From Savitreella phatthalungensis (taxonomy: Eukaryota): a stretch of DNA of 64,000 nucleotides. Of this stretch, positions 1 through 64,000 are shown in pieces. The stretch lies in assembly GCA_051599415.1 (NCBI GenBank), contig AP039696.1, positions 496,001 through 560,000 of the forward strand, read 5' to 3'. Numbering within the stretch: position 1 is the first letter of the stretch; each line of letters starts with the position of its first letter. The notes under the pieces are model-generated. The model searched no databases, was not told the origin of the DNA, and was given only the letters and a program-made list of their open reading frames with translations. A program made the translations under genes and the position numbers.

Positions 1-398
1 TCGAGAATGAGGAACTCGTTGAAGCTGTACTGCTGCCGCTCCTCGAGACCAAGAAGCTTGAGTGAGTTTGACCGACCAAGTGGCCGTCGGGAAGAAGCGC
101 GCAGATATGCTGCGTTTCCTGTGTGCAGGTGGAGGTGTCTGCGTGTCAAAAGGAAGTCGTCGTCCTCATCTTCATCAAATTCGTCATACAGGTCATCAAT
201 GTCTATGTTGTTGAGGTCTTTGGAGAGAAGGCGGTGCAAGGATTCCCGTCTGGGAGGTCTGCAGAGTGCACGCGCGGAACAGATTGGTTGTTGTGGTTGT
301 TGCGGTTCTTGGCCCAGCTGGGAGTTGTTTCCAGATTGAGCATGTAGATTGCAGGCTGAGCCAAACACGGGTCTCTCGAAGCGGGGCTCCATAGGCAT
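1..398 (-). CDS. Partial hypothetical protein running off the left edge
   Basis: Manual translation: open frame from ATG at 398 (MPMEPRFERPVFGSACNLHAQ...QEPQQPQQP...DIDDLYDEFDEDEDDDFLL...QYSFNEFLIL) with no stop before position 1. Not in the ORF track; no recognisable domain; true start uncertain. Confidence 0.4.
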   Translation of the reverse strand, partial: MPMEPRFERPVFGSACNLHAQSGNNSQLGQEPQQPQQPICSARALCRPPRRESLHRLLSKDLNNIDIDDLYDEFDEDEDDDFLLTRRHLHLHTGNAAYLRASSRRPLGRSNSLKLLGLEERQQYSFNEFLIL

Positions 399-923
399 AA
401 CGACGGATCCTTGAGACGCGCTACAGGCGTGCGAGGACACGGGAGCAAATTGGGTGTCGATGGTGCTCTGGAAAGTGAGCTTGATTGGAGCTTTACCTGA
501 CTGGAGTCAGAGCGAGCATAACGATCGAGAAGCTTGAGAATGATCTGAGCAATACTGTATTGTCTTTTTGGGCTGTGCTCACGTTCTCGTGACTTTTTGA
601 ACGTTGACCTCTGGAACGCAGGGGTTCAAAAGGAATGTACAGCTTTCGACCCAACAGGATGAAGCAGGAGAACGTTGTTTGAGGAGGACAGGCGTTGCCT
701 TATAAGGATGTGTTGATAGGAGATTTGTATGTCCCGAGGAATGTCGTTGGAAAAAGACGCCATCATCAAGTTGGAGGATCCACCTGCTGGCTCAAGCGAG
801 CCGCTGTGCAGTGTCCAGTGTTGAAGCCAAGGCAAGCTTAGTACGGACTTTTTGTTTATGTGTGTGGGCATGGATGTTCACCCGCAGTACTGGTCACCCA
901 CACAAATATTCATTCTGGTCACT

Positions 924-971
924 CATTGATACATTGATTCATTGATTCATTGATTCATTGATTCATTGATT
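924..971. repeat. Tandem 8-mer (CATTGATT)n
   Basis: Five perfect units at 932-971 plus one imperfect unit at 924-931. Confidence 0.9.
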
Positions 972-3900
972 CAGTCATCCATTCATTCGATCGATCGGGA
1001 AGGAGCTTAATTTTGAATCGATAGCAGTACTAGCTTACACCAGAAGCTAGGTGATAGATCTCGACTTAATTTGTACATTTTGACTCTCTCCTGCTTACAG
1101 ATCCTTTTCAAATGTAATGATCGATCTTCTGGTGATTTCACCAAACCCAGATAAGTAAGTCCAGTCCTGTATACCTCCTCTCTATTTAGACCCTTCATGG
1201 ATCAATCTAGCCAAGGTCTAAAAAGCACTCGTCCGGATATCAGGCATTTTCAACATATTCTATTTAATTCTTCCCAGTTTCCTCATCTTCCCACACTGTC
1301 TCTTTTGTTACAACATATGTTTTCCCTCTTTTCCCCTGCATAGGTTCCGGTCTTAGTCGCATCATCCAATCTAATTCATGTCAAATTTGAGATCAAAAGA
1401 TGGGAATGAGGTTTCGTATATTCTGTCGACTGAGGCTCATCTTACAACAGTATCTATCTAGGACCGATGAAATACAGGCATTTTCCCCTTTCTATTCCAT
1501 GCCGATGAAATGAATTTTCTATTTGCTGACGGCTCTGGAGTCTTTAATCTGACCAAGGTCTATAAGGTCTCTGAGACAAGAGGCTTGGTTTGACAGCTCA
1601 TAATCCATTCAGTCAAACCATGCCCTGCTGATTCCTGCATTAATTCCAAAGCCAGTAAGCATGAGTAATGAGCCCACACAAGTGTGCCCAATAAGTAGGC
1701 TAACCTGGATCATCATATTGGCACGCCCACTGACGGCAGAGAGATACAGATGGGGAGCGTCCCGTCAATCTTCCGTACTGTGAGACACGGGTGCCGGCAC
1801 ACACAGCCGCCTATGACCCTTCTGTGAGAATGGTGAGAAACTCTGGTAGAGACATAGATACCAAAGAGCGTTCCAGCCAAAAAATACCGAGCCAAGGATC
1901 CTTTCACTCCTTGCTCCTCTCTGTCTCTCTAAAACCCCGTACCTCCTGCCATCTGATTGCCATGGCTTGCGCTCAGTCTAGAATTGTCCGTGCCAGCGCA
2001 TTAGTAGCAGCCTTCTCTCCTCCTCTCTCAAGCTGCTAGCTACAGTGAAGCTCACAACTGTCATACATTCGCATGCATTGAAAACCATCGAGCGGATCCA
2101 CCATGGTCACGTCATGGACCGAAAAGCAATATACCAACTAGAGCGAAGCAAAGCGAAATGCTAACCGAGGATTAAAGCTTGCAAATTCAGGTACCTTGAA
2201 AAAGCCACACGCGACTCATAGCTCTGATGCAAAGGAGCTTCGGACAGGTGCGTCGTCCGTGATTTCCGCGCATCGTCGTTCCACAACGTCGTTCTACGAT
2301 TACGAAAGCATATCCCATTCCAAATGATCAGAAGATCCGCACGAGGATCCTGAATGCTAAGCCTGATTGAGCACTGTCTCGGAGGATCGTTTTTCCGGGG
2401 GATGAGTGAGACGTCTCATGAGAGCTTCGTCATTGGATAGTTGCTTCGCTGCGCGCTCTGCCACGAGGACGATTAGCGCGTCGATCCTGAGAATCACACG
2501 GGAAGCTTTCCTGGTGGAAATGAAAGAAGTGTCTCAGCTCGACTAGAATGACCTCCTGTCCGGGCGGTTCTCCAAGAAGAGGGTGAGCGGTCTTGCCGTG
2601 GAGGCTCTCAGCCCGCTCAATCTCCTTCCCGTCTCGCTGGCGTCACCAATAAATATCTCACTGACAGAGTTGGTGGAGCTAGAATGAGGGGCAAATAATT
2701 TGCGCCGTGATTGGCCTGGGTTTAACTAACCACGCCTTCGTTAGAGTTGCTCATTTTTTGCCGTACATTTTGACCTGTACGGGATTGAGTTTTAAATCTA
2801 CCGAGAATTGGGTTTTGAAAATCTCTCGATTGGCCTCTAGTAACGTTTGAAGTCCCTCACGCGGCTGACTTTGACCTGCGGCGAATTAGCAGACATGCGA
2901 TTGGAACTGAATGGCATTGATACTGACGCTCAGTTGTTTGTTTGAAAATTTAGTCAATCGCTGATCTGCTCGTATGAGCAATTTGCGTGCGGAGCTCAGG
3001 GGCACGAGGTACGGGGTCCGAGCGTGCAGCGCGAATCATGGTCAATCTGGACAAGACTGTCAGACTTTCGTAAGAATGAATATGAACTGCAACAGTCGCC
3101 ACCGCCGTGCTTCTCGGAACCGTTTGGCACCCTTCAAGACGTGGGTCACGAAATGAATGTCATTCAGTTACATAGTGAGGATGCTGTCCGCTAAGCGACA
3201 GGTTGCTGTGAAGCTGATGAGCGATTGCATGCTTGCGCATGGATAGCAAATTGCTGACGCTCGTAGGTCTCTTTACACCTCCGTCATTGGCACACAAATC
3301 ACGGATGCAACCCCTGTCGAGCGGCGGACCCGGCACATAGCGTGACGCCTCTCCCCTCAGTCCCTCTCTCCATGATTAGTCTATGATGAGAAGGTACATG
3401 ATTAGAAGAGGCAACCGTGTGGTTTGGGTCATGTCTCAGAGCCAAAGAAAGTAATTAGCTGCGCTGTAGCGCTCATGGTCTCAGATAGGTGTGTTCCACA
3501 GCTATGGATGCACGATTCATTATTGAAAGTATTCCTGGTTAAGTCTTGTCGGGACTGATTCAGTAATGGGTTTGCATCATTCACGATTACCTCGATCGAT
3601 TAGTTCGATCAAGCCTGATCGACTTGACAGGCGCACTTTCAAAGTCTGCTATAGGTGATGGGACAGCAGCACTGTCGATTCGTGCAAGATCGAAAATGCA
3701 TCAGTATTTACGCAGACATATTTCCACCACGCGATGCAGTGTGACTTTTGCTGAGGCGCAGTTGTGGCGTACCGCCTGAAGGGCACACCTGGACACCTGG
3801 ACACATGACACAACATCATGACACAAACACGTGCGTGTAGACAGCCACTGTAGCAAATGCATGGGATTAGCAACGTCTTGCACATGCACAAGACCTCCAG

Positions 3901-3994
3901 ATGTGTTAACATAGCACGCTGACCTGCTATCAGCAGCTGTGTAAGCACTGGCTCCAGCTCATGCTCAGCGCGGTGGGCAATCTATGAGCGGCTG

Positions 3995-6900
3995 ATGTCG
4001 ATATACACGACCGTGGTCCAGCCTACGGCCGTTTCGCTTGCAACATGCGCGAGTGTGACGGCCGCTGGTGCCACTGAGCTGCTCGTCGTCAAGCGCGACT
4101 TGCTTCAGATTTTCACTCTGGTGGAACGCGAGGAAGATCTGGCACAAGACGATGCAGAAGCGGATGCAGGCGCTGTGGCCGCAGATTTTGGTATGGACGA
4201 CACTCTCGGCGAGCTGCGCATCACGTCCACACAGCGTCAGACAGTCAACAAGCTCGTTCTTCTTTCACAGCATAGCTTCAATGGAACCATTACTGGACTG
4301 GAAGCCATACGGACTCGCGATTTTGACTCGACAGGCATGCATCACGTCCTCCTAGCTTTCGAGTCGGCAAAGCTGACACTCTTGAAATGGGATGCTGATG
4401 CATTTGACCTGATCACGGTGAGCATGCACTCCTTTGAACGAGAGCAGCTCAAATCTCCACTCACCTTCTCTGCCGAGCCTAAGCTCAGGCTGGAGCCTTC
4501 GGGTCGCGTTGCGACACTGGGTTTCTACGGACATCAATTGGCATTCATGCCCGTAGTCCAGGCAGACCTGATGCTAGACGAGGAGGAGTCTCGAGCACCT
4601 ATATCAGCTTCTTTTGTGCTCTCTGCATTGCAGCTCGAGGAAGATGTCTCGACTCTATTGGATTTCTGCTACTTAGAAGGCTACAGCGAGCCCACCTTTG
4701 CAATGCTCTACAATGAAGAAGCCACTTCGGTCGGGCTGAAGGACTGGAAGCAAGACAACAACCGTCTCGTCGTCATGACGCTCGACTTACAAGATGGCGC
4801 ACGGACCGCAATCTTCCAGGTAGATAACCTGCCGATGACACTCTATGCCATTGTGCCCGTACCGGCGAGTATCGGAGGTTGTCTCCTGCTTGGCCACAAC
4901 GAGATCATCTACGTCGACCCTGCTGCTCGTGCCATCGGAATCGCCGTGAATCGTTGGTCGTCCAAGCTGAGTCAGAGAACACTGGGAGATGCATCACGCT
5001 TCGAGATGCAGCTGGAAGGAGCCTGCATTACGCCCCTCATTGATGGCGATGAACTCGCTGGCTTCCTGGTCAATCTTGCAAGTGGAGCCGCCGCTCTGCT
5101 GACATTCAAGCTTGACGGTCGAACGGTGACATCGCTAGAGCTCGAACTTCTAGAGACCAACATGCCGGCCAACGTGAACAAAGGTGTTCAAGTCGGTGCA
5201 CGGCGACTTCTACTGACGAGCCATCTCGGCGACTCTCATCTCGTCTCTTGGCGCAGAAAGCGGCGGAGGAACGCGACCGCCGAAGATGTCCAAGAGGAGC
5301 GCGAGGACGATGACGATCTTGACGACATCTACGGGGAAGACGTTGAGGAAGCAAACTATGACATAGTCTTCACAGTGAACGACATTCTACAGAATCCAGG
5401 ACCCATCAGTGGCATGGTAGTAGCGCGGGAACAACGCAAGCCGGAAACATGGACGAAGAAACAGGTTCAGGATACCGCCGCGACACTCGTCACAGTAGGT
5501 GGAACTGGCAAATCAGGTAATCTCACGGTCCATCAATACCACGTTCGACCGATAGTCAGAGGAAGCTTCCCGGCTGCGGGTTGGCATGCGATGTGGTCAA
5601 TCCGATTGCGTGCGCTCGAGGCGAAAGGAGATGCTGAGAGCGCTATGCAAGAGGCTTACGATACTTATCTTGTGGCGGCACGCGAGTCGACAACACAGAT
5701 CTTGCAACTAGAGCGCAACTTGAGCGAACTGACTACGACAGAGTTCGAGACCTCGGATCGGACGATCGCTGCAGGCGTGCTTGCAGACCGTACATGCCTA
5801 GTTCAGATCTGTCCTGACATGATGCGGACTTACGATGCCGATCTGAAGCTGATGCAGCTCGTCGCTACTCCTGAAGATCGTGCAGTAGTGTCTGCTAGCG
5901 TGTCTGACCCCTTTGTATCGCTGCTTCTCGACAACGGCACTGTGGTCGTCTATGAAGTCGATGGGGCTTCGAAGGATCTTGTTGAAGTCAGTCATCAGGT
6001 CGACAAGATTGTCTCGGCTGGCGTGTCGAATCTGCTTCTCGCACTTCTGCCGGCTCGTGAGGCCAAGAGAGGGAAAAAGCGTGCGCGTGGCGCGGAGAAT
6101 GGAACTCCTGCAGCTCTACCCGAAGATCGTGTGCTTACATCGTTGGACGAGGCCGGTCAGATCACTCTGCGCTCAGCTGCCACGGGACGAGTGGTGTGGT
6201 CCGCGCATGCGGCCGACCTACCGACTCGGCTGCGTCACGGCGACCAACCTGAACAGCCTACAACAAGCACGCTCGCCGAAGTGGTGCTGTGCGAGCTTGG
6301 CACTGACCTCAATCGCAATACTTACCTGGTGCTCCGCACCGACAAGCACGAAGTTGTGGTCTACGCTTTGTATCATGATACCAAAGGCTTGTCTTGCTTC
6401 CGCAAAGTACAACTGCCGAGCACGCGACAAGCCGTCGCGACGGGCTTCGTTACGATGCCGAACGTTGCGGGCCGCTCTGCGCTGTTCCTGTGTGGTGATG
6501 AGCCATGGCTGCTTCTTGCGACTGATCAAGGTGGCCTGCGAGCGCATCCGTTTGCAATGCGCGACATCCTCCACCTCTCTCCCTTGCACAGCTTCGAGGC
6601 CCCGCATGGTTTCATCGCGTGCAGCGGTGATGGGCAGGCATCAATTGCCCAACTTCCGGACATGTCGTTCGATAATCTCTGGATGTCGAAGACAGTCAAG
6701 GTTGGCGCGACTGTACACGGTGTCAGCTACTATGCCAAACACCACTTGTTCGCGTTGTCAACCAGCCTTGACGAGCGATTTGAGATACCAGATGAAGAGG
6801 ATCTGGCATGGCAGCCGAATCCGGACGATCGCGAGAGACTCCCGTTCTTTGGCCGCGGAGCCGTCGAACTCTTCGATGCAGAGACATTGACCCCGATCGA

Positions 6901-8026
6901 CAAGTACGAATTTGCGGCGCACGAGCAACCTCTTGCCCTCAAGACTGTAAATCTTTCAGTCTCAGCGGATTATCACAAGCAGTCTCGTGAGCTGCTGGCA
7001 TGTGCGACTGCCATCAATCGCGGAGAAGACCTTGCTATTCGCGGTGGACTCTACGTCCTCGATGTTGTCGAAGTCGTTCCAGATCCTGCGCGACCGAATG
7101 TCCGCCACCGCCTGAAATTCGTTGCTTCCGAAGAACTCAGGTCGACCTGCACGGTTGTCGCGGAGCTCGATGGATACCTGTTGGCTTCGACAGGACAGAA
7201 GGTCGTTATTCGAGCGCTTGAGGAAGACGAGCGGCTGACTCCTGTCGCCTTCGTTGACCTCGGCCTCTTCACCCTCGCGGCAAAATGTCTGCGGAGCATG
7301 GTGCTGTTTGCAGATGTTATGCAGGGAATGACGCTCGTCGGCTTTGCGGAGGACCCATACAAGGTGACGATGTTTGGTCGACAGATGGACCCGATGGAGT
7401 GCATGGACGCGGAATTCATGGTCAACGGCCGCAGTCTCTACCTCGTCGCATCCGACCGACAAGGCAATATCAAAGTGTACACATACGATCCAGAACATCC
7501 TGACTCGGTCGCAGGACAGAAACTGCTACGAAAGGCTGATTTCCATATTGGCCAAGTGGTCTCACAGATGTGTCTGATTCCGACGAGACCGGTGCTTGCG
7601 GGGACGAAGCACTCGGCGCCATCGAGCGTGAGCAGCCTTGAGGATAATGCGACGGCCGTTGTGTGCGGCACCCTCGACGGCAGCATTGGTCTGCTGACAC
7701 CGCTCGGCGAGCGAGGATACCGGAGACTGCACACAATTCAGGCGCAACTTCACGCCGGCGCAGGCGACGTCGAGTTCTCAGGCAACCTGAACCCACGAGC
7801 CCACAGGGCGTGCTCAGTCGACTCACCAACACTCAACAACGTCCGCGGTGTGCTTGACGGCGACTTACTCATGGCTCATTGTCTACCTTCTACAGGCGGA
7901 GGTGTCGGCGGACGAGGTGGTGTAGACCTACGGAAAGCAGCTGCACTCGCCAGAAGAGCTGGAACAGCAGCAGACGAAGTCGTCGCCGATTTAGTCTCGC
8001 TTTCTCGCTCGCTCGCCCTTCTCTAG
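3995..8026 (+). CDS. CFT1: Cleavage and polyadenylation specificity factor subunit 1 (Cft1/CPSF160)
   Basis: 1343-aa ORF with N-terminal 'IYTTVVQPTAV', 'LITVSMHSFE', 'NPGPI', and a CPSF_A C-terminal region ('GEDLAIRGGLYVLDVVEVVP', 'YDPEHPDSVAGQKLLRKADFHIG', 'LNPRAHR'). Confidence 0.93.
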   Translation: MSIYTTVVQPTAVSLATCASVTAAGATELLVVKRDLLQIFTLVEREEDLAQDDAEADAGAVAADFGMDDTLGELRITSTQRQTVNKLVLLSQHSFNGTITGLEAIRTRDFDSTGMHHVLLAFESAKLTLLKWDADAFDLITVSMHSFEREQLKSPLTFSAEPKLRLEPSGRVATLGFYGHQLAFMPVVQADLMLDEEESRAPISASFVLSALQLEEDVSTLLDFCYLEGYSEPTFAMLYNEEATSVGLKDWKQDNNRLVVMTLDLQDGARTAIFQVDNLPMTLYAIVPVPASIGGCLLLGHNEIIYVDPAARAIGIAVNRWSSKLSQRTLGDASRFEMQLEGACITPLIDGDELAGFLVNLASGAAALLTFKLDGRTVTSLELELLETNMPANVNKGVQVGARRLLLTSHLGDSHLVSWRRKRRRNATAEDVQEEREDDDDLDDIYGEDVEEANYDIVFTVNDILQNPGPISGMVVAREQRKPETWTKKQVQDTAATLVTVGGTGKSGNLTVHQYHVRPIVRGSFPAAGWHAMWSIRLRALEAKGDAESAMQEAYDTYLVAARESTTQILQLERNLSELTTTEFETSDRTIAAGVLADRTCLVQICPDMMRTYDADLKLMQLVATPEDRAVVSASVSDPFVSLLLDNGTVVVYEVDGASKDLVEVSHQVDKIVSAGVSNLLLALLPAREAKRGKKRARGAENGTPAALPEDRVLTSLDEAGQITLRSAATGRVVWSAHAADLPTRLRHGDQPEQPTTSTLAEVVLCELGTDLNRNTYLVLRTDKHEVVVYALYHDTKGLSCFRKVQLPSTRQAVATGFVTMPNVAGRSALFLCGDEPWLLLATDQGGLRAHPFAMRDILHLSPLHSFEAPHGFIACSGDGQASIAQLPDMSFDNLWMSKTVKVGATVHGVSYYAKHHLFALSTSLDERFEIPDEEDLAWQPNPDDRERLPFFGRGAVELFDAETLTPIDKYEFAAHEQPLALKTVNLSVSADYHKQSRELLACATAINRGEDLAIRGGLYVLDVVEVVPDPARPNVRHRLKFVASEELRSTCTVVAELDGYLLASTGQKVVIRALEEDERLTPVAFVDLGLFTLAAKCLRSMVLFADVMQGMTLVGFAEDPYKVTMFGRQMDPMECMDAEFMVNGRSLYLVASDRQGNIKVYTYDPEHPDSVAGQKLLRKADFHIGQVVSQMCLIPTRPVLAGTKHSAPSSVSSLEDNATAVVCGTLDGSIGLLTPLGERGYRRLHTIQAQLHAGAGDVEFSGNLNPRAHRACSVDSPTLNNVRGVLDGDLLMAHCLPSTGGGVGGRGGVDLRKAAALARRAGTAADEVVADLVSLSRSLALL

Positions 8027-9121
8027 AGCCCACTGTGATGAGGCTTCTTGTATACCAGCCAGCTTGACGAGCAAAATCCGGAGACCCGAGGGTAGAATCC
8101 GGAGGATCGATATGTACTGTGCATAGAATGGGTATCCGTATTCTCCGGCTTGCTGCTTTGTGAGTAGTCCCACAATCTCCTTCGCGAGACCGCTGCTGCT
8201 GAGGATCGGTGCGAGGAACGAGCTGGGTGTCTTCATGCCATCGAACATGGGCGAGTCCAGTTGGCCGGGACAGACGAGTGTGGTTGTCAGTCTCCCATGC
8301 TGTTCGACAGTGAGTGCCTCGTGGAACGCCTGGACGCCGGCCTTGGCAGCGCAGTAGGACGACAGTCGAGGTACACCGACAGATCCAAGCGTCGATCCGA
8401 CTGTCAACCACTGAGGCGATCGCCCTTCGAGCAAGCCCGATAAGAACACGCTCGCAAGGATCCACTGTGAGTTGAGCAGGGTGGCGAGTGGCCGTGTGTC
8501 ATGCTGATCCACAGGCCCTGTGGTGACAGTGCCTGCATTGGAGACGATGATGGTCGGCGATCCATGTTCCTGGATAATCTGGTCTCTGACTCGACAAACA
8601 GCCTCGCGATTCGTGATGTCGCATGGTCCATAGTAAAACACCCGCTCTGCATCGCCAGCCGAGATGTCGGCGTCCAGGAACGGTGTGATGTGAGCCACGT
8701 CCAGAATAACGACGGCCTTGGCACCAGCAAGACACAACCTGTGAACCACTTCCCTTCCCAGTCCAGAACCTCCACCTGTCACCACCACCACTTCATCCGC
8801 CCACTTACGTCGGGTAGGTAGCATAAGTGAACCCCGTCGAATTGCTGCATCGCAGTATGCGAGCACTCGCGGGAGCACGAGTATGAGGATGAATAGGATG
8901 TTTGGCAGATTTGTGCGAAGGTCCAGTGGCAAAGCGCCTTCCTGCCGGTAAGCAGTGACGGCATTGTAGATGACCACTCCTAAAGCGATCGGAACGCTAC
9001 GCCACGGCCACGGCAAGAACTTTATGACCGTATCGATGTTCCAGCCATCGTGTAGAAGCCATGCGTATCGATTGGTCCTACGTGTCCTGCCAGCCCTGAG
9101 AGCAGCGCAGGAATCTGTCAT
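7991..9121 (-). CDS. Membrane-anchored short-chain dehydrogenase/reductase (Tda5-like)
   Basis: Two N-terminal hydrophobic segments, Rossmann motif VVVTGGGSGLG, SNAG, catalytic YCAAK. Confidence 0.88.
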   Translation of the reverse strand: MTDSCAALRAGRTRRTNRYAWLLHDGWNIDTVIKFLPWPWRSVPIALGVVIYNAVTAYRQEGALPLDLRTNLPNILFILILVLPRVLAYCDAAIRRGSLMLPTRRKWADEVVVVTGGGSGLGREVVHRLCLAGAKAVVILDVAHITPFLDADISAGDAERVFYYGPCDITNREAVCRVRDQIIQEHGSPTIIVSNAGTVTTGPVDQHDTRPLATLLNSQWILASVFLSGLLEGRSPQWLTVGSTLGSVGVPRLSSYCAAKAGVQAFHEALTVEQHGRLTTTLVCPGQLDSPMFDGMKTPSSFLAPILSSSGLAKEIVGLLTKQQAGEYGYPFYAQYISILRILPSGLRILLVKLAGIQEASSQWALEKGERARKRD

Positions 9122-9766
9122 TGCGACTATATGATTGTACAGAACTTCAATGGATCATTGCGGACACTTTATACGCTTTGATTGGGTTGACAGCCGCTTA
9201 GATATGCGGCATAGCTTCTTAAGAGCGTCACGACGAGTGAGTAACACGTTGACCACATGACAAGAGCAAAAGCATGTGATACACTCCCAATTTGATCGAT
9301 CAATCAATGAGCGAGGAAATTATCCACACTCTGATTGCTGAATTAGTAAAATCATTCCTGTTCTCAAGTTCTTCTCCACAAGCAGACATGCTTATAATGA
9401 GTAGAGATTAATTCCTGATCAAGGAAAGAATAAATCATAGTTGATTAGCTGTGGATGATCGATTGAGAGAATTTTCTATCGTGTTTGTGTAACGCGTATT
9501 TGCTCGTATTTACAACTCAATTGTTATATTGATACAGTAGAATCTAGTGTATACTGGGTTGGGTGAATATCAGGTGAAAAGGTATTATTGGGTCTCATAC
9601 AGATCCACCCGAACCACACAACATGTGACGTGGATGTCCTGATCGATTCTATAATTAGCGCCCTTGCACAGACAAATCATCCTGTCGTCGCGGTTTCCTA
9701 GTATACAGACTCTAAGCTTGTTCATCCGTGACTGCGACTGATCTTGTTTTGATTCAGTCGGTCGTC

Positions 9767-10270
9767 ATGTCGAACATTCGCGACAAGAGGTTGGTCAAGG
9801 AAGTAAAGCAGATGATCATGTCACCACCGCCTGGCATCACATTACTGTCACCGACGCGAGACGAGGTGGAGAGCGGGAGCAGCGTGGGTATCGAGAAGAT
9901 GGTGTTAGGCTTGACGATGGAAGGGAACTCTCTGTATGAGGGCACCTATGCGCTCGAGCTTACATATCCAAGAGCTTATCCGATCGATGCCCCGAAAGTC
10001 GTCTTCCTGCCTCATGTCCAAGCTGGAGTCCCCATCCACCCACATATCTACGGTAACGGTCATATCTGCTTGGATGTACTCTACGCGGCAGCATGGTCAC
10101 CAGTCCAGTCGAGTGCATCAGTCGGGTTGGCGATTCAGTCTATGCTCGCAGGGAATTCGATTGCTGAGAGACCGCCTGACAATGATAGCTACGTGGAAAG
10201 CTGCCGAGCCAAGAAGGGTGGACACGACCCACGCAATACACGCTTTGTCTTCCACGATGACAAGGTCTGA
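9767..10270 (+). CDS. Ubiquitin-conjugating enzyme E2, UBE2W-like
   Basis: UBC fold motifs 'YPIDAPKVVF', 'HPHIYGNGHICLDVL' (HPH variant, active-site Cys), 'WSPVQ', 'RPPDND', C-terminal 'FVFHDD'. ATG at 9767 preferred over the GTG at 9728. Confidence 0.88.
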   Translation: MSNIRDKRLVKEVKQMIMSPPPGITLLSPTRDEVESGSSVGIEKMVLGLTMEGNSLYEGTYALELTYPRAYPIDAPKVVFLPHVQAGVPIHPHIYGNGHICLDVLYAAAWSPVQSSASVGLAIQSMLAGNSIAERPPDNDSYVESCRAKKGGHDPRNTRFVFHDDKV

Positions 10271-10318
10271 TACAAACAATATATCTTAATATTGTACGAT
10301 GAGCATGCTATCAACGAC

Positions 10319-13219
10319 TCACGGCGATGCATAGCGTGGCGAGGAGCCAGGCAATGATGGGTGACGGCCACTGCGCGGAGAGGGCGCTTCATTGCTTCCG
10401 GCCACAACGTACGGTCCCGATCCAGGAGGTGATGCAGACGAGGCGTTCCGCAGACTCGCCTGCTGCTGTGGCGATAACGCCGCCAGTACCTGTTCCGGTG
10501 ATTGCGAGGCCGGATGAACTTGACCACCGTTGCCTTGCTGCATGTCGTGGGGCTGTAAAGTCCGGAATGCAGCCATATGGTATGCGTATTGCTGCTGCTG
10601 CTGCAGATTTGCAGACGGGAATTGTACACGCTGCGGCTGATTTGGCTGCAAATGCTGTTGCTGAGCTGCCATTCTCTGAGCCGCGAGGGCATCAGCCGTA
10701 TTGATCTTGGGCGGTGGAGCCCTGATCTGAGGGAAAGATTGAGCCCAGGCACCCATCAGCGGCGAGGGATCCCAGCCTGCAAGCGCGGGGCCGTCATATG
10801 GAGCGAAATCATCAATCGCTTCGAACTGGAGGTCGGCAGTCTGGTAATAATCTGGCGTTTCATCGTTCTGATGCTGAGGATTAATGTCGTGGGCTGTAGT
10901 GTGGTGCTGGAACTGCTGCTGGTGTCCGCTATCGGGCGTCAGGGTTGACCCGATCGGCGGCGTTACGAATGACTCGCTGAACGAGTAGTCATCTGCCTGA
11001 TGTGCTTCATACTGCTGCTGCCCAGTCGGGAACATCGCGGGTGCAGGTGAAGCGGAAATGAATTGCTCACGCGACTCTCGCATTTCGTTGTACTGCTTCT
11101 GCAGGGTCTCAAATGCCGGCGTCAGCTTTGGTGCAGTGAATTCGTGCGACCGGATACTTGTTTGACTGCCAAGAATGTGCTTGAGGACAGCCGCCTGTTG
11201 AGCCATTGCAGGTGTGCCCGATTTCGCCGTAAGGATCAAGAGCATGTTGAGACATCGGTCCAAAAAGTCACTGGTGCCTTCTGAAAATTCAGGCTCGGGA
11301 CACGTGGTGCAGACAGCTAGCAACATCGATGACACTATTGCAGCATAGATGGCCTGTATATTGCCTCGGACCTGGTAAAAGAATGAGTCGTCGCCATACT
11401 GACGATGGAGCATTTCCAGAAGGATCGTGATCTCCTTTGACTCTTCCAAGCAGATTCGAAGATGATGACGCCATTCTCCAGTCGCACCGTACTCTCCCTG
11501 CGAAACGACCCAAGCTCTGTGAACCACTAGGACGTGCAGAGCATGTGCAAGGTGCAGGTGCGCGTGAAAGTGGGACGGAAGAGCGGAGGCCGTGAAACAG
11601 TCGAATCTAAGACGTTCTGGCAGACGGAAACGCCACTGCATTTGCGCATCTTCGAGAGTCGGCCATATCGGCATCGCACTGAATGGGAAGGCGATACCCT
11701 GTGTCTGATATGTGTCTGTGACCTGTCGCATGATCTTATAGGCTCCGACCATGTAAACAAAGTTATTGTGAATGTCGCACTGCTCGGCATTCATGTAATG
11801 GGACACCGCTTCTGCAGGGACAAGCGTTAAGTCAACCGTGTCGATGCCAACGGTGCGCTCACGACCCTGACCTGCGCCCATGGTGTGATCGAAGATGAAG
11901 AGCGTCTGCCATATCCGCTTACCGAGGATGATCTCTTTGTCGAGAAGGCGAACATCGAGCAGACGATGGAATCCAAGGTCACGACCCATGCGCACAGCCA
12001 TGCCCAGTTGATGCCAACCTCTGTAGAAGAAGCCCCTGGATGATGGCCTCGTCTCAAGATTCTTTATGAGCAGCGTCTCAGCTTGCAGGGTCGAAAGACG
12101 GGGCGCCTCTGTGAATTGATAGCGAAGCCTTGGCACGAGATTCCACCACAGGTCACCTCGCGTCTCAGGATCACTCGATACTGTATAGACGCGCGGATCG
12201 TCTGAGAACCTCGCTGCTAGACCAAAGACAGCGAACAGCAGATACGGAGATAGTTTGTCGCGATCATTGAGGAATTCATGAAGGAAGCTAGCCTTGTCGA
12301 TGATCGGCACATACAGGTGGATCTTATCGAAATAGATATCGATGAGCTGCATGGCGAGATCTTCCGGAGGCATGTATTCTTGTAGTTCGGACACAGTGAC
12401 AGGAAGATCGAACAGACCAAGAGGCAGCTGGATATCTGGTATCGCACGCGTGATGATCTGCTCTGGGATTCTCGCTGCCTCCATCGGACTGGTGACCGTT
12501 CGCGGCTGATCAGCGAAAATCTCTGAACGCCCGCTGACCTGGATGTGCATCTTGTCAAAGACCGAGCTCAGGCTGTCGACCGAGACTGTGTCACGCTGTG
12601 GCTTTGGCGGATCATAGGCCGCCATTGTCGGAATGAAATTGAGATAGGCCGATTTTGAAGGTTTGCTTTTGCTTGACGGCACTGCTCCCGTCGGTCTGTT
12701 GTTTCCAGGACGCCATGGCTGCTGAGCATGTACTTGACGCATCTGCCGCGGATGCATTGGGTCCGTAGTGTTTGAGATCAGGCCAGATTCTCCCTGACTT
12801 TCAGAAGTTGCACTAGAGGATTGAGATTGTTTCCTGAGCTGCTCAAGAGCCGGCGGTTGTGGCGCTTGCTGTTTTTGATGCAGCTGTTGAGCATGATCAT
12901 GGCTCCTTGCAGAGCTGTCTTGCTCAGACAGTCTTTCGCGGGCAACGCGTGGCAAGTCGATCTCCTCGGCACCCTGAATTTGGGGCAAGATACATTCTAC
13001 TCGCAGGCGTCTGCATGATGTGCAAGGTTCTCCAGGCGCCATGTGAATGACATCACATCTGACCTTACGTTTCTTGCAGGAATCGCATGCTCTGGAGATC
13101 TTGATGCGCTTAGAGTTTCGCTCTGACTCGTCGACGAAGACATACTGTAAAGCTCCCTGTGCTGGGACAGATGCTGTCGATGTGTTCCCAGAGGCTGACA
13201 TGAGTCGACGATCATCCAT
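10319..13219 (-). CDS. Zn(II)2Cys6 fungal transcription factor with fungal-specific TF (middle homology) domain
   Basis: 'RACDSCKKRKVRCD...PCTSCRRLRVEC' binuclear cluster; 'LIDIYFDKIHLYVPIIDKASF' and 'GMAVRMGRDLGFHR...KRIWQTLFIFD'; Gln-rich tail. Confidence 0.93.
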   Translation of the reverse strand: MDDRRLMSASGNTSTASVPAQGALQYVFVDESERNSKRIKISRACDSCKKRKVRCDVIHMAPGEPCTSCRRLRVECILPQIQGAEEIDLPRVARERLSEQDSSARSHDHAQQLHQKQQAPQPPALEQLRKQSQSSSATSESQGESGLISNTTDPMHPRQMRQVHAQQPWRPGNNRPTGAVPSSKSKPSKSAYLNFIPTMAAYDPPKPQRDTVSVDSLSSVFDKMHIQVSGRSEIFADQPRTVTSPMEAARIPEQIITRAIPDIQLPLGLFDLPVTVSELQEYMPPEDLAMQLIDIYFDKIHLYVPIIDKASFLHEFLNDRDKLSPYLLFAVFGLAARFSDDPRVYTVSSDPETRGDLWWNLVPRLRYQFTEAPRLSTLQAETLLIKNLETRPSSRGFFYRGWHQLGMAVRMGRDLGFHRLLDVRLLDKEIILGKRIWQTLFIFDHTMGAGQGRERTVGIDTVDLTLVPAEAVSHYMNAEQCDIHNNFVYMVGAYKIMRQVTDTYQTQGIAFPFSAMPIWPTLEDAQMQWRFRLPERLRFDCFTASALPSHFHAHLHLAHALHVLVVHRAWVVSQGEYGATGEWRHHLRICLEESKEITILLEMLHRQYGDDSFFYQVRGNIQAIYAAIVSSMLLAVCTTCPEPEFSEGTSDFLDRCLNMLLILTAKSGTPAMAQQAAVLKHILGSQTSIRSHEFTAPKLTPAFETLQKQYNEMRESREQFISASPAPAMFPTGQQQYEAHQADDYSFSESFVTPPIGSTLTPDSGHQQQFQHHTTAHDINPQHQNDETPDYYQTADLQFEAIDDFAPYDGPALAGWDPSPLMGAWAQSFPQIRAPPPKINTADALAAQRMAAQQQHLQPNQPQRVQFPSANLQQQQQYAYHMAAFRTLQPHDMQQGNGGQVHPASQSPEQVLAALSPQQQASLRNASSASPPGSGPYVVAGSNEAPSPRSGRHPSLPGSSPRYASP

Positions 13220-15420
13220 GACCGAGCTTTCCCAAGGTCACTGCTCCAGCTAAAGATTTAGAACCCCAATGGTGCACGAGCAGGAGCAGAACTCTGCGAC
13301 CTGAATCAAAGAAAGTACATGATCAGCAAATACTGTGAGTGCTGAGCGGAGACGTTGAGTCGTTTTCCTATTAAGCTGATCTCTGGAGCAAGCGTCAATC
13401 GAGACAAGGAATGTGCGTGAGTACGCAGCAGTCTCGTGTGTAAATGCGTTACAGGCCGAATAGCGTATCCTGGAGTCTCAGGTGGAAAGAAATGAATTGT
13501 CAAGAACACTTTTGGGCGTCGCGATACGTTTGGTCACGCACGGCAGGGTAGCTCCGAAAGCTTGGGCGCAACCGATCTGTACGTCGTTTTGAATCACTTG
13601 TTATCTCATCTAGATCAGCACATCAACCTTCCCGAACTTGACCCGAACGAACGTGGTGAGCGACCGAGCCTCTGATCTCTTTGAGTCTCACTTTCTGTCT
13701 TGACTCGGCTTTGTTAATGGAAGAAGAGCAGCTTGGTTTCTGGCAAAGGGTGCAGGTGTGCCTTGTGGAGTTTGTGGAGCAGTGGAGCGGTGGAGCGGCA
13801 GGTGATCGAGCTCCAGATCTCCACACGGTCTATGAGACTGGCGCACAGGTCAGAGATGCACCTGCAGATTCAGAGGGATTTGATTCAGAAGCAGGCTGGA
13901 TAGACTTTGGCCTTGTGTAAATTCACAGCCACTGAATACATTGGCGATCTATCGTCTGAACGGTGTGGTACTCGTACGCCCGTGGTATTGCACGTGTGCT
14001 TTTGCAGTATTATTCATATGTCAAGCTGATACAAGTCCTCGTCTGATTGGCAAAATCCGATAACTGGAGTTCTAACCCGGGCCGGATGAGATTTCCCCAA
14101 TCAGATTTCTGAAAGCAATAATTCGTATCTTAGCAAGGATTTAGCTAGCTGCAGAACTCGCTCGAACCAGCATTATCACCGTAGCACAGCCAATCAGATA
14201 CTTTCTCAGCCATGGCTCTCGATCTCTGCCGTGCTCTGACATCTTTGATCAATGTCAGATTGAGCGATCGCATTCGCATGGCTTTCTGCAAACGCGGATG
14301 ATTCAGTCAATCTCAATGAAGTGGAACATAGCCTCGAAATCAGACAGTGTACAAAATGAATGTAGAGCGCGCCTCCGCTGCACATATGAGCTCCAATCCA
14401 TGCTGTGCATCATACTGAGATCTGTTTTCATCTTGGCTGATGTTGAGGTCGAATCGTGTAACAAGCACTAGATAGATGCCGGGTAAATCATCTTATCCAT
14501 ATCATCCGGTAATTGCAAGCTGCTGCAGCTTATGGTGGAACAATTGCAAAGTTGGGTTTTAAGACTATTCAGCACTTTTGAAGCCAAGCCTGTACTCACA
14601 TGTCATCTCATCTGTACACTACCATAAACTGACTGACTGTATTGCATGCATGCTGCACAGAATCAAGCTTGGGCAAGCTTTCTTCGAGTCCATCGACACA
14701 CTTTGGAGCCGAGACTCGATTGGCTGGAAGAGAAAGCCATCTGCACGATTCAGGCGTCAAGAGGCACTTCAACTGTTCACCATGACGAAACGTCGCTTAC
14801 TATACACTTGGCTACGCATATATGCATATGTGTATTGGCCATATCTTGTGCTGCTTCCGTCGACTGTCTATTGCTTCGTGAGCACAAATAGTAATCATAC
14901 CCGTATAGTGTACAATCCGCCTCCGCTAGACTAGATCTACTCCTTCAAGTGCTCAAGTTTTCCGGTAGAGATGTTTTCTGCTTTGCATGACCATCTCCTA
15001 ACTTCGTTCTCTAGGTTGTTGTGGTTGCAGAGCACCACGGCAGACAGCGCCCGTGCAGCAGCATCTTCCTGGCTAGGACCGTGCCGATTTGACCTGCTTG
15101 AGGTGGATATGGAGCAAGCAGCTGGATTGCTCCAATCGACTGGCCGTCTGAGATCATTAATCATCTAAATAATTGTGAAGCCAGGCATCGGAACGCGCCT
15201 CGCCGCGCCTCTGTCGCCGCTATATCCGCTCAGGTGCAGCGACGAAAGGTAATCTGCAAATCGCGCGCGATGATGAATGTCGAGCAAAGGCTTCTCCTCC
15301 GACACTTGCTCTGTTCACGGTGACAGCGCCAGGTTTCCTCCCTGAAGATTCCACTCGATTGTGCGATTGGGACAGAATCTCGTGATGCAGAGGATTTGCC
15401 GTTTTATGGGCCTGGCGATC

Positions 15421-15909
15421 TCATTCTCCCGGAAGTGCAACCACAATCTCACCCACAGGTTTCAGTACAAACTTGTCATCATCCTGTGCATCCTCCCCGT
15501 CGCTCGTCCCGCGATCTTCTCGCGCTTCGGCGCCCGGCTCGTCTGTGTGATGAAGCGACTCGGGTCCGACAAGAACCCTATTCAGCAATAACTTGAATTG
15601 CCTCGCTTTCTCCTGACGCTGTTGTTCTGTCGCCGACGCGTCTCTACGATCAAGCGAAGCGAGCGTGCCTATATCGACTAGATTGTCTGTCACGCGTTCG
15701 ACAATTTTCTGCAGTGCCTCTTGCTCTCGAAGCTGCTCCTCCAAGTTTGGTATGCTGGGAAATCCGTTGCCAGGTCTGTCGAGAATAGCAGATGGATCCT
15801 GTAGCAGGGGTGTTCTTTCAGATGGCCTATTTCTCCCACGTCCATGCCTCGAATCACTGTTGTCATCGTCGTCGCTGCTGCCAAAGCACAGTGACAGGCA
15901 GCCGCCCAT
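15421..15909 (-). CDS. Ego1/Meh1/LAMTOR1-like lipid-anchored Rag-GTPase scaffold
   Basis: From ATG 15909: MGGCLSLCFG (myristoylation Gly2 plus palmitoylatable Cys), acidic dileucine 'ERTPLL', LAMTOR-like helix 'EQEALQKIVERVTDNLVDI'. Confidence 0.72.
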   Translation of the reverse strand: MGGCLSLCFGSSDDDDNSDSRHGRGRNRPSERTPLLQDPSAILDRPGNGFPSIPNLEEQLREQEALQKIVERVTDNLVDIGTLASLDRRDASATEQQRQEKARQFKLLLNRVLVGPESLHHTDEPGAEAREDRGTSDGEDAQDDDKFVLKPVGEIVVALPGE

Positions 15910-16184
15910 GGTGAGATAGGATTGAGCCTCCTTGAGCGCCTGGTTGACTGATCGAAGGTAGCTCAATGTCCTGCGCGTCGTTTGAGGACGCAGATAAGCA
16001 TGCATTCTTCCCGATATCAGATATTCATGGCGATCAAATAGAGCTCCAGACGAATCCGATGTGCTCTATCGACTACACAGTACAAATATGTTCAGGGCGG
16101 ATGCACGACATCACCTTTCAGCTCGTCCAAGAGCGCTCCACATCACAGTGACTTGTGCAGGGGACTGTGCCCTTCGCCGGCGCG

Positions 16185-18137
16185 ATGAAGGTCGTCGCGC
16201 TCGTGTCGGGCGGGAAGGACTCGTGCTTCAATATGATGCATTGTGTTGCAGAAGGGCATGAGATCGTCGCTCTAGCGAACCTGTGTCCTCCGCCAGGCAA
16301 GCCGGATGAGCTTGATAGTTGGATGTTCCAGACCGTTGGCCATGACATTGTCGGTAGCTTGTATTCAGAAGCACTTCAGCTCCCTCTATACCGCCATCAT
16401 CTGACGGGAACGAATGTCAGTCAGGCAATGCATTACACACGCTCGCTTGGCGATGAGACAGAAAACCTCTTTGCCTTGTTGAAGGAGGTCTTGTCCGAGC
16501 ATCCTGATATCGAAGCAATTTCTGTGGGTGCAATTGCATCGAACTATCAGCGACTTCGCGTTGAAGATGTCGCGTCTCGTCTTGGACTCGTGGTCCTTGC
16601 ATACTTGTGGGAGCGGGACCAGACTTCGCTGTTGTCTGACATGGTCGACGCAGGCGTCGAGGCAATCTTGATCAAGACAGCGTGTGTCGGTCTAGACTCG
16701 AGACACTTAGGATGGACGCTCGCGAAAGCGCAAAACAGGCTGATGCAGCTTCACGCCCAATACGGCGTTCATCCATGCGGCGAAGGTGGCGAATATGAAA
16801 CTCTTGTGCTCGATTGTCCGATCTTCATGCGGCGGCTCGAGCTAATTGATGAGCAGCGCAAGGATTCTGAGGATGGTACTTCATATCTCAAAGCGGGAGC
16901 TGTCCTGATAGACAAGGCGCAGGCGGCAGACAGCTCATGGCAACGTATATGTCTCAAATCAAGTCAGCTAGACCTTCCGTTCACACGCATAAAGTGGCCG
17001 CAACTGAACGACAGACAGTTCTCACCCGTCGAGCTGAAGAAAATGGATGCTCAACCGCAAGGACTAACAAAGGTCGATTCTGCAGCTGCGCTGACCATTA
17101 ACCGATATGTCTTCACCGATGAAAATATCAACGACCTTGGTCACGCCGTGCAAGGGCCTCGGGAGGATGTTCTCGTATGTTTTCTGGTCTTACGATCTAT
17201 GGCAGACTTTGCAGCTGTCAATGCGCAGTACGCACGCTTGTGGCAAGGCTTTCATCCACCTGCGCGAGTCTGCGTTGCGTCGCACTTTCTTGATCAAAAT
17301 ACTCGCGCAGTCATGCACGTCGTACGACCCACCTACCGAACCACAGATCCGAATGACAACGGTCAGCGACTCTGGGTACAGTCGCAATCGTTCTGGGCGC
17401 CTGCCAACATTGGACCTTATTCGCAGTCGGCAGTTTCATCGGTTCTTGGAGCTGGTGCTGCGAAGCATCGCATCGGATTCGTCAGTGGACAGATTGGCTT
17501 GATACCGAGCACGATGGCTCTACCCTTGACGGATGTAAGATCGCAGATTCAATGGAGTCTTCAAAGCTTACTGCGCATCGTCGCATCCCAGTCACTCTTG
17601 AAGAGTGTCGGTAGCCAGACAGGTAGTGCTGTGCTGGTGGCGTATCTTATCGATGTGGCACACGTTGATGATGCGAGAGCGGCTGCGCGTCAAGTAGGGT
17701 TCGGCCTTGGCAATTCGCGGACGCTATACGACACGGTGAACTCAGACGAGCATCCGACAGAGGGAGGTCGAAGTTGGCGAGATTGTTCTCTGACACCGGA
17801 AGAATCTCCTGTTGAGCTGTTGACAATAGTGATGGCTCCTGGTGCTACCTTGCCACGCGACGCCGCAGTTGAATGGCAGCTGATCGCTCTTTCGCCAGCC
17901 GCCAGCACAGACGATGAAGTGAGTGATGACGATGATAATGATAACAAAGAACGGGTCAAAGCATCTGGATCTCTTCCGAGTTTGTCGGTTTCTACCATGC
18001 GCATACCAGTGCAGGAGGAATTTCTCGACCTGATCACGTTTGATGTACAACACACTGACGACTTTACCATTCCCGCCCAGCTCATCGTACTTGACGACGA
18101 CACCACTGTACAACGAGCGACTGTTCGGTACGTCTAG
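16185..18137 (+). CDS. DPH6: Diphthine--ammonia ligase with C-terminal YjgF/RidA-like domains
   Basis: 'MKVVALVSGGKDS' PP-loop, 'ELDSWMFQTVGH', 'GAIASNYQRLRVE', 'HPCGEGGEYETLVLDCP', 'QSFWAPANIGPYSQ'. Confidence 0.95.
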   Translation: MKVVALVSGGKDSCFNMMHCVAEGHEIVALANLCPPPGKPDELDSWMFQTVGHDIVGSLYSEALQLPLYRHHLTGTNVSQAMHYTRSLGDETENLFALLKEVLSEHPDIEAISVGAIASNYQRLRVEDVASRLGLVVLAYLWERDQTSLLSDMVDAGVEAILIKTACVGLDSRHLGWTLAKAQNRLMQLHAQYGVHPCGEGGEYETLVLDCPIFMRRLELIDEQRKDSEDGTSYLKAGAVLIDKAQAADSSWQRICLKSSQLDLPFTRIKWPQLNDRQFSPVELKKMDAQPQGLTKVDSAAALTINRYVFTDENINDLGHAVQGPREDVLVCFLVLRSMADFAAVNAQYARLWQGFHPPARVCVASHFLDQNTRAVMHVVRPTYRTTDPNDNGQRLWVQSQSFWAPANIGPYSQSAVSSVLGAGAAKHRIGFVSGQIGLIPSTMALPLTDVRSQIQWSLQSLLRIVASQSLLKSVGSQTGSAVLVAYLIDVAHVDDARAAARQVGFGLGNSRTLYDTVNSDEHPTEGGRSWRDCSLTPEESPVELLTIVMAPGATLPRDAAVEWQLIALSPAASTDDEVSDDDDNDNKERVKASGSLPSLSVSTMRIPVQEEFLDLITFDVQHTDDFTIPAQLIVLDDDTTVQRATVRYV

Positions 18138-18184
18138 TTGATTACATGTAGTCTGGAAAACGATTTCCGTTTCGAAGGTATTCG

Positions 18185-21040
18185 TTACAAAGTGTCAAAG
18201 GTGCGAGACGAGTCCTGTACGCCGGCACTCCGAGGAGGCCGAGGAGGCGGCATCTGGTGAGGCACAGGCTGCTGCTGCTGCCAAGTCAAGACGTCCTCTT
18301 TCCAAGCAGCAATATCGGCGCGCGTCAGACCACCGTGCTGTGGGAAGTGTTTGCGAGACACAGCGTGTGTCCCACCGGTACCCCAAGATTTGCTTCGCCG
18401 GTGTAATGACTTGGGTGGTAACGCTGGAGGCCGGCTTGTCCTGGCAGGAACAACAGCAGCAGTCGCGGCGCTCTGTGGCTGCTTGAAGATGTGCAATTCT
18501 GGTGGGGATGCATTTGACGGCCGTTGATGCTGGCTATCGGACGACTCCGTCGTGAGCTTTTCCTCGCTTGAGGGCTCTACCAACGACGCCGATGCTGATT
18601 CACGAGCACGCAGATGCAGTGTGAAGCGCGTGCTCGGAGGTGGTCCGTACTGACTACCGTAGTGACTAGAAGATGGGCGTATCTTTGGCACTTCCAACTT
18701 CTGAGCCCCACTGACAATTCCTGAGTCGTCAAGTCGCGCGGATGCTTCGGCTTCAACTGCTTGAGCAGTGACAGCGTTTCTTCGTGCGCACTTTTCGACG
18801 CTGTCTGCGACCACTGAAGCAAGGAAATCGTGCGAAGTTGCAGGTAGTTCTGGCGCTGGGCCCGCTTCAAAGCTGCTGGCTGTCTCGGCTGTACGGATAT
18901 CTCGGGAATTTATGAGCTGTACCGGGAGCTCGCCATCACGCGCTCTCGCCTTCCCCTTCGTCTTGTCCTTGCGGATCGCATTGATTGTCAAGCCGAGTAA
19001 AGCGGATGCTTTGCCGTTAGCCTTGTAAGTTTGATTGACGTCTGGGCGGCGACCTGGTTTCAAAAAGGTCCTATAGCTCGAGTCGGTGACACGTGTGCAG
19101 TGCGCTTCCGCTACAGAGTTTTTGGAAGTCTGCAGAACAGGCGAGCTGCAAGACTCTGATGTTGCTGCGGCAGACGGAGATCCAAGCGTTGTGCTGCCAG
19201 AGCTAGCCTCGTGACGATGCCTTGCGAATCGCCCTCTTTTCGGCGATGGTAGCCATTTTTGTTTCAGCTTCGGTCGTAGAGCCGGTGGCGGATTCTGGAG
19301 ATTTGTTGAGACTGGACCAAGTTGTATCGAAGCAATGGCTCTGTCCAACTCATCCTGTAGACGCTGAGTATCGAATATCGAGAGGCGCTTTGGGATGTTG
19401 GTGGATTCACCACGTGCACCATTTGGTGACGGCTCTTCTGCTATTGTCTCACAAATGACATGTGGTTGTAAGAACAGTGCTGTCGGACGCGAACGACGCT
19501 GTTGTATTGGATCCGTGATGGCCGAGAGAGGTCGCAAGGAGATTGCAGAGTTGCGCTCGTTGCTGGCCGTCTCAAGGTCGTTCGCGGTTCCATTTGCCGT
19601 ATCAACATCAGAAGACGTGCTGTGCTTGCTGCTCGGCTTCGAGATGGTATTCCTGGACGGCGTAAAAAGAGCGGTCGGGGAGCTCGGGTGTGACATGCTG
19701 AACTTCGAGCGCGGCTCCACCGGACTGGCCGTGGAGATGCTGAAGCCGGATCGCGGCTCGACGGGACTCGCCACGGACATGCTGAACCCAGAGCGGGGCT
19801 CTGCAGGACTCGCAATTGACATGCTGAACTTTGATGCGGGTACGACTATCGGAGGCGGACGATGGATCGTGGTTGACGTCGGTTTGATTGGGCCTGTAGC
19901 ATCGTCGCCGAGTTGCCGTGGCCCAGATGACGCAGATGAGGGGGCCGCCAATGGCGGGCCGCGCAGTGACGGTGGACGAGCTGGGAGAGGCTTGCTTAGG
20001 TTGGACCTGAAGCTGCCCTGATTTTTCTCATCTCCCGTCTGGTTGGATCGCCATGTTCGCTCGAGATCTCCACGCCAGACGTCCGGGCTGCTGTACAACT
20101 GACTGCCGAAGAGCGACCGCCATGTACCTCCAGGTTCCCTTGTGGCGATCGTATCAATGGAGTCGTACACGGCTGTAGGATGCGAGATCAGAGGTTTGGA
20201 TTGGTGAGCATTCCGACGGATCCTCCATCTGCCAAGGAAATCCATGATCGGTTGACGCACTCCGATGGCGTTGGCACAGATGATCGCAACGTTGATCTCT
20301 ACGGCGGTCCAGTGGTTGATGCACGCGGAGACAAGTCCAGAGAACGTTTCGAGGTCAATCTCGTCGTTTGGCAGGCTCGCGACCAGGCGACGCAAGCAGG
20401 CTGCAATGACCAGTAGCGCGAAGAGAACGAGCAGAGCCAATGCACTTTTCTCGCGTCGCTTCAGCGTTGTGCAATGTAGCAAGGCCGGCAGAGGCAGTAT
20501 CATTAATGTCAGATCCAGCTGTGATCGGAAGATCTGAGGCGCATAAGCTAGGAGGGCAACATTCGTCGCGTTGTGCAAGCATGTGTCTGTGAGATCAGGT
20601 GCCCAAAAGACTCGTGCGGGTCCACATAGACACGAATGAACAATAATCTCTGCCAGAGTGCCGAGCGCACACTCAATTAGAACAGCATCGCACGCGAGGC
20701 GGTAATGCTTCGAGAAATCACTCGCCAACTGACGCCAGACAGTAGCCACGGACAGCTGGGCCAAACCTAGGCCGCCGTAAAGACTGATCGTCGAGACGAA
20801 TGAAAAGCGTGTGACGATTTCCCAGTCCACATCGACCTCGAGAAGAGCACGAGTGCCATATGAGGTTGTAATGGCGATGATCAGTGCACAGATCCAAGCA
20901 GGGACGATGAAGAAATCGTCCCATCTCCAGAATCCTGTTTGTTGAACCCGAAGAATGAGCCGAATAACTGTCAAACCGCCTGAAGCAGCCGTCAGACCAG
21001 AAACGACGAGCAGATATTCTGTCGTACTGAATTGCGACAT
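18185..21040 (-). CDS. PTH11-like (fungal rhodopsin-domain) 7TM protein with a long disordered C-terminal tail
   Basis: About seven hydrophobic segments in the first ~270 aa, with family motifs 'RLILR...WDDFFI', 'CGPARVFW...C', 'DLTLMILPLP', 'WTAVEINVAIICAN'. The remainder is S/P-rich low complexity. Confidence 0.8.
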   Translation of the reverse strand: MSQFSTTEYLLVVSGLTAASGGLTVIRLILRVQQTGFWRWDDFFIVPAWICALIIAITTSYGTRALLEVDVDWEIVTRFSFVSTISLYGGLGLAQLSVATVWRQLASDFSKHYRLACDAVLIECALGTLAEIIVHSCLCGPARVFWAPDLTDTCLHNATNVALLAYAPQIFRSQLDLTLMILPLPALLHCTTLKRREKSALALLVLFALLVIAACLRRLVASLPNDEIDLETFSGLVSACINHWTAVEINVAIICANAIGVRQPIMDFLGRWRIRRNAHQSKPLISHPTAVYDSIDTIATREPGGTWRSLFGSQLYSSPDVWRGDLERTWRSNQTGDEKNQGSFRSNLSKPLPARPPSLRGPPLAAPSSASSGPRQLGDDATGPIKPTSTTIHRPPPIVVPASKFSMSIASPAEPRSGFSMSVASPVEPRSGFSISTASPVEPRSKFSMSHPSSPTALFTPSRNTISKPSSKHSTSSDVDTANGTANDLETASNERNSAISLRPLSAITDPIQQRRSRPTALFLQPHVICETIAEEPSPNGARGESTNIPKRLSIFDTQRLQDELDRAIASIQLGPVSTNLQNPPPALRPKLKQKWLPSPKRGRFARHRHEASSGSTTLGSPSAAATSESCSSPVLQTSKNSVAEAHCTRVTDSSYRTFLKPGRRPDVNQTYKANGKASALLGLTINAIRKDKTKGKARARDGELPVQLINSRDIRTAETASSFEAGPAPELPATSHDFLASVVADSVEKCARRNAVTAQAVEAEASARLDDSGIVSGAQKLEVPKIRPSSSHYGSQYGPPPSTRFTLHLRARESASASLVEPSSEEKLTTESSDSQHQRPSNASPPELHIFKQPQSAATAAVVPARTSRPPALPPKSLHRRSKSWGTGGTHAVSRKHFPQHGGLTRADIAAWKEDVLTWQQQQPVPHQMPPPRPPRSAGVQDSSRTFDTL
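19692..19831 (-). repeat. Coding minisatellite, 42-bp period (14 aa, consensus xFSMSxASPVEPRS)
   Basis: GA(C/G)ATGCTGAA recurs on the + strand at 19692, 19734, 19776 and 19818. Confidence 0.9.
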
Positions 21041-21131
21041 ACAGGTAACTAGCTCGTTGACATGGGCAGTGCGTGTCTATCACTGATGTAGGCAAGTTGA
21101 TGTTTCGTGGACCTTGCTAGTCACGCGGTAT

Positions 21132-22319
21132 TCATGCCTGTTGTAGTTTTTGTTGGGCTGCGACATCAGCCCGCAAGCGGTCTAATTCGCCTAGAGCGGA
21201 GTCGATAGCATCGAGCTCGCTCTCCCACGCGGCCAGGATGGGAACGCGCGCAGCTGAGCGGGAGTGTATCAGATCATCGTCGGCGCTCGTCCACGTGTTG
21301 ACAAGGGCGTCTAAATCTGGCACTGCCACCAAATCCACCTCACGAAGTAGTGGAGTCTCGAAAGCTCGACGTTCAAGATTCTGACGAACGGTGTTTCTAG
21401 CATCCTCTCCAATCTCGCGTATCGTGTCTATTTGGCCGTGGATCTGTTCGGCGCGACACTGACTTTGCAACAATGCGTGCTCTGCAATAATTTGTGCCAG
21501 GTCTGAACAACTGGTTGGCTCGCTGACAGCCAGCACGTGACGCCGGAGTTCACCGGATGCTCCGCTATCGTCAAGCTTCGGCAAGAAGACCTCTTTCGGT
21601 GATGTCAGGACGACATTATCAGCTGGGGTGTCAGTCGTGACGGCAAGTGACTCGAGTCGATGCATCTGATCTGCAACTTCGGCGGCCAGTTGTTCGAGTG
21701 TATGAATTGGGTCAGCCTTTGTGGATGTGGCACACCCATCAGTCAGTTGCAACATTTCGTCGACTGATTGCAACAAGTGGGACCTGGCTGCCTCGGGACT
21801 GATCGGCTGTGTGCTTCTAGCTGCGCGTGTTAAGCTGACGACTTCTTCTTTTAGTCTGTCGAGAGAGAGATTTTGGCCGGTTAGGAGCGGAGCGTTGACC
21901 TCTGACTGGGATAGAAGAAGCAGGTCCGTTCGAGCTCGGCGATCGATGATCGGCAGAATCGAGTCTACTGTGACGCGATCGAGGTTGGCAGTGCCTGTAT
22001 TGGCGAGATCGAAGGTGACTGCATCTAACGCTTGGTCAAGATCTTCTTCAGCAGGTGATGTCTCGTGCATGCGTGCAAGAACTTCAACATGTTGATTGTA
22101 AGTTGTGAGCTGTTCTGCAAGGCCCGAGTTGACTTTGCGAGTCAATTCGAGCGCCAGATTGCACTTGCGCAAGTCATGGATCAACTCTGCCCTATGCTGA
22201 GCGAGTGCTGCTGTGCGTGATGAGGTTTGATCTTTGTGTTCTGGCAGATCGATTTTGACCTGGCACTTGAGCTGCTCGATCGCCCGCCTGTGCTCTTCGT
22301 GTGTCTCGAGTGGCTTCAT
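21132..22319 (-). CDS. Hypothetical helical/coiled-coil protein
   Basis: Long open frame (first in-frame ATG at 22319, ~395 aa), L/E/A/Q-rich and heptad-like; no family recognised; start uncertain. Confidence 0.65.
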   Translation of the reverse strand: MKPLETHEEHRRAIEQLKCQVKIDLPEHKDQTSSRTAALAQHRAELIHDLRKCNLALELTRKVNSGLAEQLTTYNQHVEVLARMHETSPAEEDLDQALDAVTFDLANTGTANLDRVTVDSILPIIDRRARTDLLLLSQSEVNAPLLTGQNLSLDRLKEEVVSLTRAARSTQPISPEAARSHLLQSVDEMLQLTDGCATSTKADPIHTLEQLAAEVADQMHRLESLAVTTDTPADNVVLTSPKEVFLPKLDDSGASGELRRHVLAVSEPTSCSDLAQIIAEHALLQSQCRAEQIHGQIDTIREIGEDARNTVRQNLERRAFETPLLREVDLVAVPDLDALVNTWTSADDDLIHSRSAARVPILAAWESELDAIDSALGELDRLRADVAAQQKLQQA

Positions 22320-22644
22320 ATCGTTGTCATGCTGTGGAGGTCGACTTCTAGAGTTGAAAACTTCATTCCCCCTTGTCAACTTGAGAGTGAATTGTAGCAG
22401 AGATCGAGAACTTTCAGTTCAGAGCAGACACGAAGATACACATTGGATTCCTCATCTGCAAATGCTTTTTGGGACCGGAGTATTCATGCTGAGTCTTGAG
22501 CATTCAGCATGTTGTCGACAGCAGAGTCTAAATTTGGAAGCACTTTGACTGACTAAATCAACTCAAACTCATTGTAACCCTGCAGCTGCATTCAAAGATG
22601 GCCGAACTCCAAAGATCTTTAAATTCATTGAACCAAGATCTCAT

Positions 22645-22668
22645 CATCCATCCATCCATCCATCCATC
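22645..22668. repeat. Microsatellite (CATC)6
   Basis: Read directly from the sequence. Confidence 0.9.
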
Positions 22669-23016
22669 GATCAATTAGATGCGTCAACCAATCGATCAAT
22701 ATATCATCAATGCAGCAGAGATATATCCTACGTATAAATATATGCTCCAGCCGTGGATGGGTTCTATCTTCCACTTCCAGTTTCAAAATTCATCCCACCC
22801 AGGTGGCCCTGATTATTCAAGCCTGTGTGAGTACGCGTACGGTGAAACGAAAGTGTGTCGTCATGAAGCCAGCGGTGAAACCTGGAAAGAGTATTGATAT
22901 CGCTTTAGATCGTATCTTGGCTGTTCCCTATTGAGGACCTGAAATAAGCAACGATTGCGAGGCTGTGTTACACATCTATCGAGACAAGTTCAAGCACTTG
23001 TTCTCACATCTGAATC

Positions 23017-23763
23017 ATGTGCGGCTGCAGTCTCATCCAGGGAGTTAATGGGCATGTGCCAGTAACCCTCAACGACGGCGATCAGCCGGCAGAGACGATC
23101 GGATACAACCTCAATCACACATGCATTCGTGTCAAGGATCTCGAGGAGTCTTTGCATTTCTACCGCGATCTCATGGGCATGCGTTCCATCTTCTACGTTG
23201 ACTCCAACTCATTCGTCGTCTATTATCTGGGCTACCCCAAACGAGGCCATCAGCAAACAGGTCAGGAAATCCTCAATGAGAGACTTCAAAAGTCTGGCTT
23301 GCTCGAGCTGATCTACGTGAAGAATGCTGACGACAATGCACGATTCGATGGCAATCGAACGGTGCATCCTTATCACACGGGATTCTGCCATTTGGGATTT
23401 TGCGTGCCGAACGTGCCTGCAACAATGCGCCGACTGAAAGATGCGGGAGTCAAGGTTGTCAAAGACGTTGGCGAACTTCCCACAGGAGCCATGTATGGCT
23501 GCACAGACGAGCTTGCGGAACGATTTGCTAATCTTGTTCGCCGCATCGCCTTCGTTGCTGACCCAGATGGCTACTGGTGCGAGATTGTGCCAGACGGCAG
23601 CACGACACCTGATGCAGCGCTTTCACGTGAGCAGAACCCCGATGTGGCAGTTTATAAGGAGACCGACACTCTCCACCTAGTAGACGGCAACGGCACGACT
23701 GATCTCAAGACTGGTAAGCTGGTCAGCAGCGACACTGTCGGCAGCAAACCATTGCCGAAGTAG
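23017..23763 (+). CDS. Glyoxalase I-like (lactoylglutathione lyase/VOC family) protein
   Basis: 'LNHTCIRVKDLEESLHFY..LMGM', 'YYLGY', 'LLELIY', 'GFCHLGF', 'IAFVADPDGYWCEI'; the four metal-ligand positions H/E/H/E are present. Confidence 0.87.
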   Translation: MCGCSLIQGVNGHVPVTLNDGDQPAETIGYNLNHTCIRVKDLEESLHFYRDLMGMRSIFYVDSNSFVVYYLGYPKRGHQQTGQEILNERLQKSGLLELIYVKNADDNARFDGNRTVHPYHTGFCHLGFCVPNVPATMRRLKDAGVKVVKDVGELPTGAMYGCTDELAERFANLVRRIAFVADPDGYWCEIVPDGSTTPDAALSREQNPDVAVYKETDTLHLVDGNGTTDLKTGKLVSSDTVGSKPLPK

Positions 23764-24131
23764 GCGGACAAAGCACAAAATTGTGTAAACTAAGAGCATG
23801 CGCGCTATGTCATCCTGACAACGCGACTTGTCCATTCAGCTCAACATATGCATTTCTAGTTCGAAGTAGACGCTGCTTAGCCCAAGATTATGAGAGCTTT
23901 GCTGCACGCATCTCTATCTGTTTGTTCTGTGGCAATAGATCGTTCTCCAGAAACTCGTCCCGAGTTATGCGGACTTGGACAAGCACACGTGTATTTTCAC
24001 TTACTTGATCAATCGATATTGATCAACTCGCCGGCATCGAGCGTCATTGCTTCCTGGGACGACTACTTGCTTCCAGAATATCAAGACCTCTCATCCAATC
24101 TTAAGTAGGCTGCATCGCAAGCTACAAGAGA

Positions 24132-24941
24132 ATGTCTGATGCCCAGCTTGACGCGGCATTGGATCTCATTCGGAGGCTGAAACCTCAAGATGTGGGCGAA
24201 AATCTGAATACCATCATCGCGACCGTTCCAGAGCTGCAGGAAGAGCTGCTTTCGAGCGTTGATCAGCCACTAAAGATCCAGAAGTGTAGTCAGACACATC
24301 GTGACTACCTATTATGTGACTACAACCGTGACGCAGATTCCTATCGATCTCCATGGAGCAATGAATACTCACCTGCCTTACCCGATGGCATGGTGCCATC
24401 GAAAGACCTCCGGAAGCTGGAGGTCTCTGCCAACGACGCGTTTGACATCTATCGCGATCTTTACTACGAGGGCGGCGTGTCGAGCGTGTATCTCTGGGAC
24501 CTCGACGATGGCTTCGCCGGCGTAGTGCTATTCAAGAAGGGCAGCCCGCAGTCTCGGGACGCCTCAGGTGGCTGGGATTCTGTACATGTATTCGAGGCGG
24601 TTGACAAGGGCAGATCATTCCGCTACAAGCTGACTTCCACGGTGATGCTTTCGCTCAAGACTTCGAGCACGAAACTCGGGGCGATGGACCTGGGCGGCAA
24701 TATGACTCGCCAGGTCGAGCAGGATCTAGATGTGGACGCGCGTGATCCGCATGCATCCCATGTGGCCAACATCGGCAGACTCGTCGAGGACATGGAGCTA
24801 AAGATGCGTAATTTGCTGCAGGAGGTATACTTTGGCAAGACCAAGGACATCTGTAATGACCTGCGATCGATTAATCGCTTGTCGGACATTGCAAAGGACA
24901 CTCAGCGCCAAGCAGATGTACTCAAGTCGATGAATCGTTAG
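24132..24941 (+). CDS. CAP2: F-actin capping protein beta subunit
   Basis: 'AALDLIRRL', 'LLSSVDQPL', '[22 protein letters not shown]', '[14 protein letters not shown]', 'WDSVHVFE', '[10 protein letters not shown]'. Confidence 0.97.
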
Positions 24942-24992
24942 ATAGTTCCATGCTAGTTCTACAGATACCCGGATCTCTCGATCCTTTGTTTC

Positions 24993-25412
24993 TCATGCGA
25001 TCTCCGTTGGTGATTTCTGTTTGAGGCAGGAGCTATTGATACAGTAACGCAGGCCCGTCTCGTTGTCCCAGCGCTCGTTTCGGAACACGTGGCCAAGATG
25101 GGAGTGACAGTTTCTGCAGATGCATTCTTCGCGCAGCCCTACATAGACGCCGGCTTCAAGTATGCGCCAGTCGCGTCGTAAAATAACCCCCGGGAGAGAC
25201 CTCGAGAAAGCCGGCCAGCCAGTCCCGCTTGCAAACTTATCGTCGCTGTCGAACAATTCGTTTCCGCAGCTGGCGCATATGTATTTGTGCTTTGAGATGC
25301 TGCTCGTAAAGACGCTGCCGCTAGTCCCAGCAGGCTCAGTCTGCCTCTTCCTCAGACAAGCGTACGCCTGATCGGATAGATGTGGGTACTGCGATCTGTC
25401 GTTATTGGGCAT
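24993..25412 (-). CDS. MXR2: Peptide methionine-R-sulfoxide reductase MsrB/SelR
   Basis: Two CxxC motifs (CASC, CRNC), 'KFASGTGWPAF', 'SHLGHVF', catalytic 'RYCINS'. Confidence 0.92.
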   Translation of the reverse strand: MPNNDRSQYPHLSDQAYACLRKRQTEPAGTSGSVFTSSISKHKYICASCGNELFDSDDKFASGTGWPAFSRSLPGVILRRDWRILEAGVYVGLREECICRNCHSHLGHVFRNERWDNETGLRYCINSSCLKQKSPTEIA

Positions 25413-25559
25413 GCGCCAGAGTCTGAAATGTCTTCGTAATACGTCATTCGTTATATGCTAGGTACATGATGTGCAAGAACTCCGCCTCGCGCGGAATATA
25501 CTACATTTGACTGGCCGCTCGCCCATCCGCCAATGCTATGTACTCGACCACACTCGTCA

Positions 25560-26423
25560 TCATTGAAGTGCCCAGAGCTTGACACGGAACAATTCCTTCG
25601 GGAAACCATGCTGCCAGCTCGATCGGACAGCCTTCAATCCGGCTTGCTTGAAGACGCGATCCCAGGAAGCCTCTGTGCGTGTCCAGGAAGAGTCCGTATC
25701 GTCAAAGATATCCTCTGTACCAGAAGCGACATTTTCCTTCACAAACACAAGAGACTGCACCTTCGCATCACCTCCAGCGACAGCCTCCTTGCATCGGACC
25801 AGGTAAGCTATGAGCGCTGGATCGTCTAGTTGACCGAGACACCATTGATTCCAAATGAAGGTGTATTTCGCATCGCCATCGCTCGACCATTGATGCAGTA
25901 CATCGTAGCCGCGTTGGTCAAGTTTGGAACCTGGTCGTATCCGCGGATCGAAGTCTTGTACGCCGCAGACGTGAACAGAGCCCAGTCTGCCTGAGTTCCG
26001 AAGAGTTGCGGTTTCGTCTGCGCTCAACAAAGCTTCGCAAAGAGGTCTTGCGGGCTCTACAATGTCGATGGAGTCGACAAACTCGTGCAGCAGATCGCGT
26101 GAGACCCTACCTATGCCAGCTCCGCAGTCAACTCCTCTGATCGGCAGAGAGCCCTGAGAAGGATCACGCACTTGACCATGAGGTAAGACAGGATAGAAGC
26201 TGCTCAAAAATCTGCGGGAATGTGCAATGTCGAGCCTAGGTACTCTAGAGGTCGGCCCTCCATAGCCACCGAGCATACCGTCCACTGTAGCGGGCACATT
26301 ACTCCAGTACTGAATCGCATCCGTATAGCTGACTTTCTGAGTCGCTGCCATCGTGCGGTCAGCAGCGTTGCTTTTGGCCCGTGATCCCGATAATCCTGAA
26401 CTTACCGTTTGTGGGTCAGGCAT
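25560..26423 (-). CDS. TAE1: Alpha N-terminal protein methyltransferase 1 (Tae1/Ntm1)
   Basis: 'YWSNVPATVDGMLGGYG', 'DCGAGIGRVS', 'IWNQWCLGQL', 'VKENV...FDDTDSSWTR', 'FPKELFRVKLWAL'. Start may be ATG 26423 or a downstream ATG. Confidence 0.92.
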   Translation of the reverse strand: MPDPQTVSSGLSGSRAKSNAADRTMAATQKVSYTDAIQYWSNVPATVDGMLGGYGGPTSRVPRLDIAHSRRFLSSFYPVLPHGQVRDPSQGSLPIRGVDCGAGIGRVSRDLLHEFVDSIDIVEPARPLCEALLSADETATLRNSGRLGSVHVCGVQDFDPRIRPGSKLDQRGYDVLHQWSSDGDAKYTFIWNQWCLGQLDDPALIAYLVRCKEAVAGGDAKVQSLVFVKENVASGTEDIFDDTDSSWTRTEASWDRVFKQAGLKAVRSSWQHGFPKELFRVKLWALQ

Positions 26424-27194
26424 GGGCTTCACTGTGGTTCCTCAATAGGGCCATGGACATGGGGTCAACTCGGTAATGTGTGCATCGAGTGTATCCATTC
26501 ACAAAAACACGTGCAGATGTCGTGCTTCGATGCACACCGTGCCTGTATAATTGATGTAAGAATACAGTATTTGACTGACGTGCGTAAGTCACTTTACTTC
26601 GAGTACAAGATTCTAGAGCCTCGATCGATTACCCGTCAGAGGTAGATCGGCCATCGAGATGGAGGTGCAAATTACCTAAACCAGAGAAAAAGAAGTTTCC
26701 AGTTGATGATCATCGAGAGTCAATTGAAATTGATCTAAATTTATATTCTCTCAATCCCTTTTGACAGCCATTTAATATCCACCTCTCACTACAGATTCGA
26801 TCGACTAGCTGTATGCGAGACCCACATACGTACGTTCCATCAAAATTCAATTGAATTATATTCGACTCTGAATTGAATTGAACTCGACTGGAATCTGCTC
26901 CGAACTTCACTTCTATTTAGCACGAGGTAACCCTCTCGTGCTTGACTCGTGTGGGCCCTGTCACTTGCACGTCACTCGACTCTGAAATACCGCAACATCC
27001 TGCACTAGACATCGGAAGCGATCCTACTCTAGTACATCCTGCGCCAGGGCAGAAGGTCACAGGCCGTTGGCTTGGATACTATTTCAATATCAAGGCTGTA
27101 TAGAAGAGGAACGGTTGTTCTTTACAGCTCTTTGCGCGCGCTTATCACTTCACAATCTCTAGTCTTTGCTCGATCCCACATCTAAGTGCCGACA

Positions 27195-28661
27195 ATGGGT
27201 CTTTCTCGTCAGGCCAGCATTATCACGTTGCTCGTCATCGACACAGCCTTCTTTTTCCTCGAGATCATTGTTGGCTATGCTACTAAGTCACTCGCCCTCG
27301 TCGCGGACTCCTTTCACATGCTCAACGACATCATCTCCCTTTTTATTGCTCTTTGGGCCATCAAAAAGTCCGGCATGACCGAGGGCTTCGCAGCCAAGTA
27401 TACGTACGGCTGGCAGCGAGCAGAAATCCTCGGCGCTCTGGTGAACGGAGTTTTCCTCATCGCACTGTGTGTCTCGATCTTCTTGGAAGCAATCAAACGC
27501 TTCGTCGAACCTGAGATCATCTCCAACCCGCTTCTCATCGTCGCTGTCGGCAGTGCCGGTCTAGCCTCGAATATCGTCGGCCTCTTCCTGTTCCATGACC
27601 ACGGCCACGGTGGTCACTCTCACGGCGAGGAGGGCGAAGATGACCATGGCCACTCTCACGGAGACGAGGAAGAATCTGTGGGCAACTCATCCCACTCCCA
27701 CGGACTCTCTCACCCACACTCTCACTCGCATGGACAAGGACACGTGCGCGAGCCAGAATCTGCTCACACACATGATCATGCACATGACCACTCCCACGGT
27801 CACGCGAATGGCAAGCGTGCCTCATCATCTCATGCTCAACGGTCAGGCTCTGCTAGTTCCGGGCACAACAGGCGCAACTCACACTCGCTCACGGCGGATG
27901 ACATCTATGTCCTGCCTGCACAGAATCGTGCGCTCATCAATGATCTCGCAGAGTCTCGCTCGAGCCGTCACTCCGCGTCAGAGTCGACGCCTCTCCTCCG
28001 CAGCTCAGCTGACCACTCTTCCCACAATCACGCCCGACCAAAGGACGGTAGCGAGGGCAGTGGAGGTGCTCATGGACATGACCACGCCAACATGAATATG
28101 CGCGCCGTGTTCCTTCACGTCCTAGGTGATGCTCTTGGCAATATCGGCGTCATCGCTACAGGTCTGTTTGTCCATTTCACCTCGTTCAGCTGGCGCTTCT
28201 ACGCCGATCCAGTCATTTCTCTTGTCATCACTGTCATCATCCTGTCGTCAGCCGTGCCGCTGTGCAAGTCCGCTTCGTTGATCTTGCTGCAGGTCGCACC
28301 GCCGGGCATTCGCGTCGATGAGATTCGCGAAGACCTCGAATCGTTGCAGGGTGTCAAGGGTGTGCACGAGTTGCACGTGTGGCAGCTGTCGGACACGAAG
28401 CTCGTGGCCAGTGTGCACGTCCGGATCGCTCGACAGGACCAGCACACTTACATGCAAGTCGCTCAAGACATCAAGACGTGCTTGCACGCATTCGGCATTC
28501 ATTCGGTGACGATTCAGCCAGAGTTCCTGCCTTCGTCTCTTGATGCGATCGATGAAGGTGAGGACGTGCACGCACAGGAGGATGAGGCATGCCTGCTCGA
28601 CTGCGATCCCGACTGCAAGCCCGTCAAGATTCAAAGCGACCACCATGGCCATGTTCACTGA
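27195..28661 (+). CDS. Cation diffusion facilitator zinc transporter (Zrc1/Cot1/Zhf1-like)
   Basis: 'SLALVADSFHMLND', 'YTYGWQRAEILGALVNGVFL', long His-rich loop, 'NMRAVFLHVLGDALGN', 'VHELHVWQL', 'GIHSVTIQPEF'. Confidence 0.95.
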   Translation: MGLSRQASIITLLVIDTAFFFLEIIVGYATKSLALVADSFHMLNDIISLFIALWAIKKSGMTEGFAAKYTYGWQRAEILGALVNGVFLIALCVSIFLEAIKRFVEPEIISNPLLIVAVGSAGLASNIVGLFLFHDHGHGGHSHGEEGEDDHGHSHGDEEESVGNSSHSHGLSHPHSHSHGQGHVREPESAHTHDHAHDHSHGHANGKRASSSHAQRSGSASSGHNRRNSHSLTADDIYVLPAQNRALINDLAESRSSRHSASESTPLLRSSADHSSHNHARPKDGSEGSGGAHGHDHANMNMRAVFLHVLGDALGNIGVIATGLFVHFTSFSWRFYADPVISLVITVIILSSAVPLCKSASLILLQVAPPGIRVDEIREDLESLQGVKGVHELHVWQLSDTKLVASVHVRIARQDQHTYMQVAQDIKTCLHAFGIHSVTIQPEFLPSSLDAIDEGEDVHAQEDEACLLDCDPDCKPVKIQSDHHGHVH

Positions 28662-28817
28662 GCTGAGACTTCCAGCATGTCCACTATCCTGAGTCTTGTG
28701 CAGGAGATACGGCGTCCGGGTACTGTGAAGGAAAATCATGACGCTCGATTTGAAGGATTCATTTACTTTCGTTCAAGGGATTAGTATAGCAGTGTGAAAA
28801 CACGGAATACAAGATAT

Positions 28818-29546
28818 TCAGGGTATGGCTATTGCGAAGCCTTGTGCATTGAGCGCGTCTCCTATGACCAGGAACGTACAGGAGTAATCGACATCGAGGC
28901 GCATCGGCTGTAATGCGACGAGGTGGCGAATCTGTCCCGGCTGCATTTCGATGGAATTTGTGACCTGTGTTGCTGCAGACGAGTTATCGAGCAAGGCGTG
29001 CCCGCGATGATCGCTATCGATTGATGACGTGTCAGCATGGACAAGTACAACAGCGCTATCCTCCCCAAAAGCCACTCCGACAGAGCCGCAGGTCCGCAAG
29101 GCGCGTACGCAAATCCGCTGGCCGCGTGGACGGGAGACATACACCGGATGTGTTAGCAGCAGAGATCGGTCGACCTTGATCTCTAAAGATGACTCTGCCT
29201 GCAGGCTCTGTAGCAGAGCCTTCCAAGCCGAATGTAGCTCTTCGGGCACGTATGCGAGACTTTCTGTGTCAGCCGCACGACGATGCCGTCGTTTCGACCG
29301 CTCCAAGCTACGAGATCTCCGTGTCTTCTCATCGGCCTCATTTTCGATCTCCTCCAGTGTAGGCCTCTCGCCGTCTGAACGCGAGCGTCGATGAAATCTC
29401 GATGCCACGGACGGTGCGGTGGCGCTCGAAGACTTTGACACTGTTGTTGTCAATCCCCGGAGATGGAGCTTGAATAGCTTGTGGATAGGCGGTAGTGACC
29501 TGGATCGCATACTCGGCGGGCTAAGTATTGTAATACCAGATGACAT
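28818..29546 (-). CDS. Hypothetical protein
   Basis: 242-aa ATG-initiated ORF; basic, S/R-rich disordered N-half and beta-strand-like C-half; no family recognised. Confidence 0.5.
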   Translation of the reverse strand: MSSGITILSPPSMRSRSLPPIHKLFKLHLRGLTTTVSKSSSATAPSVASRFHRRSRSDGERPTLEEIENEADEKTRRSRSLERSKRRHRRAADTESLAYVPEELHSAWKALLQSLQAESSLEIKVDRSLLLTHPVYVSRPRGQRICVRALRTCGSVGVAFGEDSAVVLVHADTSSIDSDHRGHALLDNSSAATQVTNSIEMQPGQIRHLVALQPMRLDVDYSCTFLVIGDALNAQGFAIAIP

Positions 29547-30630
29547 TGTGTAGCATGCAGTCTGGGTCCTCGAGATGTCCCCAGAGAATCACAAGAAAGC
29601 AAGAAAGACGCAATCAGAGGTGTAATGTTATGGACTGTATGAGCTGCAACACATCTGCCAGTGTAGTGCATCACTGAATAAGTACATGGCGGCTTCGGCA
29701 TAAGCCTAGCTGCATGTGATACCTTGATCCCTTAGGCTGATTCGAAGATATAAACAGCTGGGTCATCGATCAAAGGAGGTTATTCAGTATTCGAGCGATC
29801 TGAGCTACTCTCAGTTTTCAGCAACTCATTTGAGAGGTTGTAGCATATGTTATTGCTGGCCATGCAGGGAGCAGTCAATCAATCATCCAGTCAGCCGTAG
29901 CCCACTCACATGCCATTCATTTCACCTTCAGATTTAATTTAACCCCAGACTTTTTCTCTTGACTCCTTCCAAATTATTAGCTGTGAATAGGCAAGCCAGC
30001 TAGAGCTGAGAACTCATTCTTTCTCATCTCAACTATGAAATTGACCTCGGCCAGAACTCTCAAAGTGAATGACTCAGTTGCAGAACTTGTTTACTGACCT
30101 GCTCTAATATTCATCATCCGTGAGTAGACTTCCCCCTTCTGTGCTTTGTGAAAGTGATGTGAAAGAAAGCACGGCAATTACGCGCTTGGATGCCCTTGGC
30201 ACATATCTCATAGAAACTCCCTGTCGCGGACACTCAACAAATTTGACTGGAGCGTATCTGCGAAATGAAGCCGAATGAGACGGATGGCTCGACGATGGCC
30301 AAATGCTCCCATTCATAGACTCCACGAACACGCTCGACTGGATGATGCCTGATGCAGGCCTTTCTCGAACTCGACTGATGACTTCTAATCAATTAATCAA
30401 TCGATCAATTGATCAATCAAGCATTCAATCGTTGAGCTAGTCGATCGATATCTCCATTTCGATCTCGTCTCATTATTCTCTCTCGCCATCATCATACAAT
30501 CTCAGATGCACACAGGATCACAAATCCATATATGATCAGCGATGCATATATTGGTGAGCTCGTGCCTGGAGCATCAACTGGAGTAGCTTGTGCTCCATGT
30601 CGACTCCATCATAGAAACTCCACAAGGGCC

Positions 30631-32880
30631 ATGTCAGATGATTCCGACCTTCTGGTCAACCTAGACACCTCTCTGCCTGCGTATCGACCTCGCAAGACAT
30701 CCGCCGCCGCTGCTGCAAAGGGAGGTAAATGGACTGAACGAGCACGCGCACGCAAGCAGGCTGTCAGATACAATCGAAAACAGCAGGCGCAACTTCAGCC
30801 CGAGCTTCAAGCTGAGCCCGAGTCTGAACAACAGCACTCTCAAACTGGTCGAGATGTTCCACTTCCGCCAAGCTCGGCCACCCAGGTGTCATCACGTCCT
30901 GCACAAGAGCCACGGGACGCAGAATCGAACAAGCCCCGCCTGTTGAAGCGCAAGAGGGACACTCCTGGGCAAGTCTCTGTACAACCCAAATCAGCAGTAG
31001 CGGGACCTCGACAGATCATTTCCTCTCTCTTCAACTTCCATGAAGATCGACTCCCAAATGTCGAGCCAACACCGAAGAAGCACCAGCCTGATACCCCAGC
31101 TGTGCTACCCACAAATGCGCCATTGGCTGATTTGTCGTCTTTCGATGATGCGGATCTGCCAGCCGATCTTCTAGCCGTTTTGAAGGAGAAACAAAGTATC
31201 ACGGCTCCAACACTTGTACAAAAGAAATCATTGCCACAACTACTCGCTAAGGATCAGGATGTCTTCATCCGCGCACAGACAGGATCTGGCAAGACACTCG
31301 CATATCTACTTCCGATTCTCGCACGCCTTGCTCAGCTTGACGAATCCATGCACAAGCGTAGCAGTGGTACCTTTGCCGTCATCATTGCCCCCACCCGCGA
31401 GCTTGCACAGCAGATCTATGCCGTTGTGCTGTCACTCTGTACGAGCTGTCGTACCTTGCGCTGGGCTGTACCCTGCCTACTTGTGGGTGGTGAACGCAAG
31501 AAGTCTGAGAAGGCTAGGCTTCGAAAGGGTGCATCGATTGTCGTCGGCACGCCAGGGCGTCTGAAAGATCATCTCGATTCCACTCAGGCACTCGATCTCG
31601 CACAAGTGCGATATGCCGTGCTCGACGAGGCTGACAGACTCATGGATCTAGGGTTCGAAGAGACGGTAACAGACATCATCAGCGCATTAGAGCTACGCGC
31701 AAAGTTTGCACGAATTGGGTACGAGAAATTGCCCACTCGCCGCGTTACAGTACTCTGTTCAGCAACCGTGAAAGCGAAAATGAGCAAGCTCGGAGAGCGA
31801 GCTTTGCGTGATGCCGTCATGATAGAGGGCGGCTCAATGCAACAATCTCCTGCTCAGCAGGACGACGGTGTTACCGGCACGGAGAGCATTCCTGCTCAAC
31901 TAAAGCAGGAGTACATCATCGTTCCAACAAAGCTGCGAACTGTGACATTGGTTGCCCTACTACGCAATGCTCTGCCGCGTTGCAAGCGCGTCATCGTCTT
32001 TCTTTCGTGCGGCGATTCTGTCGATTGGCATTTTGAGGCACTGACCCGTCAATCAATCAAAGGAGATGTTGCAGAAGGGGCAGGCGACGCCGACAGGACA
32101 GTCTGGGCTGCACCTGAAGTACACGAAAGTTTGACAGTATTGCGTCTCCACGGCAATCTCTCCCAACCAGTGCGTCGTAGCACGCTGAAGCAATTCGAGA
32201 CACTTTCTGGACCTGCAGTTCTGCTTTCTACGGATGTCGCTTCACGTGGTCTCGACACCCAGTGTGACCTGGTAATTCAACTCGACCCACCTTTTGCCAT
32301 CGATGACTACGTCCATCGTGTGGGTCGTACTGCTCGTGCAGGCAAGCAGGGTCGGGCTGTCCTTGTACTGCTCAAGACGGAGGCTGCATATATCGATCAT
32401 CTGCAGAAAAATCTTGAGGAAGCTTCGAGAGAGCTTCATGAGCTCAATGCCCGGTCGACATTGCGTCTAGCTTTCGGTGGCAAGGAGTTCGAGGATGAAG
32501 CAACAAAATGGCAGCTTTCTTACGAAGGTTACGCCGCGAGCACCTCGGACACCAAGTCTCTGTCTGCTCGGGCCTACCAAGCGCACATTCGTGCCTACAC
32601 CACACACACTGCTGCCGAACGCAAATTCTTTGCGCTGCATGATCTGCAGCTCGGTCATCTTGCCAAGGTCTTCGGCCTGCGAGAAGCGCCGTCAAAGATT
32701 ACAGCGCATGCCACCGGTGAAGCAGTCTCGAAGAAAGGCAAAAGAGCAGTTCGGCGCAAGGATGACGATGACATGCGCAGAGAGACAGCAGCTGAGCGCA
32801 TGCGTACCACAATGGCAGCGCAGCGTAAGAGCATGGCTATGGGTGTAGGCGGTGGTGCTGACGACTATAATCTTATGTAG
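30631..32880 (+). CDS. DBP7: ATP-dependent DEAD-box RNA helicase Dbp7
   Basis: 'AQTGSGKTLAYLLP', 'APTRELAQQ', 'GGERKKSEKARLRKG', 'GTPGRLKDHL', DEAD, SAT, 'HRVGRTARAG', 'AYQAHIRAYTTH', 'LGHLAKVFGLREAP'. Confidence 0.95.
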   Translation: MSDDSDLLVNLDTSLPAYRPRKTSAAAAAKGGKWTERARARKQAVRYNRKQQAQLQPELQAEPESEQQHSQTGRDVPLPPSSATQVSSRPAQEPRDAESNKPRLLKRKRDTPGQVSVQPKSAVAGPRQIISSLFNFHEDRLPNVEPTPKKHQPDTPAVLPTNAPLADLSSFDDADLPADLLAVLKEKQSITAPTLVQKKSLPQLLAKDQDVFIRAQTGSGKTLAYLLPILARLAQLDESMHKRSSGTFAVIIAPTRELAQQIYAVVLSLCTSCRTLRWAVPCLLVGGERKKSEKARLRKGASIVVGTPGRLKDHLDSTQALDLAQVRYAVLDEADRLMDLGFEETVTDIISALELRAKFARIGYEKLPTRRVTVLCSATVKAKMSKLGERALRDAVMIEGGSMQQSPAQQDDGVTGTESIPAQLKQEYIIVPTKLRTVTLVALLRNALPRCKRVIVFLSCGDSVDWHFEALTRQSIKGDVAEGAGDADRTVWAAPEVHESLTVLRLHGNLSQPVRRSTLKQFETLSGPAVLLSTDVASRGLDTQCDLVIQLDPPFAIDDYVHRVGRTARAGKQGRAVLVLLKTEAAYIDHLQKNLEEASRELHELNARSTLRLAFGGKEFEDEATKWQLSYEGYAASTSDTKSLSARAYQAHIRAYTTHTAAERKFFALHDLQLGHLAKVFGLREAPSKITAHATGEAVSKKGKRAVRRKDDDDMRRETAAERMRTTMAAQRKSMAMGVGGGADDYNLM

Positions 32881-33302
32881 AAATTCGAGCATATATGAGC
32901 GAAAGCTTCTCATCTCCGTCCGTCCTGACAACAGTCTTTGCTATGGCTCATGCGCGCTGACAGCATCCGTTCAGACGACCCGATAGATCGATTGAAGCGG
33001 CTTCGAAAAGTGAAGTGGCTTCCAAAAAGTGCAAAAAGAAAGAAGAACTGCAGTACCAGGACTTCCCACCTGGTCTCCCACGGCAGTACTATTCCGGCGC
33101 TGCGCTGGTTATCTTTGGTGATCGGACGGGAACCAGATCTTTCAGCGCGCTATGACCGCAGATGAAATGTTTGTTGGATGCAAGCAATATAAGCCATGCA
33201 AAACTTCAGCCTGCCGTCAGTGCTAGGGTTGAGACTATGGCAATCAACCTATGATTGATGAGCATCCGCGACACCTATCTGCGAGCATGAGATGGGTGGA
33301 AA

Positions 33303-34142
33303 ATGAAAGTGACGGCAGATCTACTCTCTCGGCACCCTCATGCTCGGCTGTTGTGCGATCTGGCCCGACAGTATTTCGCCCGTGGCTGGCTTGATGGCAC
33401 TGGAGGAGGGCTTTCGCTTCAGCCCGCGGGAGACGATGTCACAGCGGCCATCGAACGGGTGCTCGACTCATCGTCAGAAATATCAGTGAGTCGAGCGGAT
33501 GGTGACGAGAGTTGGGTGTTCTTGACGCCCTCGGGTATGTTCAAAGAGCATCTGGCGCCCGCAGACCTCTTCGTCTGGGACACAGCCACGTCAGACTACA
33601 TCTACAGGCCTACAAATGTGCGAACGGGCCTAGCAGCAAAGCCTTCGGCATCATCAGATCTCTTCATCCACCTGCATGCGAAACTCGGCGCTCGCGCCGT
33701 CATTCACACACATTCGCAGCACTCCAATCTCGCCACCTGCAACCTGGACTCCGGATCGAGGCTGGACGAACGTACGGTCGGACGCTGGCGGTGTAGCGAT
33801 CAGGAGTACCTGAAGGGTCTGGCTAATTGGCACGATGGCAAGATGCTAGCCAACACAGATACGGCTGCAGTTGCTGTGATTGCGAATAGGCCAACGGAAG
33901 ATCAGCTGCTGCCGGACTTGGCGGCAGCGTGCGAGAAAATTGCGAGTGGCGAGGGTGCCTCAGAGGACAAGCTCCTCGCTTGCGTGCTGGTGCATCACCA
34001 CGGAGCGTACCACTTCGCACGGGACTGGGCAAAGGCGAAGACACAAGTCGAGTGTTTAGAATACCTCTTCGAGCTCTCCTATAAGCAGGCAATCCTTGGT
34101 CCTCGACAACCTTGGCCTGACCGATCTACTGCAACTCATTGA
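33303..34142 (+). CDS. MDE1: Methylthioribulose-1-phosphate dehydratase-like (class II aldolase family)
   Basis: 'GWLDGTGGGLS', 'PSGMFKE', 'AVIHTHS', 'DQEYLKG', 'HGAY...WAKAKTQVECLEYLF'. Confidence 0.82.
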   Translation: MKVTADLLSRHPHARLLCDLARQYFARGWLDGTGGGLSLQPAGDDVTAAIERVLDSSSEISVSRADGDESWVFLTPSGMFKEHLAPADLFVWDTATSDYIYRPTNVRTGLAAKPSASSDLFIHLHAKLGARAVIHTHSQHSNLATCNLDSGSRLDERTVGRWRCSDQEYLKGLANWHDGKMLANTDTAAVAVIANRPTEDQLLPDLAAACEKIASGEGASEDKLLACVLVHHHGAYHFARDWAKAKTQVECLEYLFELSYKQAILGPRQPWPDRSTATH

Positions 34143-34172
34143 TATAGTGGAAAGATCATTTCTATGTACGCA

Positions 34173-35405
34173 TTACTCTTCCACTTTATCTGTTGTATCA
34201 GCTCCCTCAGTCACTCCTTCCGGTGCAGGCGCTTCCTCATAGTCCATCTCGCCGCGCTGTCGCTCAATCTCCTGCTTCATCTGGACGCACTTGTCCATCA
34301 GGAGGTCAATCGCGTTGACAACCAGGTTGTCGACGGCGCGCACGCCTGTACCTTCGATGTCAAAGATGAAGTGGTCGCGCCGCCGGCCTAAGCGGACCTT
34401 GTCTGAAAATTCTGGATGCCGTAGTGCCTCGCGCGAGACAGAATCACCTCGTGGATTTCGGACACTTGCGTACGGAACACCAGCCTCAGTTGGCACTTCG
34501 TTACTGCCAATTCCGCCGCGAGATTTGGATGCATCCTCCGCAGGTTTTCCAGTCGATGTGCGGACCTTGATCACGCCCTTGGAGAAGCATTTACTGAAGC
34601 GATGTGCGTCGTCGCCTGTGATCGGCTGTGTTATAGTGACTGTTGGCATCAGACGATATGTCGCCGGCGCCACAGGCGAGAACTTTGCATGATCCTTGCC
34701 AACGCCTAGAATAGCGATACAGTCGCATATGATCTCCTGACCTGGACGCAGCTTCGCCAATAGGATATCCTTGTTGGCCACCTCGACGCTGCCTTCAGGT
34801 AGGAAATCCGCCTGTCCACCTTTGGGCTCGAATTCTAGCATCCCGCTCGTGACATCACTGTTGATATACAACTTCTTCGGATCTGTCTCATCCGGAGCTG
34901 CTCGCGGATTCCGCTCGCACTTAACATGTAATTTGAACGAGAGAATGCATCGGTCGTGCATCTCCCGGATCGTCCCGTCAACCTCTCGCACTGGGTACTC
35001 GAACATTTCGATCGGCGCACATATCGGCACCAGACCCAAGCGTTGTGCCAGGACCTCGTCCTGCACCACCGATGTATTCTGCGAGATGTAGGCGTATTCA
35101 ATTGCCATAGCCGGGGTTTCAGCTATCAGGATCCGGCGGATGGCGTTTGCAATAGCGGCATCGATGCCGACGAGATCGAAGACCATATGATCATCTTCAT
35201 ACTCGTGGATCTGCACATGGAATTGTTTTTTGAAGCGCTCGAGGTCCCAAGCATTATCTTCACCAGGATAATGTCCCGGGAAGTCGGTCGAGACAACGTC
35301 TGTGACACGATCGATGAGGAGCCCGACTTCTTTTCGACGGATTAAGAGCCTTTGCTGTCGTTGCTCCGCTGAGAGAGACGACCTTGGGATCGGAGTCGGA
35401 CTCAT
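34173..35405 (-). CDS. RPC40: RNA polymerase I/III subunit AC40
   Basis: 'STDFPGHYPGEDNAW', 'FDLVGIDAAIANAIRRILIAE', 'NTSVVQDEVLAQRLGLVP', 'LLAKLRPGQEI', 'GKDHAKFSPV', 'RDHFIF'. First in-frame ATG at 35405. Confidence 0.96.
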   Translation of the reverse strand: MSPTPIPRSSLSAEQRQQRLLIRRKEVGLLIDRVTDVVSTDFPGHYPGEDNAWDLERFKKQFHVQIHEYEDDHMVFDLVGIDAAIANAIRRILIAETPAMAIEYAYISQNTSVVQDEVLAQRLGLVPICAPIEMFEYPVREVDGTIREMHDRCILSFKLHVKCERNPRAAPDETDPKKLYINSDVTSGMLEFEPKGGQADFLPEGSVEVANKDILLAKLRPGQEIICDCIAILGVGKDHAKFSPVAPATYRLMPTVTITQPITGDDAHRFSKCFSKGVIKVRTSTGKPAEDASKSRGGIGSNEVPTEAGVPYASVRNPRGDSVSREALRHPEFSDKVRLGRRRDHFIFDIEGTGVRAVDNLVVNAIDLLMDKCVQMKQEIERQRGEMDYEEAPAPEGVTEGADTTDKVEE

Positions 35406-36007
35406 CGTCAGACCACGACCCTGAATAGGGGATGGTGTATGGCGTTCCTGATGATGTGCCAAAGGTCTTGTATTGGATCTCAGATCTAACCAGAAGCGTT
35501 TAAATGCACAAATATATACCCAGCTAAATTATTACTGTATGCAGTAGTTACGGCTCTGATGCACGATGGTGCTCAGCAATGAATGTCGCATATGTTTGAT
35601 CGAGCGCGCAATCTCGGGAAAAGGCCTGCGCATGGATTCGAAATATCCTGCGAGTGCACAACGGTGTTCGTTGACGGCTCTAGCAAGAGATGACGAGAGG
35701 AGTCTCAAACTCGGATGCAGGATCCAGGATGACAACCTGGCTCTGACGTGTGTCTCATATTGTTCCAGAATCGCAAGAACATAGATATTGAAAAGCGTGA
35801 CTTTACTTTGTAAGTGCCGTGATATTCATGGACGGACCAGCAGCAGGCATAGGAGGCATCACGCCTGGACGAAATTCCTCGAAACGTCTGTTGAGACCCG
35901 CGCTACGGCGACGTGCTCGCTCGTTCTCACAAGCTAGTCGATGGAGTGTGCATGCAATGCACTCCGTGCATCAATCCGGGTGCTGTCGTCTTCGTAGTCT
36001 GTAGTCG

Positions 36008-36790
36008 CTAACGTCTTTTGCCATTCATATGAGCTGCACCAACGGAATTGTTTCCTCCACCTGCTGTGGCTGCTCTCTTTGCATGAACCGCGGCTGGGAC
36101 ACTTTTCCGCTCTTTCGCCACTGCGCTAGATCGTGTGCGCCGGTCGAGCTGATGCCATGAAGCCTTCCAGCTATGACATAATTCGAGCGCAGCCCGTATA
36201 GCTGCTAATCGAGTTTCCTCGTCTCCATCGTTCGAGCTTTGGAGCTGAGCGATGATGTTTGAGCCTGTGGAGGAAGCCTCTGAAATGACACTGGCCGAGT
36301 CGTCAACGTCGACGACGTTCTCGCCGTCATCCTCATGCGGCGTGCTCGGCGTCACCAGTTCCTCGGCGGCCTGCGAAGGTGAGCGAGATGGAACAGATGA
36401 CAGCTCAGAGAGCTCGCTCGAGAGCGATCCAGCCCCTCGCCGAAGCTGTCTGGTGTCTCGAGCGACCATGTGTGATATTGCCGAGCTCGTCTGAGATTCT
36501 CTTCGCCGCGACGAGCGACGCGGATCTTTGGAAGAGGTTCGCTGGCGCTTGCGAGCGCGTGATTCGCTCACATCTTGATCGTCTTCATGCTTCTTAAAAT
36601 GCGCCATCGCTTCTGCTTCATCTTCCTTTGCGGCATCCTGCGATTCCTGAGAGTCAAGGGAGCTGTGATATGAGAGTGTCTCATTCGAGACCGGTGGAGG
36701 CGGTGTACCAGCAATATCGACCGAAATCAGGCCGCGCTCCGAGCGACGCTGCCTCGAGCTGACTTGCGAGTTGACCATAGGTATAGGCAC
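36008..36790 (-). CDS. Hypothetical low-complexity (S/R/E-rich) protein, possibly nuclear
   Basis: 260-codon open frame with NLS-like 'RARKRQR'; start and exon structure uncertain. Confidence 0.5.
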   Translation of the reverse strand: MPIPMVNSQVSSRQRRSERGLISVDIAGTPPPPVSNETLSYHSSLDSQESQDAAKEDEAEAMAHFKKHEDDQDVSESRARKRQRTSSKDPRRSSRRRESQTSSAISHMVARDTRQLRRGAGSLSSELSELSSVPSRSPSQAAEELVTPSTPHEDDGENVVDVDDSASVISEASSTGSNIIAQLQSSNDGDEETRLAAIRAALELCHSWKASWHQLDRRTRSSAVAKERKSVPAAVHAKRAATAGGGNNSVGAAHMNGKRR

Positions 36791-37252
36791 GGACAGTGAG
36801 GCTCGATCTGACAGATGACAGCGCGACTCTGGCGCTAAATGGCGTCGTCGACCGTAGGCCGCTTCTCGAAGCTATATAGCCATAAGAGAAACTTTAGTGA
36901 TACTATCTGTAATGCCGCGTGGGGCCGCTGTGGCTGCAACGCAGCGGTAGCTGGAAACTCACCAGTGCCTCCGGATACAGATTGGCATCGAGACGACAAT
37001 TTAGCCTCGTCAAAAATTTATGCAAAGCCCTTTTGATCAATATTCCGCGCAGATCCTGAATGAAACACGTGTTGCATCACGGTATGGCGCACCTGGTAGG
37101 TACCGTTTCACTAAAATCGCCAGTCTCATCCCGATGGAATGCGCATCAATCTTGTGGTACTCAGAGTCCCTTGGCACATTGTCGTCTTCACAATTCTGAC
37201 GCTTTCGGCTGCTTCTCTGAAACGTCGCGCGATCATAGCGTTATTCAGCAGA

Positions 37253-37753
37253 ATGGTCCAAGCTTCCAGCGCTACCACGCCGGACTTTGCAACGTTTGAC
37301 AGACTGGCTGTACAGATGAGCTACTATCACAATATGCTTCGCGGGAGTTGGACTGAACTTTATGCAGGCACCGACCCTGACGCACGCAAGCCACCTTCGC
37401 CGTCGCAGCTAATCCGAGTCGGTCTACATTTTTGTCGGCATCTGGAGACTCACCATGATATCGAGGAAGCTCACTGGTTTCCTGTGCTCGGGCGCAAGAT
37501 GGAGGCCTTTCGGGCGACCGGCTTCGCCAAGAAGCAGCATAAGGAAATGCACAAAGGTCTTGACAAGTTGAGCAGGTACTTGATCGCTTGTCAGCAGGGT
37601 TCGGAGGATCTGCGGCGCGACCGCGTTCGCGAGATCATGGATTCTTTTGGAGACGTGCTGTGGCTCCATCTGGACGAGGAAGTGCGTGAGCTCGGCGGCG
37701 AGAACATGAGCAAATTCTGGACATTACAGGAAATGCGCAATCTTCCTTTCTAA
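37253..37753 (+). CDS. Hemerythrin-like HHE cation-binding protein
   Basis: 'YYHNMLR', 'HLETHHDIEEAHWFPVL', 'QHKEMH', 'LHLDEEV' give the H...HxxxE...H...HxxxE di-iron pattern. ATG 37253 preferred; an upstream in-frame ATG exists at 37139. Confidence 0.87.
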   Translation: MVQASSATTPDFATFDRLAVQMSYYHNMLRGSWTELYAGTDPDARKPPSPSQLIRVGLHFCRHLETHHDIEEAHWFPVLGRKMEAFRATGFAKKQHKEMHKGLDKLSRYLIACQQGSEDLRRDRVREIMDSFGDVLWLHLDEEVRELGGENMSKFWTLQEMRNLPF

Positions 37754-39234
37754 ATATCGTCGCGAGCACAGTAGCTGGCGGAGGACATCAACAGATGTAT
37801 GGCGAAGGTCAGTAGGCCTGCAAATCGACAGCGGCGCAAACGAGACACTCTTCTAGCGGAAAGGGGCCCCGCCCTCATTCAAAATGGAGTCACGATCTGT
37901 CTTGCCAATCGCCCATCTGCCATATCATTCAGAATCTGCGGACTGACAGAGGGAAGTACAGCACGGTCTTCATGCAATGGGTCTCTACCATTTGCGACCA
38001 TCAGAGACCCAATGCCGCATCAGCGAATGCTTCAGCATGCTGCATCACGGCACTCGCGGAACTTGAATAGCCGCTATGAGTCCGGCCTAGTTTCTCTCCT
38101 AACCAGTATTCAGGCCAAGTGGAAAACCCGTACATTTTTCGACAAGAAAAATCTCGAGACATTATCTGTCAGGGGAGCGTCCAGCTAATTCTTTTCTTTC
38201 ACATGTTTGACTTTCCTTCCTCTGTATACCCTAAATATAAAGGCTCAATAAATTTCAGCAAATTCAGAGCCTGTTTTCGTCTGCAACTTTACAGGAGATG
38301 CTGGAAGCTGCTCACAAATGTATTAGCTCCGATTGGTCTTGCTGCCTCTGGACTAGGCGACGATTTGCGAAAGGGTTATAGATCGGCGCACGAGGTGAGT
38401 CCGTGAATTGATTCGGACTGCAGTCAGATCGAGCTCCTTTTATCGTGGAGGAAGGTGAATTCCAAGGGCGAAATCCGGGGTAAATTTGGAGTCTTTCAAA
38501 TTTACCTTATATATCTTGTGACTCTGCACTGGGGATCAGCCTCGATTCATTTGTCTGAATCCACGCTTTCCCTTCGATTCATACCGAAATGTGGGTGAGC
38601 TGGAACAGATGATCAGAATTTCCTGCTTCCCTTTACTTGCTTCACGAGACCAGCTCCAGATTCCTGAGCTGAAACGGCGGTTCCACCTTTTCCCGGGGGG
38701 AAACTAATTACCTGACATCGAAGCAAGTCAAGCAGCCTATCCTTTCACCAAGCGATCTATTGATTCCGTCGCGAATACTTGTCCTCCCTGAGATGGAAAC
38801 TTGCGTAAAATAAGACGGATGGGACGTGCCGGTGCCTTCCAGCTCACATTATATACGGTATATTGATTGGTCTGTACGTGTGGATCCAAAACTCAATGTA
38901 GTCAGGTAGGTGGGAAATACAGACGCGCGGCAATCCACACCTAAGCTGATACACCCACTGCAGCAACCAGTTGCTGAGCTAGCGAGCGCAACCGGCCGCG
39001 CGTATCTCTTTTCTCGCGCCCTGTAGCTCTCGCACATGTTCTCCGCAGTAGCTCAATCAGCCCGGTCTCGCTGCCCAACTCGATTGTCGTGCAAAGCCAA
39101 GCGTAAGGTATAAGAAGGTCCGTCCTCCCCCCCAATCTACGTGTTTGTTAGGTCTATACCACAACCTCTGATCCCAACACCCCTCCATACTCTCCCCTTA
39201 CTTTCCTATTTAAATTTCACGAAACACTTCTATC

Positions 39235-41097
39235 ATGGCACCTCGCTGCATTGTTGTTGGTGGTGGACTTTCCGGTCTCAGCGCTGCGCACACCATTGTT
39301 GAGAACGGCGGTAACGTGCTTGTTCTCGACAAGAACGGCTTCTTCGGAGGTAACTCGACCAAGGCTACATCCGGCATCAACGGTGCTCTTACCCGCACTC
39401 AGGCTGGTCGCGACGTCAAGGATTCTGCCAAGCTCTTCTACGATGATACAGTTAAGTCTGCGCGTGACCTCGCTCGTCCTGACCTCATCAAGGTTCTTAC
39501 CTACCAATCAGCATCTGGTGTTGAATGGCTCCAGGACAGATTTGGACTCGCACTCGACCAGGTCGCTCGCCTGGGTGGTCACTCCGAACAGCGTACTCAC
39601 CGCTCCAACACCGAGAAGTTCCCTGGTATGGAGATCACGTACGCTTTGATGGAGAAGATGGAGGATTTGGCAAAGACCGACTCTTCACGTGTGAAGATCA
39701 TCAAGAAAGCACGTGTGACTGAGCTGCTGAAAGAGGGCGACAAGGTCGTCGGTGTGACGTACGAGGTCAAGGGCAAACCCTACAAGGAGTACGGTCCTGT
39801 CGTGCTTGCCACTGGAGGTTACGCCGCAGACTTTGGCGCAGACTCTCTACTGAAGAAGTGGCGTCCGGACACGTTCGACCTCTCGACCACCAACGGCCCG
39901 CACTGCACCGGTGACGGCCACAAGATGGTCAATGCCATCGGTGGACGCACAATCGACATGGAGAAGGTCCAAGTCCACCCGACTGGTCTGGTCGATGTGT
40001 CTGACCCGAAGGCAAAGGTCAAGTTCCTTGCCGCAGAGGCCTTGCGAGGCTCTGGAGGTATCTTGCTTGACGCCAATGGCGATCGTTTCTGCGACGAGCT
40101 CGGCCACCGCGACTACGTGACTGGAATGATGTGGAAGAACAAATTCCCCATTCGGCTGATTCTCAACGGCAAGTCGACCAAGGCCATTGAGTGGCATTGC
40201 AAGCACTACGTCAGCCGTCGCTTGATGAAGCGTTTCAACTCTGGCGCAGAGGTTGCAAAGGAGATTGGCTGCACACCAGAGCACCTCGCAGAGACTTTCA
40301 AGAAGTACAGCGAGATCGCTGACGGCAAGCAGAAGGACCCGTGGAACAAGCGATTCTTCCACAACGCACCTTACACGATGGACGACGACACCTGGCACGT
40401 TGCCCTAATGGAGCCCGTGCTTCACTACACCATGGGTGGTGTTGAGATCAACGATCAGTCGCAGGTCATCAATGAGCAGGGCAAGCCAATTGAGGGTCTT
40501 TTCGCCTGCGGTGAGCTCGCCGGTGGTGTCCACGGCGCTAACCGTCTCGGTGGATCATCCCTGCTCGGCTGTGTCGTCTTTGGTCGTGTTGCAGGCGACA
40601 GCGCTTCGTCTTACCTGCTTCAGACTCTGTCGACAGGCACTGCCGCCGCGCGTCTTGGCCAGGTTTCGCAGCACATCAATCTGTCGATTGACCCTAACAG
40701 CAAGAACATCACCATCTCGTTTGGCGGCGAGGGTGTTCAGGCGGTCGCATCGTCCGGTGCTTCCGCCGGCCCCGCAGTTGAGGCTGCTTCGAGCGAGCCC
40801 CACCCGGATGACACAGACTCACCCGCGCCTGGCGCACCGAAGGAGCTTAAGCAGTACTCGCTTGCTGACGTCGCAAAGCACAACAAGGACGGCGACATGT
40901 GGGTCGCCGTCGGCGGCAAGGTGATTGACGTCTGGGACTTCCTCGAGGACCACCCAGGAGGTCCTGCAGCGATCAAGATCTATGCCGGCCGTGCTTGCAC
41001 AGAGGCCTTCTTGCAGCTTCATGACGCAGACACGATCGAGAAGCACTACCCTCAGGGCATCATCGGCACTTACAGCGAGCCCGAGCCGAAGCACTAG
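39235..41097 (+). CDS. Soluble FAD-dependent fumarate reductase (Osm1/Frd1 family) fused to a C-terminal cytochrome b5 domain
   Basis: 'VVGGGLSGLSAA', 'GGNSTKATSGIN', 'LGGHS..RTH', 'VQVHPTG', 'AEALRG', 'HYTMGG', 'GGVHGANRLGGSSL'; C-terminal 'VAKHN...W...FLEDHPGG...F..LH'. Confidence 0.94.
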   Translation: MAPRCIVVGGGLSGLSAAHTIVENGGNVLVLDKNGFFGGNSTKATSGINGALTRTQAGRDVKDSAKLFYDDTVKSARDLARPDLIKVLTYQSASGVEWLQDRFGLALDQVARLGGHSEQRTHRSNTEKFPGMEITYALMEKMEDLAKTDSSRVKIIKKARVTELLKEGDKVVGVTYEVKGKPYKEYGPVVLATGGYAADFGADSLLKKWRPDTFDLSTTNGPHCTGDGHKMVNAIGGRTIDMEKVQVHPTGLVDVSDPKAKVKFLAAEALRGSGGILLDANGDRFCDELGHRDYVTGMMWKNKFPIRLILNGKSTKAIEWHCKHYVSRRLMKRFNSGAEVAKEIGCTPEHLAETFKKYSEIADGKQKDPWNKRFFHNAPYTMDDDTWHVALMEPVLHYTMGGVEINDQSQVINEQGKPIEGLFACGELAGGVHGANRLGGSSLLGCVVFGRVAGDSASSYLLQTLSTGTAAARLGQVSQHINLSIDPNSKNITISFGGEGVQAVASSGASAGPAVEAASSEPHPDDTDSPAPGAPKELKQYSLADVAKHNKDGDMWVAVGGKVIDVWDFLEDHPGGPAAIKIYAGRACTEAFLQLHDADTIEKHYPQGIIGTYSEPEPKH

Positions 41098-41997
41098 AGC
41101 GTTGTCGGTCTCTAGCCTTTCGGCCAGACGCATTCGCTCTTCCAATTTCACATTCTCATACTATAGGCATGCATGAATAGACATGTGCCGTTGACTACGA
41201 TTGATTTACGAGAGAAACCATAGTCTCGAGGTCAGAACATGACTGCAAAGGTCATAAATACTGATTGCTGCAATGTTGCACTGCATTGCGCGCTTCGAAG
41301 GTTTGCTTTGGGAAGTGCCCATCCGGTGTTTTCCAGACCTCGGCACAAAGTAGAGTAATCTGCCATGGACTCCATGCATGGGTTGCTATTGTTATTCGTC
41401 TTGTCTGCTTACACTCTGAATTCCAGTATCTCTATTGGACAATAGACCGCTAGTGATCGTGATTGGTAAAACCTACATGGATATACTATAGTAGAATATA
41501 GACGTCCATCAATAGTAAACTTGGCGATTCTACAGTATACAAGGAAGAAGTGCCGAGGTCAATGAAAAGTTTGGCAGAAATATTTGCAATGTCAGCTTAG
41601 ATGATTCCATTTTAGCTTCGAGAGCAATGTATGACTGGCTGGAAAGCTAAGTCATATGCTGAAATACATCCGCACCATATGCCAGTTGAACTTAGCTTCA
41701 TCGGCCACATATTCAATGCCGAGTTACATCGAGATCGAATCCAACAGTGACCAATCAGTCTTATTTCAATCCGACCGGAGAGTTAAATCTATTCTTGACT
41801 TCGTTTTGAGCTCCACTGGTGTTCGTCTTTGCCAGATACGATAATTCTACTTGACCGAATTCCAGTTCAGAACATTCGACCACCTGGCTTCTGGCCTATG
41901 AACATTATGTCAATTCCAGACGGACAGAAAGCCAGTTCAAAACTGCGCCGCGTGAAATGAGTCAGCTGGTCTGGTTTGTAGATTCATCAATGTGCAT

Positions 41998-42086
41998 CCC
42001 CCCAGCTGGACTTCTCCACTCCCCCGGCCTACTTTCTCCGGCTGGAACCTGGGGGCGATGTTGGAGCAGGACAGGTATCACTGGAG
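41998..42086. promoter_or_regulatory. Cluster of SYGGRG (CreA/Mig1-type) consensus sites upstream of acyl-CoA oxidase
   Basis: Matches at 42000, 42014, 42022 and 42036 (minus strand) and 42049, 42081 (plus strand). Function inferred. Confidence 0.45.
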
Positions 42087-42185
42087 GTCAACCGCGGCTT
42101 CCGGCTCCTAGCGCGCTAACACCCGCTCAACCATCGCCCGACGAAGCAGTGGCACAGATACACTGACCTCTTACCCGCTCACCTA

Positions 42186-42229
42186 CACTCACTCACTCAC
42201 TCACTCACTCACTCACTCACTCACTCACT
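42186..42229. repeat. Microsatellite (CACT)11
   Basis: Read directly; lies ~250 bp upstream of the acyl-CoA oxidase ATG. Confidence 0.95.
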
Positions 42230-42477
42230 ACCTCTTTCTCGTTATGCCGCGGGCCATCCACTGGCTCTGACGACGACGATAGACACCCGACCGCAAGCCG
42301 TATCACTAGTCACGACCCGGCTATCGAACTTGCACTCCTGACGCCGAACCACATAACCATCTAGCAGACTACAAATAGACAACCAGTCTCTCAAATCCAA
42401 CTCTTAGACTTGTTCTCCACACCGGCTAACTGTCCTCCCCCTCACATCGTCTACACCTTTTCTTACCCCTGGAAAAG

Positions 42478-44574
42478 ATGTCTTCTCTGATGGATGACAA
42501 GCAGAGGCCTCGTTGTATCGAGCCTCGCAATCTGCCACTTGCAAAGCCTAGTGGACCAGAGGCGCTCCAGACCGAGCGTAGCAAGGCCACCTTCAGCCCT
42601 GACGAGCTTGCAAAGTACATTCACGGGCAAACATGGCTAGACCGTCAGGCGCGCATTCTCAGCGTGCTTGAGAAGGAGCCAATCTTCAACAAGTCCGTGA
42701 ACTACTACCAGGGACGTAGCGACAGGTTGAAGCGAGCTCTCGAGCGCGGTAAGCGCGCCACCCAGCTCGCCAAGGAGCTCAAGTGGGACTTCGATGATAT
42801 CGCTATGGCTGATGCCCTCATCGATGAGCCAGGACCCTACGGACTTCACAAGTCCATGTATCTCATCACACTTCGTGACCAGACATCTGACGAGCAGAAG
42901 GAACTCTTCGAGAAACCTGCTCAGGCGTACGACCACATCGGTTGCTACGCACAGACTGAGCTCGGCCACGGCTCCAATGTTCGAGGTCTCGAGACCACTG
43001 CTACGTACATCCCCGAGACTGGAGAGTTCGAGATCAACACCCCGACCCTGACAGCCACGAAGTGGTGGATTGGTTCGCTAGGACGTACGGCCAATCACGC
43101 CGCGGTGATGTGTCAGCTTTATGTCAACGGCGAGAACAAGGGTCCTCACCCTTTCATCGTCCCGATTCGTGACGTTCACACACACAAGATGCTGCCTGGC
43201 GTCGTTGTCGGTGACATTGGTCCCAAATTCGGCTACAACACCATGGACAACGGTTTCCTTCAGTTCAACAAGGTGCGCATCCCCAGCGTCAACATGCTCG
43301 CCAAGTACGCTTCTATCGATCGCAACACGGGTCAGTACATCAAGCCGCCGAACAGCAAACTCGCCTACGGCACGATGACCTGGGTTCGTTCACGCATTGT
43401 GATGCAGGCACGTATGGTACTTGCTCGATCGGCCACTGTCGCCGTTCGCTATTGCTCGATCCGCAGGCAGTTCCAGGATCGCGATGCGAAAGATCAGACT
43501 GGAGAGACTCCTGTGATCAATTATGTTACAGTCCAGTACCGTCTCTTCCCGGTCATTGCACAAGCCTTTGCGCTACATTACATGGGCAAGCAGATGTTCA
43601 ACCTGTACGAGGCCAATATGAAGGCCATGTCCAAGGGCAACTTTGAGCTGCTCGCCGATCTGCACGCAGGCTCATCGGGTTTGAAATCGCTTGCTACCAC
43701 AATGGCCTCGTCTGCAATCGAGACCTGCCGTCGTGCCTGCGGTGGCCACGGCTTCTCGATGTTCTCGGGTCTTGCTCATGCCTACCAGGACTACTTGCCA
43801 GAAGTGACTTGGGAAGGTGACAACTTCATGCTCACGCAACAAGTCGCTCGCTATCTGCTCAAGACCGCGCGTTACGTCTTCGGCCAGGCAGGCAACGTCA
43901 AGAAGTCTGTGTCCAATCCGACTATCGAGTACCTGCTCAACTACCGCAACGACCCGCATTTCAAGGTCAAGGGAACGATTCAGCAGGGTCAATACCTCCT
44001 CCGTCTCTTCGGTCACCGCGCTGCCTACCAGGTGTCGCAGGTCTTGCGCCGCCGTGACCAGGAGCGTGAATCGTGGAACTCCCTCCTACAGGAGTTCTAC
44101 CGTATGAGTGTCGCACACTGTCAGTACATGCTTATCAAGTACTTCTGGCAGGCGCTCGAGACGGACCCAGAACTGAAGCCTGGAAGCCCGCTGCGCACGG
44201 CTGTTGAGCCACTTTACTTCCTCTTCGCCCTCTACACGCTCGAGACTGAGGCGACCGAGTTCTTCGCCTCGGGCTGTCTCACCCAGGCTGTCTACGAGGA
44301 GTGCAAGACCGAGGTTCTAGGCTACCTGAAGGTGATCCGTCCGAACGCCGTCGCCCTCGTTGACAGCTTCAAGTTCCCAGACTTCCTCCTGCAATCTTCC
44401 CTCGGTCGCTACGACGGCAATGTCTACGCTGACATGATCGACCGAGCAGCACGCGAGCCTGCCAACGGCGAGATCATCAACTCTGACTACCGCTCACCGG
44501 AACTGATCCGTGGTCAGCCACCCTCGGAGCTCCTTATCGCGGCTATGAAGGCACAGGCTCAGGCAAAGATCTAA
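42478..44574 (+). CDS. POX1: Peroxisomal acyl-CoA oxidase
   Basis: 'GCYAQTELGHGSNVRGLETTATY', 'TKWWIG', 'GDIGPKFG..DNGFL', 'CRRACGGHG', 'TWEGDN', 'SSLGRYDGNVY'; PTS1-like C-terminus AKI. Confidence 0.95.
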   Translation: MSSLMDDKQRPRCIEPRNLPLAKPSGPEALQTERSKATFSPDELAKYIHGQTWLDRQARILSVLEKEPIFNKSVNYYQGRSDRLKRALERGKRATQLAKELKWDFDDIAMADALIDEPGPYGLHKSMYLITLRDQTSDEQKELFEKPAQAYDHIGCYAQTELGHGSNVRGLETTATYIPETGEFEINTPTLTATKWWIGSLGRTANHAAVMCQLYVNGENKGPHPFIVPIRDVHTHKMLPGVVVGDIGPKFGYNTMDNGFLQFNKVRIPSVNMLAKYASIDRNTGQYIKPPNSKLAYGTMTWVRSRIVMQARMVLARSATVAVRYCSIRRQFQDRDAKDQTGETPVINYVTVQYRLFPVIAQAFALHYMGKQMFNLYEANMKAMSKGNFELLADLHAGSSGLKSLATTMASSAIETCRRACGGHGFSMFSGLAHAYQDYLPEVTWEGDNFMLTQQVARYLLKTARYVFGQAGNVKKSVSNPTIEYLLNYRNDPHFKVKGTIQQGQYLLRLFGHRAAYQVSQVLRRRDQERESWNSLLQEFYRMSVAHCQYMLIKYFWQALETDPELKPGSPLRTAVEPLYFLFALYTLETEATEFFASGCLTQAVYEECKTEVLGYLKVIRPNAVALVDSFKFPDFLLQSSLGRYDGNVYADMIDRAAREPANGEIINSDYRSPELIRGQPPSELLIAAMKAQAQAKI

Positions 44575-44802
44575 GCCGATCGCCGCTCTTCACCCCGACC
44601 CCGTGGGTCGTCTCGATCGATACTCCCTATCCTCGTTTCATTCATTATTAAGAACGTCCATAGCAAGTTGGTATTCCTTTATTCAACCACAGCACGATCA
44701 TTTACGTCATATGTTGCCTTGCCACCTTCATTCGTTTCAGGTGCTTGTCCCTTTTCTACCGCAATTTCTGAGCACGAGTCCTCTCCGACAGATGCTAACA
44801 GA

Positions 44803-45777
44803 ATGACGAGCAAAGAGCAGCGCAGTGCAAAGCGCCAACGCATTGCTCCAGCCACACGCTCGAGCAAAAAGTCAGAACCCGATAGCTCATCTGAGGTGGA
44901 CGCTTCCGGTGATGCTGAGGCAGAAGTCAAACCAAGTGAAGAGACAACTGGCTGTGGAGGGGAAGCGAGCGTAAAAAGTTCCACCGATGAGCTCGACGCA
45001 GCTCTGATCAGCAGCAAGAGTGCTGTCACAACGCTGGCGGAAGCAGAACGACTCGTCACTGCTTACATGCGTCGAGAGAATCGTCCTTACAACGCTGCTG
45101 ATATCGGTCGCAATCTTCACAATCGCATTGCAAAAACACTGCTTGGGAAAACGCTGACGGTGCTTGTGTCCAATGGTGTCTTGGACGACAGGTAGGTCAA
45201 GTTACACAGGTAGAGGCAGCAATGACTGACACAGGCGCCACTCCATAGAGGCACGGGCAAGGTCTTCCTTGCGAAGCAGCCAGAATTCGCGGACGACGGG
45301 GGCGACGACGTCAAAGAAAGAGCGGCAAAACAAGCGGCTGAGGAAGCTCGCATTGAAGTACTTTTGAAGGAAAAGGCAGCTATGGAAGAAGAGGTCCGCG
45401 CTTTGACGTCTGAATTGACCAGAATTAAAGCTGAACCGACGGATTCTGCCCTGATTGCGGAAGAGCAGCGTTTGGCGGAAGAGGTTTGATAGCTCATTCT
45501 CGTCAACTCTGGATTGTTATGCTGACCCGCGATATAGATCTCGACAATGGAACAACAACTGGCGCGGATTCGCAAGGCCATCAGCGTCTCAAAAATTTCC
45601 GAGGAGGATGTGGCAAAAGTTGATGCCGACTTGAAACGAATGCAGGCTGCTCGCAAACGATTTGCAAAATTATTCAAGGAGATCTCCGAGACTCTCTGTT
45701 TTGACTGCTTCGGCAAGCGACGTGATGAATTACAGGGTTGGCTCGAGGAGTTAGGATGCGATCTGACGGACTCCTAG
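44803..45777 (+). CDS. HOP2: Hop2/TBPIP/Meu13 homologous-pairing protein, three exons (44803-45191, 45249-45483, 45538-45777)
   Basis: Winged-helix motif 'AERLVTAYMRRENRPYNAADIGRNLHN'. Intron 1 45192-45248 (GTAGGT..CTGAC..TAG) and intron 2 45484-45537 (GTTTGA..CTGAC..TAG) join the three segments in frame to a coiled coil and a 'RKRFAKLFKEI...EELG' C-terminus. Confidence 0.8.
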
Positions 45778-46575
45778 ACTAGCCAGAGCTTTCTGCAGCT
45801 CGTTATCATCTAGGGCTTTCCAATTGCGACGAATACCTGAGAGGTCGGAAAAGTCCTCGACAAGGGTCTCCCCTTTTGAATCTTGCCTTCTGAAATGCAT
45901 TCCTTCACAGTGTTCGATAATTGGCCGCTTAGTGTCATCTGTGGATGAATAGAGCACCGTCGTCTCCCTGGAGTCGTGGATACGCCATTGTTGGGCCGAG
46001 CCAGCAATGATACAATCGTTGCAATCATGTAGCATGATACTGCCCTCGGCACGCAGTCCTTTGACTCGACAAGCCTTCAGCCTTGACAAATAAGCAGTCG
46101 CGTAATGTGGCATCGTTGACAGGTCAACCAGACATCGATGCAGATCACGAATGATGATTGATCCCCCTGACTTTGCAACATATGCGCGCGAGTCGACTTC
46201 GACATCAGCCATGTCTGCCATTACGATTGTATCCTCGGCATCTCGTACCGGTGCTGGTGCCGATTCTACGACTGGCGATTGTGATTGAGGCGCACGCGCT
46301 GGATGAGCCGCAGTCCTGGTAGATTTGAAAGAGAACTTCTTTGGCTTCGTCCGCGCCAGTGATTCATTGGACGATTTTGATTCTACGATGCCTTGCAGAC
46401 TCGCCAGCCTGCGCATGTAACCCGCGATGTCGTGTGCGGGCAAACTACCGGCTGCCGATACCTCATTGATGCTCCTCTGCAAGGACGCATATCGACTTTC
46501 AGCGCTCGCCGCATCTGATGACTCTATGGCAGAAACTTCTGTGTTGAAGAACGACCAGAAATCAGTGGCGTCCAT
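45751..46575 (-). CDS. Tubulin-binding cofactor C
   Basis: N-terminal helical bundle ('LPAHD..GY...L'), 'KKFSFK' linker, C-CAP/TBCC beta-helix 'GSIMLHDCNDC...QQWRIHDS...PIIEHC...VEDF...NW'. Confidence 0.88.
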   Translation of the reverse strand: MDATDFWSFFNTEVSAIESSDAASAESRYASLQRSINEVSAAGSLPAHDIAGYMRRLASLQGIVESKSSNESLARTKPKKFSFKSTRTAAHPARAPQSQSPVVESAPAPVRDAEDTIVMADMADVEVDSRAYVAKSGGSIIIRDLHRCLVDLSTMPHYATAYLSRLKACRVKGLRAEGSIMLHDCNDCIIAGSAQQWRIHDSRETTVLYSSTDDTKRPIIEHCEGMHFRRQDSKGETLVEDFSDLSGIRRNWKALDDNELQKALASLGVRQIAS

Positions 46576-47799
46576 TGTCGCCCGCGACTGAAGTCACCAG
46601 CATTGGACTCCTCGCTCGAAAGATGAGCTGTTTACCCGTGTGCCGGAAGTGTTTGGACGGGAAAGTGCATTTCGTGTATTCGGTCGTCATGAGACCTCTT
46701 TTGATATTGCCCAAAGGTATATGCAGGAATGCTCAAATTGCCTTTGACGTGCATTTCCGCACATATGTCTCTGCAGGCTTCCGATCAATATGTTTGATCG
46801 GCCAACAAAAACTCGGGATCCGTTTGTCTTTTGCAGTATATGCTACAGGCATAGGAAGCGTTCGCAGATCCGAAGGATCTATCTCTTGACGCGCCTGTCG
46901 ATCGTTTGTCACCAGTTCGTCAATCGTCTTAGCAAGAGATTTTGTTCATCCTCGATATACGTTGCTGGTCTTCAGAAATTTCGGAATCGTGATACATTGC
47001 TACCCAGGGCAAAGATCTACGACTCCGAAGCCGACTGGTGCTCGGAGACAGTCGAAGCAATCCTCAGGTCACGCATGCATGCGACGGCCTGGTTGACATT
47101 ATGCACTAAACATCTCAACGGCTCAACTTGACTCGCTTCGAATCTACCACAGGTCACGTTTGCATTGCGGGGTCTACCTGATAATTTGCTTCAACGAGCC
47201 TGTACTATTTTTCCACCTGTTTCGCTGTTCGGGATTGGATGTCTACAGGGCAACCGTCGAACAGTTTCCCTGGTGATTATGCATGGCTTTGATCGACCAC
47301 TCGGTAACAATCTCAGGTATGTCAGACAACGTTGATTGGAGTTGGCTATAATTTCAATCTGAAGGGTAAGTATTACCCGTCTGACAACCCCGCTACCCCT
47401 CCTTAAATTCCCTCAATCTCCCGCGAGCGAGTTTGATCTATGACTGCATGTCTCCAACGATCGTGTGATATCTGAGAAAGCTAAAAAAGATTCTCGTTCT
47501 TCTTCTCCAACGGTCATTCGAGCGGAATGACAGAGAAGTAGGCCAGACAAAGGAAAACAAACGAGAGACATAACAGTGTCACTAACAATGAGGGGAAAAT
47601 ACCCGTCGTCTGCTCCCTTGACAAAACGCCTTGCGTGTGTCGACGTTGCTAGAGCATAAGACCAGGAAGTGTCGCTGTTCGCGTCTCATTCTCGCTCCGT
47701 GCTGGCCCTGTCTCGCGCGCAAGTGCACTCATCGATGCGCTACTGGAAACACAGAACGACACCCCTTTGCTATACACTTATCGACCCCGGTCATATATC

Positions 47800-48138
47800 A
47801 TGCTTTTCAGAACTATTCTTGTTCTTACAGCGAGTGCCACAGCTCTAGCATTGCCTGCTGCAGTTCCAGAGAGCGCAGCGGCCGTGATCGGACGGGATGC
47901 GGTCGCAGAGAGTGCTCCACAAATCGGCATTCAGCTGCCACTTGCAGTGCGCAAGGCTGTGTGGGAGGGCGAGCAACTGGCGGCAGCCACGACAGAGAAA
48001 GAACGAGATGCCATCGAAGAGCTACCGAAGAACGGCATCTCCGCAATAAACGCAGCATTGAAGCCAGGGTACCGGTCAGGTCCGCGAGGTGCACGTCTCG
48101 GCCGCAGGAGGTCAGAGGTCCTGGCTGCACAGGCTTAA
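47800..48138 (+). CDS. Small secreted protein (112 aa), unknown function
   Basis: Signal-peptide-like 'MLFRTILVLTASATALALP'; ATG in ATCATG context; no Cys; basic RRR near the C-terminus. Confidence 0.62.
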   Translation: MLFRTILVLTASATALALPAAVPESAAAVIGRDAVAESAPQIGIQLPLAVRKAVWEGEQLAAATTEKERDAIEELPKNGISAINAALKPGYRSGPRGARLGRRRSEVLAAQA

Positions 48139-48296
48139 ATAGTGCGACGCTTTTGCTGTCGACGGCACGCTATCAACACAGTCCGGGTGATGAATCCTTC
48201 TCGGGCTAGCTCAATGTTTCACCACGTACACTAGATGAATCCACATATTTCTCTTCACCTTGGGGACCCCCAGCCTAATTCGTGAGATGTGCTGGT

Positions 48297-49475
48297 TCAA
48301 GTAGCAATGCCGTAGTTGCGGTCCACAACTCCACGAGCAAATTGTGCGAAAGTTGGCGCTGCTTCTGACTCTGTTGTCGAAGCAGGTCCGAGAACATCGT
48401 CGAGGTTTGGCTGCATAAAGACTGCCAGTGTGTTACGCGAAACCTTTGTGGCGTCGACGTTTGACTGTACTCCCTGTTGTAATTCGCCATTTAATGTAGC
48501 TGTCGGCAATCGATTGCCCACGACGAAGTGCGGCACAGCCCGAAGCTTCCCGCGAGTTGTGATCTGCAGTGCCTCGCCAGTCTGAAAAGCGAGACAGTCG
48601 CGAGGAATACCGACCTTTGAAATCCGATCACTGCGATCGCGAATATACAGTCCTGAGCGAGCGTCAGGTGGACCAGCAAGCTCTTCAAGCGATGCATTCA
48701 GCTGACCTGCGACTACAGCGGAGTCATCCACGTACATCGCGGATGTCAGTGCTGTCAAGCAGCCGTGATCGAGATGCTCACCGCACCACGAGTCTAAGGC
48801 TTCTGCCTCTCCTGCGGTCGAATCATTGCCCTGGGGTCGTGTGGGGAAGTAATGCAGCAGCCTTGCCTTACAGGTGCTCGAACGACGCACCATGTCTTCC
48901 AGATAGCTCTTATCATAGCCTCCGCCCACAAAGACGCTGCGCACGTAGTGATCACAAGCCCGAGCAACAAGGACGCCAACCTCTACCATGAATCGACCTA
49001 GCCGTTCACAGTCTGCACGCATGTCCCGCAACTCATCAAGACGTGCCGTTTCATCAGCTGTGAGGTTGTCCGGCCAGACGTTGGCGGTCTGATACTCTGG
49101 AAAACCCTCCGGTTTCTTGTGAGCGCCTTCCGGATGAGTCGGATTGAAGTAAAATGAGCCTTTGAGCAGATCAGGCTTGCCTCGAAACGTTTCCTGGCCA
49201 CAGGACCATCCGACGAGGTACTTGGACTCCTGACGCTCGAGCTCGTGCAGCAAGTGGTCAGGCAGCGCACCAAGCCTGGAAGCATGAGCCAGTACACGCT
49301 TTCGCATGCTCGAGAACTCTGAAGGCAGGTCTTTGACAACGAGGATGCCAAGGACATCGGGGCCGTCTCCAAAAGCCCGCTCTAATTCAGGATAGAGCGC
49401 CTCAAGTCTGTCAGCCGACTGAAGGTCTGCTAACGATATCGTGACTGGCTGTGCTCTGGGATATTCGACACTCAT
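48297..49475 (-). CDS. 2-oxoglutarate/Fe(II)-dependent dioxygenase (IPNS-like superfamily)
   Basis: DIOX_N-like start 'PVTISLADL..LERAFG...LGILVV', 'RLLHYFP', HxD 'GEHLDHGCLT', distal His 'AVPHFV', 'SRNTLAVFMQP'. Confidence 0.87.
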   Translation of the reverse strand: MSVEYPRAQPVTISLADLQSADRLEALYPELERAFGDGPDVLGILVVKDLPSEFSSMRKRVLAHASRLGALPDHLLHELERQESKYLVGWSCGQETFRGKPDLLKGSFYFNPTHPEGAHKKPEGFPEYQTANVWPDNLTADETARLDELRDMRADCERLGRFMVEVGVLVARACDHYVRSVFVGGGYDKSYLEDMVRRSSTCKARLLHYFPTRPQGNDSTAGEAEALDSWCGEHLDHGCLTALTSAMYVDDSAVVAGQLNASLEELAGPPDARSGLYIRDRSDRISKVGIPRDCLAFQTGEALQITTRGKLRAVPHFVVGNRLPTATLNGELQQGVQSNVDATKVSRNTLAVFMQPNLDDVLGPASTTESEAAPTFAQFARGVVDRNYGIAT

Positions 49476-50452
49476 GTCGTCACTGTTCAACTGAAGCGAT
49501 TGTGATAGACAAGCAAGACCGAGCCTGACTCAGGTCGAAAGTAATCACGTGAAATATGTCTTTGCGCTTCGATCTCGTGTCTCCGTGGTGCTGTTGCGAT
49601 GAACGGTCCGACCTTGTAAAACTCCTGTCAACAACGTCTTGCGCGATCTTGAGAACAGGAGAAGCGACTGGTGTCTGTTAGTGGACAAGTGCAATCATCA
49701 CACGAATGCTGCAGCGTAAAATAGAGCTCTTGAGGCTTGGCTAAGTGTAGTAGACCAGCGCAGTCTCCACCTTCATCCCTCAGAGAGGCCTGTTGTTTAG
49801 TGCACATACGGTACAGTACACAGAGAGCCAGAAGCTGCATGTGGTTGAATGCATTGCCGTCAAGCGAATTTCCCAAATAGGCAAGACAGCTTCGGTCATG
49901 TCCGACGTGGGATTTCCCCATGCACCTACGTACACGTGTACATTCATAGACCGAATAAATACGTGAGTCGCGATCGCGTATATATGCAGCCAAACAACTT
50001 TTACAGCTCGATCACGTTCAGTTGTAGAGTTCGATGCACGTTAAAGTTTTAATTGTGATTCTAGTGAGGGAAGTTCTACAATCTCCATCTAACATATTAT
50101 CTATAATTTATGATGGATTATCACGACTGCTAATTAAATCATGCATGGCTCCACATAACATTAAAATGGCCGTAAATGTAGTCTAAATCTAGCTCTAGGG
50201 CAACTTCGATACGCCATGCAATACCTACTGGGAGTGTATGCCAGTCTCTTTCCTTTGTCTCGGCGGATCAAGCCTTACAATGCTCATGCACGCGAGCCAA
50301 AGCATCTCGAGGCATGAGATTGACCGGCACTCGACGCCGAGCATAATGTCCCGAGTCGGAAGACGAGGCACTGCGGTTGCGGGTCATCTCGTTCAGCCTG
50401 TTTGGTAGTCTCTATTGCTGGTCACACACGACCACCTGGAAGCGCAATTGAT

Positions 50453-53400
50453 TTACTTTGCTGCAGATCCACGGCCTCCGAGACGAGCAAAGCGTTCTTT
50501 TGTCTCCTGGTCAAGGCTCATTTGCGGAAGTACAAGCTTTGCCTTCCGTCGAGGCGCATCCAAGAAATTTACAGCGACCAGGAACGACAGTGCTTTGCTC
50601 ATCTCCTCGGCTAAGAAGCCCGCGCCTGCCGTTTTGTCCTGCCCTGTCCATTCAGCTGCTGCATCGATTCTGAGCGCCTCGACCGCGTTTCTATCATCAA
50701 GCTCGGGAGCTTTGGTGGAAGATGGTAAGTCCTCAGTTACGAAATGCAGCAAAGGTAAGAGGGCATTTTCACCTGTGCGTGAGACTTCCCGCTCTAATGC
50801 AACCTTCCACGGAACGTAATCACTCCGCTGCACATCGAAGCCAAAATCAGCTAGAAGTCCGAGGAAGTCGACAAAGCGCGATCGTGGATGTCCTGTGACC
50901 TGAGCAACGGATAGAAGGGCTTCCGATGGCGGGTGCAGGGCACAGGCGACAGTCACACGTGCCACATGATCTACTGGCACCATGTTGACGTTGTTGTGGA
51001 TGTCTGGGAAGCTGCCAATCTGTGTACAGCCTTTGATCAGGCGGATGATGAAGTCATCAGTGTTGACGACACCCGACCGTGAGTCCGAGACGATGTAACC
51101 GGGACGGACAACAGTTCCGCGCAGTCCGCGGCGGCCTGCCTCTCGTGCAATGAATTCGCCCGCCCACTTGCTCTGTCCATAGCCGGTACCGAGTCCAGTG
51201 CGCGAACCGGCGAGGTCATCAGACTCTGAGACTCCAGACTCTCCAGCGTTGACGAGCCGATCAGATTCACGCACGAAATGCTCCGTGTCGAGTACCGAAG
51301 TTGAAGAAACGAAGGTGAAGACCTTCGCTTTCCCCTCCGCACACAATTGGAGGGTGGACATCGTGCCTAGCACATTCGCAGGACGCAGTTGAGCGTATGG
51401 GAAGACCCAGTGAACAAGCGCGCCGTTGTGGATGACAATGTCGACCTCAGAAGCAAGCCTCGTCCAGTCGGCGGGCGTCAAACCGAGTCTATCCGCTGAC
51501 AGATCTCCGCAGACGATATCGATTCGTGACTCCCAGTCTTCTTTCCACACGCCGTAATTCGTCAGATTATCACGAATCCTGATCATCCCCGCCGAAGATT
51601 CTTTTGCCCGGACATGGACCACGAGTCTCGCTGTCTGGCGACGTTCAAGCAGGTCGCGCATGAGGAATGCCCCCAAGAATCCCGTAGCGCCAGTCAGGAA
51701 GATAGTAAGTCTATCCTGTGCGGAAAAGGGCTCGCGGGTCTCGAAAGACTTCGCTAAAACAGATCTGCAGAGCTCCTCGGCATCGTCTGCATAGGCGGGC
51801 TCGCACGAGACGATCGGCTGGGCGGCGGTGTCTGCAGTCTCTCCCTGTCGCAGTTTATCAATCTCGTCTGACAGCTGACCAAGTGTAGGCGTCGCGAAGA
51901 TAAGGCCCAAAGGAATATTGTCGAGGACGAAAGCAGCACGGAGTTTAAAAATAAGCTTCGTAGCGAGAATGGAGTGACCACCCAGATCGAAGAAGTTGTC
52001 ACTCAGCGAAAGGTCAGCCGGTGCCGCGGGCAACACATCTCGCCAGACCTCGACCATCTTACGTTGTGTACCATTTAGTTGAGATGCACTACCCCGACGA
52101 CCCCGAGATACAGCCGCCAGCTGAGCCGTGTCGGGATATGGCAACCTGGGCTTGTCGATTTTGCCGTTGGGGTTCAAAGGCATCTTGTCCATAGGCACAT
52201 AAACCGATGGCACAGCGTATGTTGCTAATTTGGTTTTGAGATATGCGCGAATATCGTCAACGAGCGGTCGATAGCGCTGCATGCGTTGCACAAGAAGGTC
52301 TGCATATTGGTTTGCGAGGACATCAGCGGTCGCTTGTACAATCGCCTCGTGCTCTGCGGAGTGTATGCGCTGTTCGAGCGCTTCAATCGCTTCACCCTGG
52401 TGAATTTCCACCTTGCGTACAAGCACGGGCTCGCCCATGTCCACCTCGGCGGTCACCCAGTGAATCATAATTCCGGTGCACTCGATCAACCCTTGTTGGA
52501 AAGCTTCAAATGCGCGTTCGATCGCTTTCGCTCCGTTGAATTGACCCGGAAGCGCCGGATGCAAGTTTATAATGCCGACCGAGGCAGCTTCGAGCGGCTC
52601 GAGGAATTGCGTGGACAGGATGTGCATGAATCCAGCGCACACGACCAGATCAGGCTTGCCATCCTCGAGTACAAGTTTTGCGAGCTCAATGTCGTATCTC
52701 TCCCTAGAGTCACCAAATTGCTTGCGCGACTTCGCCAATGACCAGACTTTCGTGCGGATGCCTGCCTGCTCTGCACGCTGCAGTCCAAAAGCGTCCTTGC
52801 GATTGGAAATCACTGTAGTGATTTCAGCCTTACCCGCTAGAATTCCAGACTTGGTCGCATCGATCAGCGCCTGAAGATTTGACCCGCTGCCACTGATCAG
52901 AACGGTAAGCCTTTTCAGTGGCGTCGCTCGCAAGAGATTTTCGAGTTCAGGCTTCTGATCTGGAACAAAGTACGACACGAGCGTAGGCTCCTCGTCTTTG
53001 TTGCGGCGCAGCAGTGTCACATTTTCGCGGACCAGAGGATGGCGCGAAAGATGAGTATCGATCTCGCCTAGCTCAATTCGGAAGCCACGGATCTTGACCT
53101 GGTCGTCGGCACGACCGCTGCACTCCACGTTGCCGTCCGGTAGGTATCGGCCGAGATCACCGCTTCGGTAGAGCCTGTCACGCGCGCCTCGCCATGCTCC
53201 TGCACCGTCGTAGATGAGCGATGACCAGGTTGAGTCATTCACGAACCAGGATTGCACAAACTTCTGAGCAGTCATTTCGGGCAAGCTTAAATATCCCTCA
53301 GCCAGTCCGCCAGCTCGGACGAAGATTTCGCCTATCTCGCCGACTCCACATACTCTGCGCGAACCATCCCGTGAAACGACGAGCAGTTGTACGTCCTTCA

Positions 53401-55114
53401 TCCCTTGACCGGCGGGCATGATGTCCTTGCACGATGCCAGGAAATTAGGGTCTCTAGCCACGGCCGGTATGCGATAGAATGAAACTGAGCGCTGAGTTTC
53501 CGTCGTGCCATACATATTGATGATGTCGACGTTTCGTCCAAGACTTTGTAAGCGATTGACGTCTCGTTTTGTCAGGACATCACCAACGAAGAAGGCATTG
53601 CGGAGACTGTCGATTTGTACATCACCGGCAACTTGGGACGACAGTAATTGGCCCATAGCAGGTGTGAGATGTGTCACTGTAACTTTCTTCTTAGCGCACC
53701 ATTCTGCCAAACGACCAGGTGTTCCGATGTCTTCTGCCGTCGGCACAACAAGGGTAGCACCAAGGAAGAGCGGAGTGAAGATATCGCGTTGAATAGGATC
53801 GTGAGCGATGCCAGAGAGCATGGTGAAGCGATCGGCAGCGGAAAGTCCGAAGTGTTCGGCCATCCATGGAAAGTAGTAAGTGAGGGAAAAGTGCCGTCCG
53901 CGCACCCCTTTCGGTACGCCCTCGCTGCCGGATGTGAACGAGAGTGTGGGAATGTCATCAGGCCCGATGTCAACGGCGGATCTATCAGATGAGATCTGTT
54001 CTGGCAGACCGCGGAGCCGTGTACCGTCATCTTCAATACGCAAGGCAGGCAGTTTCACCGTGAGTGGATCCAAATTGCTCGCGATCCAGTCTGTGACATG
54101 CTCATCGAGCGTCCCAGCACGCTCAAGCACGATCAAACCGCGCGGCCTGGCGACAGATAAGTAGATACACTGTCGCTCTGGCGGATATGCAGGATCAATC
54201 ACTGAAAATGTCGCTCCGGCTTTGAGAATGCCCATAACGGCGATGACGAGATCGACGCCTCTAAAGGCATAGATTACCACGACATCGCCCTTGACAATAC
54301 CCTGCTGTATCAAATGGTTGGCGAGCTCATTTGAACGTTTGTGAATGTGGTCATATGAGAAGGTGAGCTCTCCGCCGGAGGCTGTCGAGACGACGACGCA
54401 TGGCCGTTCAGGTTGCGCTATTGCATTTTCTGCGAAAATTGTTGAGATTGGTCCGACGAAACTGTTCCAGTGTAGATCGCGCGTAGGATCGGGCAAGATT
54501 GAGCGCTGTGTCTCCTCGATGAGGTTGATGGCTCCAACGCTGACCGCAGTGCTCCGACCGAATGAGACGATGCTGATCAGCTGTTTCGCGATGATGCGTA
54601 TCCGTTGCGATGAGAACAGCAGGGAGTTATAAGAGATTGCGAGACTGTCACGAAAGTGGAACAGTGTCAAGTCGACGTCGAGATCGGACGAACCAAGTAG
54701 ACCTTCCGCGGTTTCGGTGCCTCCTAGATAACGGAGATGATAGAGTGGAGCAGTATCTGAGCCGGAGCCGAGCAGCTTGAGCACATCGTCGATTGGAATC
54801 CATGCAGCCACGCTGGCGCTGCATGCTTCCGTCACGCTCTCTACGGCATCTGCAAAAGTGCCGGCAAGATTCAAGTCCTTGACACGCAGTACAAATGGCC
54901 GCCCACGATCATCCTTCGTTCCAACGCTGATGTCAGTGTCGCCTGTCAACTTGCTCGCCAGGATGATGAAGGCGGTCAGGAGATCATTTGAGGAAACTCC
55001 AGAATGTGGCTCTTGCAGCACTGACTCCACATTCCTTGGTGGTGACGGTCTGACGAAGTCTGCCGGTAGGTGTGATATCGTCTGATCGGCGAGCGTCTCC
55101 TTCCAGAAGGACAT
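50453..55114 (-). CDS. LYS2: L-alpha-aminoadipate reductase (A-T-R) carrying an in-frame inserted phosphoribosylglycinamide formyltransferase domain
   Basis: Lys2 motifs 'LPDPTRDLHW', 'TLSFTSGSEGVPKGVRGRHFSL', 'MLSGIAHDPIQRDIFTPLFLGA', 'NMYGTTETQR', 'YRSGDLGRY', 'GRADDQVKIRGFRIELGEID', 'NPNGKIDK'; PCP 'FFDLGGHSIL'; reductase 'LTGATGFLG' and 'YGQSKW'. First in-frame ATG at 55114. Confidence 0.96.
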   Translation of the reverse strand: MSFWKETLADQTISHLPADFVRPSPPRNVESVLQEPHSGVSSNDLLTAFIILASKLTGDTDISVGTKDDRGRPFVLRVKDLNLAGTFADAVESVTEACSASVAAWIPIDDVLKLLGSGSDTAPLYHLRYLGGTETAEGLLGSSDLDVDLTLFHFRDSLAISYNSLLFSSQRIRIIAKQLISIVSFGRSTAVSVGAINLIEETQRSILPDPTRDLHWNSFVGPISTIFAENAIAQPERPCVVVSTASGGELTFSYDHIHKRSNELANHLIQQGIVKGDVVVIYAFRGVDLVIAVMGILKAGATFSVIDPAYPPERQCIYLSVARPRGLIVLERAGTLDEHVTDWIASNLDPLTVKLPALRIEDDGTRLRGLPEQISSDRSAVDIGPDDIPTLSFTSGSEGVPKGVRGRHFSLTYYFPWMAEHFGLSAADRFTMLSGIAHDPIQRDIFTPLFLGATLVVPTAEDIGTPGRLAEWCAKKKVTVTHLTPAMGQLLSSQVAGDVQIDSLRNAFFVGDVLTKRDVNRLQSLGRNVDIINMYGTTETQRSVSFYRIPAVARDPNFLASCKDIMPAGQGMKDVQLLVVSRDGSRRVCGVGEIGEIFVRAGGLAEGYLSLPEMTAQKFVQSWFVNDSTWSSLIYDGAGAWRGARDRLYRSGDLGRYLPDGNVECSGRADDQVKIRGFRIELGEIDTHLSRHPLVRENVTLLRRNKDEEPTLVSYFVPDQKPELENLLRATPLKRLTVLISGSGSNLQALIDATKSGILAGKAEITTVISNRKDAFGLQRAEQAGIRTKVWSLAKSRKQFGDSRERYDIELAKLVLEDGKPDLVVCAGFMHILSTQFLEPLEAASVGIINLHPALPGQFNGAKAIERAFEAFQQGLIECTGIMIHWVTAEVDMGEPVLVRKVEIHQGEAIEALEQRIHSAEHEAIVQATADVLANQYADLLVQRMQRYRPLVDDIRAYLKTKLATYAVPSVYVPMDKMPLNPNGKIDKPRLPYPDTAQLAAVSRGRRGSASQLNGTQRKMVEVWRDVLPAAPADLSLSDNFFDLGGHSILATKLIFKLRAAFVLDNIPLGLIFATPTLGQLSDEIDKLRQGETADTAAQPIVSCEPAYADDAEELCRSVLAKSFETREPFSAQDRLTIFLTGATGFLGAFLMRDLLERRQTARLVVHVRAKESSAGMIRIRDNLTNYGVWKEDWESRIDIVCGDLSADRLGLTPADWTRLASEVDIVIHNGALVHWVFPYAQLRPANVLGTMSTLQLCAEGKAKVFTFVSSTSVLDTEHFVRESDRLVNAGESGVSESDDLAGSRTGLGTGYGQSKWAGEFIAREAGRRGLRGTVVRPGYIVSDSRSGVVNTDDFIIRLIKGCTQIGSFPDIHNNVNMVPVDHVARVTVACALHPPSEALLSVAQVTGHPRSRFVDFLGLLADFGFDVQRSDYVPWKVALEREVSRTGENALLPLLHFVTEDLPSSTKAPELDDRNAVEALRIDAAAEWTGQDKTAGAGFLAEEMSKALSFLVAVNFLDAPRRKAKLVLPQMSLDQETKERFARLGGRGSAAK
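52312..52918 (-). other. GAR transformylase (PurN/Ade8) domain nested within Lys2
   Basis: 'KRLTVLISGSGSNLQALIDA', 'VISNRKDAFGLQRAEQAGI', 'RERYD..LA', 'PDLVVCAGFMHILS', 'IINLHPALPGQFNG..AIERA', 'TGIMIHWVTAEVDMGEP', 'LEQRIHSAEH'. Boundaries approximate. Confidence 0.93.
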
Positions 55115-55571
55115 GCCTGGCGTTAAGGATCTTTTCCCAAGACCCTTCAACTCTAAGACAACAGGATCAAGTGTGAGCAACTTTTTTGTGAGTGTTTAAC
55201 GCATATATGCACATGCATATATCGATGAAGTGGTACTTGTCGATCAATCATGATGCACGGGACTGTACTGCCTGAGAAGCCAACGGCCTGAGCATAGCTA
55301 TCATGATCGAATGCATATGCAGTTGGTCATTAAAAAGTATATCAAATAATGCATAGATAAATTTGATTTCAATTTTTATATCTGTGTCAACCGCAAACGG
55401 CCTCGTGCAAACCACAGCTGCAGATGAACTGCTGACTATGCATATTGACAGTTCGTAGCGGGCGTTATGAATTGTACCGCAATGTGAGGATGCACGCAAC
55501 ATACTATATACTAATTTATATAGCATGAAAAGGTGGGAGGACGCACTTCGACGGCCGTAGTGTGATAGCCA

Positions 55572-56309
55572 ATGGCCATGCCTCCAGCGGCTATGCCGGC
55601 AGGCTTCAATATGGAGGCTAATCCAACAGAGGATACAGAATGGAACGATGTCTTGCGGCAACATGGAATCCTGCCAGCTAAGGCGCCCGATACTTCAGCC
55701 CAGACGGAGGAGTTGCTCGAAGAGGCGCGCAAGCTACAGCACGAGCAGCGATTGGATGATTTGGAAATGGACGAGCTCGACGAGCTGGAAGACGACGAGG
55801 ATAGCGAGGTTGTGCAGCAGTACCGACACCGGCGATTGGCAGAAATGCAAGAGACCGCGCGGCGGAAGAAGTTTGATTCATTGCTGCCACTTTCAAAGGC
55901 AGATTACACGCGTGAGGTCAATGAAGCCTCCCACGATTGCTGGGTGTTTGTCCTACTCTACAAGGATTCCCTCGTCGCCTCCAAGCGTGTGCGAGCCGTG
56001 ATGACGGAGTTTGCTCGTCGGTACGGAGAGATCAAATGTCTTGCCATTGTGGCCGACCGCGCGATTGAAAATTATCCAGACGCCGCAGTACCTACTGTAC
56101 TGTGCTATCGAGACGGTGACATGCGAGAACAATTTGTTGGGCTCAGAGAGACCACGATGATTCAGGATATCGAGCGCATCGCGGTCTCACTGCAGGCGCT
56201 GTCAGAGGACGATGTACGACGCAATCGCAAGCGTCAGGGCTTGTCATCGATGCAGAGCAATCCTAATGAGCATGATGATAACGACAACGATTCGGACTGG
56301 GACTCATAG
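55572..56309 (+). CDS. PLP2: Phosducin-like protein Plp2/PDCL3
   Basis: 'NPTEDTEWNDVLRQHGILP', 'DELDELEDDED', 'YRHRRLAEM', 'DYTREVNEAS', 'IENYPD..VPTVL.YR.G'; acidic tail. Confidence 0.92.
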   Translation: MAMPPAAMPAGFNMEANPTEDTEWNDVLRQHGILPAKAPDTSAQTEELLEEARKLQHEQRLDDLEMDELDELEDDEDSEVVQQYRHRRLAEMQETARRKKFDSLLPLSKADYTREVNEASHDCWVFVLLYKDSLVASKRVRAVMTEFARRYGEIKCLAIVADRAIENYPDAAVPTVLCYRDGDMREQFVGLRETTMIQDIERIAVSLQALSEDDVRRNRKRQGLSSMQSNPNEHDDNDNDSDWDS

Positions 56310-56362
56310 TCTAGCTAATTCATTATCATGACATTCGTGACGTGATCCACACTCGATGGAAT

Positions 56363-57568
56363 CTAAGGTTTGCCCATGGTCTCTGCATCTGCAAGATTGC
56401 GCTCTTCAGCTTCCTGCTTCGCATCGCGGACTTTTGCTTTGACGACCTCTGCAAAAACGGCAGAATTCGATCTGAAGCGACGACCTTGACTGGAAAGACG
56501 GCGTTCGCCATCGGGCGATGAACCGCCATCGATGGTATCTGGGACGGCGAGCGAGCCACTTGTGCTTGACTTCCGAGAACCGTTTGCCACGCCGGCCTCC
56601 TCGTCGTCGCTCGAAACCTCGAGCGCTTTGAGTCTGTTTGCAAGCTTGACCATCTCCACAGCTCTGCGGAACTTGCGCCGTGCATTGAAGCCTTTGCTCA
56701 CCTGTGGCAGCAGATCGGACTGCTTTGCAGTCTTGCCGGTGATCCACACATCTGCCAAGGCGGCGGCTGATGTGGGACGCTTCTCTGGGCTCGGGTTCAA
56801 GAGGGAGAGAATGAACAGCTTTGCTTCTTCAGACACATCTCGCCAGTATTTCTCGTGAAAGACGATTTCAGCACGAATGGTCTCAGCAATTAGCTCATCG
56901 CGTTCTTCGCTGCGGAAGGGCGAGTAGCCACATAAAATCGTGTAAGTGACCACACCGAGCGACCAAAGATCCGCCGGGAACGAGTGCCCTTTGCGCTCGA
57001 GTATCTCTGGGGCAGCATAGCCGTAGGAGCCTGCCATGCTGCGCAACGCGACACCGTCAGGAGCGACGACTTTTGCGATGCCAAAATCTGCCAGTACAAG
57101 TTGCGAGTCTTGCTCCGGCGTCATGTAAAGCAAATTTTCCGGTTTGAGATCGCGATGCACAATGTTGCGCTCGTGCAAGTACTTCAAGGCTTCGAGCACC
57201 TGTCTGATGATTGTGACGGCATCACTCTCAGTAAACTTGCCCAGTTGGCAAATTCGGTCAAAGAGCTCGCCGCCCGTAGCGAGCGTCGTGGTGACGTAAA
57301 ACTTTGTGTTTGATTCGAAGTGCTCCTTCAGATGAATGATATGCGGATGATCCAAGCCTTCCAACATCTGGATTTCATCAAAAACCATGTCCTCATGACC
57401 CTTCACGGTCTTCTTGGTGATGATCTTGACCGCGACTTGCCCAAATTTGTCATGCACTGCCTGCCTTACGACGCCGTAGGTACCAGCCCCCAGTGTTCGC
57501 CCGAAAGTGTAGTGCTTCTTCTTTTCGTATGACGGCGGTTGCCCCTGCAGCACACTGAAAAGTCCCAT
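56363..57568 (-). CDS. Calcium/calmodulin-dependent protein kinase (Cmk type)
   Basis: 'LGAGTYGVV', VAVK, 'GGELFDRI', 'HRDLKPENLL', DFG, 'GSYGYAAPE'; CaM-binding-like 'FNARRKFRRAV'. Confidence 0.95.
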   Translation of the reverse strand: MGLFSVLQGQPPSYEKKKHYTFGRTLGAGTYGVVRQAVHDKFGQVAVKIITKKTVKGHEDMVFDEIQMLEGLDHPHIIHLKEHFESNTKFYVTTTLATGGELFDRICQLGKFTESDAVTIIRQVLEALKYLHERNIVHRDLKPENLLYMTPEQDSQLVLADFGIAKVVAPDGVALRSMAGSYGYAAPEILERKGHSFPADLWSLGVVTYTILCGYSPFRSEERDELIAETIRAEIVFHEKYWRDVSEEAKLFILSLLNPSPEKRPTSAAALADVWITGKTAKQSDLLPQVSKGFNARRKFRRAVEMVKLANRLKALEVSSDDEEAGVANGSRKSSTSGSLAVPDTIDGGSSPDGERRLSSQGRRFRSNSAVFAEVVKAKVRDAKQEAEERNLADAETMGKP

Positions 57569-59002
57569 ATCGAAGAGACTCGTCTGTGCAACCTCTGTAT
57601 CTCCAATTATGAAGCTGTTGCTCCACGGGTGGCCGCGTTGCAGAGGGTCTGCTGGCTCTTCTGAAGCTGTTAAGACAAGAGGGCGCTAGACACGATCACG
57701 TTTTTGAGGCGATGATGTGGAATGTGTCGAGGTTTCTCTAAATAGTTCTTCTTGAGACACTCTTGCGTTGTTTCGAACTGGGTGGTTCTACGCTAAAGCC
57801 GCTCCACAAATTGAAATCTCAGAAACACGCTTGCACATGCGCTCACTGGCACGTCTACCGCTAATGCAAGTTTGCCTATGTCAATTCAATACAGCCAACA
57901 CTGCAAGCAGCGATAGCTGACAGCCCGTTCACTCGGTCGCCCGTATGACTGCATCCTGAAAGCAACGACTGAACTAGCACATGTGGATTGGTCGCTTTCT
58001 AAGCCTCAGGCTCATGCGCAGTAACAAAGCACAGCACTGTACAGCAAAGCACGTCTGGGCTCACATTCCAAGATTCAAATTGATTTGCCTAGTATCACAA
58101 GCCACGTCCAAGCTCAAGATTTTTTGGTAATTGGCGCTTGCGTGATCAATTAGGCATCGATCCACTCCTGACGCCTTATTCTGTGAGGCGATTTCGGGAA
58201 CCTTTGAACGATGAAACACGCTGCGCCTCAAAATCATCTCAATCTGGCAACATGCAGTAGCAATTCGTCCATCGAGAGTTCCGATCAACATGAGTCTATC
58301 CGCCGACTCAGCACTCAACTCAAGAGTGTAGATTTTCAAATGCAGAGGCCGAGTGATTGTCACACGTACATACTGGTGGATATGTCCTGCGATCTGAATG
58401 CGTGGCATGTACGCATGTTGACTGAGCGTCGTGAGACTACCAAATTGTATCATGCGATGCAGCATCAAACGTTCCAGCGAACGATTCGATGTACAATTAG
58501 ACATGGGCATCCTGACCTGCAAAGTGGAGCCTTGGTAGCGATTTGACCTCAGGTGACCTTAGATGAACGGGCTGAGCGGCCACTGCATACTCAAACGCAG
58601 AATCTGCTTAATCTCTTGGCGAGATCGCCCGCCAAGATCTGCAAGCATCGCATGTATAAACTGTGCATATATTAGTAGATTTCGTTCGAAAATTCCCTAT
58701 AGCTGAGAAACACGTGCGAGATTGTCGCGACCCAGAGTCGCTCGACCTATACACCCAGTTAGCTGTATCTCTTGTGCACAATTTCGGCAAGGCAAGGAAA
58801 CTCAATGGTGATCATGATCAATCTCCCTTTACGGAGATGCACGTATGCAGTGCCTGACAAACGTACTCCAGGCTTGGTGCAGGTGTGCCTGACAACAAGG
58901 TCGTTGTGATATTTGGTGCTCCATCACTTCCCTCGTCTCGTGAAACGCCGTTTTTCGATACAAGCTTCCACTTGCAGTGTATTGCACACCTTATTTCCAG
59001 GG

Positions 59003-62000
59003 ATGCCGAGGAAGGCGATTGACGGCCGGATACCGACGCTGATCAAGAATGGTGTCCAGGAGAAGAAACGGTCAATCTTTGTGGTTGTTGGCGACAGAGG
59101 CCGCGATCAGGTGGTCAACTTGCACTGGCTTCTCTCGCAATCGCAAGTCGCGAGCCGACCGAACGTATTATGGATGTACAAAAAAGATCTGCTAGGCTTC
59201 ACGTCGCATCGAAAGAAACGGGAACAGAAGATCAAAAAGGACATCAAGCGAGGCATTCGCGATGCCAACGATGCGCAAGATCCATTTGAGCTATTCATCG
59301 CGGTAACAAATATACGCTATACCTACTACAAGGAGTCAGAAAAGATATTGGGTCAGACCTTCGGCATGTGCGTTCTCCAGGATTTTGAGGCTCTCACTCC
59401 GAATCTGCTCGCACGCACAATCGAAACCGTCGAAGGCGGCGGCATCATCGTGATCCTTTTGAAGACCATGACATCTCTCAAGCAGCTGTACACGATGACC
59501 ATGGACGTGCACTCCCGATACAGAACTGAGGGAAGGCATGACGTAACTGCGCGCTTCAATGAGCGCTTCATCTTGTCGTTGGCAGCGTGTCAGCATGCGC
59601 TTGTGGTCGACGACGAGCTCAATGTTTTGCCAGTGTCGGGCGCGAAGGACGTGACGGCGCTGCCTCCGACAATGGGCGATGAAGTAACCAAGGAACAGAG
59701 CCAGCTTAAAGAGCTCAAGCGTGAAACGGAGGAACGACAACCCGCTGGCGCGCTCGTCTCAGTGACGAGGACTTTGGATCAAGGAAAAGCGGTCTTGGCT
59801 TTCTGCGAAGCTGTCGGGGAGAAGACCTTGCGAAGTACTGTTACCCTCACTGCTGGTCGTGGACGTGGTAAATCTGCAGCTATGGGCTTGGCAGTGGCTT
59901 CAGCAGTCGCGTACGGCTATTCGAATATCTTCATCACATCTCCGACGCCAGAGAACTTGAAAACGCTCTTTGAATTCGTTTTCAAAGGCTTCGATTCCCT
60001 TCAATATGCTGAACATCTTGACTACGAGATCATCCAGTCGACGAATCCGGACTTCAATAAAGCTATTGTGCGTGTCAATGTTTTCCGCGGTCATCGGCAG
60101 ACGATCCAGTACATTCGTCCGGAGGACTCGCACGTGCTGGGACAGGCGGAACTCGTCGTCATCGACGAAGCTGCCGCTATACCTTTGCCATTGGTTCAGA
60201 AGTTAATTGGTCCATATCTCGTTTTCATGGCCTCGACCATCAATGGCTATGAGGGCACCGGTCGTTCTCTGTCACTGAAGCTTGTACAACAATTGAGGGA
60301 GCAATCTCGTGGGTTCATTGGACAGCGCGATAAGGCACTTGACGTCGTGGACGAGGTGGTGGACCGTGCGGGGAAATCGGCTGGGAAGCCCACACTCGGT
60401 GGACGGACTCTGCGCGAACTTCAACTCAAGGAGCCCATCAGGTATGCGAATGGCGATCCGATCGAAGCATGGCTCAACAAGCTGCTATGCCTGGATGTTT
60501 CTGCTTCTACCAATCGTTTCCCACAAGGTTGTCCGCACCCATCTGAGTGTCAACTTTTCGCGGTCAATCGTGACACGCTTTTCAGCTTCCATCCAGTCTC
60601 TGAGACCTTCCTGCAGCGGATGATGGCGCTTTACGTTTCCTCGCATTACAAGAACTCGCCAAATGACCTACAGCTCATGTCTGACGCCCCTGCTCACCAG
60701 CTTTTCGTACTCCTTCCGCCGGTCAAGGAATCAGACCGAGGACTGCCAGAGCCTCTGTGCGTCGTGCAGATTGCTCTCGAGGGTCAGATATCCAGACAAT
60801 CGGTACTCAACAATCTGGCGCGCGGCGTCCGAGCTGGTGGCGACCTTATTCCCTGGCTTGTCTCACAACAATTCCAGGATGAAGGCTTCGCTTCGCTCAG
60901 TGGTGCTCGCGTTGTCCGTATCGCCACGAACCCAGAGTATACACGCATGGGATACGGCAGGCGCGCGCTTGAACTGCTTCACGAGTGGTATTCAGGCAAA
61001 CTGACCAATCTAGACGAATCTGAGGTGGTGAAGGAAGATACTGTACGTGTCAGCGACGCAGAGCTTGCCAACGTGTCCTTGCAGACAGAAACCTTACAGG
61101 TGAGAGATGCCAGGAAGATGCCGCCCTTGTTGCTGAAGTTGTCGGAAAAGCGTCCCGAGGTACTGGATTACGTCGGAGTCTCCTACGGGATGACTCCATC
61201 GCTCTTCAAATTCTGGAAGCGTGCGGGCTATGCGCCGGTCTATCTCAGACAAACGCCAAACGATCTGACTGGTGAGCACTCATGTGTCATGGTGCGCGCG
61301 CTGGAAAGCAGTAATGAGTGGCTCGCGGCATTTGCAGGAGATTTCCGCAAGCGATTCATGAGTCTATTATCATATCAATTTGCCAAGTTCAGCGGCATCA
61401 CTGCGCTTTCCATCGTCGAGGCGGTCGATGCTGTGGCTCCATCATCAAGAAAACCGCTGGCCAAAGCAGAGCTCGATGTCGTCTTTAGTCCATTTGATCT
61501 GAAGCGGCTTGAAAGCTACAGTAATAATCTGCTCGATCATCATGTCGTGGTGGACCTCCTGCCGACGATTGCCACGCTCTACTTCAGCGGCCGTTTCAGT
61601 AGCGAAGTAAAGCTCTCTGGCGTACAAAGTTGCATCCTTCTCGGTCTCGGCTTGCAGCACAAGGTCATCGAAGATCTGGAGAAGGAGTTGAATTTACCTG
61701 CAAGCCAATTGCTGGCCATGCTGACCAAGGTGGTACGCAAAATATCAACTCACCTCAGGGAGGTGCAGAAGGCGGCCTACACTGCCGAGCTCCCTGATGA
61801 GGACGAGCGCGTACTGACGCTTGAGCACGAGGAGACTGTAACAAATGGCAAGAACGTGTTCAAGCCATTGACTCAAACATTAGAAGAGGATCTCGAGGAA
61901 GGTGCAGATGAGGTGCGTCGCGAGCAACGAGAGAAGCAGCGCGAGTTCATTGATGCTCTCGACCTTACACAGTACGCCGTGGTCGATGGTACACAAGACG

Positions 62001-62164
62001 ACTGGCAACAGGCTGAGGCTCAGATCAAGAAAGGTGGAGCCACCCAGGTCGGTGTAAGAGGTGCGGCTTCGACTGACAAACGTGGGATCGCACAGGAGAT
62101 TTTGGACAAGGAGGACAAGCACCGCCAAAAGAAGCGCGGCAAAAAGGAAAAAGCCAGGTCATAA
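59003..62164 (+). CDS. KRE33: RNA cytidine acetyltransferase Kre33/NAT10
   Basis: 'MPRKAIDGRIPTLIKNGV', 'LQDFEALTPNLLARTIETVEGGG', 'TAGRGRGKSAA', 'IDEAAAIPLP', 'STINGYEGTGRSL', 'HYKNSPNDLQL', 'RVVRIAT.PEY..MGYG'. Confidence 0.97.
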   Translation: MPRKAIDGRIPTLIKNGVQEKKRSIFVVVGDRGRDQVVNLHWLLSQSQVASRPNVLWMYKKDLLGFTSHRKKREQKIKKDIKRGIRDANDAQDPFELFIAVTNIRYTYYKESEKILGQTFGMCVLQDFEALTPNLLARTIETVEGGGIIVILLKTMTSLKQLYTMTMDVHSRYRTEGRHDVTARFNERFILSLAACQHALVVDDELNVLPVSGAKDVTALPPTMGDEVTKEQSQLKELKRETEERQPAGALVSVTRTLDQGKAVLAFCEAVGEKTLRSTVTLTAGRGRGKSAAMGLAVASAVAYGYSNIFITSPTPENLKTLFEFVFKGFDSLQYAEHLDYEIIQSTNPDFNKAIVRVNVFRGHRQTIQYIRPEDSHVLGQAELVVIDEAAAIPLPLVQKLIGPYLVFMASTINGYEGTGRSLSLKLVQQLREQSRGFIGQRDKALDVVDEVVDRAGKSAGKPTLGGRTLRELQLKEPIRYANGDPIEAWLNKLLCLDVSASTNRFPQGCPHPSECQLFAVNRDTLFSFHPVSETFLQRMMALYVSSHYKNSPNDLQLMSDAPAHQLFVLLPPVKESDRGLPEPLCVVQIALEGQISRQSVLNNLARGVRAGGDLIPWLVSQQFQDEGFASLSGARVVRIATNPEYTRMGYGRRALELLHEWYSGKLTNLDESEVVKEDTVRVSDAELANVSLQTETLQVRDARKMPPLLLKLSEKRPEVLDYVGVSYGMTPSLFKFWKRAGYAPVYLRQTPNDLTGEHSCVMVRALESSNEWLAAFAGDFRKRFMSLLSYQFAKFSGITALSIVEAVDAVAPSSRKPLAKAELDVVFSPFDLKRLESYSNNLLDHHVVVDLLPTIATLYFSGRFSSEVKLSGVQSCILLGLGLQHKVIEDLEKELNLPASQLLAMLTKVVRKISTHLREVQKAAYTAELPDEDERVLTLEHEETVTNGKNVFKPLTQTLEEDLEEGADEVRREQREKQREFIDALDLTQYAVVDGTQDDWQQAEAQIKKGGATQVGVRGAASTDKRGIAQEILDKEDKHRQKKRGKKEKARS

Positions 62165-63659
62165 GTGTATAGATATGCCAATAAGATTGACGTTGAAACG
62201 CTCGTCACGTCGCCAGCTAGCCCACGTCAGGCACTGGCCGAGGTCTGACGTAGCATTCTTAAAACACGTCGGCGCTTGGGACAATCCTGGACTCAGACTG
62301 CGAATCAAGCTTGTTGAGTCAATCAGATGATGCTTGCGGTTTTTGGACCGGGCGACTGAGTCGAGGAAAACGTCATCCGCAGTCACAAGCCCGTGCTTCG
62401 CTCGAGGGAAGCTAACTTTGATAGAAACCTGCCACGCTCGCGCTCAAATTCTGAATGACGCAGTTTTGAATGTCGTGTTCGATCAAGTCGCGGGACTATG
62501 TAACTCTACTTGGGTTTCGGTCGGCATGTTTGCCCGGGACAAGGAGATGACCATCCTCGACGGGCGGTTAGACGCTGTGAGAGCGAGGTTTGGACTGCAA
62601 TTAGACACATTGTGCTCTCAAATACGCTATAGCACATCGTACTCTCAACACTGTAGCCGTACATGGCGCTGAGAGCTGTCATGCGCCAGTATCAATGTAC
62701 TGCATCTTGACGGCCGGGCCCATTAATGTATGCAACGAACTCATTTGATCGATCGATAATTAAATGAATTATGCATGATCGATCGGTTCCTTCGTGAAAA
62801 ACAGATTCGGAATTGAGTCGTCATGCAGTGTTATGAGTTATTCCCGTTGAGTTTGATTTCAGTTACTCGATTGACTACTTGCACTGTCTCAATGTCTAGC
62901 TAGCTAATCATGCATGCGTGTCAATGGCTCGTATTCAGCGTATGCACGTACGCACGTACATCGATCACTAGAATTGATCGATTCATTGGCAGTAGCGAAT
63001 GTCTGAATACCGCTATCATTTACTCTCAATTCAACTACGAGATTCAATATATTGCATGCTGATCTACTATATGTATAATGAATGAATCAGCTCAAATAGT
63101 GCCAGATCTCTTGAACTGCATCGATATCTCGATCTTGATATCGAGGCCTGCATCTAATTCAGAGCTCTGATCAGAGTACGTACATATATTCGTAAGTACG
63201 GATATACGTCCATACATATATGCTGTATAGTTGTACGTCTGATAAATGAATTACACATATACTATTGTACGTCCGGCCGTATGCATCTGCAGGTATACGT
63301 ACGTAGATACGTCTGACTAGACCTGAAAACACCGACGAGCCCGAGTGAGTGCGTAAGCCGCAACCCACTCCCCAACAAACAACACCATCATCTGTCTCGA
63401 TCGGATTACCTTCAAATCGTCTTGTGTTGAATCGCGTTTCTATAGTGCGATACCCGGCAGCGCAATCAGCAGCACAATCCCACAGCGCTGTTTCGCACAC
63501 GAGTGCTAGTTGTGCAAAAAGCGCACTTTATCGGGGTAGCTCCATATACCAGCGAGATATGCGCTGATCCGTTCCTGAGAAATTGAGCTCGGTGATTACA
63601 GCTGTACACTTTCTGTACACTTTCCGAGTCGCGACTTCGAATCTCTCTAGTCCCTCAAC

Positions 63660-64000
63660 ATGTCGCTTCCAACGACAACGATTTATGCCTCGACAATGTC
63701 ATCGCCAACTGCTTCTCCCACAAGCACAAGCACTTCCTCATCCGGCAGTACTGTCGACAGCCAAAAATCGCCTTTGCTGTTTTTCGTTGCCTTAGGCTTT
63801 GGCGTACTCTTCACCAATCTGTGGATTATCATTGGTGTCAAATATTGTTTTCGCTATCAGAACGCCCGTCGTCGCGGTATGACTATGAACGAGGTTGCTA
63901 TGGAGCAGATGGGCCACCGACGAAGGCGACGAGAAAAGAAGTTGATGACTCAAGAGGAAGTCGACGATAGATTCCCTTTGCAGACTTACAAGAATTGGCG
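63660..64000 (+). CDS. 5' part of a single-pass membrane protein, probably a fungal membrane-anchored RING-H2 family member (runs off the right edge)
   Basis: Manual translation from ATG 63660: S/T-rich N-terminus, TM 'SPLLFFVALGFGVLFTNLWIIIGVKYCFRY', then 'RRRRREKKLMTQEEVDDRFPLQTYKNW'. The RING domain itself is not in the window, so that part is inference. Confidence 0.7.
   Translation, partial: MSLPTTTIYASTMSSPTASPTSTSTSSSGSTVDSQKSPLLFFVALGFGVLFTNLWIIIGVKYCFRYQNARRRGMTMNEVAMEQMGHRRRRREKKLMTQEEVDDRFPLQTYKNW

Follow-up and report, generated by a model that had tools for sequence, protein, structure and literature searches.

A complete GAR transformylase domain lies within Lys2

The 64,000-nucleotide stretch of Savitreella phatthalungensis DNA analyzed here (the window) contains an uninterrupted reading frame on the minus strand, at 50453..55180, which encodes 1553 aa when counted from the ATG at 55114. 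Our reading of the frame revealed no stop and no obvious intron. The gene encodes Lys2, the α-aminoadipate reductase of fungal lysine synthesis, and nested inside it is a domain of the Ade8/PurN type. Ade8 is the GAR transformylase of the third step of purine synthesis. In the translation, A8 is followed by 'EEPTLVSYFVPDQKPELENLLRATPL', ~200 aa of PurN-type sequence, 'ANQYADLLVQRMQRYRPLVDDIRAYLKTKLATYAVP', the A10 motif 'NPNGKIDK', the PCP and the reductase. A preliminary description, made from the DNA sequence, had read the locus as a single Lys2 frame with a PurN-type insert between A8 and A9, and the ORF, Pfam and NCBIfam analyses all bear this out. Residue numbers used here are those of protein P0001; P0002, the protein model that belongs to the window itself, is 1553 aa long.

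Both enzymes were recognized by their family profiles. The NCBIfam Lys2 model TIGR03443 matched in two stretches, one on either side of the insert, with 1851.2 bits (cut-off 1030.1), and the PurN model TIGR00639 scored 189.1 bits (cut-off 150.1) over residues 756 to 957, corresponding to model positions 1 to 187 of 192. In Pfam, AMP-binding matched residues 249 to 631 (E 2.2e-57), Formyl_trans_N (PF00551) residues 756 to 951 (profile positions 1 to 181 of 181, E 3.8e-43), PP-binding residues 1041 to 1106 and NAD_binding_4 residues 1162 to 1409, and profile positions 14 to 76 of AMP-binding_C aligned to residues 945 to 1007. Thus, a full Formyl_trans_N domain is nested in the C-terminal adenylation region, as had been expected. 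The insert is located between residues 740 and 967, with A8 at residues 689 to 708 and A9 and A10 at residues 985 to 1010, and therefore lies between A8 and A9; the position first assigned to the domain, 52312..52918, was right to within one codon (Table 1).

The spacing from Y737 to L973 is 235 to 238 residues in the nested forms versus 32 to 41 in canonical Lys2 (4 nested and 44 canonical proteins), because in the former the loop holds a whole enzyme. Canonical Lys2 thus has the short loop that it was said to have at this site, and, judged from the aligned sequences, the difference in length is far beyond chance. Composition is uniform across both junctions, and GC3 is 0.61 in the insert versus 0.57 in the rest of the gene. 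The neighboring genes are ordinary housekeeping genes, with no biosynthetic cluster present in this neighborhood of the window.

Table 1. Features of the nested LYS2 gene, in window positions
Feature	Residues	Positions	Strand	Basis or remark
Whole gene, Lys2 (α-aminoadipate reductase) with nested Ade8		50453..55114	-	1553 aa; TIGR03443
N-terminal Lys2 region, least conserved part	23-229	54494..55114	-	Alignment with other Lys2 proteins
Adenylation core	249-631	53288..54436	-	Pfam AMP-binding
Small C-terminal adenylation subdomain, first part: A8 (689-708) and hairpin up to 'LVSYFVP' (740)	689-740	52961..53116	-	Translation, alignment
N-side linker 'DQKPELENLLRATPL', variable, remnant of native Lys2 loop	741-755	52916..52960	-	Alignment
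Nested GAR transformylase (Ade8/PurN) domain	756-957	52310..52915	-	Pfam, NCBIfam, PDB sequence matches, fold
Phosphate loop of the insert	762-768		-	
Asn872 and His874 of the insert	872, 874	52559..52567	-	
Asp914 of the insert	914	52439..52441	-	
C-side linker, variable	958-966	52283..52309	-	Identity among nested proteins
Small adenylation subdomain, second part: A9 ('LATYAVP') and A10 ('NPNGKIDK')		52121..52282	-	Translation, alignment, AMP-binding_C
Carrier (PCP) domain; phosphopantetheine serine S1070 in 'GGHS'	1041-1106	51863..52060	-	Pfam
Thioester reductase domain	1159-1540	50561..51706	-	TIGR01746 340.5 bits; NAD_binding_4

The insert recurs in related fungi and derives from fungal Ade8

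Seven other sequences, 72 to 80% mutually identical and including Taphrina deformans CCG84356.1, carry this insert in the same position. Counting the window's own model, eight sequences have the junctions in common and are 72 to 100% identical to the window over residues 700 to 1020; they come from independent sources (NCBI for T. deformans, JGI, Logan and ENA). Five of them, window included, are full-length or near-full-length proteins that could be aligned, and in all five the insertion site is identical, and an open, conserved frame continues across both junctions. Three fragments add to the set. The architecture first noticed in the window thus recurs in related species.

Among the five nested proteins, the insert is 72 to 80% identical and the adenylation core (residues 230 to 690) 76 to 84%, that is, at the sequence level the guest is as conserved as the core of its host. 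The parts of the small subdomain on either side are 90 to 100% (A8-hairpin) and 78 to 91% (A9-A10) identical, and the more distant regions 60 to 76% (PCP), 61 to 75% (reductase) and 43 to 53% (N-terminal region). Identity in the linkers ranges from 17 to 62% on the N-side and from 20 to 67% on the C-side (residues 952 to 966).

The distribution of the nested form, as traced by sequence, is narrow and corresponds to the Taphrina/Protomyces group of leaf-curl-type fungi, for which the insert provides a clean shared-derived character. In the protein comparison, the Lys2 proteins of Saitoella, Neolecta and Schizosaccharomyces were without the insert, and among 1.84 billion cluster representatives one spans it. 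A metagenome scan with the insert gave 83 HSPs, all inside the insert, at 72 loci with at most 60% identity, and at none of the 72 did Lys2 sequence lie beside the PurN match. The nested protein is already in public databases under automatic names, some of which call Lys2 a 'GAR formyltransferase'. A literature search covering the main texts of openly accessible papers found no paper describing an Ade8-in-Lys2 architecture; within that coverage, the merger of Ade8 into Lys2 is undescribed.

For the origin of the insert we relied on a careful tree of 54 rows and 219 columns that included 10 bacterial-type outgroup sequences. The nested inserts group together in a single clade (98/93) whose sister is Schizosaccharomyces Ade8 (84/81), and both lie inside an Ascomycota clade (96/95). 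The insert branches are not lengthened (stem 0.14, tips 0.18 to 0.39), and the insert is 53 to 63% identical to stand-alone fungal Ade8 proteins. By these comparisons, the insert is the lineage's own Ade8, of vertical origin. The preliminary description had called for fungal Ade8 and bacterial PurN to be told apart by a tree; a bacterial origin was rejected, as the insert nests among fungal Ade8 proteins and away from the bacterial-type outgroups. The accompanying statement that Ade8 is normally a stand-alone protein in fungi is mostly true, but many long fungal proteins carry an Ade8 domain.

Host and guest are both conserved

At 424 Lys2-conserved columns, the Lys2 part of the nested proteins retains 1575 of 1696 cells, and the A-PCP-R domain order is preserved. 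Residues G1067, G1068, H1069 and S1070 are invariant in the Lys2 alignment, as is the NAD(P)H-binding motif 'TGATGFLG' (T1163 to G1170). The Lys2 motifs flanking the insert are intact, as first described; the PCP serine and the motifs of the reductase are among those retained. No second Taphrina Lys2 appeared among the 120 matches listed in either of two protein searches. The predicted fold of residues 230 to 1110 was poor (pTM 0.51, with pLDDT < 50 at positions 327 to 476 of the modeled fragment), and its domain placement is not usable. Generic adenylation domains of NRPSs, at a TM of about 0.3, were all that Foldseek returned for this 881-residue model; 5WMM (rank 15) and the pyochelin synthetase structures 7EN1/7EN2 (ranks 12 and 26) were among these matches, with low TM-scores. 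A Protein Atlas look-up gave only AMP-binding_C clusters, at a score of 0.84, below lead level.

The nested domain contains the motifs ISGSGSN (762 to 768), NLHP (872 to 875) and EVDMG (912 to 916), all of which had been noted at the outset. We took as Ade8-conserved those columns in which 120 stand-alone fungal Ade8 proteins show 95% identity or more; at the 58 such columns, the eight inserts keep 458 of 464 cells, and the six changes are all conservative. G764, G766, N768, N872, H874 and D914 lie in these columns and are kept by all eight inserts, save for a G-to-S change at 764 in one fragment. The phosphate-loop and Asn/His/Asp residues align with those of human GART, and we take their roles in phosphate binding and catalysis to be those known from the E. 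coli and human GAR transformylases. All 18 PDB sequence matches of the insert at E <= 1e-10 are GAR transformylases, with no Fmt or LgrA chain among them. Unlike the large model, that of residues 690 to 1030 was well predicted (pLDDT 83.5, pTM 0.77; mostly above 90 pLDDT in the GART domain). In the fold comparison, all 24 listed rows down to rank 29 are GAR transformylases (target-normalised TM 0.73 to 0.93, rmsd 1.8 to 3.0 Å), and Fmt-like and sugar formyltransferases rank below them. By equivalog score and conserved residues, with the predicted fold in agreement, the insert is a PurN/Ade8 family member, which suggests that the guest keeps GAR transformylase function. In all five aligned nested proteins the insert is without a Met before the GART domain; hence, the domain can be made only as part of Lys2.

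The preliminary description had offered two possibilities: a bifunctional enzyme of lysine and purine synthesis that arose by domain insertion, or an enzyme that formylates a PCP-tethered substrate. The equivalog scores, the conserved cells and the recurrence in relatives favor the former. Specifically, the protein is probably a bifunctional lysine/purine housekeeping enzyme with two independent activities, in which the ADE8 merger has become locked in; both activities, their independence and the absence of a separate ADE8 are what we infer from the data. In an ancestor common to Taphrina and Protomyces, the resident ADE8 coding sequence would have been inserted in frame into LYS2, at the variable surface loop that separates A8 from A9 in the small C-terminal adenylation subdomain. 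Folding by itself and hung on two short variable linkers, the GART domain would ride along as the subdomain swings between adenylation and thiolation states; its substrates would be GAR and 10-formyl-tetrahydrofolate, and its activity would not depend on the Lys2 reaction cycle. Subsequent loss of the free-standing ADE8 would have locked the merger in. That adenylation domains tolerate nested domains in the A8-A9 loop is described in PMC8949500 and PMC10510592, and the joining of these two housekeeping enzymes was most likely neutral and harmless.

An alternative that we consider unlikely is that the insert is removed from all or some transcripts as an in-frame intron ('exitron'), so that mature Lys2 is canonical and unspliced RNA is the only source of the GART sequence, if it is expressed at all. 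Protomyces lactucae-debilis model P0044 (1322 aa) is without exactly 210 residues, 731 to 940 of its relative P0005; identity to P0005 is 85% and 83% on the two sides of the gap. The missing length is divisible by three, and in the window its boundaries would be compatible with a GT start ('ttt|gtt') and an AG end ('gag|gcg'). Were P0044 based on RNA evidence, splicing would remove the insert in at least that species. However, the would-be donor in the window, 'gttcca', is far from GTRNGT, the fungal splice donor consensus. The gap also cuts into the native Lys2 loop, taking 'VPDxxPEL', which canonical Lys2 has as well, and leaves the last PurN helix ('AIIEATAKVLSA') in place, and for these reasons P0044 looks homology-guided and not like a clean excision. 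Its omission of the insert is a probable annotation error, which the present finding would account for together with the 'GAR formyltransferase' names on Lys2. The insert is kept in the window's own model and in the T. deformans model, and the junctions are open and conserved in every aligned protein. Moreover, a domain under strong constraint that lacks its own start codon must be translated through the junctions.

It is likewise improbable that the nested domain survives as a relic or pseudo-enzyme, with a separate ADE8 performing the purine step and the insert a structural passenger or in some minor new role. A FastTree of 185 rows places a stand-alone Ade8 of 230 aa, P0338, as the sister group to the nested clade. 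Its identity to the inserts is 51 to 53%, much lower than theirs to one another, and it therefore probably comes from outside the clade. None of the 120 stand-alone Ade8 matches listed (the best 120 of 7620, about half of which carry names) was named Taphrina or Protomyces, and five Schizosaccharomyces species were present. The retention of family-conserved cells, phosphate loop and Asn, His and Asp included, the core-like identity between species and the unlengthened branches are all at odds with a relic.

A GART-type domain coupled to the Lys2 reaction is quite improbable; it might, for example, N-formylate carrier-bound α-aminoadipate so that the semialdehyde cannot cyclise. The A8-A9 loop is a site of nested tailoring domains according to PMC8949500, and a Lys2 model from Sorochytrium (Blastocladiomycota) carries an Ade8 domain at its N terminus, where NRPS F domains sit. 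If Ade8 and Lys2 were joined twice independently, in Taphrina/Protomyces and in the Sorochytrium model, there is a small chance that the pairing reflects a functional link; candidates would be formyl protection of carrier-bound aminoadipate or semialdehyde, or lysine synthesis being coupled directly to the status of folate and purines. The second pairing fits poorly with a purely accidental merger. However, the insert scores as a PurN equivalog with the Ade8-conserved columns kept, and this, which also disfavors the formylation proposed at the outset, is joined by its nearest solved relatives being GAR transformylases only, with Fmt-like and sugar formyltransferases lower by fold, and by its unaccelerated evolution in the tree. 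A formylated intermediate would presumably need a deformylase, and we know of no downstream lysine enzyme that accepts one. NRPS F domains, in turn, resemble Met-tRNA formyltransferase (see below). Were the activities coupled, this would be a new kind of tailoring chemistry, and formyl protection would make the protein the first formylating interrupted adenylation domain, in primary metabolism. Finally, an assembly or annotation chimera, with the PurN sequence not truly inside LYS2, has nothing beyond general possibility in its favor and a negligible likelihood, as the same junctions occur in eight sequences of independent source and composition is uniform across them.

The locus is a natural case of a complete housekeeping enzyme sitting inside a catalytic domain of another such enzyme, from an unrelated pathway, and the arrangement has persisted throughout a fungal lineage. 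A primary-metabolism adenylation domain here tolerates a 200-residue guest in its A8-A9 loop, which is useful for engineering adenylation domains and carboxylic acid reductases, and the locus offers a test case of how neutral gene mergers turn irreversible.

Comparison with known systems

Apart from the insert, the protein resembles canonical fungal Lys2 (TIGR03443) in domain order and motifs and scores above the equivalog cut-off; its adenylation part is 62 to 67% identical to that of Saitoella, Neolecta and Schizosaccharomyces Lys2. The insert resembles stand-alone Ade8/PurN (TIGR00639), at the identities to fungal Ade8 given above and with the same predicted fold as the human and bacterial GAR transformylases. 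In the animal trifunctional protein, as its PDB molecule names indicate, GART is also one domain of a larger protein. Unlike stand-alone Ade8 and animal GART, the insert is mid-domain and not terminal, is without its own start codon and has a partner that is not a purine enzyme.

In architecture, the protein is like the interrupted adenylation domains of NRPSs, such as TioS A-M-A (PDB 5WMM) and PchE/PchF, which hold a complete foreign domain in the A8-A9 loop. PMC8949500 and PMC10510592 agree with the initial statement that nested domains usually lie in this loop. Known guests are methyltransferases, oxidases/monooxygenases, reductases and an epimerase. Those guests tailor the substrate activated by their own module, whereas the Lys2 guest most likely leaves the tethered substrate alone. 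It is, moreover, a primary-metabolism enzyme of an unrelated pathway, and its host is a primary-metabolism enzyme, in contrast to the secondary-metabolite synthetases that host the NRPS guests. The NRPS F domains, as in LgrA, similarly attach a 10-formyl-THF-type formyltransferase fold to an A-PCP unit. F domains are N-terminal, as the preliminary description had it; according to PMC8949500 and PMC10510592, they sit in initiation modules and resemble Met-tRNA formyltransferase. The Lys2 insert is internal and PurN-type.

Among fungi, lineage-specific fixed mergers of enzymes from different pathways are represented by the spermidine synthase-saccharopine reductase fusion of basidiomycetes, described in PMC10051792, and by fission yeast Aco2, an aconitase-ribosomal protein fusion, described in bioRxiv 10.1101/2019.12.16.879015. 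As described there, these fusions are end-to-end, whereas Ade8-Lys2 is a domain insertion.

A GAR transformylase domain within Lys2

On the minus strand of the window, 50453..55180 forms a single unbroken frame, in which an ATG at 55114 gives a protein of 1553 aa, identical in length to the window's own protein model, P0002. The translated frame agrees with the preliminary description, which had reported Lys2, the alpha-aminoadipate reductase of lysine synthesis, with PurN-type sequence inside it. The NCBIfam Lys2 equivalog TIGR03443 matched at 1851 bits (cut-off 1030), with the match split into two stretches. The position of the PurN equivalog match (see table) shows that the coordinates first given for the insert, 52312..52918, were correct, and a complete Formyl_trans_N domain indeed precedes AMP-binding_C. 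Also as described, the host loop is short in canonical Lys2, with 32-41 residues versus 235-238 in the nested proteins, i.e., those carrying a GAR transformylase (GART) domain between adenylation motifs A8 and A9. The nesting of PurN in Lys2 is confirmed.

Features of the Lys2-Ade8 protein (residues of the translated frame) and of neighbouring ORFs
Feature	Residues	Window (strand)	Source and match
AMP-binding	249-631		Pfam
Formyl_trans_N, complete	756-951		Pfam, profile 1-181 of 181, E 3.8e-43
PurN equivalog TIGR00639	756-957	52310..52915 (-)	NCBIfam, 189 bits, cut-off 150
AMP-binding_C, C-terminal two thirds of domain	945-1007		Pfam
PP-binding	1041-1106		Pfam
NAD_binding_4	1162-1409		Pfam
ORF, FAD_binding_2 and cytochrome b5		39235-41097 (+)	
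ORF		48297-49475 (-)	
ORF		21132-22319 (-)	
ORF		28818-29546 (-)	
ORF		36008-36778 (-)	

With the insert alone as query, stand-alone fungal Ade8 proteins were recovered at 53-63% identity (best 120 of 7620 matches); Schizosaccharomyces pombe Ade8 is 56% identical. On an Ade8 profile made from these 120 listed proteins, the nested inserts scored 293-313 bits over nearly the full profile length, and Aspergillus Ade8 domains scored 303-326 bits. The 120 proteins agree at 95% identity or more in 58 columns; there the eight nested inserts match in 458 of 464 cells and differ in six, by G/S, I/L, I/V or V/I. Retention extends to the phosphate loop and to Asn872, His874 and Asp914, bearing out the GART motifs read initially. 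Every solved-structure sequence matched at E ≤ 1e-10 (18/18) is a GAR transformylase, led by human GART (1.6e-29) and E. coli PurN (1e-28). The predicted structure of residues 690-1030 (pLDDT 83.5, pTM 0.77) fits solved GAR transformylases with target-normalised TM values of 0.73-0.93 and rmsd of 1.8-3.0 Å, and these outrank PurU, ArnA and sugar formyltransferases.

Recurrence and distribution of the nested form

A search with residues 700-1020 across 5.8 billion proteins revealed the same architecture in relatives, including Taphrina deformans: among the best 120 of 2559 matches, at least seven sequences beyond the window's own model combine PF00551 with Lys2 domains, at 72-77% identity. P0003, P0005, P0007 and P0008 are complete or almost complete; the fragments are P0004, P0006 and P0009. 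P0007, from T. deformans PYCC 5710 (CCG84356.1), is labelled "protein of unknown function" at NCBI and "Phosphoribosylglycinamide formyltransferase" in UniRef. In our alignment of nested and canonical Lys2, all five aligned nested proteins share one insertion site, following '...EEPTLVSYFVPD' and ahead of 'AD.LV.RMQRY'. The nested sequences derive from independent sources (NCBI, JGI, Logan, ENA), and base composition and GC3 are unchanged across both junctions. An assembly chimera is ruled out for practical purposes.

When the adenylation part (residues 230-740) was used to rank 120 matches, the group at 79-80% identity comprised the nested forms and P0044, a Protomyces lactucae-debilis model. 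The next match, Saitoella coloradoensis (67%, 1377 aa), does not carry PF00551, nor among these 120 do the Lys2 proteins of Neolecta irregularis and three listed Schizosaccharomyces. In an exhaustive HMMER search of residues 700-1020 against 1.84 billion 50%-identity cluster representatives, only P0009 (484.6 bits) among the 150 matches listed spans the entire nested stretch, and the runner-up is a stand-alone Ade8 (207 bits). Thus, the architecture appears restricted to the lineage of Taphrina and Protomyces. PurN relatives also turned up at 72 metagenome loci, in no case with Lys2 sequence beside them.

P0044 (ORY80373.1), a public Lys2 model of 1322 aa, is the one source of support for the reading that the insert is removed by splicing, which we consider unlikely. 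Its flanks are 85% and 83% identical to P0005, of which residues 731-940 are exactly missing, 210 residues that make up most of the insert. Because this gap also takes out native loop residues ('VPD..PEL') present in canonical Lys2 and retains the last PurN-domain helix, 'AIIEATAKVLSA', it is probably a false intron introduced by annotation. The corresponding donor in the window would read 'gttcca', which fits the common consensus of fungal donors poorly.

Origin of and constraint on the insert

The preliminary description had proposed comparing the insert with fungal Ade8 and bacterial PurN. Our maximum-likelihood tree (54 rows, 219 columns) held eight nested inserts, a Sorochytrium domain, six domains excised from long fungal proteins, a selection of the 120 stand-alone matches (23 named, 6 unnamed) and, as outgroup, 10 bacterial-type sequences out of the 72 metagenome loci. 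The inserts form a single clade (98/93), sister to Schizosaccharomyces Ade8 (84/81) within an Ascomycota clade (96/95), the position in the species tree at which the lineage's own ADE8 would be expected. They do not sit on elongated branches (stem 0.14, tips 0.18-0.39). A 185-row FastTree likewise recovered a clade of the eight nested rows only (support 77), with P0338, a 230-aa stand-alone Ade8, as sister. P0338 is 51-53% identical to the inserts, far less than they are to one another, and therefore probably comes from outside the clade; its phosphate loop is altered to 'ITGKGSN'.

Pairwise identity among five nested proteins was 72-80% in the GART insert, 76-84% in the adenylation core, 78-100% in the two halves of the small subdomain, 60-76% in the PCP and 61-75% in the reductase, falling to 43-53% in the N-terminal region and 17-67% in the two linkers. 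Judged from these alignments, conserved domains joined by variable linkers have the look of independently folding, functional domains. The Lys2 half is likewise constrained: at 424 columns with 95% identity or more across 44 canonical proteins (those of P0063-P0121 that reach 1300 aa, leaving out P0081 and 14 shorter ones), nested proteins kept 1575 of 1696 cells, and the carrier serine and reductase nucleotide motif are invariant. It is improbable that the insert is a relic while a separate ADE8 performs the purine step, a reading contradicted by the strength of constraint on the insert.

Ade8 and Lys2 are also paired in P0010, a Sorochytrium milnesiophthora Lys2 model (KAL7747753.1), in which a complete Ade8-type GART domain (residues 1-209; Pfam 7-195) replaces the first ~30 Lys2 residues. 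This domain keeps 57/58 conserved columns and in the tree lies outside Ascomycota, apart from the nested inserts; P0010 represents either an independent second pairing or a merger, by annotation, of two adjacent genes. Ade8 domains occur in many long fungal proteins (P0011-P0062, among 120 of 2559 matches): C-terminally in Aspergillus RING-finger proteins, N-terminally with a protein kinase in Agaricomycetes, and internally in 720-1850-aa proteins of Ustilaginomycotina and Malassezia. Ade8 thus seems to enter fusions, or merged gene models, readily.

Proposed function and comparison with known systems

No nested form in the alignment has a Met ahead of the GART domain, which must hence be translated within the Lys2 chain. 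It is inserted into the small adenylation subdomain at the A8-A9 loop, where the guests of NRPS interrupted adenylation domains also sit and are compatible with the swing of that subdomain (PMC8949500, PMC10510592). We therefore propose a bifunctional protein: the GART domain would be carried on the small subdomain and would formylate GAR independently of the Lys2 cycle, and the merger would have been fixed through loss of free ADE8. The best 120 of 7620 stand-alone Ade8 matches include five Schizosaccharomyces species and no Taphrina or Protomyces protein, which hints at such a loss. The neighbouring genes (CPSF/DDB1-type, actin-capping subunit, DEAD helicase, RNA polymerase subunit, NAT10 and others) are ordinary housekeeping genes, which fits a gene of primary metabolism. 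In the same neighbourhood, one ORF joins a fumarate-reductase-type FAD_binding_2 domain to cytochrome b5 at its C-terminus. A further four ORFs (242-395 aa) matched no Pfam family at E ≤ 1e-5, and one of these follows directly downstream of the Lys2-Ade8 gene.

Functional coupling of the two halves, e.g., formylation of carrier-bound aminoadipate, might be read from the choice of the A8-A9 loop and from the Sorochytrium pairing, but is very unlikely given that the insert scores as a PurN equivalog, retains the family-specific residues completely and shows no rate acceleration.

Full-text literature searches found no formyltransferase nested in an adenylation domain and no Lys2-Ade8 protein, consistent with the initial impression that the architecture was undescribed; the nested sequences are already public under automatic names. 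The architecture would surprise a specialist; the bifunctional merger is most likely mechanistically ordinary. We rate the gene as an interrupted adenylation domain and, equally, as a lineage-specific enzyme merger. In passages of two reviews (PMC8949500, PMC10510592), NRPS interrupted adenylation domains use the same A8-A9 site for other guests, namely methyltransferase, oxidase, reductase or epimerase domains, and formylation domains are described only at N-termini, whereas here the formyltransferase is nested within the adenylation domain.
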